Below are positions 1-64,000 of a stretch of 64,000 bases of DNA, in pieces. The notes beneath the pieces are model-generated. The model had not been told where the DNA came from and did no database searches. It worked only from the letters and a program-made list of their open reading frames with translations. The DNA comes from Oikopleura dioica (Eukaryota > Animalia > Chordata): positions 10,478,001 to 10,542,000 of the forward strand of contig OU015566.1 of NCBI GenBank assembly GCA_907165135.1. The letters run 5' to 3'. The translations under genes were made by a program, and so were the position numbers. Positions within the stretch are counted from its first letter, which is position 1. The number at the start of each line of letters is the position of its first letter.

Positions 1-1845
1 CTGGGTCCACCTTTGTTGTTGTGATACTGGGGCTTCTTTCTTTTGGTACCGACGCTTTTCTTGCGTTTTCGTTTTTGGAGAACTTGACTGGGATTTTAAC
101 CATACTGTGAGAATGTTAAAGAACGTATGTTAAAGATTCTTGTGCGAGTCGCTTTTTGAAAGGCGATTATTATCGTATTGTTCTTAAAGAATTTAAGCCA
201 CCACGTAAATGTCTGCCGAAAATCTGACTGCGGCTGGTAAAATCCCTTCTTTGGCATAAGTTTCGCTCTTTTTGTTGAGTTCCTTAAAACGCGTAAATTG
301 GATGAGAGATGAAACGCAGCCGCAGACCCAACCTTGCGGAGGAATAATCCGACGACGAACGTGATCGCAGATGGTATGATCAGCGCTAGAATATAATAGC
401 AGAATAGGCCCCATTGGTTTACATGGCTTTTTCGAGGGATCAAGAAGGCTCTTATTGCCGCTTTTATTGAAAATCGTAGTAATGACTCTCCCCTGAATGG
501 GAGCAAGATCGATTACTAGGGCCCTTAGTCTAGCGGTCATTTATATAAACAAATTATGTTGATTATTATGGGAGGTGCTCAAGAGTTGCTCTTGATCCCC
601 TAAGTAAGAATAAGATGTCCATTAGAAATCGTGGCATTGTGATAACAATATCCTGAAAAGGACTCAATAATTGATTCCTGAAGAAAAAAGATTAACGGTT
701 TTTCTGGCATAAATATCAATCTTCCCTCGTATTGATAAAAGTCATAAATAGCAGCTGCCAAAAGAGTGATTCCAGCGATGCAAATACTCCACCCAACTTT
801 GTGTCAAGTAATAACATTGGTGCATTGAATTATTAATGTTCGACAAAAGCAGAGAAACCTTCAACTAACTCAGTTCGAAAGACTCGAAAAAATTTCTACA
901 GACATGACAAAATTATCAATAATTGAGATTCATGTTTAACCCCTTGTATAACAAGGATCGTAGGTCAACAGTGAGCTTTATCAACAAAGTAATAGTACTA
1001 TTACTGTAATACTCTTCCTATAAGAAAAGAGTGAGTCAACGTTCTGGAGCTGTGGAACTTCTTTATTCCAAAAGTGATGGGATGTTTGATTATCTTAAAT
1101 TTCGACTGGAGTTTTCTTCTGAACGAATTTTCTATTTTATTTACCTTGTACTTTACAGCGACGATAACAGTCGGCATGTAAGTGGCAGTCCGAGGGGATA
1201 GAAATTCTAATCTTTCGATTTCGGTACTCAATCCTTTTATCCCTTCCTATAGGTAAACAAACGTACTGTAATGTCATTGCGCAAATGCATTCGTAGACGG
1301 AAATGTTTTGCCTGAATCATAAATAAAGAAACGTGGAAGTAAAGTTTTTAAGACATAAAATTGGCTAAACGGGAAGGGGCATGTTTTCAGGCAATTTTGA
1401 ATATCCGAACAACTCCTTTACCATGTTTACGCCCAAAACAAAGCGGTCACAAAAGAATGTTATAGTTATTTTTCGACCTAAATTCTTTCCACACTCAAAA
1501 ATTTTAAGAATATAAAAATAGAAACAGCATGAGCTGTACTTCATGAAATTCTTTAGAAAGAGCACTTGAAAACCTGAGAACGAAGCGCCACATAAAAACA
1601 GGAATCGGGTAAAGAACAAGAATTAAATTCGCCAAGCTAACAAATAAAATGTAAATCCACCCTGGACCAATATCTCTCCTGACTTTTCTGAGGTTCTAAA
1701 CTTTTCACTTTTATGCTGATAAAACTCCTCTTAGAACCAATCATTTAGTGCCGATAAAAATAATATAACTGTTTAAAAACGCTGCAGCGAATTCAATCAT
1801 CATCAGAACGGTCAATCCGAAGGGATAGGTCTCCATTTCTCTCAT
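1..1845 (-). CDS. Multi-exon predicted membrane protein, 3' end runs off the window; possibly a very divergent 7TM receptor
   Basis: Short GT-AG-bounded exons encode hydrophobic stretches (IYILFVSLANLILVLYPIPVFMW; WSICIAGITLLAAAIYDF) plus motifs FFCDRF and MGPILLLY. The ORF at 193-540 is part of it. The full exon chain could not be resolved. Confidence 0.35.
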
Positions 1846-2039
1846 TTTTATATGTTTTAGTTGACTGTTAAAAATCTCGATTTTGAATAACTGTTCAACT
1901 TAGCATTTTGTCTAGTAAAAAGAAAAATGAAATGACAGATGTCTGGCACTTGTGACACATTATGCTGCTCTAAGAAGATCCTTGATAATGTTTCATTTTA
2001 CTGTCACTTTTGTGCGACCTGTAATAATCATTTTGTTTT

Positions 2040-3400
2040 CTAAAATTCGTTCCGGCTGCGAGGATCTGTTGCGGTAAACCTCTGCCCTGTTGACTTTGCT
2101 TGACAAATCCACCTCTTATCATTTATAGAACACGACCGCAGTGAAAATAGTGCCACAACCGTCTTAACTGACGTCGTCTTTTTTTACTTTTCAATATTTT
2201 CAAGAATCACGATCATTGATCTTTTCATAGCAATCAAATCAAAAATCGTCCTTTTTCAAAACTCGTAATCTTCATTATCCGAAGCCCAAAACTCGCTTTT
2301 CAACCCCGCTGAATGCGAATTGAGGATCAAGAGGCCACGACTTGGCTTACCATTTACTCGCCCAACATGCTACTTATTCTAGAGCAGCGCTTTTCTGAAT
2401 AACCGCGAAGGCCTCAGTGATTTTTACCAATGAACTGAGTACTCAGCTATGCATAGCGGGGATTCTTAACAGAGGCAAGGACTTCCGCTAGTAAATACTG
2501 GACAAACACTTCTGATAAATTGCACTTGACTGCATTTAGAGGGCTAGAAGAGTAGCTCATTTTCACTAAAAATCAAGCAAAAACGAAAGTTCAACATTTC
2601 AACGATATTTTAGAAAGTTTTTGACTCGAAAATTTTTCTTTATCCGGGGAAGTTCTACACTGTAGAATCTACAGCCTTCCTGCTCCTTATCCGGTTTTGA
2701 TAAGAAAAGCCGATCATTACTAGCCAACTCTTTACTTATTTGTAGAGCGATATACATTGAAGTCAATTTGACATGTCTTGGCCCTGTTATTACAAGTCAC
2801 CCCGGCGCATTCTTCTTTCTTCGCCGCAACAAGTGCTCCGCGCAAACCCCGGCGCAGTGTCTCACAAAAATTACTTTTTTTCATGAAAGCGCGTTGGCGC
2901 CCCCATCGCGTGCGCGCCCTTTTCAACCCATTTTTGCTTTCTCTTATCTTTTTTAAGCTTTGAGAAACGAATCCTAAAAAGAAATTTAAGCCATTATTTT
3001 CGATTTTATACAGAGAAAGATTCTGAATAAATATTATACAGAAGACAAAAAGAGATTGAAAGAAGAAAATGAAGAAGCTTTTGTTATCCTTACTGGGAAT
3101 AGAAAGTATATGTGGCTACTCGATGCACGACCTGAACAATAATGAAAACACGTGGGAGATTGCAGGTGAGCTAACGGGTTGATTTTACCCACGTGGGTAC
3201 AGAAAAAGATGCGTTTTGTCAAGGGTAAGGTCAAAGTCGGGCAGGGAATTAATTTTAAGAAACGGGAAGTGATGAGAGTCGCCCAAAAATAATAGCATAA
3301 AAAGTAAGGTTTTTGAATTAAAATACGAATTTTCAACGCTTGAAAATATCTCTAATGAACATTTTGAGAAATTAAGGTAGTTTTTGGAGTGCATGTTGAA
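2040..3400 (-). CDS. Possible uncharacterised Cys-containing multi-exon gene
   Basis: Coding-like open stretches (SPTCFHYCSG; CETLRRGLRGALVAAKKEECAGVTCNNRAKTCQIDF) separated by AT-rich intron-like gaps. No family recognised. Confidence 0.25.
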
Positions 3401-4225
3401 GAATCTTGATCATCGAAAATTATTTCCTATATTGACATTTTATCATCTTTCTTTTAAAAATTTTAGACCACGTGGTTTAACATCATATTTCTAAACGCTT
3501 TTGACCCGTCATTTTGGGTTCCTTCATTATCCGCTTACACTTCGTGTTCAAAACAACACTCTTTCTGTAAAATCTCCTGATAATATAAACAGAAAAATGG
3601 ACTTTTCTAACATGTTGCGAGCGTAGCAGAAACACGTGCTTCTTGATTTTTGAGCGATACAAAATTACTAGCAGTAACTGAGGTACAAATTTAATTTTTC
3701 AATATTATTGCGCGCGGGATGCGAAAGTTTTCAAAATAGGATGCTGCGATTTTGCCACGTGTGAGCGGCGTTTAATAGAGTTGATAGGTACTTATCTCGC
3801 AATTTAAAAATTTAAAATTTTCAAAAGAACCAAAAGCTGAAACGTGGCTTGTCTGACGAAGATCCCCTAAAGACCCTGGGACCGAGCGAGCATTATGAGT
3901 ATAACAGTCGGATTAAGGGTGTACCCCTGTCATGTTCGTTGCATCTGGCTCATGATTTTCTACTGTATATTGTTCGCAATCTAAACAAATGGTTAAGGGT
4001 GTCACAGCCAACCGATTCGCGCAGAAACGAACGAAAAATTTATCGTCACAAGTGGATTTCCAAATATTTACTCGCAAAGGATGGATTGCACATGGAAGTA
4101 AGTAGAGGCTGATTTCTAGCGCATTTTATATCTTGTGTGAGCATACCTCTAAACTTATCTTTTTTTAAACAAACTATCTCTCTCTTGAATATTTGGTATT
4201 TATTCAAGCGAAAGTGCTGGGAAAA

Positions 4226-4600
4226 TTATTTTCTTCGATTACTTATATAACTTCTCAGAATCTGAGACTCAGATTTAATGTTTGAATCAAAACCGTAAAG
4301 TGTCAAAAATTCAGAAAGATTGCATGTTTCACGTGCCCTCTGACACGATTTTGACAAGCTCCAAATCTCGTTTATCGAATTTTCCGCGTTTTGAAATTTC
4401 TTTTCTTTCATGAAAAAATCCATTTCCTTATCATTTCTCAAAAGTTTTGTTAACAGACACTCGTCTACCATGAATTCAATAACCCTAAAGCTGGCGGACT
4501 GTTTTGACTTCAAGTCACAATAAAAGTTACGAAGGCCCTACGAGCTTGTAACGAGCGGAAAGCCGCTATCTCCTGCCGCGTCTTATCACTTTCGGAAATC
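4226..4600 (-). CDS. Possible uncharacterised protein (two visible exons)
   Basis: KISESDKTRQEIAAFRSLQARRAF joins in frame through a 32-nt GT-AG intron to SASFRVIEFMVDECLL...SNRRK*. Confidence 0.3.
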
Positions 4601-4701
4601 TTGCTAACTTATTTAACTATTGCCTTACGGTCGCACTGAAATTTTAGAAAGCTTTCTAGCATCTTAAAAGTTCGATAAGATCACTAACTCCTCCTTTTCA
4701 G

Positions 4702-5032
4702 AATCCAAACTAAGCCAGGCCAGAAGATCGAAATCACCTTTCCCCATTTCCAAGTCGACTTTTGTCAAGCAGCTGGTGTTTCAGTCTACGACGGCCAAAA
4801 ACTCGAAAGCAAAAAGGTCGACACGTACTGCGGGATTGACAATCCTGATACATTCACTTCCTCGGGCAACGAGGTCCAGATTCAGGTCGGTATCCTCAAG
4901 CATAAAGCGGAAGAGGCAGTTTACTGTTTCTCGTAATTTTAGACCAGTTACAAGAGATTCGTTATGATATATCCAACTGGTGACACGAAAACGTGGGGTC
5001 TTCGACCCTAAACACACCATGTTTTTGCATTA
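4702..5032 (+). CDS. CUB-domain protein, last two exons (upstream exons unresolved)
   Basis: IQTKPGQKIEITFPHFQVDFCQAAGVSVYDG...DTYCGIDNPDTFTSSGNEVQIQ matches the CUB consensus (I.L.F..F....C....VYDG....YCG...P....SSGN). A GT-AG intron leads to a terminal exon ending TAG at 5032. Confidence 0.75.
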
Positions 5033-5217
5033 GATTGCATCCTAAACACGAGTTCTTTTTAATGACGCAAGACAGAAAGCTTTGGCATAATAAATGAGAT
5101 TAATCTAGCTAAATTTCTCTAAAACGTGAGATGAATCAATTTATAATCATCACTCTAAAATAATTACTCTAGGCTTATCAACAACAGTCAAACAACCCCG
5201 GAAACGGAATCTACTTG

Positions 5218-5979
5218 ATGATCGGCTATCGAATCGCCCCAGAAGCACCTCGAACGCCGCCTCCGTCTCAAGTTCAGCAGATGATGATGCCTGGTCTCAA
5301 CCCCGGCCTCAATCAGAACCAGATTCTTATGGCTTACGGGGGAGCTGCTTTTCCCCAACAAGCTTACGGGCTTCAGCCAGTTGGGCTCGCAGGTGGTTAT
5401 CAAATTATTGGCCGAGCTACTACTCCTCCACCACCGCCACCTCCTCAACCAAGAACACCAGGAATGGGTACCAAAATGCTCTAAAAAGTTCATTTCTGAA
5501 CTTATTTGCCGAAAATTATGCTGAACCCATCAAAGCCCCAAAACGAGCTCCAAAGAAAAAGGCGCCTCCAAAGAAGAAGAAGCCGTCAGCTAAAGGAGAC
5601 TACATCAAAGCTGGAATTCAAAGAAATCTTGCTGGTAAATTCACTCAAACATTATTTTGCTAAATATTTCTTTTAGCTGAAGCTCGCGCCCGAGAAGCCG
5701 AACTCGAAAAAGAACGCGAAATCAAAGCCAAGGTAAGCTCGAGTGCATAGTTCGTTCTCTCAAAGTTTTCTTTAGGCCAACAAGGTTCTGAAGAAAAGGC
5801 TTGTCTTCTTGATCATCGGTCTGGTCATCGTTACAATCGGAAACGTGTGGTTCATTCTTCACAGAAGAAAGATCGCGCTCGAAAAAGAAGCGGAAAAACT
5901 GGGCGAGAAGAAGGGTGGCCTTTCTAGCGACAGTTGTAAAAGTGACGAGCCGATTTACTCTTCGCTGGATCAGATCTGA
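5218..5979 (+). CDS. Low-complexity (Pro/Gln-rich, Lys-rich) single-pass membrane protein; may be one gene or two
   Basis: ORF 5215-5484 is P/Q/G-rich. It is followed by exons PKKKAPPKKKKPSAK..., AEARAREAELEKEREIKAK and KRLVFLIIGLVIVTIGNVWFILHRRK...*, linked by GT-AG introns. The join between the first two blocks is unresolved. Confidence 0.5.
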
Positions 5980-6208
5980 TCCCTTTTGACCCCGCCCGAA
6001 CTCTTCACCTCAAACTGCCAAATAACTCAAGATACTGTAAATTATTTTATAAAAAAGTCGCTATTTATAAGTTAAAAATAGCAGTGCTACTGTAAGATTT
6101 TGACTGTACAAAGTGACAACTGATGAGCTGTTCTAAAAAGACTGTAAATATAGATTATTTATTCATTCAAGAAGAAATAGTTTTTGTTTTATTCGTCAGG
6201 TCAGGTTG

Positions 6209-7000
6209 TTACATCAGGTTGAAAGTCACCATCGTCATCATCCCATGGTCGGATTCCAGGAAGTCCTTCAGCGCGATCTCATCACCAGCGGCAAAAATCT
6301 TATAATTACACGCCGAGCTATTGTCACGTTACTGTACCTGTTCTAAGACAGAGTCAAGCTCGGCTTGATCAGAAGCTTCTGGCAGATTTCCTGTGCGTCT
6401 TTACCCGGATCAAATTTGAAATGTGAAAACAACAACGACTACCGTTCGAAACTTATTGTCGATAATGAGGATTTATAGATCCGTCGTTGAGATGATGAAT
6501 AGCGAGAAATTGTTTCATCTCGATTCTTGAGAGCATTCCGTTGCCGTCTTTGTCGATGAGGCCGAAGAAAAGTTTGGCTTGAACTTCCATATCTAAAACC
6601 AACAGAGTTTTCAGCGCGCTTTCGACGACTAACCATCGGTTTCCATAAAGCCATACGCCTGAAGAACCTCGTCGAAAGCAACTTTTCCATCGCTATTGCC
6701 ATCGAAGAGGAACTGAAAGACTTTCGCCTCGACTTGATCAGCTCCGATCGACGCGATAAAATCCTTAGTCGGCACTGATAGATCATTTTCGTCGATTTTA
6801 CCCTCGAAAGTTTTCGAAAACTTTTGGAACTCCTTGTTGATCCACATTTTCTTGAAGCCAAGCTCGATGAATTTCTTTTGAAGCTCTTCTGGTGCCTGGG
6901 CTGATCGAAAAGGTTTGAAAAAGTTCACGAAATAAACTTTTTGCGTAGTACAAATTAAACCTTTCCTAAAGACATGTTCGGATGTGTCTTACTTGGACTC
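6209..7000 (-). CDS. EF-hand Ca2+-binding protein, NCS/calcineurin-B-like
   Basis: Canonical EF loops FDGNSDGKVAFDE and IDKDGNGMLSRIE. The terminal exon is IFAAGDEIALKDFLESD...FNLM*. The start codon is uncertain (about 6975-7130). Confidence 0.75.
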
Positions 7001-7257
7001 TGAGAATCTCTATCTGATTGCTATGCGCTAAGCGAGGCCGGCTAAATCCGCCTCGATGCAGTAAAATGGATCAGCACTTGCCCTTAGTACTTCCTGAGGT
7101 CGGATCCAAAATGACGATTTTCTAGATCGCCAAACTTTGTTTTGTACTGGAGTAGGGATTTACTCAGTTTGAAAAGAATTGAAAGGAATGCCAGTCAGTT
7201 CTTTTTTGATTCCCTCGCGGGATGGTATTAAAGAAGGAGCCCCAAAGATGCCAAGGA

Positions 7258-7784
7258 ATGGTTTATCAAAGTCAAAAGAGCAACGGGCTAAAGAATTAGC
7301 TTGGTAAACCTGAAAGTGCATTTTACTGGACGCAAAAAGACGTCGCTGCTTGGATCGAAAAGCTCGGCTACCCGCAATACAAGCTTAGTTCATAAAACCT
7401 CGATTCCAAAGACAATTCTTTGGACGAGATTTTAGAACTAATTAAGCCATGTTTAACTCTCAACAATATTGATGGACGAAAACTTGTCTTGGTTGAGGCA
7501 TCGACTTTGCCGAAAATCGGCATCCATGATTTCGAGCACATCAAGCGAATCTGCGCGGAAGTTCGGGAGTTGACGCGCTTGCCAATGCCAGATTGTCAGT
7601 TGTCGATTTCAAGGGAGAATTTGAGCACTGAGAATAAACTTTGGTACCAAAAGAGTCGATCCGGTAAGAATTTTCAAAGAAAACTTTTAATTCAAAGCTT
7701 TCAGGTCCAAAGGCGATCGCGCTTTCAATGAAAGACATAGAAGAGTACAACATCCGAAATGGAACGCATACTATTCCTAAGTAA
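7258..7784 (+). CDS. SAMD15: SAM-domain protein, SAMD15-like
   Basis: YWTQKDVAAWIEKLGYPQYK...PCLTLNNIDGRKLVLVEASTLPKIGIHDFEHIKRICAEVREL closely parallels SAMD15 (W..EDVA.WI..LGFPQYK.CF..N.I.GRKLI.V..S.LP..GI.DFE..K.I). Three short introns. Confidence 0.8.
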
Positions 7785-8456
7785 ACTGTTTCAACTTTAC
7801 AATCGCTATAAAAACTGTAAATAATTTAAATATTTTAAAAATCTGAAGCTTGTCTTAACCTTAAGGGGGTAGAAACAGCTTTCTCGATTTTGGACTGTAG
7901 CTACATAAAAGAAAACATAAGATTTATTTATGTGAACGGAAATTCCTCATAAATGCTCCTAGAAAAGGGGTCGAGGTTCACAAAACTGTGAATAAAATTT
8001 GTTTAACTATCAGGTGACTCGAGATATTCGTGTTTGAAAACTGGCGAAAATCGAGAATTTCGGAGAGATGAATTGCTTCTGAGCCCGCTTACTCAAATAA
8101 TTGATGACTAAAACAACTTTCAAGGGAGATGTTCCTAGATCTAAGATGTATCTATCTAAAACTGAAGAGAAAATTTGAAAATGTAAGATTCTTTTGTCTG
8201 TAGCGCCGGTCAAAAATCGCCTTTTTCTGAAAAAAGCTGTTTCTACCCCCTTAAGCAAAAAATTGAGAACCTAATGGTGACTGCTTAATGGCAGCCGATT
8301 CGACTCGAAAAAGTTACTAAGAGCGCCTAGACAAATGAGGTTTTTTTCGTTGAGAGAAAATTGAGAGAGTCGCTATGAATGAATAACCTGTTTAACTGAA
8401 TAATATAAATATCAGTGAGTATTCTTAGTGCAAAACATTCGATTCAGATTCGAATA

Positions 8457-8958
8457 ATGAGCAGCCAACAGAACAGCCAAGAAAAAACTTTGTCAGATCT
8501 TGGGTGGTCTGAAAAAAGTTCCCAAGATCAAAGGGACTCGTTGGCTAATTGCAGAGAGAAAATGCACTTTTCAAGAAGGTATCGACAGCTTCATGACACG
8601 ATTGCAAGCGAGGTAAGCTTATTGAAAGTGATAAAAAGGAATTAAACTTTTATTTAGCGGCTTTTCATGCTCAACAAAGCTTTTGATCGCAGTTCCATCT
8701 TCGACACTGTCGCGAGAACACAACTTTGTCAAAGAATGGACGATGTTTATGACTCTCTTGGGCTTACAGGAGGTCCATCTGGTAGAAAATGATAACCTTG
8801 TTTCTTTTTAAAAAAAATTAGGTCCTAAGGCGATCGCATTCCCGATGACAACCCTTGAAGAGGGACGGCCTGACGTAGGGCAACTACAAGTGAAGGGGCA
8901 AAACAATATCCGAAGCGAAACTTACAAGAAAGAGAATCACAGTGACTCGACGAAATAA
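8457..8958 (+). CDS. Small uncharacterised protein (3 exons)
   Basis: MSSQQNSQEK...DTIASE|RLFMLNKAFD...GGPS|GPKAIAFPM...DSTK* with two in-frame GT-AG introns. Confidence 0.6.
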
Positions 8959-9229
8959 ACTGATTCGTTGATCTTCGTTTTGGAAGAGGAAAGCAATGAG
9001 TTTGCTTTATCAGCAGCTCATTCTCTTCTTCATCCGATTAACCCTTTAGGCGAACGTGGCGTTTTAAGGATATACGGTATATCATATACCCGATAAAATT
9101 AAACTTTCATAGCGCCTAAATACGAAGTCTGATCATTTTTATTTCAAAAGCAATCCTACTTAAAATTGTGCGTTAAATCTAATTCTGGTACTTTTTTAGA
9201 AATTTTCATAAGAATTTTCCTCTTTAGAG

Positions 9230-10176
9230 CAGAGTTGCAAATTTTGTGAGCTAGCTGAGCTGAGCTATCTGAGCTAGCTGAGCTACAGCTCAGCTCAGCT
9301 CAGCTCAGCAATTTTGAGGTGAGGGTCAGCTCAGCTCAGCTCAGCTCAATGGTTCTTCGAAAAGAGCTAGCTCAGCTCAGCTAGCTCAATTTTGACCTCA
9401 GCTCAGCTAGCTCAGCTCAGCTCAGTCTATTGAGCTGACAAAGATCGAACCACTTTTGATTGGTCTTTTTTTCAAAAACTTCGACGTATTTTCTATTCAT
9501 GCTTTCCTGTTGGTCAATTATATTTAGAAATAATTCGAGTTTTCTTTGAAACAAGAGAGAAATTAAATAAAAAAGGGCTTCCAATAAAAAAATAATAAAG
9601 TACAGATGGTAAATATGTGATTGCGAATGTGAGAGACTGGTCTAGGGGTGTGCGAGGGCAGGGGCTCCCTGTCCATCTACGCTAGAAGGTTGAAACATTG
9701 GCTCATCCACATAAATGATACCACTGTATAATATTTTGGAGGATTCCTTATTGTTAAATGACAGAATAAATTTTTTTATGTCAAAAAAGTGCGATGTTGC
9801 GAGTGAGATGCTGGTCTAGGGGTGTGTGAGGGCAGGGGCCCTTGTCCATCTACTCAAGAAGGTTGAAATTCGCTCCAACACATTTTTTTGACATTTTTTG
9901 CAGTAAATATAAATCAGCTTTCTCCGCTCAGCTCAGCTAGCTCAGCTCAGCTCAGCTAGCTCAGCATAAAAAATGGTCAGCTCAGCTCAGCTAGCTCAGT
10001 TTGAGAGATCGTCAGCTCAGCTCAGCTCAGCTCAAAAATTTTCAAATATGCCCCAGCTCAGCTCAGCTCAGCTCAGTTGTTTTTTATGAGGAGCCAGCTC
10101 AGCTCAGCTCAGCTCAGTTTCAACCTCAGCTCAGCTAGCTCAGCTCAGAAAAAAATTTCAAAAATTTGCAACTCTG
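9230..10176. mobile_element. hAT-like MITE with (AGCTC)n subterminal arrays
   Basis: TIR CAGAGTTGCAAATTTT / AAAATTTGCAACTCTG; exact 8-bp TSD CTTTAGAG at 9222-29 and 10177-84. Confidence 0.9.
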
Positions 10177-11185
10177 CTTTAGAGCGATTTGAAAACGAAC
10201 TCTCTCGATTTCTCGAAATTTTTCCACTAAATCGCTAAAATTGAACCGTATTCTGTATTGCAATTATGCTAAGCTACAGAATTGATGGGATCAAATTCTT
10301 AAACTCGATCGAATTTTCATTCTAGTGTTCTCTTCTTTTATACCCTTGTTTTTCCTCTCTGCGCATTTTTTCGCGTTCTACCAATCAGAGCGGTGCGCTC
10401 GACCACGCACTTTCTCTCGGAAAAGAGGACTCGAGTGAGCGAGCTCCTAGCGCGCCGCTTTGTAGAGCTTTTACGCGCTGAGTAGCCCTCAATGAAATGG
10501 CTCTAGAATCGGTTTTCTTCGGAATTAACGAAAAGTAAACCATCAAAATTATAGATAAAGGTCTAAAGAACTTATCTATCGAAAAATCTCGACCGATTTA
10601 GTCCAAAAATTTCGAGAAATCGAGAGAGTAAGATTTTAAATCGCTCTAAAAAGAAAAATTTAAATGAGAAAATTTAAATAAGTACCAAATTTGAGTTCTA
10701 CGTGCATTTTAACGTAGAATTGCTTTTGAAATATAAATGATCCCACGTCGCATTTCGACACTATGAAAGTTCAATTTTATCGGGTATATCCTTAAAACGC
10801 CACGGGATCTTTGGCGGACCATTTCTCTCTGAATTTCCGGATGAATTGATAAAATTTTTACTTTTCTGAAAAATTCGGACATTTTTCTACATAATGGTCG
10901 CTTCAAAATAAAATTATCGCAAGAAAAACTTCTTCAAAAATCAAAAAGAAAAAGTCCGATTCGCCAAAAATAGGCTTACTCACGCGCTTTTCCCTTCAGA
11001 AAGGGAAAGGAGAGGGAGAGCGCGCTGCGATTCCCTGTTTTTCGGTCTAACTTTGCTGATCATTTACAGATATTTAGGATTTATGAATAGAGATAAAATT
11101 TACATTTTTAGACAGCCCAAACGATTTTCTAAGTATCAGTCATTTTAGAATCAGAGAAATTTACAAAGAAATACTTGAAAATAGG

Positions 11186-12144
11186 TAGGGGAAATCACTA
11201 ATATTTCGACTTTTTTCTGAGCTTAGTAGGGTGGGCATATTATACAGTTTTTATATTATTACAGGAGCTGGAGATCATTTTGACTATTGATATTGGGGGG
11301 TGATTTCGTACCCTGAGGGCATTTAGGTACCTCTGAAGTCCCGAAATCTGGCCAATTTCGGAAATCCGGCTCGGAATCTCGCCAGAACGGGTCATTTGAT
11401 CGCGCGGCTTAGCTAGAATTGTAGCTAAGGCTCTGACGGTCATTTTGAGGGGTAGCTTAGTACTGATTACCCCCATTCCAGAGCCGCCAGAGGGCCTAGA
11501 AGGTTGGGGTCCCGACCGAAAATCTGGTAAATATGCTCCCCTTCTTGATTACTTCCCAAAAACGGCAATATTGCGACTGTATCTGCATCACTTCTGACCT
11601 TAGAACAAGTTGGGGTCACCTGGGGTCACTTGGGGTCAAGTTTGTCTTACAAAGTTCGAATATCTATCTTTCAAGAAAAAAATTTCCAAACTTGACCCCA
11701 AGTGACCCCAGATGACCCCAATTCGATTTTAGGTCAGTAGTGATGCAGATACAGTCGCAATATTACTGTATGAATGATGAAATCAAGAAAGAGAGCATTT
11801 TTGCCAGAATTTCGGTCGGGACCCCCACCTTCTAGGCCCTCTAGCGCCTCTGGAATGGGGGGTAATCAGTACTAAACTACCCCTCAAAATGACTGTCAGA
11901 GCCTGGGCTACGATTCTAGCTAAGCCGCGCGATCAAATGACCCGTTCTGGCGAGATTCCGAGCCGGATTTCCGAAATTGGCCAGATTTCGGGACTTCAGA
12001 GGTACCTAAATGCCCTCAGGGTATGAAATCACCCCCCACTATCAATAGTCAAAATGATCCTCAGCTCTTAAGCTTTCTGAATCTGTATTATATGCCCACC
12101 CTACGAAGCTAGAAAAAAAGCTCAATTATTAGTGATTTCCCCTA
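11186..12144. mobile_element. Foldback (almost fully palindromic) hAT-like MITE
   Basis: TIR TAGGGGAAATCACTAATA; 8-bp TSD AAAATAGG at 11178-85 and 12145-52. The arms of about 450 bp are reverse complements nearly to the centre. Confidence 0.9.
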
Positions 12145-13387
12145 AAAATAGGGAAAAACTTCGTGGCGTTTTAAAACGCCACGCGGTTGCCAACCAATAG
12201 GGCCAGGCTTGCGCCCAAAGGGTTAATTATCCTTGTCGAATAGAATAAAAGCTGAATCCAATCATCCTCGTTATAGCAGTAGAAAGGTGTACCTATACAA
12301 TTCTGATCAGATTTCTTTGGATTAAATGTCTCGCTTGTCAGCAGGATGCAAATTCAATTTGGCGCGCTGCCAGCGGCGCTTGAATTTCTTTTAACAAAAC
12401 GTTCTCCGAAGAATTCGCGGGATTAACGATGATCCGCCAGATTATTTCCAACGATAACTTTCAACATAAAATGCAGCTTCTTTTTTAAATAGCGTATTTA
12501 TCGATAACGATTTAACCTGATCGGTTCAGGCTGAACCAGTGGAGAAAATCGAAATTTTTCAAGGGAACTTACTGATGACAGTAACTTGTCGGGGGTATAG
12601 AGTGCGAAGTACTTGGCAGAAGAGTTTCTGGCAGACTTATCAGGGGAGGAGAAGCCTGTGGGCAACTGAGTAAGCTTGCGCGGCTGAGTTTTGACGAAAA
12701 AGCTCGAACGTGCCCGCCGGCGATGGTGGGGGTGCAGTCGGCTCCACCAACCGAACGCCGCTGCAGCACCAAGTGACACCGACTCCAGTGACTTCGACAT
12801 AACACCGATTTTCACCCGAAAGAACTCGTCAAGAGCACCCTACCGAAAGAGAGCGCCAGAGGATTGAACACGCCGCAGGGCAATCGTCAAATCAAGAAAC
12901 AAACAAGAAAACGCCGCAACTGCTTGGCGAAAATGTACAGTCTCAGTTAGAACCACATTTTTCTGAATGGGCAAAGGGTTATCAATTCAAATTAATAACT
13001 AAAATTTTTGTTAAATTTTTTCTTTCAAATTTTCTAACCCCTGAACAGCCCCAAATGACAACTTCAATTTTGGAGATATAATCGTGCCAAATAAGACATG
13101 CGCTCAGATGAAATAGAAAATTTTGTATGTTTTTCTAGCGTGGATAATTTTAGAACGGCGGCTTCAAAATGCCACCACGCTCATAGAATAAGGTCATGCA
13201 ATTTGTCTGGGCGTTGTTATCCTGCCTGGGTGATCGAAAAAACGAAACATTATGCTCTTAAAATATGTATCCAATGTTTCTGGATGATAATTTTGAGCGA
13301 TCATTAATTAAATTAGCTCTCAAAATAAGTTTGGTCGAGTCTAAAAATGATTCTAGTTTTGTATTCAAGCTCTGAGCGCGGCGACAG

Positions 13388-16382
13388 ATGCACAATGGGC
13401 ACTTGAATGTGAACGGAGTGTGGCTTCCAACCAGTGTCAATGGAAACGTAAACGTAAATGGAAGCGACCAGACGGTCACTTTTGCTCAGCAGATCCGCAA
13501 CGTCAATGGCGCAGGAACGCCGAATCCTCTGGTGCAACAGGTAAGCTAGCGCAGTGATTATTAATGATAATATATGTTTTATAAACAAAAACTCAGATAA
13601 GAAATTTGGCAACATAAAACAAAAAAAATCGGCTATCGATATTTTCATAATATAAAATTGTAAAGCAATACATAGTGAAATTAAAAAGCTCATATAATTA
13701 TGACTCAACCGTATCGTTAATCCCTTAAGTAGAACTAAGGCCACGACACCTAAAAGAGCCATGATCATTTTCATACAAAATGGTTGTTTTTTCTTTCTTA
13801 TGATTGTTGTTAATAAAAACTGCAGGCGCAGCAGCTAACTGGCTCACCCTCATCGTCGCGAGATTCGCCGTATGGAGGAACGCAAGTCAGGTAAACCATT
13901 TTTACTGAGCCAATATTCACGCTTTCTCCAGCGAGCAAAATTTATACGGGACGACGTACTTCATTCCCGACGCTGCCAAGCAACAGACGATCATGTACCC
14001 TCCGTTCATGGCGTATCCGGGCTTCAATGCGGACACCTCGCTGGCCTTCCTCGAGCGAACGGTACATCAAAAGACAAACGCGCGCACTTCGTTCTTCATG
14101 GGTGATGAGTACCGGCAATATCTTCTCAGGCAGAGCGGACAAAGAACTTAATCATTTTCTTGCCATTCTAATTTGAACTCGATTTGAGGGAAATTAAACT
14201 GAACATTAGAAGATCCTGTGATCGCTTACCTGTCACGTGATAACACGCTAGATTTGCATAATCTCGTTTTGCGAACTTAGGGCTTCTCTATCCCTCGTTG
14301 TGAAAATTCATTTTGAAGCTTTTTAAAGTCGTCACATCGAGTCCAGAACATCGGTCCAAGATCACTCTGTCGACGGCGTTCTGACGAAAGGTAAGAATAA
14401 CTAAAGTTTGTGCGGCTAATAACCGGTACTTTTTGCAGCCTTTCCAGATATAACACCAACGAACTCTGCTTCAAAGGAAAGCTACCACTCGCTTTATCCA
14501 CTTGAGCAGCTTCTGGAATCGAAGAGTCAGACGCTGTTGGCGCAGACTTCGACCTTCAGGGCGACGAGGGTCGAAGATGGATTGAACTATTGTTTGAAAC
14601 GAATTCACGGTAAGAATCTTCTGTGGACATTTGTGCTTACAGGACTCTATTTCGGTCATAGATTTGAATATGTACGAGTCACGCGTTTTATGTTTTACCC
14701 AAAACAGGATCTGAACCGTTTGACACGCCCCTTTGTTTTCAACTCTAGAATGTTTTCAACCTTTGTTTCAGGATGTCGGAACTACTCTCAAGACGGCTTC
14801 AAAAACTTGACAAGATGGCAGTCCATTCGACACGCGAATATCGTTACCTTTCATACAGCTTTTACCATAAAGGTAAGCCCTAAAATAGAAAATAATACCC
14901 ACAATGAAGTTCGACCAAAAAGTAGAGATCCGTTGATAGCGATCTTCCTGGTAAGATAATGATCCCTTTTGGCTGAGATGAAAATCTACCGCAGAAAATT
15001 GTTGCGGTTCTTGTGAGAGGATAAGCCCAGTGGCGGATTTGCCTAACAGACAGATTTATGTCTACATCGCTCACGTGCGGATATCTTATCAGTGAAGCTT
15101 TTTCGAACGTGCACCTGAATTTGATCCTCAGCGCTCAGCCGTGGATTACTACTATTTTTTTTTGTCTATCAAGATCAACAGTGTTCACTTTAGGCTTTCG
15201 GGGATAGTTCAATCATGTTCGTCTACGACTATCATCCGACTGCGGAGACGCTCATGCAGCGCCACTTCATGCCGTCAGCAAATCCGTGGAAGCAGAAGCG
15301 GCAACCAGTGACGGAGCCGGTGGTCTGGAATTACATCGTTCAGCTGACATCAGCACTCCGGACGATTCATGCCAAGAACTTAGCTTACAGACAGATGTTC
15401 CCGACGAATATAATTGTCACTGGCAAAGCAAGGTAATTATTTACAAACGACAACAGAGCTATCAATCTTTAATTCAGGCTTCGGTTGAATTATTCCGCTG
15501 TGCTAGATATGATGTCTGGCTCCAAAGAAGAGCTTCAGCGGCACAAACAAGATGATCTTTTCCATCTCGGTCGGGTACGTTCCAGAATTATTCAATGTTC
15601 ACCTTTTTCTAATCAACTTTCAAGCTGCTCTTGGCTTTATGTTGCAATTCAACGCAACCCTTTCAAGGAGACCCTCAAGTCATGAATCAGTGCGCCGAGC
15701 TGGTCCGGAAAAGTTTTAGCGCTGATCTGTTCAAATTGATATCGTGAGTACCTCCTTTGTTAGATCTTTGTAAAGATGACATTTCTAGCTACCTGCTGAA
15801 ACCAAGTGCAACGGGAAAGAGCGTAGACGCTCTTATGCCCATGATTGGAGCCCGGTTTTATACTCAATTTGACAGCTCACTTCTTTGGGGTGACATGATA
15901 GAAGGTGAACTCGAGAAGGTAATATGATTTTCTGTTTCATCCTTTTATGCTATTTTGAAGGAGTTGGAGAATGGACGTCTCTTCAGGCTCATATCGAAGA
16001 TGGGCATGGTTCAATGTCAACCACCAGCAGGGGCGGCGCTTGGTCAGGAACAGTCCTGGTCTGAGTCCGGCGAAAGGCGGCTGGTCCGACTCTTCCGAAA
16101 TTATTTATTCCGCCAGCGCACGGACCAGGGCAATCCTTTCCTTTCCCTTTCCCATGTCATATCATCACTAAACAAGGTAAATAGTAAATAGAAGCAAAAG
16201 TCTTACTGATCCCTAGCTCGACGTGGGGTCCGATGAGAAGATCATTCTGAACTCAAATGACGACCGAACAGTGATCCTTGCAACGTACAACGATATCAAA
16301 TCAGCAATCAACAAGGTATGACACCTTTGAAAAGAGATTAGCTTAGTCCCATTCCAAGTGCTTCATGGATCTCTGTGCATAA
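13388..16382 (+). CDS. PAN3: PAN2-PAN3 deadenylase subunit PAN3 (pseudokinase plus knob domain)
   Basis: SFFMGDEYRQ, SYHSLYPLE, YCLKRIHG, HANIVTFHTAFTIKAFGDSSIMFVYDYHPTAETL, VWNYIVQLTSALRTIH, ELENGRLFRL, WSESGERRLVRLFRNYLF, SLNKLDVGSDEKI all match PAN3. About 11 introns. The N-terminal exons are less certain. Confidence 0.95.
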
Positions 16383-17887
16383 ATGGCGAGCTTGCTTTCT
16401 TCTCCGCGCTGCCCCGACATCTGTTAACCTTCGACTGACTTCTTCCGACGTCCAGCCCTATCAGGCAATGCCTTATTCACCAATTCTTGCCCTGAGTTGA
16501 GGCTTCCCCTCTCTCTCCCCAGTAACCGACAAAGCTTCAAACACACACCTTCTATTTATTATACCTAAGCGTTGAAACTAACGCGTGTGTTTGTAAATCT
16601 TCGTATATAAACATCAGAAAAAGGTGATTTCTCCCCTTTTTCACGCACCTTCCCTGCCACGCCTGGTCAACCTTCAACTTCTTATATTTTTTCCAAATTT
16701 CGAGAAATTGTAAATAGTGATGATGACTCGTCGTTGATTTCATCTCTGCCCCGACATCCCCAAACATGGTGGTTTTAAAAACCCCTACCTCGGGGCTTAG
16801 GTAGGAGTAAAAAACAAATATTGTAATTACTGTAATTTTTTGTCACTACATTTACTGTACAAATCGCTTACAAAAACAAAAGTCTCTTTCAACCACCTCA
16901 GGAAAGAAAACTCAGGCATTAATTAATACCCCCTAGATCCCCCTAATTAGAGCCCAAACGTAGGTCAAGGTCAGTTAGATATTAACAGAGCAAGATTTCG
17001 CCTGGTACCAAAAGTTGGTCCAGGAAGCTGCTATCCGCCAATTTCTCTTTGAACCCAAGCAAAATTCGTTCCAATTTTACTTCCCAGTTACTCTTTTGTC
17101 CAACAAGGACTTTCAGAAATTTTTCCAGGGTGATTTTCTTTTCCACAATTAAAACTTTATTTAAACTTATGCAACACTTTTTTTTCTTCCATTTCGAGCT
17201 TATTTTATTTTTTTCAACTAAAGCAAAGAGGTTCTTCTTTTCTGAGGATAAAATACTATCAAGCTTATCTTATTATTATATTGTATGTACAGCAAAACTG
17301 ATAACTCTTCCACGAATAAGTTCACCAATAATTAACCTGTTTTAATGAAAATGCCAGTTCTAGTCAACATGGACGTATCTTGCTATACTCTCTCTCTCTT
17401 TCACCAATAATTACCTAACGGAGACTAGCCGAGATACGCTCCTAAAGAACGTGGCCAGGTCACGTGCAGAGCCATAGCTGGTTTAACCGTCGCTCGTGAC
17501 CTAAATGACTCCTGTGCCATGGTGCCCAAATCGTCAACTTTATTTTTCCTTTTCTTTCCTTCCTATCTCTAAACAAACACGTCAAACAATTGTTTTAACC
17601 CTCTATCACCATCTCTGCCTGATCCAAAGATGGCAAAGACCGAAAAAAGCGATCACCAAAGGATCGAAACCGACAAAAAACTCCAAAAACACTCGACGTT
17701 GTCAGCGGTCCTTCATGATTCCGCGCCGTCGAGACAAAAAAATTCTAAAATCTTTTAAAAAAGGTGAAATGAGTTAGATACAAAGAACAGTTTATTCAAT
17801 TAGCTACTGTAGCTTCTTCACTGTTTTATCGCTCTTTCTGTGCCACGAGATAAAAATAATAAAATCGTGAAAACCCATCTTTATTTT

Positions 17888-18750
17888 TTATTCACAAAGT
17901 CCGCATGTCTTGGGGCAAACTTTTTCCGCAAATTCTTGATCAGAAAAACATCTTGAGCGTCCAGCTATGCAAGCAAATTGGTTCGCATCCTTGCATGTTT
18001 TTCTGCAGAAACCGCACGAAGATCGGCAGTTCTGTTTCATTTTTTCAACGTATTTTGGAGCATGGCAATATTTCTTCAATTTGGAGCATTTTGGAGAGCG
18101 GTCTCTTGCTTCCTCGCATGTCAAATCGACGATCGTCTGATAGAAAGAGTCAGTAATAACAGAAAACCGTTGAAACGCATCTTACCCTCTTTGTTGGCTC
18201 CAATGCTTGCTTCAGATTAACCTCCAGCTCATTTTCATAAACGCATCTTAAAAACTTTGATCATTTTGTTGTTGAAAGAATTCGCCCTACTGAAAAGGAA
18301 TTAGAACCTCAGCCCGCTCAACAATAGAGCTTGCTGTCTTCTCCTTGTCTCTGATCGTATTCTTGTAAATAATGTGGCTCTCGTTCGAGATCCTCTCTCC
18401 GCCGCAACTTGTCAGTCCGTCTTAAATTCTATCAGAAAATCTTTCGTTGATTTTTCCTACCAGAAATATTGAAATAAGCAAAATCATCATGCTTATTCAG
18501 CATGCATTCTCTATCATTGAGGCTCAATTCGTCATGAAACCGAAGAGGGATGAAAAACAAAGGAACGACAACTGTTATAAAAGCGCTTTGGCAGTCGAGA
18601 ATGATTTCCATTTTTAATGGAACAACGGGTCTTTGGAAGGAACATTATAAGTAGATGTTGATTGAGCTCGATTACACGATAATGGAGGAGGGGGGAAAAT
18701 GATTATCTGGATCATCGATTCTTCTTCTTTTTCGCCCTTTTGGAGCTACT
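17888..18750 (-). CDS. Extracellular protein with an isolated ZP-N domain followed by two ShKT domains
   Basis: Spliced exons give LDCQSAFITVVVP...LSLNDREC...DGLTSCGGERISNESHIIYKNTI...AEVLIPFQCVY (ZP-N four-Cys pattern), then CRDRSPKC..C..KMKQNCRSSCGFC and CKDANQFAC..C..VCPKTCGLC* (ShKT). The 5' end and signal peptide are unresolved. Confidence 0.75.
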
Positions 18751-19232
18751 GTTAAAACGCAAATGGCAGCTTATCGCGCTCTAAAACAGTACATCCCAAG
18801 TGTGACCTTGCCAATCCATATAATCTTTTATTTGTGGAATAGAAAAGAAACTGAAATAAATAATTCCAACACACCTCCTTTCTTTCTCACGGACACCACA
18901 CACAAGAAGATGAACTTTTGACCCAATTGCAAAATTTAAAGTGACCCTAAATATTTAAGCTTGACGACGAGTCGGATGCAATTTTGAATGTTTCAAAAGA
19001 CAGAATGGTTCGTTTAACTAGAATTGATTAATTCTGTTAAATAAGATTAGCATTTAAAATCATCGATAACAACCAAATTTAATGATAAGAAATGCAGTTT
19101 TATCTTATTTAAAAAAATATTTTATATGGGCATTCATTAGTGATTATAATACCGTATTATATAATATGCTTATAATACAATCTTATGTAATGATATGGCA
19201 GAGATATGAATATTCTGTCAGAAAAAATGAGA

Positions 19233-21432
19233 ATATGTCCGCGCGATCCAAGAACGAGAAGGTCTTCCATCAAATTCTTCAATCAGGAAAAGTCCTCCCC
19301 TTTCTCAGCCACTTTCCCAGAGCTTGGAAAATCGACAGAGCCGCTGAAACCCTCAAAAAGCGCCGAAATAAAACACCTTTGCAGGATTATCTCTCGCCCT
19401 GCCCTTGGCCCTTTTGTGCCCCTTGCGGCTATTGGCCTCGGAGCGACCAATCAGCGCCGCGTTCTTCAGCTCTTTTGACTAAACAACCAGAAATCCCCAG
19501 CGCAAAGAGCTGTGTTCATCGAAAACTCGCGAAAAACGACGAAAACGCGCGATTTTATTTCATTTTACGTTTTGAGAGAAAAGCAGCAAACTCTAGAATA
19601 GCGAGAAAACGACGAATTTGCTCAAGAATAATACAAAAATCGAAGAAAAAGCGAAGAAAGGCGCCAAGTTCATTTGCAAAAGAAAGAAGTTGAAAGAAGA
19701 AGAATTTTAAAACAGTTGCGAAAACGAGAAAACCAAAAAGAGAAAAATCAGAAATTGCGGAAATCATAAAAGAGGAAATTTGGAAATAAATGGAGCAGTA
19801 AATGACAGATGGACGCGATGGCTACGAATTAGCTCCAGCATGGCTCAGTAGCAAAAACTTGCAATCTGTAAGTACTCACTTTATGCAGTAATTACTTCGT
19901 ACAAAAAAATGCGTGTTGGGTGGGTGTATTTTGATTCAATTGCATTTTACTTGGCCAAATTACAGTATTTGATCGTGAAAGTGTTTTTGGATCAACAGTT
20001 ATGCTGATATCATATCATTCATAAAAATTGATGATAACTTTCTAGCAGCTATTCTCATATTTTATCATCATCAAAACTGACGCCAGTTCAATGTGTCTTT
20101 CCTGAAAAAGGGTCCAATATGAGAATTCATTATTAATCATTATTTAGTATTTTTTCGTCCATAAAATTGGCTTGCTAACCCGCGTAAAATACCTGAGTCA
20201 GGCGATAATGAGCGGCTTTTGAAGCTCTTTAGAACCTGACTCGGGTTTTTCTCGCCAGCTGCCGAGCCTAGTCCGGAAAAAGTCATTTCCTTACAAATGT
20301 AAGGAAAAGAAAGCAATTGCTTTCTTGCCAAAAATGCTCGGTAGTTAATTTGATCTAATACTCCTTTGGTTTTGAAACTGATAAATTACTCCGTTATTTC
20401 AGAACGGAAGATCACGACTAAATTCAAAACCAGCAACGGCCAGCGATTTCTTCGCGCGTGCCCCAGTTCAAAGAAAAACAGAAAACGTCAAACGACCAAT
20501 GTAAGTTTACAGTTACTGAGTAACGAATCTCTGTACAAACTGCGCTTTCTAGCACCAGTACAAGTAGTCCATCAAATTATCCGCCGCTAAACAAAAATCT
20601 CGGCTTCCTGCAGAAAGGACCACAGCATTCATGGGGTAAAATTCTTTCAGAATCGACAGTAACTAAATCTGATTTACAGGGCAAAGACAGAACAACGACC
20701 GCTTCCGAGCGGCGGCGGCGACTTCGCCAAAAGCTGATGCAGGCTCATCAGTAGTCGGGACCGCGCGGCTCGCCCCCAGGCGCGGTCCTGGAACAGCCCA
20801 ACCCGAGCAGGTACTTTTCTATTTTAAAATGACGTGTGTTTGCATTTGAGCCTCTTTAGTTTTGGAACAAACCCAAGGGAAGACCTGGCCCTCTGTATGC
20901 TGCAAAAACAACTCCGGAAAAGATAATAGGTACAAATTTATTTGACTTTACCAAACCAGAAATTGAAAAGAACTTGCTGCTTTTGCTTATGTTTATTTTA
21001 TGCTAAATTTGTAAAAGCATAGAGGAAAATTTACCAATTGATTTCAATCAATAATTTGCTTAATGTTGGTTTGTAGTGCCTGTTAATGCGGCTCAATCCC
21101 AGTCGACTGGCTCGACTGGTCAGATGCAGTCGCTAGAAACCAAAGTCTTCAAAAAGCGCATCCCGCGCGGCTCAACCTCTTCACTTGGAAACTCGTTCGA
21201 AAACAACAATGACGAAACGGCGAGCAGCGGTGGCGACAATGGCGATGACGGTGACGTCGAAATTCCCTTTGTCGCCGTCGACAACCACACAGGGCATGAG
21301 GTCGAATTCTTCAAAATGCTCGCGCATGATTGGGAATCGGAGCTCAAAAACACGCAGGAATGGGGCTCTAGATTTCTACAAAATGAGAAAATTTGGTCTA
21401 CCTGGGTTGAATTACGTGAATCATGGTCTTGA
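19233..21432 (+). CDS. Uncharacterised multi-exon low-complexity protein (K/R/E-rich then S/P-rich, with a Trp-rich C-terminus)
   Basis: Several short GT-AG-bounded exons (NGRSRLNSKPATASDFFARAP; GQRQNNDRF...PEQ; FWNKPKGRPGP) end in the terminal exon 21076-21432. The 5' part is uncertain. Confidence 0.5.
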
Positions 21433-21678
21433 AACAGCTTAAAATACAGCCGCGAAGCGGCTTTAAAAAAAGCGAAGCCGCTTTGCGGCGTAGTTTTTAA
21501 TCTAGAAAGGCTTGCGTCTTCTGTCATAAGAGAAATAATGAATGATTTCTTATTAATCTTATTCATCTGTCAGCCACTTAAGCATCATTTTGAGCCCTTT
21601 TAAAAGCCGCTGTCAAGGCGTGAGATTGAGCAGTGGGCGATTACGCGTCCAGACAAGGCCCGGGAAAAGTTAAACAAC

Positions 21679-21876
21679 ATGAAGTACGTGTCCCTTTTTT
21701 TATTATTCATCCCCTTTGCGACCGGCGCAGCTGATGTTTTATTTTTAGGGCGCGAGGACTGTTCGATGGATCTGTGCCGATTCTCAGCGCCGCACTGGAA
21801 ACGCTCCCGGTCTCTGTCTGAAGAAAAAAAAGACTCTTTTCTTGTCGTTGTTAATCACCATCCACATTCTGTATGA
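21679..21876 (+). CDS. Candidate small secreted peptide (or first exon(s) of a spliced gene reaching about 22150)
   Basis: MKYVSLFLLFIPFATGA resembles a signal peptide, followed by CSMDLC and a KR dibasic site. An alternative spliced reading exists. Confidence 0.3.
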   Translation: MKYVSLFLLFIPFATGAADVLFLGREDCSMDLCRFSAPHWKRSRSLSEEKKDSFLVVVNHHPHSV

Positions 21877-22584
21877 CCTTCAAACTCATATTTTTTGAAT
21901 CCCTTTCTCAAGAGAAATTGAAAGAAGATGAGTTGGGTAAAGTTTTTATATTTAAAAAAGTGTATAGGCGGGTTTTCTCTCTTTTCTCTTGAAAAAAGGT
22001 TCAAATGATACCTTTAACCTATTCGCGAATGCTAGCCAATCTTTTGACAGGGTCGAAGAGTTCTTTTTTGACCATGCAAAAGAATCGGTTCAGCATGCGT
22101 CTATGAGTTAAGCTACAGAAGAGAGCCGATCAGGCTCGTTCTCCCTTTCTCTTTCAGCTTCTTTATTATTTTTAGTTCATTGGTCATTGTGTCCAGTTCA
22201 GTTTTTACTATTTTTGTTAATTATTTCAATCACAACCAAACTCACCATATTATTCATGCGTGAACACCAGCATTTAAATATATAAAAATATATATTTTAA
22301 TTTTTCCAAGTCCCAACATTGTAGCCCAGTGTCGCACTATTTCTCCTACAAAAACAAAAATGACTCAGACAAAATACAACTTATATTCTGACTTTATTTA
22401 CATACACACAGATTTCTAATCTAAAACTTAACAGCATTTTTTGAATATTAATCTAGTTATCTTTATATATTGATATTTGATTATTTGCTGCTTGACAAAG
22501 CCTATCACCGAGTAAAGAATTATTTACTTTATCTAAGCAATACATATTCATATATAAAGATACGACAGAATTAAAGATAAAATT

Positions 22585-22786
22585 GGGTACTTATTTGAAC
22601 GGTCTAATTGCTCTTAGATGTCCGCATTTTAACGGATATATTCTTCCTCGAGAAAGTTCCTATTTTAACGGATGAAAGAGCCCAAGGCTTGTTGAAATTC
22701 CGTTAAAATGGCGACTTTTTCGAGGAAGAATAAATCCGTTATAATGCGGTCATCGGAGAGGAATGCGCCCGTTGGAATGGGTACCC
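22585..22786. repeat. About 200-bp imperfect palindrome (MITE-like)
   Basis: GGGTAC...GTACCC ends; CCGCATTTTAACGGATATATTCTTCCTCGAGAAAG pairs with CTTTTTCGAGGAAGAATAAATCCGTTATAATGCGG. No clear TSD. Confidence 0.7.
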
Positions 22787-23606
22787 CAAATTTTTGTTAA
22801 TTGAATTGAATCACTTCCAAAAAATAACCCTTCCTTACAGTTACAGTAGATAATCGTTTGTAGAGCGTCAAAGAACGCTACTTATTCGGTACACATTGGT
22901 GTAACAAGTATCTTTTCTTAAATATTGATCCTGAAATTTTAAAATAATCATTGTGTTATCATTAGAAATTTTATTTCCTGAGCTAATTGATGATAGAATA
23001 TTTCTAGAGCTTTACTTTTTGTTTTTTGCTTCACTTACTCTTTTACAAGAGATTTTGTACAAACAATAACTTGTAGATGACAGATCAGGTTCGTCGATTT
23101 GATTGAAAATTAATCATAAATAAGGATGGGGCGTAAGTGATCGGTTTTCGAGGGCAGATAGTAGTGATTTCAATTCTAGAGCTATTCAGGGAAATTAATG
23201 AGCTATGAAATGTCTGGCGATCGTTTGCCAAGATCTAATTATAAAGCCAAATACTGAGAAATCAATATGGGATGGAATGACTCATTTCCTGCTGAAATTG
23301 AGAACCAAGCACTCACTATTATTACCTTCAAAAACAGATACACCAAGTCGTTGAAGTCCTCCCTTTTTTATCCATGAAAATTTCAACCATCCCCTGTGCC
23401 CGTTTTTTTCCTAAAGTTCAAAAAATCAAATTAAAAATTTTCAATTCTCCTCATTTACTATTCTCTCATCTTTTTCTCGCAACGAAAACAAACAAAAAAC
23501 AGAAAGAAGTCGTTTATTTTCACTATTATTATATTCATGAAAAAATAAGTTTTTTGACGTTTTTTTTGTTCAGAGGAAATCAACTGATTCAGCCGTGGAA
23601 CATGAT

Positions 23607-25101
23607 ATGAGTGATCAGGAGTTCGTCCTGCTCGATGAGATCGGCCAGGGCGCTTTTGGAAAGGTCTACAAAAGCAGGAAGAGCTCGTCGAAGGAGATTC
23701 TTGCAGCAAAGGTACAATTCTAGCGCTACTCTAGAACCAAACGAATTCTGTTCTTCAGATCGTGACATGCTCGGCTCCGGAAGGCATCGATCTCGCGCTC
23801 GCGGAAATGTGGGCTCTTTCAAAGGTAATTCTTCTTTTTCTGTTCATTTCATCAAAAAAAAAACTTAGCTGCCGCATCATCCGAATGTCCTGCGTTTTCA
23901 CGGGGCATATCTCGAAGCCGACGGAGAATTCACATATCTCAAGCACGGCGACAAAACCAACTCTGCTTATCGTCGTCTTATTGAGGTACTAATACTCGAA
24001 TGGCTGTAGTTCACTAATTTATCGTTTAGTCTTGCCTGAAAGGAGAAATGATGTGTTCGGTAACGCGGGACTCGCGCTTGTGGTTCATGACAGAGCTGTG
24101 CTCTGATGGCGACCTCAACCGATACATCCTAAAGATCCAGGAATCCAAGACAGCTGCTGAAAATAGTCTCATTAATGCCCAGATTTGTATACAGATGCTT
24201 GACGGTTTAAAATTTCTTCACCATGTAAGTGCTTCCTTTAGAAACCATAGAATGACTCATTCTTTCAGAATACAGTCGTTCACAGAGACCTCAAACCGGA
24301 AAATATACTCGTGGATTTGGCGGACGAGTTGCGCCCGAAGATCAAAATCGCAGATTTTGGCCTTTCCACGGTGATTACCGAGGAGAACTCGCGCTGTTCA
24401 AGCGCATGTGGGTCCGATTACTTCATGGCGCCAGAAGTTTGGAACGGACCGCAGAAAGAATACCAAGTGCGCACCGCTTTTCTTTTTCATCCGTTTTAAA
24501 TCGAATTCAGGGTGATCTGGCGGATGTTTGGTCTGCCGGAGCATGCTGCCTCGCGCTGACAGACAGAGTCTACTTCCGCGACTCGAAGAGTAAAAAGAAG
24601 CTGCTGGGCATCTACTACAAAGACGAGGAAAAAGGAAAAGTAAAGAGCCTCGGAGAAACTCAGGTAGATAAAGCCCTTATTCTCAATGAATCCGGATTAA
24701 TTTTTATTGAAGTTGGGTAGAGCAAACGTTGATGTAGAAGAATTCGTCGAGAGATTCAAAAAGCCAACGAAGCCAATCGGCTGGTACGGCAAAGATGACA
24801 AGTTCAGGAAAATCGTCGTCAAGGCTCTTTCTCGCGAACCCAAAGACAGGTACGCACGCGCTAATCCTTTTCTTTCCTCAGCATTTTTAGACCTACAAGT
24901 AAAGAATTCCATCACCAGCTCGTGCTCGCTGGCAAGGCGAAGATCAACCGCTCAAAGAGCGGCAACATTCGCGAGAATTCGCCGAAGCCAGTGCCCGAAT
25001 CACCGCCGCTGAAGATTCGCCGCTTTGCTCGCGTCCGAAGACCACTGCGAGACGTCATTCCGGTAGAAAAACACAATAGAAGTCCTCTTCTATCGCATTA
25101 A
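23607..25101 (+). CDS. STK35/PDIK1L: Ser/Thr kinase of the STK35/PDIK1L family
   Basis: GQGAFGKV, DLALAEMWAL, LWFMTELCSDGDLNRYIL, HRDLKPENIL, DFG, SSACGSDYFMAPEVW, RVYFRDSKSKKKLLGIY. The latter motifs are diagnostic of STK35/PDIK1L. A few more 5' codons are possible. Confidence 0.9.
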
Positions 25102-25604
25102 CTTGAATTTAACCGGTGACCATTTAAATCTATTCTAAGTAAACGGGTCGAGAAAGGTAACCTTCGATTGATTTTTCAAATTCAATTTGAATCAATTTAT
25201 TTTCAAAGGGCCTTCTCGCCCCGTTTACTTATTCTGTCAATTATCTGTCGGTGAATTTAGCCTCCACTTCCTTTTAATTTCCTTATCTGTGTACTGCCTC
25301 CTGACGCACTGCATTATTTTGTCTATAGATTGTATTCTCAATTGAATTTTCAAGGTCTTGAGAACTTCTCTTTTTTGAACCTATCCTAGCTCGTATTCAT
25401 CTAGTTATTATTCCGAGACTCAATAAGTTGATTGAAATATGTCAATATTATATTCAAAAAGTATTATTATTTCCTACAAACTGTTTACTTTTTCTTTTTT
25501 GCTTCGCTGCGAGTCGTTTGAATTTCAATTTTTTCTATCAACTTCAAGTTGTCAATTAAAAGAAAAAATTGGAGTTTCGCGATCTCAACTTTTCCGGTGC
25601 TAAT

Positions 25605-26737
25605 TTGATGATTTAAAAAAAAATTTCGCGGGCCCGGAAATCGTCAAAAAACTTCTTGTCTAGATTTGTAGAGCTCGTCGAGACGAGTCGAATGATATAT
25701 AAAACTCCTGACAGTTTCAAGATTTTCCGCCAAAAAAAGTGATAAGAAGGTGTCTTATCAAAAATTTTCTGACCGGCGCCGTTTTTGTTCTAGAAAAGCT
25801 GAGGTGATGCTTGACCCCGGAAAATGATCCTCATGGTCTGTTCTATTCCGGCAAAAAATTTCAGCTCGTTATCATTTACCCAGCCGAGTTTATCGTTAAC
25901 CCGATAACGCGAGTTTGAAATTATACGATAACGAGAGCGGGAGCAGTTAGTGCACCCGGGCCATCTAGAACAATTTTAAGCAAAAAGAGCGCAAAACTGC
26001 TTGTTTTCTTGGTCTGTAAGACGGCGCTTTCGTCGGATTTTTGAAAAATGCTCGGTCTAGAACTCCTGAGAACTCTTTTTTGTGAGGAAAAACGCGAAAA
26101 GAACGCGCGCTCTCTTGATGAATGTTATGTAACATTGAGTTCTCGAGACGAATTTCCAAAAATTTCCTCCTTTTTTGTAAAAAATAGGGATTAAATAAAG
26201 AGTATGAAGATTTCTTAAAGTCAAAGTAAGTGAGGAATAGGTGCTAGAATCTAAGTTTTTTTGAATTTTTGGATTATCTTCAAAATTGAAGAAAATCACA
26301 ATGCAACAACTAGCTCTGGGAGCACTAAGTGCTCCCGCTCTCGTTATCGGGTTAAATTTCATTTTCCAAGGAAAATGGGACTGTAAATGGGCCGGAAACT
26401 AGGAACGTGCAGCGACAACAAAATGCACTAATTTTTTGATTTTTCGCTGATAAGCACAGCAGGATATGTGAGGACGAGCTGAAATTTTTTGCCGGAATAG
26501 AACAGACCATGAGGATCATTTTCCGGGGTCAAGCATCACCTCAGCTTTTCTAGAACAAAAACGGCGCCGGTCAGAAAATTTTTGATAAGACACCTTCTTA
26601 TCACTTTTTTTGGCGGAAAATCTTAAAACTGTCAGGAGTTTTATATATCATTCGACTCGTCTCGACGAGCTCTACAAAACAAGACAAGAAGTTTTTTGAC
26701 GAGTTCCAGGCCCGCAAAATTTTTTTTGAAATCATCA
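25605..26737. mobile_element. Long-TIR non-autonomous element (about 270-bp inverted arms)
   Basis: TGATGATTT..GGGCCC..GTAGAGCTCGTCGAGACGAGTCGAATGATATATAAAACTCCTGACAG..GGCAAAAAATTTCAGCTCGT is mirrored at 26475-26737. TSD not identified. Confidence 0.85.
25900..26351. mobile_element. piggyBac-like MITE nested in the long-TIR element
   Basis: TTAA flanks (25896-99 and 26352-55); termini CCCGATAACG; subterminal CGATAACGAGAGCGGGAGCA.TTAGTGC repeated in inverted orientation. Confidence 0.75.
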
Positions 26738-27266
26738 TTTATGCTTTCTGAAAATATTTCAATTTCAATGTAAAAACGGACGTTTTAGTATTATGTTGAC
26801 GATAAAGGAGTCCGAATTGTATTCTGGTGATGTTCACACAATAACTCGAAATCAAAAATCATTCAAATAAACAACAACGACACTGTTCTTGTTTGTACCA
26901 TCCGCTGACAATCAAATCACCAACAAAACAAATCAAGACAACCCACTGAAATTCACCTAATATCACCCACTATTCTGTTCCTTTCCAAAAAATCGATTCT
27001 TCTTCGTCAATTGTAATAAATCATAACTTAAAAACTGCGATTGAAACAGAAATAAAGACAAGCCATTTTATATCACCTTCCAGTTTTGAAACATTCTTGT
27101 TTATTTCGCCACAGAAAATATACTTGATAATAACTCGGTTAATTTTTAATGTGGCCTGCCAGACACAGGGAAAGGCAACAAGTGTCTATATCAACTTTTA
27201 GTCAAATAGATACGACACAAGTTTGTTTTTGAGAAAGACAATTCAGAGAAATAATTAAGACTGAAG

Positions 27267-28743
27267 ATGCGATTATTTTTTCTCCTCGTTTCATCTGCGT
27301 TTTCTTCGCTTGTTCAAAAGTCAAAATTTCAAAATGCTGTGAAATTTCGGGATTGCGGAAGCAATGGGATGGTTGTTCAAAATGTCGAAGTCACGCCTTG
27401 CGACGTTCAGCCCTGTGAGCTTTTCCATGGGCAGAATTACTCGATTTCCGTCGACTTTACAAGCCAGGTAAGCACTTTGTAGAATTGGTACTCTTCCTTG
27501 ATATCAATAATGATCACTTCGAGTCGTCTCTTTCGCAATAGAATCAATACATAGTATCACCATCTATCTACGAGAATCCCAAAATAAATTGCTCGTCTTT
27601 AATCGCTATCTATCATTATATTTATTTTCACGCTTGAAAATACGCCGCATCATCACTTTTTCCATTTTCGACAAAATCAATAGAAGCCCTTATCTCTTCT
27701 CGTTTTTGACTTTAAACTTTACGATCGCCTTGGGGCAGTGGGGTCATGCAGGCACGTGCTGACCTGTCAAGTAAGGTCTGGTGACATTGGGTCTGACTTA
27801 GAGGCTTTTCTTGATCACATGACCGCATTACGCAATCCGCGCGTTTTTTGGAGACGCGCCCGATTCTCTATCTTTCTGAGCTCAGAGCTCAAGCCAAAAT
27901 GACCAAAAAGAGCGAGAGAATAGAAAGAACAAAGAGACCGCGCCGCCACGCGCTGAATAAAGATGGATTCTGAGCGTCGACTTGAGCTGAAAAAAAAGAA
28001 GTTGATTTTTTATATAGAGCGATGACTTTGTTTCGTTCAAACTTTGTGGACAATTGGGACCCGTTTGTGTGCCCTTTCCAACTGGAGTCAAGGACTTCCA
28101 AGGTAAGAGCCTTTCCTAGAGAATATTTATCGACAAATGAAATATTGATTTATAGATTCTTCATAGAATAGGAATAATCTAAAATAAGAATCATTCTAAA
28201 ATATAAATCCATTTTTTCTAGTGACTGCCGGCGCAAACAAATTCTCTTATTCAATGCCTATTCTATCGAGCTATCCAAACATCAAGGTCGTTGGAAAATT
28301 CGAATTCACGTAAGTTCACTCCGCCGCCGGGTGAGATCATCGCCGGCACGGTCAATTAGCCGGATACTTCGTTTTCTGGTTCAAATGACATCTTGTGTTT
28401 TTCGTTGAATGTGATAGAGTTTCTGAGAAATTTAACGGCGGAGAATTTATTTAATTGATTTGTGAGCCTACCGCCGGTTTGGAAATTACCACTAAAGAAA
28501 ATATTTATGAGCTCATAAATCAGCTAATAAATCTCCAGAAAACGACTCTTATCGACAAGTAAACTTATAACTGTTATCTTCAGTGGACAGAGCAAGGCCT
28601 GTTTCATGGTGCCGCTGAAGATCATGCCTTCAAAAATCTCCGAAGAGAACGTTTTCCGACTGGAAAATATTATCCCAGGTCTTGACTCACTGTCTCGTAA
28701 ACAGTCATCGGATCATCACGATGATGGAGATGAGCGTCTCTAA
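27267..28743 (+). CDS. NPC2: NPC2-like ML-domain lysosomal sterol-binding protein
   Basis: Signal peptide, then VKFRDCGS, VEVTPCDVQPCEL..GQNYSISVDFTS, VPFP, YSMPILSSYPNIKVVGKFEF, ACFMVPLKI. Four exons. Confidence 0.88.
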
Positions 28744-28893
28744 AACAATGCCCGAATCGCGCGTCCTAGTCATTCTATCCACAAAACTTGTTCTCTCACT
28801 GCTATTTTCCCTTTTTTCTGAAAAATTTCTTCACAGATTCGATTTCGACAAAAAAATCGTAAAAAGAGAATTTTGATTTCAGAAGTGGGATAA

Positions 28894-29339
<446 letters not shown>

Positions 29340-30244
29340 AGGTAGACATAAATTATTCACGCCCTTATTAACGAGATCCTAGATGATCTCAATCGATGAT
29401 CGGGCTCTCCATTCTCCAACCAAAAATACCATAAAAATTCAAAAAAGCTCTTGAAACTCATCAAAAAAATGCTCTTTTCTTGCGCCTCGCCTCCCTCTCT
29501 TCCCATTACTAATGGGGCCATTAGCGAACGACGAATTATGGATTGAAAAAAAACATCAACCAAATACACATTTATCTATATCAAGATACTCATCCCTTTT
29601 TTATCTATTTGTCGTATTCTATCAGTATCATTGAAATATCGCTAAATTTTGGTTATGAAGACCTCATTGTGTCAAAAAAGCAGCCAATTTGACCTCATCA
29701 TCAACACAGGACTATTTCTACTCTGTCTTTTACCAGTATTTTCTTATTTTTATTATCAGCGCTCCGCATAATTATTCAGAGCCCCCACTTCACTGTACAT
29801 TTATCGCTTCAGGAAATTCGCTTAAAAAAGGATATTTAAAATTTTTTGTTCGCTGCGAGGTGAGGTTTTATTTTGTTATTTTCTTTTGCGTTTTGTTTTA
29901 CAAAGAGTGAAGCCTCTTTGCTCTTGAGTGAAACTATTCTTACGATTCTCTTTTTTTTTCTACAAAAAATCACAAAAAAGGATTCACTATCGTAGTGAAC
30001 GGAAAAAAGGTGTTACCGCGATTTTCGTCTTTTTCAGGATTTTCTCTGTTCCGTCTATTTCAAAATAAACTTCAACAAAATTCGAAAACCAGTGTTTGGA
30101 ATCGGCAAGTTTATTAGACAAAGTGCAGTTGTTAGTTGAAAGCAGTGATGGAATCATCAGCAGTGACGATAGAATACGTATCTGATTAGGTTGAACTTTT
30201 TTAATAGCACTAGTATCTGCTCGATACTAAGTTGGCTTTGGAAC

Positions 30245-31782
30245 TTATTCAGGTGCAATTTGCCAGGCATAAATAGGCAGTCCGCTTTCTGAAAGGCTTT
30301 CCATCGATCCGATAGAAGTTTCTCTTTCTGAAGCGACCCTATAGGGCCTAATAATCACTTGTGGATCATATGTTTCTTGCCGCGAATTTGTACTCTTCGT
30401 TGATTTCTCAAAGGTCTGCTCAACCCTTCCTGGGAAGTTTCTGACGTTCTTTCGTCCTTCGACTTTCTTGTTCAGTTGCTCGAGCTTGTAGAGATATTCT
30501 TTCTTTTCTTTCTTTAGGTCGTCTTAACAAAAGATTCTCACAATTTCAAGCTGAAAAAAACCCTCACCGAAGAACATCTCTGACTGTCGAAGCTCCCACT
30601 TAGCATTGTCTCTCATGATCTTTTCCAATCTTGGTTTTTCCCGTTCTCGTTCCACTTAAAATCAGTTGGTTGATTGCTTAAGTTTCTATCTACCTAGAAG
30701 ATCTTGCTTCTCTCGAAGGCTTGCTTGTCTGCTCTGCTGTTCTAGCTCGAGCCGCTGTGCAGTTTTCTCCAGCTCTCTTTGCGCCTTTTCGATTTCTGAT
30801 TTGGGAATCTTTGGCTTTGCTTTTTTGGCCTCGGACTGAAGCCGACTGACAGTTGCGTTGAGTTCCAAGATTCTATAAAAATAAGACAGAACCAAGTGAA
30901 CTTCTCGATACCTGGACGTAAGTTTCTCTTGGTTCTTGTCGAAAATCCCTTTGTTCGAAGGCGTTGTGAATTCCTCGTTTAAATTTTTGATCACTTCAGA
31001 ATCGTCTTCAACATCTTTGATTGCTGCATTTACCACGCTCAACTCATGGTCAAGTTTGTCCAGCTGTTCTTGAAGTCGTTGATTATCGCGATTGACTTCC
31101 CCGATTTCTTTATTTTGTCGATCTTGAGCAAGGCTAAAGGTGCGTTCTTTCGCCATGTGTTGGGAAGAAAGAGCTCTGACTTCATCTTTAGTAGCATTTA
31201 CGCTCCCTGATTTGAGTTTAAATCATTTCTAAATCAAGTTTTACATCTAATTTTGAAAAATGCAAAACTCTCCTTGAATTTCTTCGATTCCCTTTTGGAG
31301 CTTCGCGGATTCGCCTTGAATGAATTCCTTCTCCTTCGTTATAGTCGCCAAATCTTGCTCCAGTTGAGCATGCTCCTGGATCAATTCTTCAAGCTCCGCT
31401 GTCGCTTCATGAGACCCTTTCAGTTTTCTTCCCATGGTTCTCTTATTGACGAAAATAAAAGAAATCTGAGAGACGTTAGATTAGTCTAAGAACCGTGCCT
31501 ATTGTTTGCCATGATCTCGTCTTCAGCTATTTCTGCATCATTGATTGTCTTCGTCGCACGATCTAGCTGATCTTGAACATCTTTGAGCTCTTGCCAGAGC
31601 TGCGCTTTAGATTTTTGAGGACTTCCAGAAAACGATGGAGCTGGTCCTCTTGGCATTGAAACTGACTTTGTTTGACCAGTCTTTATGAATCAGTTTGAAA
31701 TATCATAATCACTTTTTTCACTAACCTTCATGTCGTTAAATGTCATCCCCTGAAGCATGTTTTGGAGACCTGCTCTTGACAT
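30245..31782 (-). CDS. Uncharacterised coiled-coil protein (about 7 exons)
   Basis: In-frame GT-AG exon chain from MSRAGLQNML to ...YAWQIAPE*, with long heptad-rich E/K/Q/L segments (ORFs 30686-31156 and 31247-31435). Confidence 0.75.
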
Positions 31783-32114
31783 GCTTGCCGAAAATAAGCT
31801 TGGAACGCGAAAGAATATGTATTTCTCTTGTACTCGTAGAAAAATGCCTCGTTACTTTTTCTCTTTTTGTTCAGATATTGAGGCGCTCAAATCGTCGTTT
31901 TACGACCTTTTGTTCATTACGAGCTTTTCCCTCCTTTAGCGAAATTTCAAACTATCCACTTATTCGCTTCTTTTTTATTATGAAATGAGTCCAAAACATC
32001 TGAATCGTTTTCCGGGATACTGTTGATTACTTCAAATAAACGTACAAATCTGACTTTTCTGGTTATTTATTATCAATGATAGGCAGTTGCAGCTAGTCAG
32101 GAGCAGGAAAGATA

Positions 32115-34126
32115 TCAATTAAGTGGCCTCAATTGCTCAGCACAGAGAATATCATCAGGTCCTCGAGTCTCTCTAATCTTTCGTGTTTCATCGTCAAATG
32201 TGAAGAGTCCTTCAAGTGGAACTCCCTTGAACTTTTTAGCACCGACTGTGCTCTTCGAATGGTCGTTGATTGGATATGTTGGCCATCCGAGACCCCATGC
32301 TTCGGCGAGGTGGCTAAGGAAAATGTTCGTCAACCAGCGATGAGCATGGGCAGTCCAGTGGATTCCATCGTTCTCTCGGAACTGTTCTTGGCAGTTTCTG
32401 AACCAAAAATTGGCGTCTAATACATCCCACTTTTTCTCGTTCATGATTGGGATCAGATTCAAGTTGCATCGCGCGATATCTTCTCTGTACATCGCGCTGT
32501 TGTTTTCGCCTACAAAAACGACAAGGTGAGAGGGATCGGATGAAGCAACAAACCTTTTCCTTCAAGGACGCCTCCTTTAGTTTCTGCAGCGATTGGCATG
32601 GAAGTTCTCCAGATTTTCAAACAAGGCTGGAGAAGTGTGCATTTGTTTATTGCTTCCATTTCCTTTCTCCGAATAAAATCACAGAGTCTTTCTATATTTC
32701 GCTGGAACGTCGGGTAATAGTTGAATCCTGCAGGATGGTTTAGAAGAAACTTTTAATATGGAAAAATACCGTTCTTGTCCTTGGAAGGGCGAACTTCCTC
32801 CCATCGACTGATGTCCCAAAAGGTCGAGTTTATGCAAATGACGTCTGGAAAATGGTCTTCTGTCAACACGTTCAATAGCTGCTCAACATATTCATTATAG
32901 GCTCATTAGGAATTCTTATGCGTCTCTGACGTGGACTTGGGCACACGGCGCGTATGAATTTAGGCACCGCATCGCCACCGCTACCAGGCGAAAGCGTCGA
33001 AAATGAAAATCGTCTTTTTTTCGAAATCAACGAAGAGAATTAAAAAATTACGAGTCCCTTTCCTCGAGTGATAAAACCAAATCGGATAAGAATCGAATCC
33101 GTCCAGTTCCATTGCTTTTTCCGGGCAAGCTCTTTTTCCTGAAAAGTAATATCTAAAATCTTTTCATTTTAACCCGCTTTTACCTCATAAGTAAGTGGCC
33201 AATATCCGCGATATTCGCGAACTTCCGTGAAATTCGTCTGATTTGTCAATTCCGAAACATTCAAGCACACATCCCCACGATAGCTATTTTCGCCCTTGGC
33301 TCGCTTTTCGGCATCTAAGAAGTTGGATAATTAAGTTAATATTCCCGTAATCAAGTCGCCACTTGTTGTGACGTTGAGTTTTTAGATTGGCGTTTTAATG
33401 AAAATATGATTGCCATGGAATGACCAATAAAGCTGTCATCGTAACAGATGAAGGTTTTGAGATTACTACCTTGTCCACTTGATCTTCAAAATGAAAAGGG
33501 AATTTTCGGAAGATCAAGCTAGTGAGATTGAGCTTGAAAAAGTGGATGATGTAAAAATTTAAGCCGCTTTTTCCTATTTTTTTCATCTTTTGATGCTCAG
33601 AGGCGTAAATATTTAATCTGACAGACAGTTGATGCTCTAACTAGACAATCATTCGTATAGTTCTGAATTCTTGGCTCGGCAAACTGTGTAGAAAACCTAA
33701 GTAAGGTTCTCAGAGAGCTCAAATTTCCACTAGGTGGCTTTTCGTGAAAGCTCTTCAAATCCTGAGGATTCCCGACTCAGGTTTTCTACACAGGCCGCCG
33801 AGCCCAGTCTGAATTGGGAAGGGCCCCAGACCGAGTAAAATGGGAAGGCCAGTGTTGCTCGCGAGAGAACCTGTCGGACAACACCTCCTATCGATACCAT
33901 CGATCAATATTTCTTTGCCTATAATTGAACAGTCCAGCAAAGGGTTTATTCTTCGTCCCAACAAAAAATTAACAAAAAGAGAAAATAACGAACCTCCCAT
34001 AAGATGACCATCGTGGACAAGGGCAACCAGGTCTTTGTACATCCCTCGTTGAACAGAATCTCCAAGAAAAAGAATATAACGCTGTTTTAAAAGAATCCGC
34101 GCTTGGGTTCTTTTTGAGGATAACAA
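32115..34126 (-). CDS. PCED1: PC-esterase (SGNH-type) protein, PCED1/FAM113-like
   Basis: YILFLGDSVQRGMYKDLV, FTEVREY, IRFGFITR, PDVICINSTFWDISR, WDVLDANFWFR, DGIHWTAHAHRWLTNIFLSHLAEAWG match PCED1A/B. The 5' end may extend to about 34591. Confidence 0.88.
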
Positions 34127-35130
34127 TCGTACTGTAAATACGACTTTGTAATTGACGCACGATATCTGTCATTTCAGACGTTCGAGCCCACAGCGTGTCT
34201 TTAAAGTTACAGTGTACACACACTGATTTACTGAATAAATGAACTTCCTTTTTTTTGCACGCGAATCAGGATATTTGCATACTCAGGTATTCATCTTGAC
34301 CTTGAGAAAAAAAAGAATCGACGCTTGATTGTTTTATGATGAAAAATAAGGGATAATGCAAGATTATTAATTGAAAGTCAATCATCTTAAAGTTCAATCT
34401 GATGAAACTACGTCTATTGAGCGGAAAAACGCATTTTTCACCAATAAGATTGGTATTTTAGCCGATTGTTCGCCCGTAGGTAGGTTTAATCTGCCCAGGC
34501 AATTGTTAATCAGGCCCTGAGGCGAGTTCGTTCCAGAGATTTTATCCCCTTTCCTGAGAAATACATTCCCAGGTTGAGCCTTTTCCGACATGAGTCCGTC
34601 CTAAATAATTCGCTTGCCCAGTTCTTCAATACTTCAAATTCTTCCAGAATTTCGTTTTCAACCCTTTTTTCTTCAATCTCTCCACGGCGGCCTCAGGAGG
34701 ACTCGCTAATTGGCCGCGTAGGTAAATAACGCGCGTCCATTGGCCGTGAGGACGCGCAATGGGCGCAATAGGTGTAATTGCTCGACTCGAGTCGACTCGA
34801 TTTCCGAGCCAAAAAGGAAAACGATCGACTCGAAAACTCAGAACTTCCTTGAACTTAGATTTTCAATCTTCAGAGTTTCATCGACCAATCACAGGAAGAG
34901 AAAAGTGGCTGGAGGAGCCCCCTCTCCCTCTAGTGGAAGAATTACTAATTGAAGGACGATTACCACTTTACATAAAGAGTTTTTACGTCCATTTATTACA
35001 GCAAAATTAAATTAAGACGTCGTTAAAGACATAATAAAAACGCGATTACTTACTATCAGCAATGTTTTATGACATCATTTAGAGCCCCTTTATGGAAGGC
35101 GTATGATTAGTTTACGGAATTTGTTATGTA

Positions 35131-36227
35131 ACGTACCCCACCCCCTTGCTCGCTCACATTTTGTGAACATTTTTCCCTTGCCCGCTTAGTTAAATTTCAT
35201 CAAAATCCCCTTGCTCGCTCTCATTCTTTTTTCAGCGCGCTCCATAAGTCGCCACCTTTCTTTTCACCACGCGTGCCCTTGTTCGCTCCTCCTCACCCAT
35301 TTATCCCTTGTTCGCCGCGAGACCGCCAAAGCCTAGCTCGGCTTGGGTCGCTCTTACTTTGGACTCAAGCTTTTCATTGGGAGCTATATTTTCGATTTCC
35401 ATGAATATTTTTACATTAACTAAACTTTATTTTCTCTGATTTAAGCGTCCAGTTAACTTTATTGTAGCATCGCTGAACTAATAGTACCTAATTTAGCGTT
35501 GCGAAATGTGCTAATGAAATGTGCGTTAGTCAGTCAGAAATGCCAACCGCGGTATAATGCCATTAACTTGATTGTGTGACTTCATAGGTACATTTATACT
35601 CAAAATAGTCGGATCTTCAAGTTGAGACTGCTTAAACTGGTTTATTTCACCTTAGCGTTCTACAAGGTAACCCTGCAAGGTACATGTAGGTAACCCAGAT
35701 TTTTCCGTCAATTCTTTCCAAAAATCTCAATAAATGAATTTTGAGAAAGAAGACATGAGATTTTTAATAAAGGCAGTTTCTAAGTTTTAATCCAAGTACT
35801 TCGAGTACTAATTTTTACTTGAAATCGGGGGTCAAAATTTTCCTCTTATGAAGACGATATGAAATTTACACAAAATGGACCTGAAAGAACATAAAAAGAT
35901 AAGTTTCTTTGGAAAAAAAATCATGAAAATCCAATTAAAAAAGCCTGTTCAAAAGTAAAAACGAAGATAAGCTATGCATTATAAAGCGTTCTCGCGGGGC
36001 TTCACGAGCGAACAAGGGATAAATGACGGAGAAAGGCGGGCGAGCAAAGATGCGCCGTCGAAACCAAGGAGAGCGAACAAGGGGGCGTAGAAAGCAAAAG
36101 AAGGAAAGTGACCAAGGGAATTTGGTAACAAAAAGCGAGCGACCAAGGGGGGTCTTGTTAGAGTTTAACTAAGCGAGCAAGGGAAAAATGTTCACAAAAT
36201 GTGAGCGAGCTAGGGGGTGGGGTACGT
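35131..36227. mobile_element. TA-flanked MITE (Tc1/mariner-type TSD)
   Basis: TA|ACGTACCCCACCCCC..GCTCGCTCACATTTTGTGAACATTTTTCCCTTG is mirrored at the right end and followed by TA. Subterminal CTTGTTCGC/GCGAACAAG repeats. No ORF. Confidence 0.8.
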
Positions 36228-36963
36228 TATTTAGAGTTTCCAACCGTTCATAAAGAGAAATTTTTCTTGGGAGAAAATCATTTGGGAAAAAGAAACAAAA
36301 AGAGAAAAATTCCTGAAGATTTTTTGCCGATATCTCGAGTATTGTGAGAACCCATTTTATGGCCAAGTGCATTTGAGTCCTTTTGGGTCACATTTATTTC
36401 AGAAAAAGACCTGAAGCAAGTTCAAACATGCCCGCGGGCGAGGGCGGAACAAGGTCGCCTCGAGCTATTTGCTTAGGAGTATACTTTTTTGAAATTGACG
36501 TCACCCGCCGCTGGGCACTGTTTGATAAAGAAAGAATACTTCAGGAGGATCTTACGCACTCTCCCTCTCGATGATGTGATCATGTGTACAACAAGAAGAC
36601 TACAGCAGTAGTTGCGTGTGCCCAAGCCCAGTTAGAAAAAAAGTATTGGAGGCGAACAATAGGGCTAGGGGAGCCCAACACGGCGCCCTTGAGCAAAGTC
36701 TTTACATAGTTTTTTCTCTTTCTCTTACTCCATTTCTTTGAGACTGAAGGAGATAAGAGCCTGAGAACCGGCGAGAAAATAGTCTTTGAATTCTTGAGTT
36801 TCTTGAAATGGAGCTTGGCAAGAGAGTACTTTTGGGCGAAGAAATCAAGGAAGAGAATTTTCTTTTCTTAGGGAAAATCTGCTGATAATAATTACTATGC
36901 GTATGGATAGATAGAGTTATAAACAATAAGAATTTCGTTTATTCTGAGAAATTATCCAGGAAT

Positions 36964-38020
36964 TTAAATAGTTTTCTTCGAATTCCGGAAGAGCCGGTTA
37001 ATCCTGGATAAAAAGTATTTACGTCCTGGCATTTTTACGAGTGGCCCCCATTCACGGAAATTACTCGTGTATGAATTCTGTCTCGCATTCAAATTTATCC
37101 AAATCTTATGACAGTCGATTACTATTCTGGAGAGACAGCTTCTCAACCTTAGAGGAGAGCTAATAGCGAACATGCATAAAAATCATCGTCGGTGTTAAAT
37201 ATTCATCCCCAAGCTTTTATTCTATATTTGCAATCGATATTTTCACTTTATTCCATTTTCTCGCGTTACTCAGTGAGAATAAGGCAATTCATCAGCATAG
37301 TCAGTGAAAATCGGTGATATCGATTGTCATATCCACCCGGGACGGAATAATCAACCTAATTATCATCTATATTTCTCTAATGTTCCTCAATTGACCATGC
37401 TAAGCGGATGAACATGATGATGGCCCTTCACTAAAATTGGCTTGATAGCATTTTTGGAACGATCCCTTTCGGTGATCCTCCTTAAATTTTTTATATAATG
37501 ATGTCAGAAAAAGTCTATCAATGTACATTAAGAAATAAGAGTTAATTGACTAAGGTGCGATTGTTAAAATTTCGAGTGTATCCCTACGTCACAACCGATT
37601 TCCTCCCCGTTGACGTCACGATTATATCGAAATATTTTCTTGTATTGATCGATATAAGTTGTAAAAAAACGAACTTTCAAAAGGGCAGAAGATAAAACAA
37701 TTTGGCATTTTAGACAAAATGTGTCAAAAACAATAACCAAAGGGACCCTCCTGTCTCCGCCGTCTATTTTGGCAAATTGATGGCTCACAACAGCGGGGTT
37801 TATCAAGAGTCAAAGCACTCTCGCATTGATTTATTGGGGGAGAATTTGCATTTTCTCAGCTGCCCAAAGGCATTTTACAGGCACGCCCTTAATATACTGA
37901 CAGTTTTAAGAGGGACTATCTTCTCTAAATTCTATTGCCAAGATATAGAATTTCTATCCGATAATGTTCGGTATTTTCCCAGCGAAAGTAATCCGTGTCG
38001 TTATCTTTATTTTATGTGAA
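36964..38020 (-). CDS. Possible Cys-rich multi-exon gene
   Basis: Coding-like fragments (DTDYFRWENTEHYRIE; QCESALTLDKPRCEPSIC; EEIGCDVG; KCYQANFSEGPSSC). The chain is not resolved and no family can be assigned. Confidence 0.2.
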
Positions 38021-38591
38021 TGTCAACTGCATCCATAACCGTAATACGCCTCGTTAGAAAACTACTCTTTTCACGCGTTTTCGCAACCTTTTCGCCGCAT
38101 AAGTTTTTATTACTTTCAAGACCACAATTTTTCCTTGAATTCATACGCCCAATTTATCCAAATGTACATGATTAAATAGAGAGTCCGCTGAGCAAGGAAC
38201 TCTTAGGGTAGAGCTTTACGTCTTTTACTGATCCTGCGGGATAATCCTAGCCTAGAGACTATTTGACGTCGTGGAGGAAAGGTGCTCTGAAAGAAAGTGG
38301 CCACGTCGGCTTATTAAAAAGGTCAAAGAGAGTTAGGATCATGTCAAGGTCTTCACTTTTGAAATGCCAGATAGTAACGTAATTATCGTTGTAGAAAAAT
38401 CAATACCTATTCCCTTAACATCATCTTCAGTTTATTCACCTTCCCAATCCCCTGTCTGACTAGAAGTTATGCCCTTTTTACTGTTCCTCATTTTATTTAT
38501 TCAATTGAAACAGTCAAGTTTTGTTTAGATCATTCGAAGTTGTCCGAAATGGCGACTCATTGTTTCTTTGTCATCATGAGGTCGTTATAAT

Positions 38592-43884
<5,293 letters not shown>

Positions 43885-44348
43885 AACTCCGAAAGTGTCT
43901 TCATCCAAAAAAACAAAAACTACATTTCTAACTGAATCTTCTTAACTACTTTCTACCTTTCTTCCGCCGCGATTTCCACCGTGAGCAACTTAAACTATTA
44001 TTATATAAATCTCAACATCTCAGAACGAGGCGCTGTTTATACTGATTATATATTCCTTTGTACATCCAAAAATAAGGAAATGCCCGTCTCAGAATATGAG
44101 AAACAAAAAAGAAAAGAACTAAAGCAAAAACGAATAAGCATTCATTTTGATCTTGACTGAAAAATTATTCAGCAGACCTTCTAAACTTTCTTTTTCAAGA
44201 AAAAAACTTGTGTAAATAAGATTATGTACATATTTCCAAGCTAGTAAAAAGGCAGGTATTAAAAATTAAGTCATACTTTTTTACCCCTTACGAACAAGAA
44301 TGAACAAAATGAGTGAAAATAGAGTCTTTAAAAATCTTCGATTGTAGA

Positions 44349-46229
44349 ATGGACAAGTTTATCGGACTCACTATTCAAGTTGAATCTCATAATGGAAAGA
44401 AGCTTGAAGGCGTTGTCGAGGAAATTGATCTAGTCAAGGGATAGAGCATTAATGAGCGCGTTATGAATTTGACTTTGTTTGCAAAATTAACCTATTGGCG
44501 CTTATGCTAATTACCTAAGCTAATCCCTTCGCAGAAACTTCATCGATTTCGCTGAAATCGTGTTCTGGTCAAGTTCACCAAATCGATGCTAAAGACATCA
44601 AGGACCTTGAGGTTCTCGAGTCAACTCCTCCCAGGTAACCCTTACTTGTCTATTTTTTCAAAACCTTTATCAGATCAGCCGAGGACTCCTCCACTTCATC
44701 GTCGAATGAGCCGATTCAATTTGATGATCCGTCGATTTTGAATATTGGGCCGATTCCAGAAGAACTGAGGCTCAAAAATCTTGCGTCGCAACAAGCGCCT
44801 GCTCTTGAAGTTTCGGCATCGGACAAGTTGAAAACAAGGAAATTGTGGAAAGAAAATTTTAAAATTACTAGGTTAACTTTTAAAAATACAGTTTGAAACC
44901 CACTAAAAAGTGACCGAAATGGACATTCACCTCCAATGACCTTCTACCACGAGCCCTCATCCTCTCATCAATACCAACCAAACGCCCGTCCCACTCCCCA
45001 AGCCGCCCAGGCCTACACTTGGCAGCAAACAAACTCCCTGATGATGAACCGGTGGCGGGAAAAGAACTCGCACAGTCCCAATCGTCGCAATGGACAACGA
45101 CAAAACGGTAGAAACGGGAGGCAGAACTTTCCGAGAGACGAGACTTTTGCGACTAATGCGGCGGATTTGGCCGAAGATTTTAACTTTGAAGCATCGAATC
45201 AACTTTTTGACAAGCAACAGGTGTACGGGGAGATGAATATGAATGGATCGGATGATTTCAAGTAAGCTTCGTAAAAATTTTTCGCTCTTAACACGCTTTC
45301 TTAAGCACTAGACCTCCAGGACGCCAGGGCGAAGTAAAATTCCGCCACGATGAAAACGTCATGGACGCATACAACGCCAAGTATGGCGGAACCGAGTACG
45401 AATCGACACCTGGCACCCAAAGCCCCGTCACCGTCCCCCAATGGCGATGCAAAGACAATTCAAGAGATCGAATAGCGGCGCACGGGAACGCTCACGATTT
45501 GCGTCAGAAAATTTTCGCCTCGCTAGTTGCCAAAGCCGACGAGAGAAGAGATTTCATTCATACTCTTGCTACCACGACCACATCGTTTATCGTACGATTA
45601 GTTTTGATTAGAGCGGAAGAATAACGCTTGATTCTAGCTTGAAAAAGTTCAAAGTCAAAGTGACATCTTGTTCTTTCTCGGTCCTACTGGATACGCCGGC
45701 GATATCTCCCTAGTTATTTGCAAAATGGCCTCGAAACTTGGCCACAGATGTTACATCTACACTTGTCCCTTTTTGGAAAGCTCAAATCGACCCTTATCGG
45801 ATAAGCTCAAAGGTCTAACTTCACTGCCCAACATCGAACGCGTGTTCGACTCAAACTTGCCAAACAAAATCGACCTGTTCATCTCTGCCGCTGCGTCCGA
45901 AGATTTTAAATTTCAAGCTTGGTTCCTCGAAGTTCAAGATACGCTGCGTCAAATGCATGTGAAGAATAAAATGGTAAGTTTTATTATGAAAAATTGCGTA
46001 AAAATTGATGGTGTAAAGGAGAGTGGTTTAAATCAAAGGAATGATGATGTTGATGATCGGTTGTTTTCTTGTCGATGAGTTCTTCATCGTCATGATGTTC
46101 AGGATCATCATGAAAATCTTTATGATGATTTTTCGCTGTCGAGCGCCAGTAATTGTCTTAGAGGGTCGAATTATAATTTACAATAGCGCAGGGACAGTCA
46201 ATTTGACCTCTAACCTTCCTGCTATATGA
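44349..46229 (+). CDS. EDC3: Enhancer of mRNA decapping 3 (LSm + FDF + YjeF-N)
   Basis: N-terminal LSm (FIGLTIQVESHNGKKLEGVVEEID), EDFNFEASNQLFDKQQVYGEM (FDF), FRHDENVM, and YjeF-like ILFFLGPTGYAGDISLV...RAPVIVLE. The true stop is uncertain (46229 or about 46463). Confidence 0.88.
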
Positions 46230-47695
46230 GCAGCTTCAAAGTGGAGGTGTTGGTCGAGCTCAAGCATGAGAAGAACATTCATCAGGGTTTTCCTGAGCGG
46301 CTCCTCTTTAGTCGGAAAAGATAAGGTGTCACGAGTGCCTTAAAAAGTGTTTGTCTCTTAGGAAGGACAAATTCAATACTTATCGAGAGCGGATATCGAA
46401 ATGAAGACTGACTGTCTTTCTCTGGTAGAAGTTCGCCGTCTGATAGAGCAGGGGAAAAAATAAAGCAGCCAAAAATTGCTGATAGACAAACCATACTGAC
46501 TGGAAACTCGCTTGGAATGTGAATTTTATATCAAAACCCCGACACAATTTTAAAATTAACTAGGTGTACCGCAAATTATTCCAAGATTTTGATTCTGACG
46601 CTGTCCCTTTAATTTTATAAGGCTTTACCGTCAATTTTATCGAGGAAAATTGACAGTTTATCGCTTCTTTTAAATAAATTGATTTTTAGCTAATCGATCC
46701 ATCCGGAAAAGATCAAGTCTTTTCTTCTAACGACTGGGCGATTTACTCTCTCCTTGCGCCTTCGGTCGACTTCTCCAGCTTGGTGAAGGCCTCTTTCATC
46801 CTGGAAGGATGCCTCGATGCAGCTTTGTATCCCGATGATGCTCAAAAACCGCCACTAAGGAAGCTACTGAACCAAATTTACTGAAGCCAATTGAATCAAC
46901 CAGTTACTTGTGTATTTTAACCTTTACCGTACTCTTTATTTGATGGACCCCAGAATTTTATTTTTATTTTGTAAATAGATCGGTTCCAAACCACCCTATT
47001 TTTTTCTTTTCATTCAATTTTTCAAAAGATTGGACACACGAATTTAGTGCTTTTGACAAGTTGAAGCTTTTATGTAAATTTTTCTGTCTTTTGAGTTAAG
47101 AATAAGGAATCAATTCTTATTCGATTGACACATTTTTACTGGAAGCATGAGAAATCTAAACTTCCTTCAAATTATATTATTAACGGATATAAATTTATGC
47201 TGCTTTGATGCCATTTTTTGCTGGAAATACTGTCAGTAAGGATTTTCCGGCCACTTTTTTTGTTCTGCAACCAGAAGAATACGCTACTACTTTCACCGAA
47301 CGATCTTTGTTGCTTGCTCCGTTACGTCATCAATAACAACAGCCTACCTGTATTCAGTAAACTGTTAGCTTAAGACGTGTTTTACTATATCAACTGTTGC
47401 TTCCGCAGGTTACTGCCAAACTGCCAATTTATGTTTTACCATCGTCGCGCTCTGAAATCAAAGAGGAGTACCACTTGATGACTAAACATTTATTGTCTTC
47501 AAAAATTCTGAGCGACTTGCAAAAACGCTCATTACTGCCATAATATTCAACCTTTGAACAATTCGACAACCAAAAATAGAAACTCCCAAATTTGAAATAG
47601 AAAGAACTTACGCAACTTTCTGAATGAAAGTGCTCTGAATCAATAAACAAACAATTCGGCCTATATTCAACTTCTTGACTTTTGTTACCAACAGA

Positions 47696-49391
47696 ATGGC
47701 ATTGAGAAAGATACGCGTTTTGGAACTAGCGGGGCAGGGATCTAAATTTTTGCCGAAAATCAATTGCGATTGCGACGCAAAATACTCCGGAAATTGCGAT
47801 GCGATTGCGATTTTTGTCGCAAATTGCGAATTTTTCGCGAATTGCGATTTTGTCGCTATTTGCGAAATTTTAGAGAAAAAAGTAACTTTTCATAGAATTT
47901 AAGAAAATTTTTTGAGGTCAGGCTTTCAATTAAGCCTTAAAAACACAGAACATAGGCTCTGAGTCAAAGAAAACTCATGTCAGAATAACAAGGGAGCACT
48001 TTGACAAGACCGAAATTCGCAAAAAAATCGCAATTTGCGAATTATTAGCGAAAACTGAGTTGCGATTGCGATGCGATTGCGATTCGATCAAAAAAGTTTT
48101 TGCGATCGCGAATTTTCTGCGAAATTTCGCATCGCAATCGCAAAATATTCGCAAATTGCGATTCTCGCGAAAAAATTTAGATCCCTGTAGCGGGGTTAGC
48201 GCCAGTTCCATATTGTGGGCAGGTCTTGGCGGATTTAGGAGCGGAAGTTATTCGAGTTGATAGAGCTGGATCAGGTTTTCTATCTCTAATGGGCTACTTA
48301 ACTATTTTTAGCCTTCAACATTGATCAACAATCCAGAGGAAAGAAATCCATCGCGTTGAACCTCAAAGACCCTTCTGGCCAAAAAATCCTTCGCTCGCTC
48401 GCTCGTTCCTCCGATGTTCTCCTTGATCCCTTTCGCCCTGGTGTCATGGAGCGCCTCAACTGCGGTCCAGAGCGCATCGCAAACGATCGCCTCATCTTCG
48501 CACGGTTGAGCGGTTTTGGCCAGACGGGGCCAATGCGCGACGTAGCTGGACACGATATTAACTATTTAGCGCAGTCGGGTGTTCTTGATTCCCTCAGAGA
48601 TTCCACTGGCAAACCTTGTCCTCCGGTGAACCTCGTCGCGGATTTCGCTGGTGGAGGAGTTATGATGGCGCTTGGAGTAACCTCAGCGATTATCGAGAGG
48701 GGTAACACCGGAAAAGGTCAAGTTCTGGACCTGGCAATGTCAGAAGGAGCTGCGTACGCTTCAGGCTTTCTTTGGTCAATGAGAAGTCTTTTCCCGGGAG
48801 CAAAGGGAACCAATATGTTGGATGGTGGAGCCCCGTTCTACGGGTAAGCAACCCAATTTCACGATGAATCATCATCTTCACCATTCAGCGTTTACGAAAC
48901 GAAAGATGGCCGATTCATGGCCTTGGGTGCAATTGAGCCGCAATTCTACCAAGTATTTCTTGAGAAAAGCGGGTTGAAAGAGCTCGATGATCTTCCAAAT
49001 CAAATGGACCAGGAAGAATGGGGAAAATTGAGGAAAATCATCGAAGAGAAGTTTTTGGAGAAGACTCAACAGGAGTGGGCAGATATTTTCGATATGACTG
49101 ATGCATGCGTGAGTCCTGTGATGACCGCTGAAGAAGCCGCAGAAAATATACATAACAAAGAGAGGTTTTAATCGAAATAACTTCTGTTTTATTCATTTAT
49201 TCTGTAGGAATTCATTTCTTCTCGATGAGCACGGCCAGTTCTTTCCCCGTCCTGTCCCAGGATCAAGCACTTCTACCGGCTTCGTCCCAACAATCCAGCC
49301 AAATGTCGGCCAGCACACAGTTGAAATTCTATCCGAGCTCTATTCAAAACGCGAAGTCCGCAAATTCCTCGAAAATGGCATCGTCTCATAA
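47696..49391 (+). CDS. AMACR: Alpha-methylacyl-CoA racemase (CoA-transferase III fold); exon 1 is interrupted by a MITE
   Basis: [13 protein letters not shown][insert][97 protein letters not shown]. Confidence 0.95.
47735..48187. mobile_element. hAT-like MITE with GCGAT(T) subterminal repeats, inside the AMACR coding exon
   Basis: TIR CAGGGATCTAAATTTTT / AAAAATTTAGATCCCTG; exact 8-bp TSD TAGCGGGG at 47727-34 and 48188-95. Confidence 0.95.
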
Positions 49392-49524
49392 ACTTCTATT
49401 TTCTTACAGTTCATAAATTTAAATTTATTTTTATTCCTCCTGATGTTCAACCTCTTGCCTGATTTCTGTGATTGACCTTGATTTCTTCATTTATTTTCTG
49501 ACGCGTTTTCCTTTAGAAGTCAAA

Positions 49525-51823
49525 ATGGGATGTTGTTGGGGTGGTAATAAAGACACGCTGCAAAAATGGGATGTAAAACAGAAGAAATCATGCACCGACA
49601 TCATTTGTCTGGTGATTTTCATTCTATACGTCGGAGCTATGGCCTGCATCACGGCGTTTTCCATCTCTACTGGCGGTGCCGATAGAGTTATATACGGAAG
49701 TGACTCGTATGGAAACATCTGCGGCCAGAACAACACTGGAAAAGGCGTAGGAACTCACCAGTATCATGGTCTCGACATGACTTACAAACCTTACGTCTTC
49801 TTCTTTGATTTCGTAGCTGAATCAGCCGAACTGGTCTCCAGCGACTTACCAAATACGTACTCCCTCGAAGCCTGCGTCCACGAATGCCCTGATGGACAAT
49901 ACAAAGGCGACACACACACTCCAATGGACTACCTCGTCCAAGAATACCAAGAAGGAAACAACCTCTGTTTCAAAAACTACGATCTCGAGCAAAAAAACTT
50001 CGACGCCAAAGCTGAGCTCCGAAAAGCTCCAACTGGCAAAAATTCTGTCTGCCCCGCTCTACCGATCAAGGATCACACGGTCTTCATGAACCGCTGCATC
50101 CCAAAGAGCCTTGGCGAAACCGCGTCCACCGTGGCCGAGTTCTTCAACAACATTCCAACCGTAGAAAAAATTGCTATTGATTTGTATTCTGCTAGATACA
50201 CCCTTCTCTACACTTCTTTGATTTCTATCGCGCTTTCTTGTATTTCTGTTCTCTTGCTTCGCTACTTGGCTTCTGTTCTCGTTTGGGTGGTTATTGGCGG
50301 GCTTTCGTTCGCTTCACTCGTTGCTACTGCCCTCTTGTGGTACTCGTATGCGATTAGTCAGGGAGCGGTTGAAAACGAATTCGAGCAATTGGATCAAGTT
50401 GTCAATCCTCTCAGGGAAGGCTTTTGATTCTAAAGGTATCTGTCTGACAGATTATCTGTGAAGAATCTTCACTGAAGATAGCAATTCTAAAGCCAGATAA
50501 GTAATCACAAAGACATCCTTTACTTTGCAATTGGTGTCAGTATCTTCTCCGTTTTGATGATTTTATTCTGTCTTGTTGCGATCAAGCGAGCAAAACTCGC
50601 CGCAGCTCTCTTTGCCGAAGCTGGAAAGACAGTTTCAAAGATTCCATGGATTCTCATGCAAGGTTTGTATTCACGGGAAAGAATAATTCTGACGTCTCAA
50701 TAGGTTTTTGGATGTACATCGCGCTGATCTCCCTCTGGTCCCTTTGGTCCTTTTCTCTTGCCTTCCTTGCCTCATCGGGCGAACAATCTGTCGATCCATC
50801 AACTGGCTACGTCACAACTAACAACAACAAAGACCTCTGGTGGGCCTATTTGATTCAAATCTTCGGCGTTATTTGGCTCACTGAAGTAGTCTTTGCTTGC
50901 CATCAATTTGTCCTGTCTTCTGCCGTCGCTTCATATTATTTTACTCGAGATAAGAAACGATTCGAGCGAGGTTAGGCGCTACTTTCTCTTAAAAACTCAT
51001 GGGTTTCATTAGAATCTCCATTGTTGACGGCGGTTCTCCAGTTAGTAACTTACCATTTGGGCTCAATCTGCTTCGGTGCTCTTCTTGTTGCCTTATTGAG
51101 AATTCCACAAGCCATTTGCTCGTACATCTACCACAAAGGTTTTTTTACATTCTTGACGTCATTTTTAACTCTTTTACAGCGAAACAAACGAACAACAAAG
51201 TTGCACAGATTCTTTCCAAAGCCTGCATTTGCTGCCTTTTCTGTTTCGAGAAAATCCTGCGCTTTTTCAACGCCACTAGTTATGCCATGATCGCCATAAC
51301 AGGACAGGTAAGATCAAGTTTGATGAACACAAGCATTTCATTTCTTAGAATTACTGTTCTTCTGCCTGTATGGGCGCGGCAACAATCGCCTCTAATGCCT
51401 TCCGAGTTGGGGCTATCGCTGTCGTTGGCGGACTGACGCTTTTCCTTGGAAAAGTGCTGATCGCCGTCCTCTCCGCCATTATCGCCGGAGTTCTTATTCA
51501 AAATATACCCGATCATCCAGAGATTAATTCAATCGCTGTTCCAGCTATTGCCGCTGCGATTGTTGGATACATCATCGCCGCTGGTTTCTATGCCACTTTC
51601 TCGACCGCCGTCGATACGCTTCTACTCTGCTTCTGTGAAGGTAGACTACGACATTCTATTCTCTATTCTTAATTTGCTCTTAGATGTACGCGTTAACGAC
51701 GGAACGGAAGTTAAGCCTTATTTCATGAACAAATCGTTGATGATTTTCGTCCAATACGCCGACGCCCAAGTTTCCCACAAAGGATCCTCGTACGAAGAAT
51801 CCGAGCCCCTACGAACCATGTGA
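49525..51823 (+). CDS. SLC44A1: Choline transporter-like protein (SLC44/CTL family, CTL1-like)
   Basis: MGCC...KSCTDIICLVIF, RVIYGSDSYGNICG, ACVHECP, MNRCIP, YHLGSICFGALLVAL, CCLFCFEKILRFFNATSYAMIAITGQNYCSSA, TAVDTLLLCFCED, PYFMNKSLMIFV. Confidence 0.95.
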
Positions 51824-52339
51824 TCTTACCAAAAAACGAACCAATGCTAGAATTTACCTCCGCTACTGACCTAATCTTAACTTCCAACTCTTCTATATTT
51901 TACAATTCAATCAATTATTTTTCAGTTTACGTAAAATTCTCTTTTACGAACATTTTCATTTCTTTTCCTTGCAAATACTTCCTTGCTCTTACTACGAACC
52001 CCTTTTTTGTAATTTCTGCCAAGATATCTTTTCCATTTAAAATACATGTGCACTTATCACACTAATATAAATGATAATTATTTTTCTGTGGTATTAATAA
52101 TTATCATAGTCAATGTTTTTTGCAGGTTACTTTTATAATGAATTTCATCTTGAATTTTGACGAATGAGTAATGACAGTTTCAAATTTAATGAAAGTCAAT
52201 GTCCTCTGAGAGGACTCCTCTCTGTTGATTGAGAATGAAATCAACAAGGACGTACTTATGTTCTCAGCTCAAGCTTATTCTATCAAGAAATTTTGCAGAA
52301 CTTATCTCCCACGGATTAATTTTAAGTTGCAAGAGTTGT

Positions 52340-52410
52340 TTGTCTTGTGTTTTGCAGTCGCTTCTTGCTATTTTACTAGAGATAAGGAGCGATTTGAACA
52401 GGGTAAGCGC
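52340..52410 (+). pseudogene. Diverged duplicate fragment of an SLC44 exon
   Basis: FVLCFAVASCYFTRDKERFEQG|gtaag parallels 50907-50978 (FVLSSAVASYYFTRDKKRFERG|gttag), including the donor site. Confidence 0.7.
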
Positions 52411-52464
52411 CCTCTTATTCCGATATGTTCGATAAGGGGATTTCCTCGAAGAGCGTCTTTTCTC

Positions 52465-53621
52465 GAGTGGTCTCCGTTTGCCCAAGTCGCCGTTTGCCCA
52501 AGTCGCCGTCTGCCCAAGATCGCCGTTTGCCCAACTTGGGCAGACGGAGACTTGGGCAAACGGCGATCAAATTGAAAATATAATCATAATTCAATTTAAA
52601 GAGATTAATTCAAGGTTTCAGAAATTTATGAGCGCAAAGGAGACTTTTATTTCAGTTTATAATTACTAAAATCGGAAAAATTTCTCATCTTGAATTATGA
52701 AATCAAAACCAGCAGGATAGGATAGATTTTTAGTGGTAAGTAAAATCGCTAGTTTTACTTCCGAGGCCTACAGATTGAGGAAACGATGGATGCGCCGAGT
52801 CCTCACAAGCGCTAATCCCCAACTTGGCTGAGTTAATGGTCACATATTGATGTTTCTTGTGATTCATTATCGGTTCGTTCTATTTTTGGAGTTATTTCTG
52901 ATTGAAACTTAGGTAAAACAATCATTGTGAGTAGTGAGAAAAAGAGAAAAAGGGGAAAACTGATGAAACTCTTCCCAAAACCTCCTCCAAGCGAAGAGGA
53001 GTACTTAGGCTTGATTTAAAAACATCAAATGTACAATCTTATGACAACCGAATAAGTTATTCGGAATAACGATCCAGTCTCAGTAAACCGGAGCCTTTTT
53101 TCTTCTTGATAAACTCTTCCGCGAATAGTATTTTAGGACTTTGATTGAGAATTTAGCGACTCTTATAATTAGACCATCCATTACGAAGGCTCTTCGTTAT
53201 CAATGTAAACGATGTCATTTCGGAAAGCTTCCGTAGAGTCCACGATACTGTATTTTTCATTTCGTCTCTTATTTATGTGTTTATTCTCAAGAATTTATTC
53301 GAAAATCGGATATAACTATTGAAAAACAATATAAGAAAATTGTGGTGGTCTTGTCAAGAATCCACGGTTAATAACCGTTCAAAAGACATAACTGGACAAC
53401 CTTTGTTTTCACCTGAAAGTCTCTGCAAATCAGACCGCAATCAGCAGACTCAGTGATGATAATGAAATTGTCGCCTTACTTCTATCATTTTATGATCGAT
53501 CAATTTAATAAAATTCACATCGCCGTTTGCCTAAGATCTCCGTCTGCCCAAGTTGGGCAAACGGCGACTTGGGCAGACGGCGACTTGGGCAAACGGCGAC
53601 TTGGGCAAACGGAGACCACTC
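52465..53621. mobile_element. Mutator-like non-autonomous element
   Basis: TIR GAGTGGTCTCCGTTTGCCCAAG with tandem (TCGCCGTTTGCCCAAG) arrays; exact 9-bp TSD TCTTTTCTC at 52456-64 and 53622-30. Confidence 0.9.
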
Positions 53622-53697
53622 TCTTTTCTCATCACTCTGCAGAAATTTGCCGATGTTCTTGCTCTCACGATTTTTTATTTAATAAAAAGACACAGTT

Positions 53698-55022
53698 TTA
53701 ATCAGAAATATTGATAAGAACATCATCATCTTCTGACGTTTCTTTCTTATGATTGTTCATATGAACATGAAGAGTCCGAGCTTGGCAGAATCCTTTACCG
53801 CAGATCTTGCATTTGAACGGCTTTTCGGCCGCGTGAATGTATCTGAAGTAATTTTTGTTATAAGGGAACGAAGGCTATTTGCTAAGGATAAGAAGAGCGC
53901 GTTTGCTTTTGAAATTTCAGAAGTCACTTTCGCGTTCGATTTTATGTTATCGTTGACGTTTGCTCGTCGGTGGGAAAGTATTGCTAAGCTTCTCGCCTCA
54001 GGCACTGTTAGTTCAGCTTGGGCACGCGCTTCCTTGAGAGACAGGGCGGCACCAAGAGGATTAAAACTTCACAAACGCTTTCACAACGATTTCAAAATGG
54101 CTCAAACTGGCTGTCACGAAAAAGTGTTAAAATTTATTGCTGTCAACCGATGTTCTCAGCTTTGTTAGCTTGGAGATTGTGTTATTCAGCAGGTTGATGG
54201 GAATAAAGCCAGAAGCTGCGGAAATTTCCTACTCATTACACACTAATCATGGGCAATTTTTACTTGGGAACAGTTCGCCCTATTCAAACATTACTCTATT
54301 TTGCTACCGGATGCAGTTAAAATCGTTTAAAAAGAAATTAAAGAACATAAAGCTCTTCTACTGAATGCAAATCAGACCTCGGTATCCTGTAGGATTTAAT
54401 AGATATCCTGGACACTCCCAAAAACCAAACTTACTTGTGATCTCGAAGATGGTCTTGTCTTCTAAAAGCTTTCTGACAAATATCGCACTTGAAAGGCCTT
54501 TCGTCTGTATGAGTTCGTTCGTGGATCATCAAATTATAACTCTTTGTAAATTTTCGTTTGCAAAATCTAATCAATAGTTATTTTCTGTTGAAAATTTCTG
54601 TGTGAAAATCAAATAGACTTACCTACAAATATGTTGCTTCTTTGGCCTCGTTTTCCTCTTGACTACTGTCTTATCGACTGTGGCGGACTCGGCAAGTTTG
54701 TGAAAGTCGAATTTCTTTCCCTCTGAAGATTCGGGTATTTTCGGGATCACTGAAGACATAGAAGAGAACGGAGGGACTCCCATTCCTTGAAGATTAATAA
54801 GGGGAAAAGATGGATGGATCTGACTGCTCATTTGTTGAAGTTGTGAAGCTTGGTGGATAAGATTCTGTTGGTGTTGAAGAAATTGAAGATGGTTGAGGTA
54901 GACATTGAGGGGACTTTGTATCTGTTGTTGCATAAAATTGGGTTCTAAATAAAGACAACGACTATATTTAGACTTTTCACAACTTGTTTAATACCTGTCA
55001 CTGGGAAAGAATAACAGCTCAT
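53698..55022 (-). CDS. OSR: Odd-skipped-related C2H2 transcription factor (3 fingers)
   Basis: [12 protein letters not shown] motif; [82 protein letters not shown] is diagnostic of Odd/Osr. Confidence 0.95.
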
Positions 55023-55720
55023 CTCTGTAGTCAATTCGATTTGTAGTTTCAGTAGACTGGCAGGTGCAGATGCTTCGCCAGAACAAGTTCAAACACTCCC
55101 AATGGTCAAACAATCGCTCTGGAGCACCAGAACTCGTTGCTCCATAGTATGGAGTCCAAACGCTTGATAATGGAAGATTAAAATCACCAGAAATAAAGTA
55201 TTTCGGAAAATATTTACCTAAATAAACTGTCCTATTTATCGGTAGCGACTACTTTCCAAGAATTTCTTCGGAAAAAAGAACTCTTTCGCCAGGCTATGTA
55301 GGTACTTTAAAGCCTATGCAGTCAATATTTTATTGACATAAATTTACTATCAATAAACCATAATTATCTGTTGACAAGGCTCTGACTTCAGAAGGCCCGT
55401 AAATTTACCATGGAGTTGAGCTCTAAGGGGAGATTAGAGAATCTGAGCGACCCTGGGCCAGGGTCCCTGGCCCTGAGAGTCGCTCGATGTGCAGCGCGCG
55501 CAATTTCGCGGCAAGAGCACCTAGTATTTTCTTTATTCTGGATATATGCTCAACAGAAGAAAGACGCTTACACGAACAAATATCGTCGGAGACAAATTAT
55601 TTTTCTTGTAGATATTTCTAAATGTTCCAGGTTACCTGGAAAAGAATTCAAAATTTCAAGATCACCGTCATTGTCCTATTTAGCGAGTCTCAGCTGTAGC
55701 GTAAATCCGAGTTGGCTTAA

Positions 55721-56246
55721 CCTTAGCCCGCCAAGCTACACCACAACTCGAGAACCGGCCACTTATTTGCTCACTGGGCTGGACGTTGAAAGTTTTTTTG
55801 AAAATTGAGGAAACGTTGAGACGGCTTTATCGATTATCTATCGATGATGGACTTTTCAGCCTTTTTCTGACAGACCTTAGCGTCGGTAGACCCTTATTTT
55901 TGCAAAAAGTCCCTACACCATATATGGTGTCGAGCTACAATTGTTGCTACACCATATATGGTGTTTTTGGCGGGTACCCCAGCTTTTTCCCAGCGATTTT
56001 GCCGAAATTTTACCCCGGTTAGCTTCTCTGATCCTCAATTTATGAACTTCTCTGAGAGAATTTTCGATTAAATGAACTTTGGTATGATGATTGGAGCACT
56101 ATTATTGAACAAAAAAATTATTTTTCAGCAAAGATTTTTAAAAAAATCATGATAAACCAAATATGGTGCAGAGCTTTAATAGAGGATGCACCATATATGG
56201 TGTTCTTGGCGGGTACCCCAGAAAATCCACTTTTGGCGGGCTAAGG
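55721..56246. mobile_element. piggyBac-like MITE
   Basis: TTAA flanks (55717-20 and 56247-50); 14-bp TIR CCTTAGCCCGCCAA; an internal module duplicated about 239 bp apart. Confidence 0.8.
55918..56200. promoter_or_regulatory. Four CArG-box (CC[A/T]6GG) motifs inside the MITE
   Basis: CCATATATGG at 55918, 55952 and 56191; CCAAATATGG at 56157. Function as SRF sites is not shown. Confidence 0.4.
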
Positions 56247-56599
56247 TTAAACCATTTGGCACAGTAAATACTTGCGAGAAAAAAATTCCAACTCTAGCGG
56301 TAGCGTTTGGAGCACTCGGATGAGCTCTCGAGCGCGGAGAGGAAGTCCGCGGCGCTTTCATCTCGGCGGCGCACGCATCTGAAATAGGAAGGAAAACAGC
56401 ACTCTGGTAATTTATCGTTACTTCCGTTCTCACCGGAAAAAACTCTGTCATCATATGAATAAACTTTACCACTGTAAATAAAATCATTTCAACATACTTT
56501 TCGATCACATTCCAAATTGGAATTGGATTGAATCTATCCACCATAAATGCGTTAAAACTGTCATAGACACGCAAACATCACTCTTAGCTGGTTATTTAT

Positions 56600-56710
56600 A
56601 TTGTATCTTGCAAGAACAGCTGCAACAGTAACCTTTTTGAACAAGCTCATCCTGTAAATTTATTGCGTGAAATCAACACATTGGCCAGGTCAATGGCCAT
56701 ATAAAGTATT
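56600..56710 (+). promoter_or_regulatory. Probable proximal promoter of the MyBP-C gene
   Basis: TATAAAG at about 56700, roughly 100 nt before the ATG; E-box CAGCTG and an A/T-rich element just upstream. Confidence 0.4.
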
Positions 56711-56803
56711 TTTCATTACTCAGTAGCTTATCCACAGCTTATCACCACTGATTATTCCACAGAGAGCGGCCTAGAATCAGTTCTAGCTATCAAAGCAGAG
56801 AGC

Positions 56804-59800
56804 ATGGCTGGTGAGTTTACTGCCTCTTTTATTTTTTAAATATTTCCGAGCGAGATTTTTATGTAGCTCGGTAGATGGACATTCTTCATAGTACAGTTGA
56901 TATAATTTTGTTTTAATCTTGATACACCGATTCACGGAAATTATTAAGACGAACAACCTGCCGCCGCCCCCGCCGAAGAGGTGCCCGCTGAGGCTGCCCC
57001 AGCCGAAGAGGCCGCCCCCGCCGAAGAAGCCGCCCCCGCTGAGGAAGAGCAAAAGATCGACCCTGAGTACCCCAAGCCCGATCCCTTTACTGCTTCCGCT
57101 GCTGATGTCTCTGCTCCTGAAGCTGGCTCTGCTGTTGCCTACGTCAACGTAGCTGGTGGTATCCCTGATGCCGCTACTTCTGTTGTTGCTGACGGCTTCG
57201 AAGTCACTGGTGCTGCTCCTACTTTTACTTTGACGAAAAAGAACATTGGATTTGGCGATGCCACCAAGTTTTCTTACACTGCTACCTGTGGCGAAGAATC
57301 TGATAACGGAAGCTTCAGCATCAAGGTAACACATTATCACGTGATAAAAAGGTCAACGATACACTTTTATCACTTTTTAGTTTTCGTTCAACTATTCTCT
57401 AGGTCGGCCCAGCTGCTGCCTACGAATACGAAGGCAAGTACCCTAAGGGAGTTGCCGCCGAAGATGCTGAATTCCGAGCCGCTCTCCGAAAAGTCCAGAA
57501 ATTCTCTATCGGCAAGAAGGTTTCTGATGCTAAAGAAGATATTTGGGCTCTTCTCAAGTCCGCTAATCCTCGTGAATACGATAGAATCGCATTCAACTGG
57601 GGCATCAATGATTTGCGAAAGCTTTTGAAAACTCTTGCTAACGCTAAGAAAAACAACAAGAAGTCTACTTCTTTCCCAACTAAGCTTGACGATACTCAAT
57701 GCAGCAATATCGGTGACAAGATCACTCTCGCCGTCGTTACCGCTAATGAGGCCATGAATGTCAAGTGGGTATGTAAAATTGAATTCATTAGAATGGGTTT
57801 ATTTCAATCATTTAGAGCTTCAATGGCAAGGATGTCGGCAAGCTCGCCCGACCTCTCGCCAAGGGCTGCAACAAGCAGCTCATTATCGACTCTGTCGGTC
57901 TCGAACACCACGGTCAGTGGGCCGCTACTGTTGGTGAGGACAAGACCTGCTGTGAAGTTTTCGTCCGAAAACCAGCTGTCACTCTCACCTCTGGATTCTC
58001 TGATGTCCAGGCTTCTGCCGGTGAGGAGGTCACTTTTACCGCCACTATGTCCGCTGATGATGGTCGATACAAACTTCTTAAGGACGGTATCGAGTTCGGT
58101 ACTACCGACAAGATTTCTGTTACCCAGGAGGGTACCAAGATCACTGCTGTCGTCCACAAGATCACCTCCGAAGATTCTGGCTTCTACCAGATCAAGGTCA
58201 ACGGTGGCTCTTCTTTCGCTGAACTCATCGTCTCTGGTGCCGCTGAGGCTCCCAAACCATTGTACCAGATGAGCGTTTCTGGTGATGTTACTGTTGCTTG
58301 CGATCTTGCCGATGAAAAGGCCGCTGGCAAATGGTTCAAAGGAGGCAAGGCTGTCGCTGAATCTGATCGAGTTGTCATCGAGGCTGATGGAGTTTCCCGA
58401 AAGCTCAATATCTCTGCCTTCGCTGCGATTGACGTTGGTACATACGAGTTCAGAACCGAGGGTGCTGCCAAGCCAGCGACATCTTTCTCTGTGACTGCCA
58501 ACGGTCTTTCTACTTCCCTTGGGCTCCCACAGGTTGCTCTTTCCGCTGGCGATCTTGGCCTTACCACTCGAGGCACTGCTTCCTTTACCGTTGCTGCCGC
58601 TGAGAAGGTCGCTCTTACCTCTGAGGGCAAAGAAGTCTCTTTCGACGGTGGACGTATGAAGTTTGTCGAATCCCCGACCGCGATGATCATTGAGAACGCC
58701 TGGGCTACTGACTCTGGCAAATACGACTTCGGCGACAAATCTATCAACGTCGCTGTCTTCGATGTCCCCACTCAGCCTGGTAAACCCGTCATCTCCGACC
58801 TCACCGATGAGACCTGCCGAGTTGACTGGACCCCACCTAAGTCCAACGGTGGCTCGAACATTACCTCCTACACCGTTCAGCGAAAGCGAAAGGGAGAGAC
58901 TACTTGGGTCTCAGTTGGCTCTGCTACTCTCCACAACTACCTCGCCCGACGACTTGTCGATGGGCAGTCCTACCAGGTCCGAGTTATCGCTAACTCCGCT
59001 ATCGGCGCTGGCGAGCCCTCTGATGTCTCTGAACCATTCACTCCTCTTGCTCCTTCAGGACCAGTTACTTCTCTTCGAGCTGGCAAGCAGACTGATACTG
59101 CTATCGAACTCAAGTGGAACATTCCTGAAGAAATCGGTGCTGCTGGTATTGACGGATATGCCATCCAACTTCAGATCCTCCCAGGTGGTCTTCGAGATGC
59201 TGACCCCGCTGCCGCTACTGAGGAAGGCTGGAAGGAAGCTGTTGCTGGCTATGTTGACGCCACTGAGAGCTCTGTCAACCTTGTTCGACTGACTACTGGC
59301 AAGAACTACATGTTCCGAATGACCGCCAAGAACCAGGCCGGTTCCTCTTCTTGGGCTACTCTTGGTCCCGTCTGTTGCGCTGCTAGCGTCGAGGACCCCA
59401 AGATCCTTCTCCCACGAAACCTTAAGAAGACCCTCAAGATCAACGTCAATGATAAAGTCCACGTCAACGTTCCCTTCCAGGGAGCTCCCAAGCCAAAGGT
59501 TACCTGGACCAAGCTCGTCGAGGTCTGGCCCGAACCCATTCCAGCTGCTGAAGAAGGTGGTGAGCCCACTCAACCTCCAGCTGAGATCAAGGAAGAACCA
59601 CTTGATAGCGCATTCACCGTCCGAACTACTAATGACTCCTCTGTAATCTTTGTCCGAAACGCTTCTCGGGCTGAGACTGGCACCTACAAGATCACTGTCG
59701 AGGTACAGGATCTCTCTGCTTCCGCTACAATCGATATTGCCGTCGTCGATGTTCCATCTAAGCCAAGAAAGCTCCAGATTGTTGAAACCATCGGCACCTC

Positions 59801-60401
59801 TGTTCAGCTCCAGTGGGAAGCCCCCAAAGACAACGGAAATCTCGATATTCTCGGATACTCTGTTGATAAACGAGACAAGCGATCTGGCCCAGACAGTGAA
59901 TGGTATGTTGTCTATGACAAAGTTCGACACTGCAACGCTAATATTGACGAACTCATCGTTGGAAACGACTACCAGTTCCGAGTTCGAGCCATCAATGAAG
60001 TTGGCGCTGGAGAAGGCACTGCTACCAAAGAGTTCGCTACTATTGCCAAGGAAACAACTACCTACACTAAGCCCGCTTACCCAGAGATGAACTTCGACAT
60101 CACCCCCGAGTTCACTACTCCTCTCAACAACAGAAAGATCATGCTTGGCTATTCTGGTACTATCACCTGTGCTTTGAAGGCCAACCCCAGACCAAAGATC
60201 CGATGGTTCAAGAATAAGATGGAGATCATCGACAACCCCAAGTACAAAATGAGCTGGGGACAGGGTATCATTCAGCTTGAAATCCGACGCGCTCGACTTG
60301 GCGATGCTGGAACCTACACCGTTCAAGCTGAAAACGATCTCGGAACCGTTACTCAATCCTGTGAAGTTGCTGTCCGAGAGGCCCAGAACTTCAGTTTCTA
60401 A
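56804..60401 (+). CDS. MYBPC: Myosin-binding protein C (P/A/E-rich N-terminus, Ig, M-motif, Ig domains, FN3-FN3-Ig-FN3-Ig)
   Basis: ATGGCTG|gt micro first exon; PAEEAA repeats; the M-domain tri-helix EDIWALLKSANPREYDRIAFNWGINDLRKLLKTL; and the C6-C10 order of FN3/Ig domains ending NPRPKIRWFKNK...LEIRR. The last exon is about 2.6 kb. Confidence 0.9.
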
Positions 60402-60639
60402 ATAAATTTCTAGTGATATACAAACGACTCTGTACAGTTTTCATGCTTTATAAACATATAAATTGCACAATCTTATAAACTTTGACATTTCATTGCGAAA
60501 TTAATGAGATGCAAAAAAAATTCAGCCGCATTAGGTGGCCAGCTTATGCAAAGGCCCCTCATTAGCCTCAATAAGTCCTCGTGCTAATTTAATTTATTCA
60601 GTTTTGACATAAGTAGAATTTACTGTTACTCAGAACTCA

Positions 60640-60647
60640 TATAAAAG
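60640..60647 (+). promoter_or_regulatory. TATA box of the mucin-like gene
   Basis: TATAAAAG about 45 nt upstream of the ATG at 60691. Confidence 0.5.
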
Positions 60648-60690
60648 GCATATTTGACGAAATAAGCAGTTTTCATATCAGTTTATAAAA

Positions 60691-62332
60691 ATGAGAGAAT
60701 GGGCTCTAATTTTTATCAGCGGAATTTCATGTCAGTTCACGACTGTAGCTTTTTTTGACGAGTTCACGACAATCGATACACCTGATCTGACAACAACAAC
60801 TAATGCGCCAACAACTACTACAACAGGAACAACAACTAGCGTCCCAACGACTACTATAACTACTACAACAGGAACAACAACTCGCACCTTCGGGGGCACA
60901 GAAGTAGCGTTTACAACTGCCGCTTTTTTTGACGAGTTCACGACGATCGACACACCTGATCTGACAACTATTGAGCCAGCAACTCCTTCAACAGGAACAA
61001 CAACTAGCGTCCCAACAACTACTATCCCTACTACAACAGAAACAACAACTCGCACCTTTCAAGGCACAGAAGTAGCGTTTACCACTGCCGCTGTTTTTGA
61101 CGAGTTCACGACAATCGACACACCTGATCTGACAACAACTATTGAGCCAACAACTACTACAACAGGAACAACAACTCGCACCTTCGGAGGCACAGAAGTA
61201 GCGTTTACCACTGCCGCTGTTTTTGACGAATTTACAACAATGGACAATCTTGATACAACAACAACACTAGCAACAACTACTTCTACTGGCCTTGGATCCA
61301 CTGTTGGCTTCACTACTGATGTTGTTCCCGATGATGAGTTTACAACATCTGGCGGCTTAGGAGGCGCGCCTGGAACAACTGAAATGATTTACACAACAAT
61401 GCTCCCAACAACTACAACAACACAAATCACAACAACTACTACAGAGCTTCTCACGACGACAACATCTTCGGCGTCAACTATCGCAACTGATACGACTTCA
61501 ACAACCTTTCCTGAGTTTGACACTGACACAACAACTGCGGTAAATGGAGATGCAGGTGCTACTGGAATCGATCAATATGCACCAGGAGCAAATGCAGGAG
61601 AGCAAGTTTCGATGATGCCATACGGAGATGATGATCAAGCAGTTGCTGGCGCTTATGGCGATCCACATTTCATGGTCCGATCAGAGCACGGAGAGCCGAT
61701 CTGTTTCGATTACAACCCTCTTCTTGCTTCTAATAATATGCTTCTGCTTACTGATCCACGAACATCCCTTACTGTTCTTGCAAAACCAGAAGAGCGAGGC
61801 GATACTGGACGACTCTTCATGAGTGAATTGACCATCATGACACCAAATGCCGTTACTTTGACAATCAACTCTGCTGGTATTTTCCTCGACGGAGAAATCG
61901 TTTCAGAAGTCGGGGCAAAGAGTGGAATCCATGTCACATCCGATTTGACTTTCAGAACAACCTGGGCGAAAGACGGTAATCACGAGCATACAAACGTCGA
62001 AATCGAAGACGGTCCAATTTTCTTGATCAAAGGAAATCTCAAGAAGGAATCGCTTTCCTTTGCGATTATGGATGCTTCTGGAATCTCAAGAAAAGCAAAG
62101 GGAATTATCGGAGGTTTTATTGCGGACGATTCGTACATTATCCACAAGTCTAACGATACACCCACTCTTGGAGTTGTTCAAGCTGGGTAAGATCGATCGA
62201 TTTGATTTCCGTTGAAATAGAAAATATTCTAGCAAAAACTATGCATCCACTGAGTTGAAGCACTACCATCGCGAAGAAAAATGCTGGGTCATCGATGAAG
62301 AAGACGCCCTTCGAATGATCAGCAAAGTTTGA
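60691..62332 (+). CDS. Secreted Thr-rich mucin-like protein fused to an inter-alpha-trypsin-inhibitor heavy-chain C-terminal-like (GDPH) domain; oikosin-like candidate
   Basis: Signal-like MREWALIFISGISC; Thr-rich tandem repeats; AYGDPHFMVRSEHGEPICFDY...LLLTDPRTSLTV resembles ITIH DGDPHF..LCF..L..D..TG.TV. A second exon ends EKCWVIDEEDALRMISKV*. Confidence 0.8.
60733..61345 (+). repeat. Coding tandem repeat, 4-5 imperfect units of (EVAFTTAA[F/V]FDEFTTIDTPDLTT...TTTRTF[G/Q]GT)
   Basis: Units are visible at both DNA and protein level, with variable Thr-run length. Confidence 0.9.
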
Positions 62333-62387
62333 TTGCCTTTTTTTCATGTTGTTTTCTATGTTCTTTTTTACGAAATAAATTGAATAA

Positions 62388-63152
62388 TCAAAAGTGATGA
62401 CTCTGCTGTTTATCCTTGAAGATTCTAAGATCCGAAGGTCGACCTTGACCTGGCTGGTTTCGTAAAAACAGACAAATGCCAGTCTAAACTGGGTCTTTCA
62501 CAATTATGTTTTCGAAATTTCCGACAGAGCATTCATTTCGTATTTTATGCTTTTGGCCGTTACATAATTTCATTGCTTCGTCTTGGGTGCGTATTTGAGC
62601 TCCCCTAAATGGCCTCCATATAAGGTCGTGTGTTTTCATGTTCTGGTGTTTGCCCAACTCGCGTGATCTGGTGAAGGTTATGCAAGTAAATAGTGAAATT
62701 GCAGACATAAATAGCGCCGCGTTTTTCTCCGACTTCTCAATACAGACTTTATCTACGAGTCGAATCGCCGTTATAAAAACTACCGCGTTGGCAAACCAAA
62801 CGCCATTTTCCAAAATATTTTTTGTTGCAGAGAGCCTGAAAGCAAAATTAAAACTACAACATGCAGAAGTCTTTGAAGAAAGTTTTAAGCGCTGTCCAGG
62901 CTAGACCAGTTGCCCATTCTACCATCCGCCGATCGCCAATTCCATCTGGAATCAAAATCCAGGTAATAAACCGCTACTTTGACATTTCTAATGATTTTTC
63001 TAGCAAATGTTCCGCGCAATGTCCACTCAAATGACTCCAGGAAAACTCACCGACTTCCAAGGAGAAGAGTTCGACGAGGAAGCCTTCCATCTTTCCGAGG
63101 AATAAGCCCGAAGACAACAAAAGACGCACAACCTGCTTGCCAGAAGCATCAT
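62388..63152 (-). CDS. Uncharacterised protein with hydrophobic segments and a possible mitochondrial presequence
   Basis: MMLLASRLCVFCCLRAYSS...|RFITWILIPDG...|LSATKNILENGVWFANAVVFITAIRL... The ORF 62484-62813 is one exon. One junction appears to need a GC donor. Confidence 0.45.
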
Positions 63153-63379
63153 TTATTTTTACATGCCATCAAGCAATAAAATTCATCCTTGATAGAGTTA
63201 TTTGAATGCTGGAATTGTTTTATTTTAGAATTAATAGCAGTTTCTGTTCAGGAAGATTTTGTGTATAATTTTGAATTGTTGGTTATTGAAAAGGTAAAAC
63301 GCAGGAAGCAGAATCAAGAGAAGAAAATAGAACAGTTTGAAAGAAAAAAATGTACAGTAAAGAAATATATACAAATAAA

Positions 63380-64000
63380 TTAACGCCTTCTGGCTTTTTT
63401 CAAAAGTCGAGCTTGTATTCCACCCGGGGATATAACGATTTGCGACGATTTCTTTTAAAAATAAATAAGTGGAAAAACAAAGCATTCTCAAACCTGTTCC
63501 CAAGGCTCGCCATCAACTTGAACAGGAATATTCGACAGAAGTTGAATTCTAAAATGCGTCCCTTGAGCTATTCTGATGCCACTTCGGACAGCACTGCTAA
63601 TCGCGGCGAGATGGGAAAAGCCAGTGATTCCTAGAGAGGGTAGTAACAGTCAGCTATTGAGTTCAAATAACTCGTGAGGGGCGCGTGTTTTCTAAGGCGT
63701 GGTGGCGTGGAATCAAATGCAAAAATCAAAATGCAAACGCATGCAAGAAAAACGCGAATATGGTTCGATATGATACTGATCAAATATCAGTGATTTCCGA
63801 TTGCTTGAGTTGATATTCAAAATAAGCTACTTCTAGTAGGAGACTTCCCATGTTATTAATTCGAATCTATAATCTATGATGAGAATCTTAGATCAGTGTT
63901 TTTCTCCAAAGAAGCGCTATTTCTTTTTACCTATGCATTCTAATACTCCATCGGAAATATTCTGCGGAATCCACTTGCCCTCCTGCGATCCAGACGAGTG
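63380..64000 (-). CDS. DGKQ: Diacylglycerol kinase theta-like, 3' end (accessory domain)
   Basis: ISDGVLECI|GITGFSHLAAISSAVRSGIRIAQGTHFRIQLLSNIPVQVDGEPWEQ|...FLKKARRR* matches DGK-theta RSGIRIAQG..FR..L...PVQVDGEPW.Q. Confidence 0.9.

Follow-up and report, generated by a model that had tools for sequence, protein, structure and literature searches.

A young hAT-type MITE insertion splits an invariant motif of alpha-methylacyl-CoA racemase in Oikopleura dioica: segregating lesion or intron in the making

We analysed a window of 64,000 nucleotides of Oikopleura dioica contig OU015566.1 (assembly GCA_907165135.1, positions 10,478,001 to 10,542,000 of the forward strand; all coordinates below count from the first letter of this window), in which a short non-coding transposon lies within the first coding exon of a gene (Table 1). 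Judged from its sequence, the gene is an alpha-methylacyl-CoA racemase (AMACR; CoA-transferase family III): its homologues are alpha-methylacyl-CoA racemases that carry the Pfam domain PF02515, they are collinear with it over the full length, and identity to vertebrate AMACR is 50-57%. With the transposon left out, the five coding segments between 47696 and 49391 encode 369 residues. Equally long is P0230, a protein called on a JGI contig whose 1264 nt leave no room for the introns; it shares 89% identity with the public model P0226, and its 90% cluster holds two proteins from Bergen O. dioica, CBY22239.1 and CBY31818.1, which are named AMACR in UniRef. In an alignment of larvacean, ascidian, hemichordate and vertebrate sequences, human included, the residues G13, L14, A15 and P16 are invariant, and the insertion point lies exactly between Gly13 and Leu14. 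The window belongs to chromosome 1 of the Okinawan reference assembly OKI2018_I69, which was made from one male with its haplotypes merged, at a heterozygosity of ~3.6% (PMC8008620).

Table 1. Features of the interrupted AMACR gene and of the inserted element (window coordinates; a slash within letters marks a candidate splice position).
Feature	Positions	Strand	Remarks
29-nt "first exon" of CAG5106401.1	47208..47236	+	MPFFAGNTVT; donor GTAAGG; joined straight to exon 2
AMACR exon 1a	47696..47734	+	ATG and codons 1-13; same peptide in uninterrupted L001, L002 and L034 and in transcript-derived P0230
Left TSD copy, 8 bp	47727..47734	.	TAGCGGGG; direct repeat, spacing 461
hAT-type MITE, 453 bp, non-coding	47735..48187	.	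ends confirmed by X29 DNA contigs
Left TIR	47735..47751	+	CAGGGATCTAAATTTTT; candidate donors CAG/GG (intron from 47738) and CAGG/GA (intron from 47739)
TAA closing the read-through ORF	47900..47902	+	68 residues counted from ATG
Right TIR	48171..48187	-	sole element-borne AG near the 3' end: TTTAG/ATCCCTG, AG ending 48180
Right TSD copy	48188..48195	.	TAGCGGGG; its TAG gives the AG ending 48190
AMACR exon 1b	48196..48274	+	26 residues (to 48273) and 1 nt; frame resumes after 461 nt
AMACR intron 1, GT-AG, 37 nt	48275..48311	+	same intron position in L001, L002 and L034
AMACR exon 2	48312..48843	+	CoA_transf_3 domain; Pfam PF02515 on homologues
AMACR intron 2, GT-AG, 45 nt	48844..48888	+	joint 48842>48888 (cut +1), 22 RNA reads, sister lineage
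AMACR exon 3	48889..49164	+	matches P0230
AMACR intron 3, GT-AG, 43 nt	49165..49207	+	the other three open in-frame options are not GT-AG
AMACR exon 4 with stop codon	49208..49391	+	

The public annotation presents this gene differently. The 90% cluster of the exon-2 open reading frame contains the NCBI protein CAG5106401.1 (Oidioi.mRNA.OKI2018_I69.chr1.g2825.t1), an RNA-hinted AUGUSTUS model that does not splice the MITE out and skips exon 1 altogether, dropping all 39 conserved N-terminal residues. The exon skip is most simply a repair made by the predictor around a masked repeat, and the locus documents a mis-modelled gene in public annotation.

The inserted element ends in perfectly matching terminal inverted repeats (TIRs; CAGGGATCTAAATTTTT at both ends, 17/17 nt) and stands between two identical copies of an 8-bp target site duplication (TSD), TAGCGGGG. 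A first-pass annotation of the window, made from the letters alone, had described a 453-bp hAT-like MITE with an 8-bp TSD splitting AMACR between codons 13 and 14, and had predicted that read-through stops at 47902 and leaves a null product when the element is not spliced; both descriptions are borne out, the latter by the TAA. Open reading frames within the MITE reach at most 78 aa and provide no capacity for a transposase. The TIRs of hAT elements are short and begin with 5'-CAG or YARNG, and the first seven nucleotides of the present TIR, CAGGGAT, are presumably the same as the terminus of Ac. The 8-bp TSD, the short TIRs starting with CAG, the non-coding interior, and the multiple copies and insertion polymorphism described below place the element among the MITEs of the hAT superfamily. 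It is also densely repetitive, holding in both orientations 19 of the 52 copies of the hexamers TTGCGA/TCGCAA found in the window. Within the 64 kb there was neither an autonomous hAT transposase element with matching termini nor a further copy of the MITE family; a CAGGG-ended element at 41260-43334 was considered as a member and rejected, as it is intronic and belongs to a separate family. The only Rfam match, IS128, is a chance hit below threshold (26 bits, where the gathering score is 80).

The extent of the family was evaluated in X29, a DNA sequencing run from the same lineage, taken from another individual in another study. Word depth in this run was 4,000-9,000 inside the MITE and ~120 outside it. 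Alignment to the MITE recovered 310 contigs, 129 of them at an identity of at least 99%. These contigs depart from the window sequence exactly at 47735 and 48187 and continue into other flanks, and the loose ends thus confirm the boundaries of the element independently. Word depth and contigs together therefore indicate a multicopy family of roughly 35-70 copy equivalents, and the number of members nearly identical to the AMACR copy suggests recent activity of the family.

Uninterrupted versions of exon 1 were found in four independent alleles: one of the same lineage (X29), one in a Logan contig that is ~92% identical (L034), and two from more distant lineages (L002, a JGI contig, and L001, an ENA contig). 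In X29, a contig with a depth of 129.6 and a divergence of 2-3% runs from 47727 through GGCAGGA directly into 48196, and reads GAA CTG GCA GGA TTA GCG, i.e. ELAGLA. X29 and L034 each have a single copy of the target at the empty site. Compared with the window, exon 1 differs at 6, 16 and 20 of 118 nt in L034, L002 and L001, respectively; all these differences are synonymous, and 39/39 residues are identical. Exon 1 is accordingly intact, and from its substitution pattern evidently under strong purifying selection, in every other allele found. Full-length AMACR proteins derived from transcripts come from the sister lineage only, and all of them have the intact N-terminal motif. The reading frame that runs from exon 1a into the MITE has no relatives in a collection of 15 billion proteins and shares words with none of them, and an antisense frame across the right MITE junction has no record in the same collection; since no junction frame is on record, the insertion allele has been sighted once only. 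Based on the four uninterrupted alleles, the MITE insertion in AMACR is derived and young, and it is found only in this assembly. The first-pass annotation had named a rare heterozygous null among the findings that would speak against splicing, and the four empty alleles bear this out in part, by showing that the insertion is not fixed.

The target sequence of X29 differs from that of the window at three synonymous third positions, two of which match L034 and one of which matches all empty alleles. The contig was considered as an excision footprint and this was rejected; it is simply another haplotype. Only the window haplotype ends codons 12 and 13 in G. Both changes lie inside the TSD and are present in both of its copies, so they predate the insertion.

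Transcript data from the same lineage reach only the middle of the gene. Two RNA runs filed under the same species label (X5 and X6) gave reads that are 90-95% alike, align in part and have zero coverage over exon 1; their loose read ends match the sister-lineage contig L002, and the runs represent a diverged lineage. In the single same-lineage RNA library, contigs span 48405-48843 only, i.e. a part of exon 2, and one contig breaks off at the end of exon 2, leaving six letters unaligned, the pattern expected of a spliced transcript. These data contain neither a junction read nor a read retaining the MITE.

Next we evaluated the splice sites that had been proposed for the element. Every coordinate of the first-pass annotation is correct: the GA donor does lie at 47739-40, and the AG acceptors do end at 48190 and 48199. 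Computation also reproduces the claimed products: splicing out 47739-48199 removes 461 nt and gives ELAGQAPVPYC, a protein of normal length with the substitution L14Q, and the acceptor at 48190 is likewise in frame and adds 3 aa. The accompanying claim that the TSD supplies both acceptors stands for 48190, whereas the AG at 48199 belongs to the exonic flank outside the TSD. The notion of built-in, in-frame sites fares similarly, in that both pairs do keep the frame, yet no more than by chance: across the MITE, 74 pairs of a G* donor and an AG acceptor keep the frame open, and with so many pairs the in-frame property is not special and is to be expected when any G can act as donor. None of the 74 restores the wild-type peptide. 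Removal of exactly the MITE and one TSD copy can be drawn in nine registers, of which one ends in AG; it begins with CG (47730-48190) and falls outside the G*-AG class. In introners, removal restores the coding sequence; here the frame can be kept, but the peptide is never wild type.

The sequence context of the candidate sites was also compared with that of established introns. GA-AG introns of O. dioica are reported to have AG upstream and A downstream of the GA (PMC7072748). The candidate donor at 47739 has neither, reading GG/GAT with GG upstream and T at +3; the neighbouring CAG/GGA has the expected flanks, yet as a donor it is GG. Pyrimidines make up 9/20 of the last 20 nt at all three candidate acceptors, compared with 12-14 in the three real AMACR introns, and the acceptor ending at 48199 is preceded by GCGGGGTTAG. 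The MITE RNA is predicted to fold into a closed structure with its TIRs paired (dG -180.7 kcal/mol, z = -9.95). In this model, the perfect 17-bp TIR stem would bury the donor and the TIR acceptor, yet it would also draw both ends of the element together. The proposed products alter the G-L-A-P motif, either by replacing L14 with Q or by inserting three residues into the invariant loop. EDC3 and, as probable only, PAN3 had been put forward as genes of this window with GA donors in use; they were not found by two Pfam scans of 20 ORF segments of the window.

Exonic insertions of TIR elements are known from Ac/Ds (hAT) in maize and Tc1 in C. elegans, where splicing at several cryptic sites in or near the termini usually gives imprecise products and leaky alleles; those cases rest on RNA and phenotype data, whereas removal of the AMACR MITE is a proposal from its sequence. 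The concept of a transposon turning into an intron has precedents in introners, in Fritillaria and among the intron gains reported with the first Oikopleura genome. Introners of Micromonas and Aureococcus (Huff et al. 2016; Gozashti et al. 2022, PMC9860276; PMC11282704) are, like the AMACR MITE, short non-autonomous transposons with TIRs and TSDs in coding sequence, and element and TSD each contribute one splice site, the same arrangement as proposed here. They differ in being removed at the RNA level, in having hundreds of intronic copies and in restoring the coding sequence exactly, whereas the AMACR MITE is one exonic copy for which no G*-AG pair is exact. Oikopleura does not figure in the main text of the 2022 study (PMC9860276).

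Larvaceans offer closer comparisons. According to Henriet et al. 2019, as relayed by PMC11282704 and PMC13326754, the larvacean Fritillaria borealis has introns with TIRs and TSDs and a modified U2 spliceosome, and MITE-derived introns dominate in its genome (as summarised in PMC11282704); U12 splicing, in the same accounts, has been lost in both this species and O. dioica. Most Fritillaria introns are there described as AG-AC or AG-AT; their 3' site derives from TAC and the U2AF paralogues are duplicated, whereas O. dioica uses G*-AG; moreover, they are established and spliced, whereas the AMACR MITE is found in one assembly and its splicing is only proposed. For O. dioica, PMC8008620 and PMC4122922 give 11-12% non-GT introns, mostly GA-AG and three-fold enriched among new, lineage-specific introns. 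Introns arising by transposon insertion are listed for Oikopleura in a review table (PMC3443670). The G*-AG and transposon-insertion introns of the OdB3 genome (Denoeud et al. 2010, via PMC4122922 and PMC3443670) come from one species complex with the present window and follow the permissive 5' rule invoked for the AMACR MITE. The reported GA donors of O. dioica read AG/GA-A and the median intron is ~49 nt, compared with GG/GA-T and 461 nt for the AMACR candidate.

Taken together, we lean towards reading the locus as a very recent hAT-MITE insertion that creates a polymorphic null or strongly hypomorphic AMACR allele, and not an established intron. A non-autonomous hAT MITE would have inserted very recently into AMACR exon 1 on the assembled haplotype of the Okinawan male I69. 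As DNA, the resulting allele would be null, its premature stop yielding a product of 68 residues, and it most likely segregates as a loss-of-function allele or strong hypomorph, probably carried heterozygously. Cryptic G*-AG splicing may plausibly remove most of the MITE from some transcripts, given a permissive spliceosome; the particular junctions proposed earlier look weak, and no such splice yields the wild-type protein. That non-GT introns are common and that transposon-derived introns are reported in larvaceans counts against a null allele. The same two facts, together with the enrichment of G*-AG splicing among new O. dioica introns, the existence of in-frame G*-AG pairs, a TIR stem that brings the ends together and the cryptic splicing of Ds and Tc1 out of maize and C. 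elegans exons, speak for a nascent intron, which we regard as a doubtful but serious alternative. A permissive U2 spliceosome would here pair a G* donor in or near the left TIR with an AG that lies in the right TIR, in the TSD or in the flank, removing ~443-461 nt in frame and leaving a functional AMACR altered by one residue or longer by 1-6 residues. The candidate junctions are 47738/48200 (L14Q), 47738/48191 (+QAG), 47732/48191 (+A) and 47737/48181 (+QIPVAG). However, no junction read was seen, with RNA reads covering no part of exon 1, and the RNA-hinted public model has no such junction; no donor/acceptor pair restores the wild type; the donor GG/GA-T departs from the reported AG/GA-A and sits within a perfect 17-bp stem; the acceptors are poor in pyrimidines; and the change would fall in an invariant motif, in an allele sighted once. 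There is only a slim chance that the major splice is the very one first proposed, from CAGG/GA at 47738/47739 to the AG ending at 48199 or 48190: both pairs are in frame and the choice of 48199 keeps the normal length, but this is one of 74 equivalent in-frame choices, its donor is without both conserved flanks, the acceptor at 48199 follows GCGGGGTTAG, and L14Q strikes an invariant residue.

Two further explanations would dispense with splicing of the MITE. An upstream start might rescue the gene through an alternative first exon, 47208-47236, spliced to exon 2 so as to bypass both exon 1 and the MITE. This is the exact structure of CAG5106401.1, and its donor GTAAGG is canonical; the product, however, would be without the 39 conserved N-terminal residues including the GLAP loop, its N-terminus is found in no homologue, and the model is most simply a predictor's repair, which together make the rescue highly improbable. 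That long-read assembly or polishing misplaced a MITE into the exon is scarcely credible. The family is multicopy and the insertion is seen only in this assembly, as an artefact would require, but a perfect TSD of the exact exon sequence around perfect TIRs is what real transposition leaves behind and a mis-join does not, and a run of the same study contains 0.89 of the sampled words of the stretch.

The perfect TIRs bear on the family as a whole. Since they match over 17 nt, either orientation of the element offers CAG/GGATCT at its 5' end and TTTAG/ATCCCTG at its 3' end. A splice from CAG/GG to TTTAG/A retains 3 + 7 nt of the MITE and the 8-nt TSD, i.e. 18 nt or six codons, at any insertion; in AMACR the product would be that of junction 47737/48181. 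That the family is built in this way to be spliced out of any exon with an in-frame scar, whatever the target site or orientation, appears improbable to us.

The value of the AMACR locus is that of a test system, since an empty allele is at hand. If carriers splice the MITE, a single interbreeding population of a laboratory chordate would offer the rare chance to set the empty allele of a newborn animal intron beside the allele with the insertion and the product of its splicing; this would be a direct test of intron gain by transposon insertion and of how far the relaxed 5' splice-site rule of Oikopleura buffers transposon damage. Splicing through built-in scar sites, with a polymorphic empty allele alongside, would offer a living case of intron birth in a chordate amenable to culture. 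If carriers do not splice, it is an ordinary segregating knockout allele. A caution applies to the data that would decide: RNA from mixed animals mapped to the reference shows a false 461-nt "intron" that stems from empty alleles, and genome-wide claims of MITE introns must control for this. Reads that run straight through GCGGGGTTAGCG or GCAGGATTAGCG derive from empty alleles and are therefore not evidence of splicing. Reads joining exon to TIR cannot come from empty alleles, so that only these, or RNA of genotyped homozygotes, show splicing.

A further contig bears on the insertion site. L033, a metagenome contig of the same lineage, is 97.3% identical to the window from 48195 on and matches exon 1b at 78/79 nt. 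The 187 nt that precede codon 14 in this contig have no counterpart in the window and are rich in CCTGAG/CCCTGA sub-repeats; this stretch ends in ...GAGCCCAG (CAG), flush against TTAGCG, i.e. codon 14. A lookup of its left junction returned only the L033 contig itself. By its sequence, L033 represents another structural allele that breaks at this very boundary of codons 13 and 14, a hint at more than one event there.

The alpha-methylacyl-CoA racemase (AMACR) haplotype interrupted by the 453-bp hAT-type MITE differs from the alleles that are empty at this site in the codons preceding the insertion. Codons 12 and 13 read GCG GGG only in the insertion haplotype (window positions 47731 and 47734, and also 48192 and 48195); in each of the four empty alleles, codon 12 is GCA or GCT and codon 13 is GGA. 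The insertion haplotype carries two derived A-to-G changes in a span of 4 nt, which lie within the target duplication and are present in both of its copies. These changes are therefore older than the insertion of the MITE.

A different arrangement was found in L033, a metagenome contig of the same lineage (ENA ERZ27290310 k119_1530280), positions 1-188 of which adjoin window position 48195/48196 when the two sequences are compared. Upstream of AMACR codon 14, this contig has 187 nt of unrelated sequence in place of that of the window, rich in CCTGAG/CCCTGA repeats and ending in CAG flush with codon 14. L033 is a second structural allele with the same boundary as the MITE insertion, and its unrelated stretch may be a further element or the result of a transposition that went wrong.

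The public AMACR model, CAG5106401.1 (339 aa), begins with MPFFAGNTVT in a tiny upstream exon (window 47208-47236) and continues at 48312, leaving out the true exon 1; the omission is most simply explained as a mistake in the annotation to which the MITE gave rise. A marine metatranscriptome contig from run X1, 99% alike, matches up to the final base of exon 2 (48843) and ends in six unaligned letters, which fits a spliced AMACR mRNA of the window's lineage in the wild.

Upstream of AMACR, a conserved 41-nt piece (47397-47437) is covered by sister-lineage RNA reads at a depth of about 24, clipped at both sides, and is probably UTR of a neighbouring gene. Downstream, only about 130 nt (window 49389-49520) separate the AMACR stop from the next plus-strand gene, which is choline-transporter-like and begins MGCCWGGNKD; the two may form an operon pair.

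Elsewhere in the window, a GRK-like kinase coding sequence reaches INPPFKPD, is interrupted by an intron of about 2.47 kb and resumes after it. This intron holds a hAT-like insertion of a family different from that of the AMACR MITE.

Non-coding element within the GRK-like kinase intron
Window position	Length	TIRs	Perfect 8-bp duplication	Sub-repeats
41260-43334	2075 bp	CAGGGTTYGAAATCG	ACCCCCGC	GGCTAGGC

Follow-up and report, generated by a model that had tools for sequence, protein, structure and literature searches.

A candidate self-cleaving ITIH-type domain joined to a threonine-rich acidic stalk in the larvacean Oikopleura dioica

To our knowledge, covalent ester links between protein and glycosaminoglycan are known almost solely from the vertebrate inter-alpha-inhibitor (ITI) system. 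Coupling of the heavy chains (ITIH) depends on the chondroitin sulfate chain of bikunin. In proteins that cleave at GDPH, the side chain of the aspartate attacks the Asp-Pro bond and generates a reactive anhydride at the C-terminal Asp (PMC8267560, PMC10880436); D-to-A/N and H-to-N mutations abolish the cleavage, so both the Asp and the His are required (PMC10880436). The anhydride of ITIH3 is esterified to C6 of GalNAc in chondroitin sulfate, while that of FCGBP is hydrolysed to a C-terminal Asp with no cross-linked partner (PMC8267560), and cleavage in FCGBP stabilizes the VWD fold instead of cross-linking (PMC10880436). The FCGBP fragments are held together by a disulfide from the first strand (PMC8267560, PMC10880436). 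In ITIH3, ITIH5 and ITIH6, too, GDPH lies between strands 1 and 2 of a sandwich whose topology is that of VWD, even though no database labels these domains VWD (PMC10880436). Not every GDPH is cleaved in all contexts, as discussed for MUC2 D4 (PMC10880436).

The window analyzed here, a stretch of 64,000 nucleotides, contains a real Oikopleura dioica gene, g2830, which encodes a secreted Thr-rich acidic protein with a GDPH domain at its C-terminus. The two exons on the forward strand (60691-62332) splice to a product of 531 aa that is identical to the annotated protein P0001 of Okinawan O. dioica (CAG5106411.1, Oidioi.mRNA.OKI2018_I69.chr1.g2830.t1), and this database record served as the spliced protein in all whole-domain analyses. 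Before splicing, the open reading frame (60691-62190) corresponds to 499 aa. The preceding gene stops at 60401, which leaves g2830 an upstream region of its own of 290 nt. The features of the locus are the following.

60640..60647, forward strand: upstream TATA-like box, TATAAAAG, 44-51 nt before the ATG, read from the sequence
60691..62186, forward strand: exon 1 (codons 1-498 plus bases 1 and 2 of codon 499), from the open reading frame list and matching annotated P0001
60691..60738, forward strand: predicted signal peptide, MREWALIFISGISCQF, from the hydrophobic N-terminus (residues 1-16) and likeness to paralogues
60739..61623, forward strand: Thr-rich acidic stalk, aa 17-311 (295 aa), from computed composition
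60748..61281, forward strand: tandem repeats with periods of 168 and 126 nt, from Tandem Repeats Finder
61642..62186, forward strand: exon 1 part (aa 318-499) of the ITIH-C-type (VWD-fold) domain, from Pfam, profile, AF2 and fold searches
61657..61668, forward strand: GDPH, aa 323-326, read from the sequence
62187..62232, forward strand: the sole intron, 46 nt, GT-AG, from the sequence; absent from the annotated protein and from contig L013
62233..62332, forward strand: exon 2, which completes the domain and contains the conserved CW motif (Cys516); profile match at 62225-62326
62330-62332, forward strand: stop codon TGA, in exon 2
62374..62379, forward strand: putative AATAAA polyadenylation signal, 42 nt past the stop, read from the sequence

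A contig from a wild marine metatranscriptome matches 61638-62009 with 97.8% identity; of its eight differences, seven are at third codon positions, which is the signature of coding sequence under selection. In Logan contig L013 (ERR9850598) an orthologue of the final 155 residues is encoded at 73% identity, and the contig, since it lacks the intron, is transcript-like; its upstream part is chimeric and uninformative on conservation of the stalk. The sole close entry in a word-indexed protein search is the fragment P0008, with no full-length orthologue of 275-873 aa among the entries searched. The preliminary description of this DNA had regarded the gene as consistent with high secretory expression. 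No support for this came from three oligo-dT RNA runs (carrying the species label, of unspecified lineage and life stage), which gave a handful of partial reads within the Thr-rich repeats and zero reads on the domain, weak evidence either way.

The predicted signal peptide would be cut somewhere after Ser13 to Phe16, such that Cys14 may or may not stay in the mature chain (a cut behind Ser13 would make it the first mature residue), and paralogues have classic signal peptides at the equivalent position. The stalk that follows (aa 17-311) consists of 39.3% Thr and of 48.5% Ser, Thr and Pro combined (Pro 5.4%, Cys 0), and its 35 Asp and Glu against 3 Lys and Arg give a net charge of about -32. 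The copies of its tandem repeats match one another at 86-88% at the DNA level and encode four copies of the hydrophobic-acidic motif A(F/V)FDEFTT(I/M)D, in a wider form GTEVAFTTAA(F/V)FDEFTT(I/M)D, with Thr runs in between. When sought genome-wide, this motif was found in g2830 alone. Composition and repeat finding bear out the signal peptide and Thr-rich acidic tandem repeats that had been noted at this N-terminus; "mucin-like acidic stalk" is a fair description of aa 17-311, although the Pro content is low for a mucin, and the stalk is probably heavily O-glycosylated.

The C-terminal domain comprises 214 aa in total, with GDPHF (aa 323-327) near its start, and the predicted scissile bond, Asp324-Pro325, falls between 61662 and 61663. 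Its two cysteines, Cys338 in a CFD motif and Cys516 in the CW motif, are conserved with ITIH as a pair. The whole protein has three cysteines: aa 17-337 contain none, and the only one outside the domain is Cys14. Pfam ITI_HC_C (PF06668) aligns residues 367-484 with profile positions 17-139 at 18.7 bits (E 1.4e-3), a score under the gathering cut-off of 27 bits, and three paralogues match the same model at consistent profile positions, likewise sub-threshold (E 5e-5 to 3e-4, 20.9-23.4 bits). A family profile built from eight larvacean domains and run against 1.8 billion representative proteins matches 334 proteins at E<=1e-3. These include P0073 (ITI_HC_C and VWA without VIT in Pfam; E 1.8e-15) and four proteins with VIT, VWA and ITI_HC_C, namely P0114 (E 1.8e-10), P0131 (E 1.4e-9), P0138 (E 2.5e-9) and P0148 (E 1.1e-8). 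Since the 334 matches take in true ITIHs, the GDPH domain is not a chance motif.

When larvacean domains and true ITIHs are aligned, no variation is seen at D-P-H-F, C-F, one Leu, one Asp, GxxG or the final Cys, and the Trp after that Cys is nearly invariant; the shared columns thus take in the cleavage motif, both cysteines and a GLLGQF-like signature. Pfam VWD (PF00094) has no match in the g2830 protein or in five paralogues. In the 499-aa exon 1 product, VIT has no match at E<=10, the VIT loci of the genome lying elsewhere, and VWA has no match, its region being occupied by the Thr-rich repeat stalk. Searching the PDB by sequence with the domain and the family profile returned chance matches only (AtFKBP42 at E 0.35, H2B at E 0.24). 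GDPH lies exactly at 61657-61668, at the domain start, as the preliminary description had it, and its view that VIT and VWA are replaced agrees with the Pfam searches, which found neither. The ITIH-type domain it proposed is borne out by the profile search, the shared columns and the structural match described below. Membership of the ITI_HC_C family is therefore supported by profile and structure, the Pfam score alone being sub-threshold.

The AF2 model of the domain, computed from a shallow family alignment of 8 sequences, is a confident beta-sandwich (pLDDT 80, pTM 0.80). In this model the 12 residues that end at the Gly of GDPH lack structure (pLDDT <50), and no first beta-strand is predicted before GDPH. 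Against solved structures, VIA-align returns VWD domains as all of its best 19 chains (Z 8.5-12.4, 131-150 residues aligned; next match 6.4), among them VWF, MUC5B, Cypridina luciferase, FCGBP, MUC2, vitellogenin and RGMB, and Foldseek agrees on a VWD-type fold. Among predicted structures the best match is ITIH5, ahead of canonical VWD: ITIH5 gives a TM of 0.85 over 205 aligned residues with the Atlas model and 0.73 with the AF2 model computed here, followed by ITI_HC_C-only clusters (0.70-0.74 and 0.61-0.74, respectively), plant Root_cap proteins (0.71 and 0.65) and canonical VWD domains of SUSD2 and MUC5B (0.60-0.66 and 0.54-0.60). A plain VWD-type fold had been set against the ITIH-type reading in the preliminary description. 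The fold is indeed of the VWD type, yet ITIH has the same fold and ITIH5 is the closest match; since the ITIH domain itself has been assigned VWD topology (PMC10880436), a VWD fold is no clean refutation of ITIH type. As modelled, the domain belongs to the ITIH branch, itself a divergent branch of the VWD fold, and the terms "ITIH-type" and "VWD fold" are compatible.

The domain is not confined to g2830. In the 64.3-Mb assembly (19 contigs), where the window occupies positions 10478001-10542000 of contig C4, a search with the single domain gives 18 matches and a search with the profile gives 40 exon-level matches, which correspond to about 20 loci, 18 of which were read individually. In every intact copy (A/S)Y-x-DPHF precedes a CFD motif, with variable flanks, and the domain is always last, with a variable "cargo" ahead of it. 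The preliminary description had suggested that paralogues with other N-terminal cargo might be found in the genome, and these about 20 loci, with EGF modules or short linkers, are such paralogues. The cargo consists of a signal peptide and 30-60 residues rich in Asn, Lys, Thr or Gly in L002, L003, L004, L006, L010 and L019, of EGF-like cysteine-rich modules in L007, L020, L021 and L025, and of a LamG region in the Norwegian protein CBY33142.1. P0043, an EGF-rich protein of 943 aa, also has the domain last (profile E 1.8e-21). Among the copies found, g2830 alone has a long Thr-rich repeat stalk. Relatives outside annotated genomes are mostly marine metatranscriptome contigs of about 1 kb.

No VIT or VWA was found near any of the about 20 loci, and with both absent around all of them the notion of a canonical ITIH with lost exons was rejected. 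As a separate observation, the genome's own gene with VIT and VWA, at 3114500-3120500 of contig C1, appears to carry LPALF where GDPHF would be expected.

It is fairly probable that the g2830 product is a secreted protein in which a signal peptide and an acidic Thr-rich stalk precede an ITIH-type self-cleaving domain that acts by an ITIH-like mechanism. In such a mechanism, the domain would fold in the secretory pathway and position Asp324-Pro325, whereupon the side chain of Asp324 would attack the peptide bond of the same residue, so that a cyclic anhydride forms and the chain breaks. The stalk would then depart with the new C-terminal Asp, and the domain would act, in the manner of ITIH, as a pro-piece that is discarded or stays separate. 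The short-lived anhydride could react with a sugar hydroxyl to form an ITIH-like ester to a glycosaminoglycan or another matrix glycan; alternatively, it could be hydrolysed by water.

These steps differ in how well they are backed. Self-cleavage at Asp324-Pro325 is likely by analogy with the characterized GDPH proteins, and DPHF stays invariant in about 20 paralogues whose flanks differ widely, which speaks for a chemical role. Since stalk and domain are not linked by a disulfide, cleavage should release the stalk, following the logic of ITIH and not that of FCGBP, MUC2 or RGM, and the balance tips slightly toward such release. Covalent attachment of the stalk to a glycan, for which ITIH is the analogy, is unlikely. 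Genes for chondroitin-type glycosyltransferases (Pfam CHGN) are numerous in the genome, which makes GalNAc-bearing acceptors plausible; one CHGN gene adjoins the paralogue at 3.45 Mb of contig C4. The search of the genome for a Link/Xlink domain came back blank, a weak negative given that the controls of the search were uninformative, and to that extent the hyaluronan/TSG-6 transfer step would be without a visible counterpart.

The strongest competitor, a tentative possibility but a live one, is that self-cleavage is mere maturation. The anhydride would be hydrolysed with no protein-glycan bond formed, the sandwich would be stabilized or freed, and stalk and domain would end as separate products or stay non-covalently joined. 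FCGBP provides the precedent, both in its hydrolysed C-terminal Asp with no cross-linked partner (PMC8267560) and in the stabilization of its VWD domain by cleavage (PMC10880436). In many paralogues 30-60 residues alone precede GDPH; pieces this short are odd cargo for a cross-linker and suggest that the domain itself may be the functional, working part. However, the nearest relatives by sequence and structure are ITIHs, the sole group with established ester transfer, and the predicted g2830 fragments are without a disulfide link, like those of ITIH and unlike those of FCGBP, MUC2 and RGM. The diverse cargo associated with an invariant DPHF also fits a delivery module.

A second question is where the protein is used. 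The larvacean builds a large cellulose-glycoprotein filter, the house, every few hours. Expression of g2830 in the house-secreting epithelium, as a house component, is possible at somewhat less than even chances. It is somewhat unlikely that the protein is instead part of a different secretion, for example the mucus filter of the pharynx or endostyle, gut mucus or the egg coat. In keeping with a secretion other than the house, mucin-like proteins are typical of mucous epithelia, and GDPH or ITIH-like domains are absent from the oikosin literature: Hosp 2012 (PMC3390340) with its supplements and a 2026 single-cell preprint make no mention of GDPH, ITIH or a g2830-like architecture and offer no LamG link, and no literature was found that links inter-alpha-trypsin inhibitor or ITIH-type domains with Oikopleura or larvaceans. 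Nevertheless, 44% of the 80 known oikosins are without recognized similarity and could include family members (PMC3390340). The family is also strongly expanded in a larvacean, and its relatives are abundant among marine metatranscriptome contigs of about 1 kb, as would fit secreted genes with high expression.

Many VWD domains work through non-covalent or disulfide-mediated assembly, and this common mode of action, together with the VWD-type fold, is in line with a VWD-like binding or oligomerization module that anchors the stalk non-covalently in extracellular matrix or mucus and is never cleaved. Such a module is very improbable here. Although some GDPH sites remain uncleaved by context (MUC2 D4, PMC10880436), D, P, H and F do not vary among intact members or ITIHs while the flanks do, a pattern difficult to account for unless these residues have a chemical role, and Asp and His are the two residues that VWD cleavage needs (PMC10880436).

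If g2830 and its paralogues act as the ITIH-like mechanism proposes, they would explain in chemical terms how house proteins become fixed to polysaccharide and would provide self-stapling tags of natural origin. The widest form of this reading, quite unlikely as it stands, is a larvacean toolkit in which about 20 genes deliver varied cargo with a reactive C-terminal Asp that would be esterified to house polysaccharide (glycosaminoglycan or cellulose-associated glycan); if true, it would amount to general protein-to-glycan stapling outside the vertebrate ITI/hyaluronan pathway. Self-cleavage alone would widen the known range of GDPH autoprocessing domains, and even then the loci would form a testable family for house biology, where 44% of the known proteins are orphans. 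In either case, an ITIH-type module has been multiplied about 20-fold in a house-building animal.

Compared with known systems, the g2830 protein is closest to ITIH. The two have a homologous C-terminal domain (TM 0.73-0.85 to ITIH5), DPHF at the first strand, the pattern CF...GxxG...CW, and an upstream part without a cysteine tether. They differ in that ITIH has VIT and VWA, whereas g2830 has a Thr-rich acidic repeat stalk instead, and in that no setting of bikunin, hyaluronan and TSG-6 is visible for g2830. Judged by its sequence, the g2830 protein resembles an ITIH precursor at its C-terminal end and, with VIT and VWA absent, is not an ITIH itself. With the GDPH-cleaving VWD domains of MUC2, MUC5AC, FCGBP, SUSD2 and RGM it shares the beta-sandwich fold, the position of GDPH and presumably, by analogy, the same Asp-Pro chemistry; the fold matches to VWF, MUC5B, FCGBP, MUC2 and RGMB lie at Z 8.5-12.4, and MUC2, like g2830, has a mucin-like region attached. 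In contrast to these proteins, g2830 is without a Pfam VWD match, C8, TIL, CTCK and an inter-fragment disulfide, has no predicted first strand before GDPH, and is nearer to ITIH in structure. In FCGBP, MUC2 and RGM a disulfide joins the first strand, which precedes GDPH, to the core, and g2830 lacks such a Cys. A gel-forming mucin was ruled out, as VWD-C8-TIL assemblies and the C-terminal cystine knot have no Pfam match in g2830 and the protein has three cysteines in all.

Within the larvacean, g2830 has in common with the oikosins secretion, probable heavy glycosylation, a lineage-specific architecture and a compact gene, and differs in that its domain is not among the described oikosin domain types (PMC3390340). 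With the other O. dioica copies it shares the C-terminal module, the (A/S)Y-x-DPHF junction and secretion, but their cargo consists of EGF rods, LamG or short Asn/Lys/Thr-rich peptides, and that of g2830 is the Thr-rich stalk. Ultimately, the ITI_HC_C/GDPH domain is known from the described systems, and what is new at this locus is an ITIH-type domain detached from VIT and VWA and fused to a mucin-like stalk.

Between its Thr runs, the stalk of the window gene holds four conserved copies of a hydrophobic-acidic motif, GTEVAFTTAA(F/V)FDEFTT(I/M)D (window 60748-61281), and a genome-wide search found this motif confined to the window gene. Sugar or calcium binding could be a job of the aromatic and acidic side chains in it. 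Upstream lies a neighbour on the same strand:

Window 58047-60401, + strand: ORF with Ig/fibronectin-III-like repeats, as read from the sequence

This long ORF, whose start lies further upstream than 58047, ends 290 nt before the ATG of the window gene and reads as titin/twitchin-like.

At the other end of the protein, the AlphaFold2 model of the GDPHF domain (m9e6ef326c288, residues 312-531 of CAG5106411.1) has plant Root_cap (PF06830) proteins among its nearest predicted structures, with TM scores of 0.65-0.71, ranking above canonical VWD domains. On these predicted folds, ITIH-type domains may be remotely connected to the proteins secreted by plant root caps. An orthologue of the same domain, 73% identical, is borne by the Logan contig L013 (ERR9850598_841187), a chimera in which an unrelated ORF in another frame occupies the opening 800 nt or so and the junction falls mid-domain.

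One short member of the family, consisting of a signal peptide, a Lys/Asn/Thr linker and the GDPHF domain, stands as 2-3 tandem copies in about 2 kb:

G000:C5:3749523-3751744: short GDPHF family members L002, L011 and L012

Stop codons interrupt some pieces of this cluster, as if the copies had arisen by a recent duplication and were now decaying. The paralogue L020 (EGF + GDPH; C4:3454572-3455728) has a chondroitin-type glycosyltransferase locus (Pfam CHGN) on either side:

G000:C4:3452458-3453243, - strand: CHGN locus
G000:C4:3461569-3462427, + strand: CHGN locus

One of the two is on the same strand as L020, about 1.3 kb downstream, and this locus and L020 could be a co-expressed enzyme and substrate. 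The odds of one such CHGN/GDPH adjacency arising by chance are estimated at about 1-2%, given that the 64 Mb hold some 12 loci of the CHGN type and roughly 20 with GDPH.

A canonical-looking gene with the VIT + VWA architecture stands at a further locus, L026:

G000:C1:3114500-3120500, - strand: canonical-looking gene, in pieces L026:2580-5585, 1483-1794 and 885-1142

A single long exon encodes hemicentin-GBD, VIT and VWA, and in the predicted gene model it seems to lead into a divergent ITI_HC_C in downstream exons, one encoding SGLPALFNVNL...ACFDIGG and another GLLGQF. These exon readings place LPALF, in the predicted model, at the position occupied by GDPHF in ITIHs and in the roughly 20 stand-alone genes. 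On this model, the cleavage motif may be gone from the classical architecture of O. dioica but retained in the new ones.
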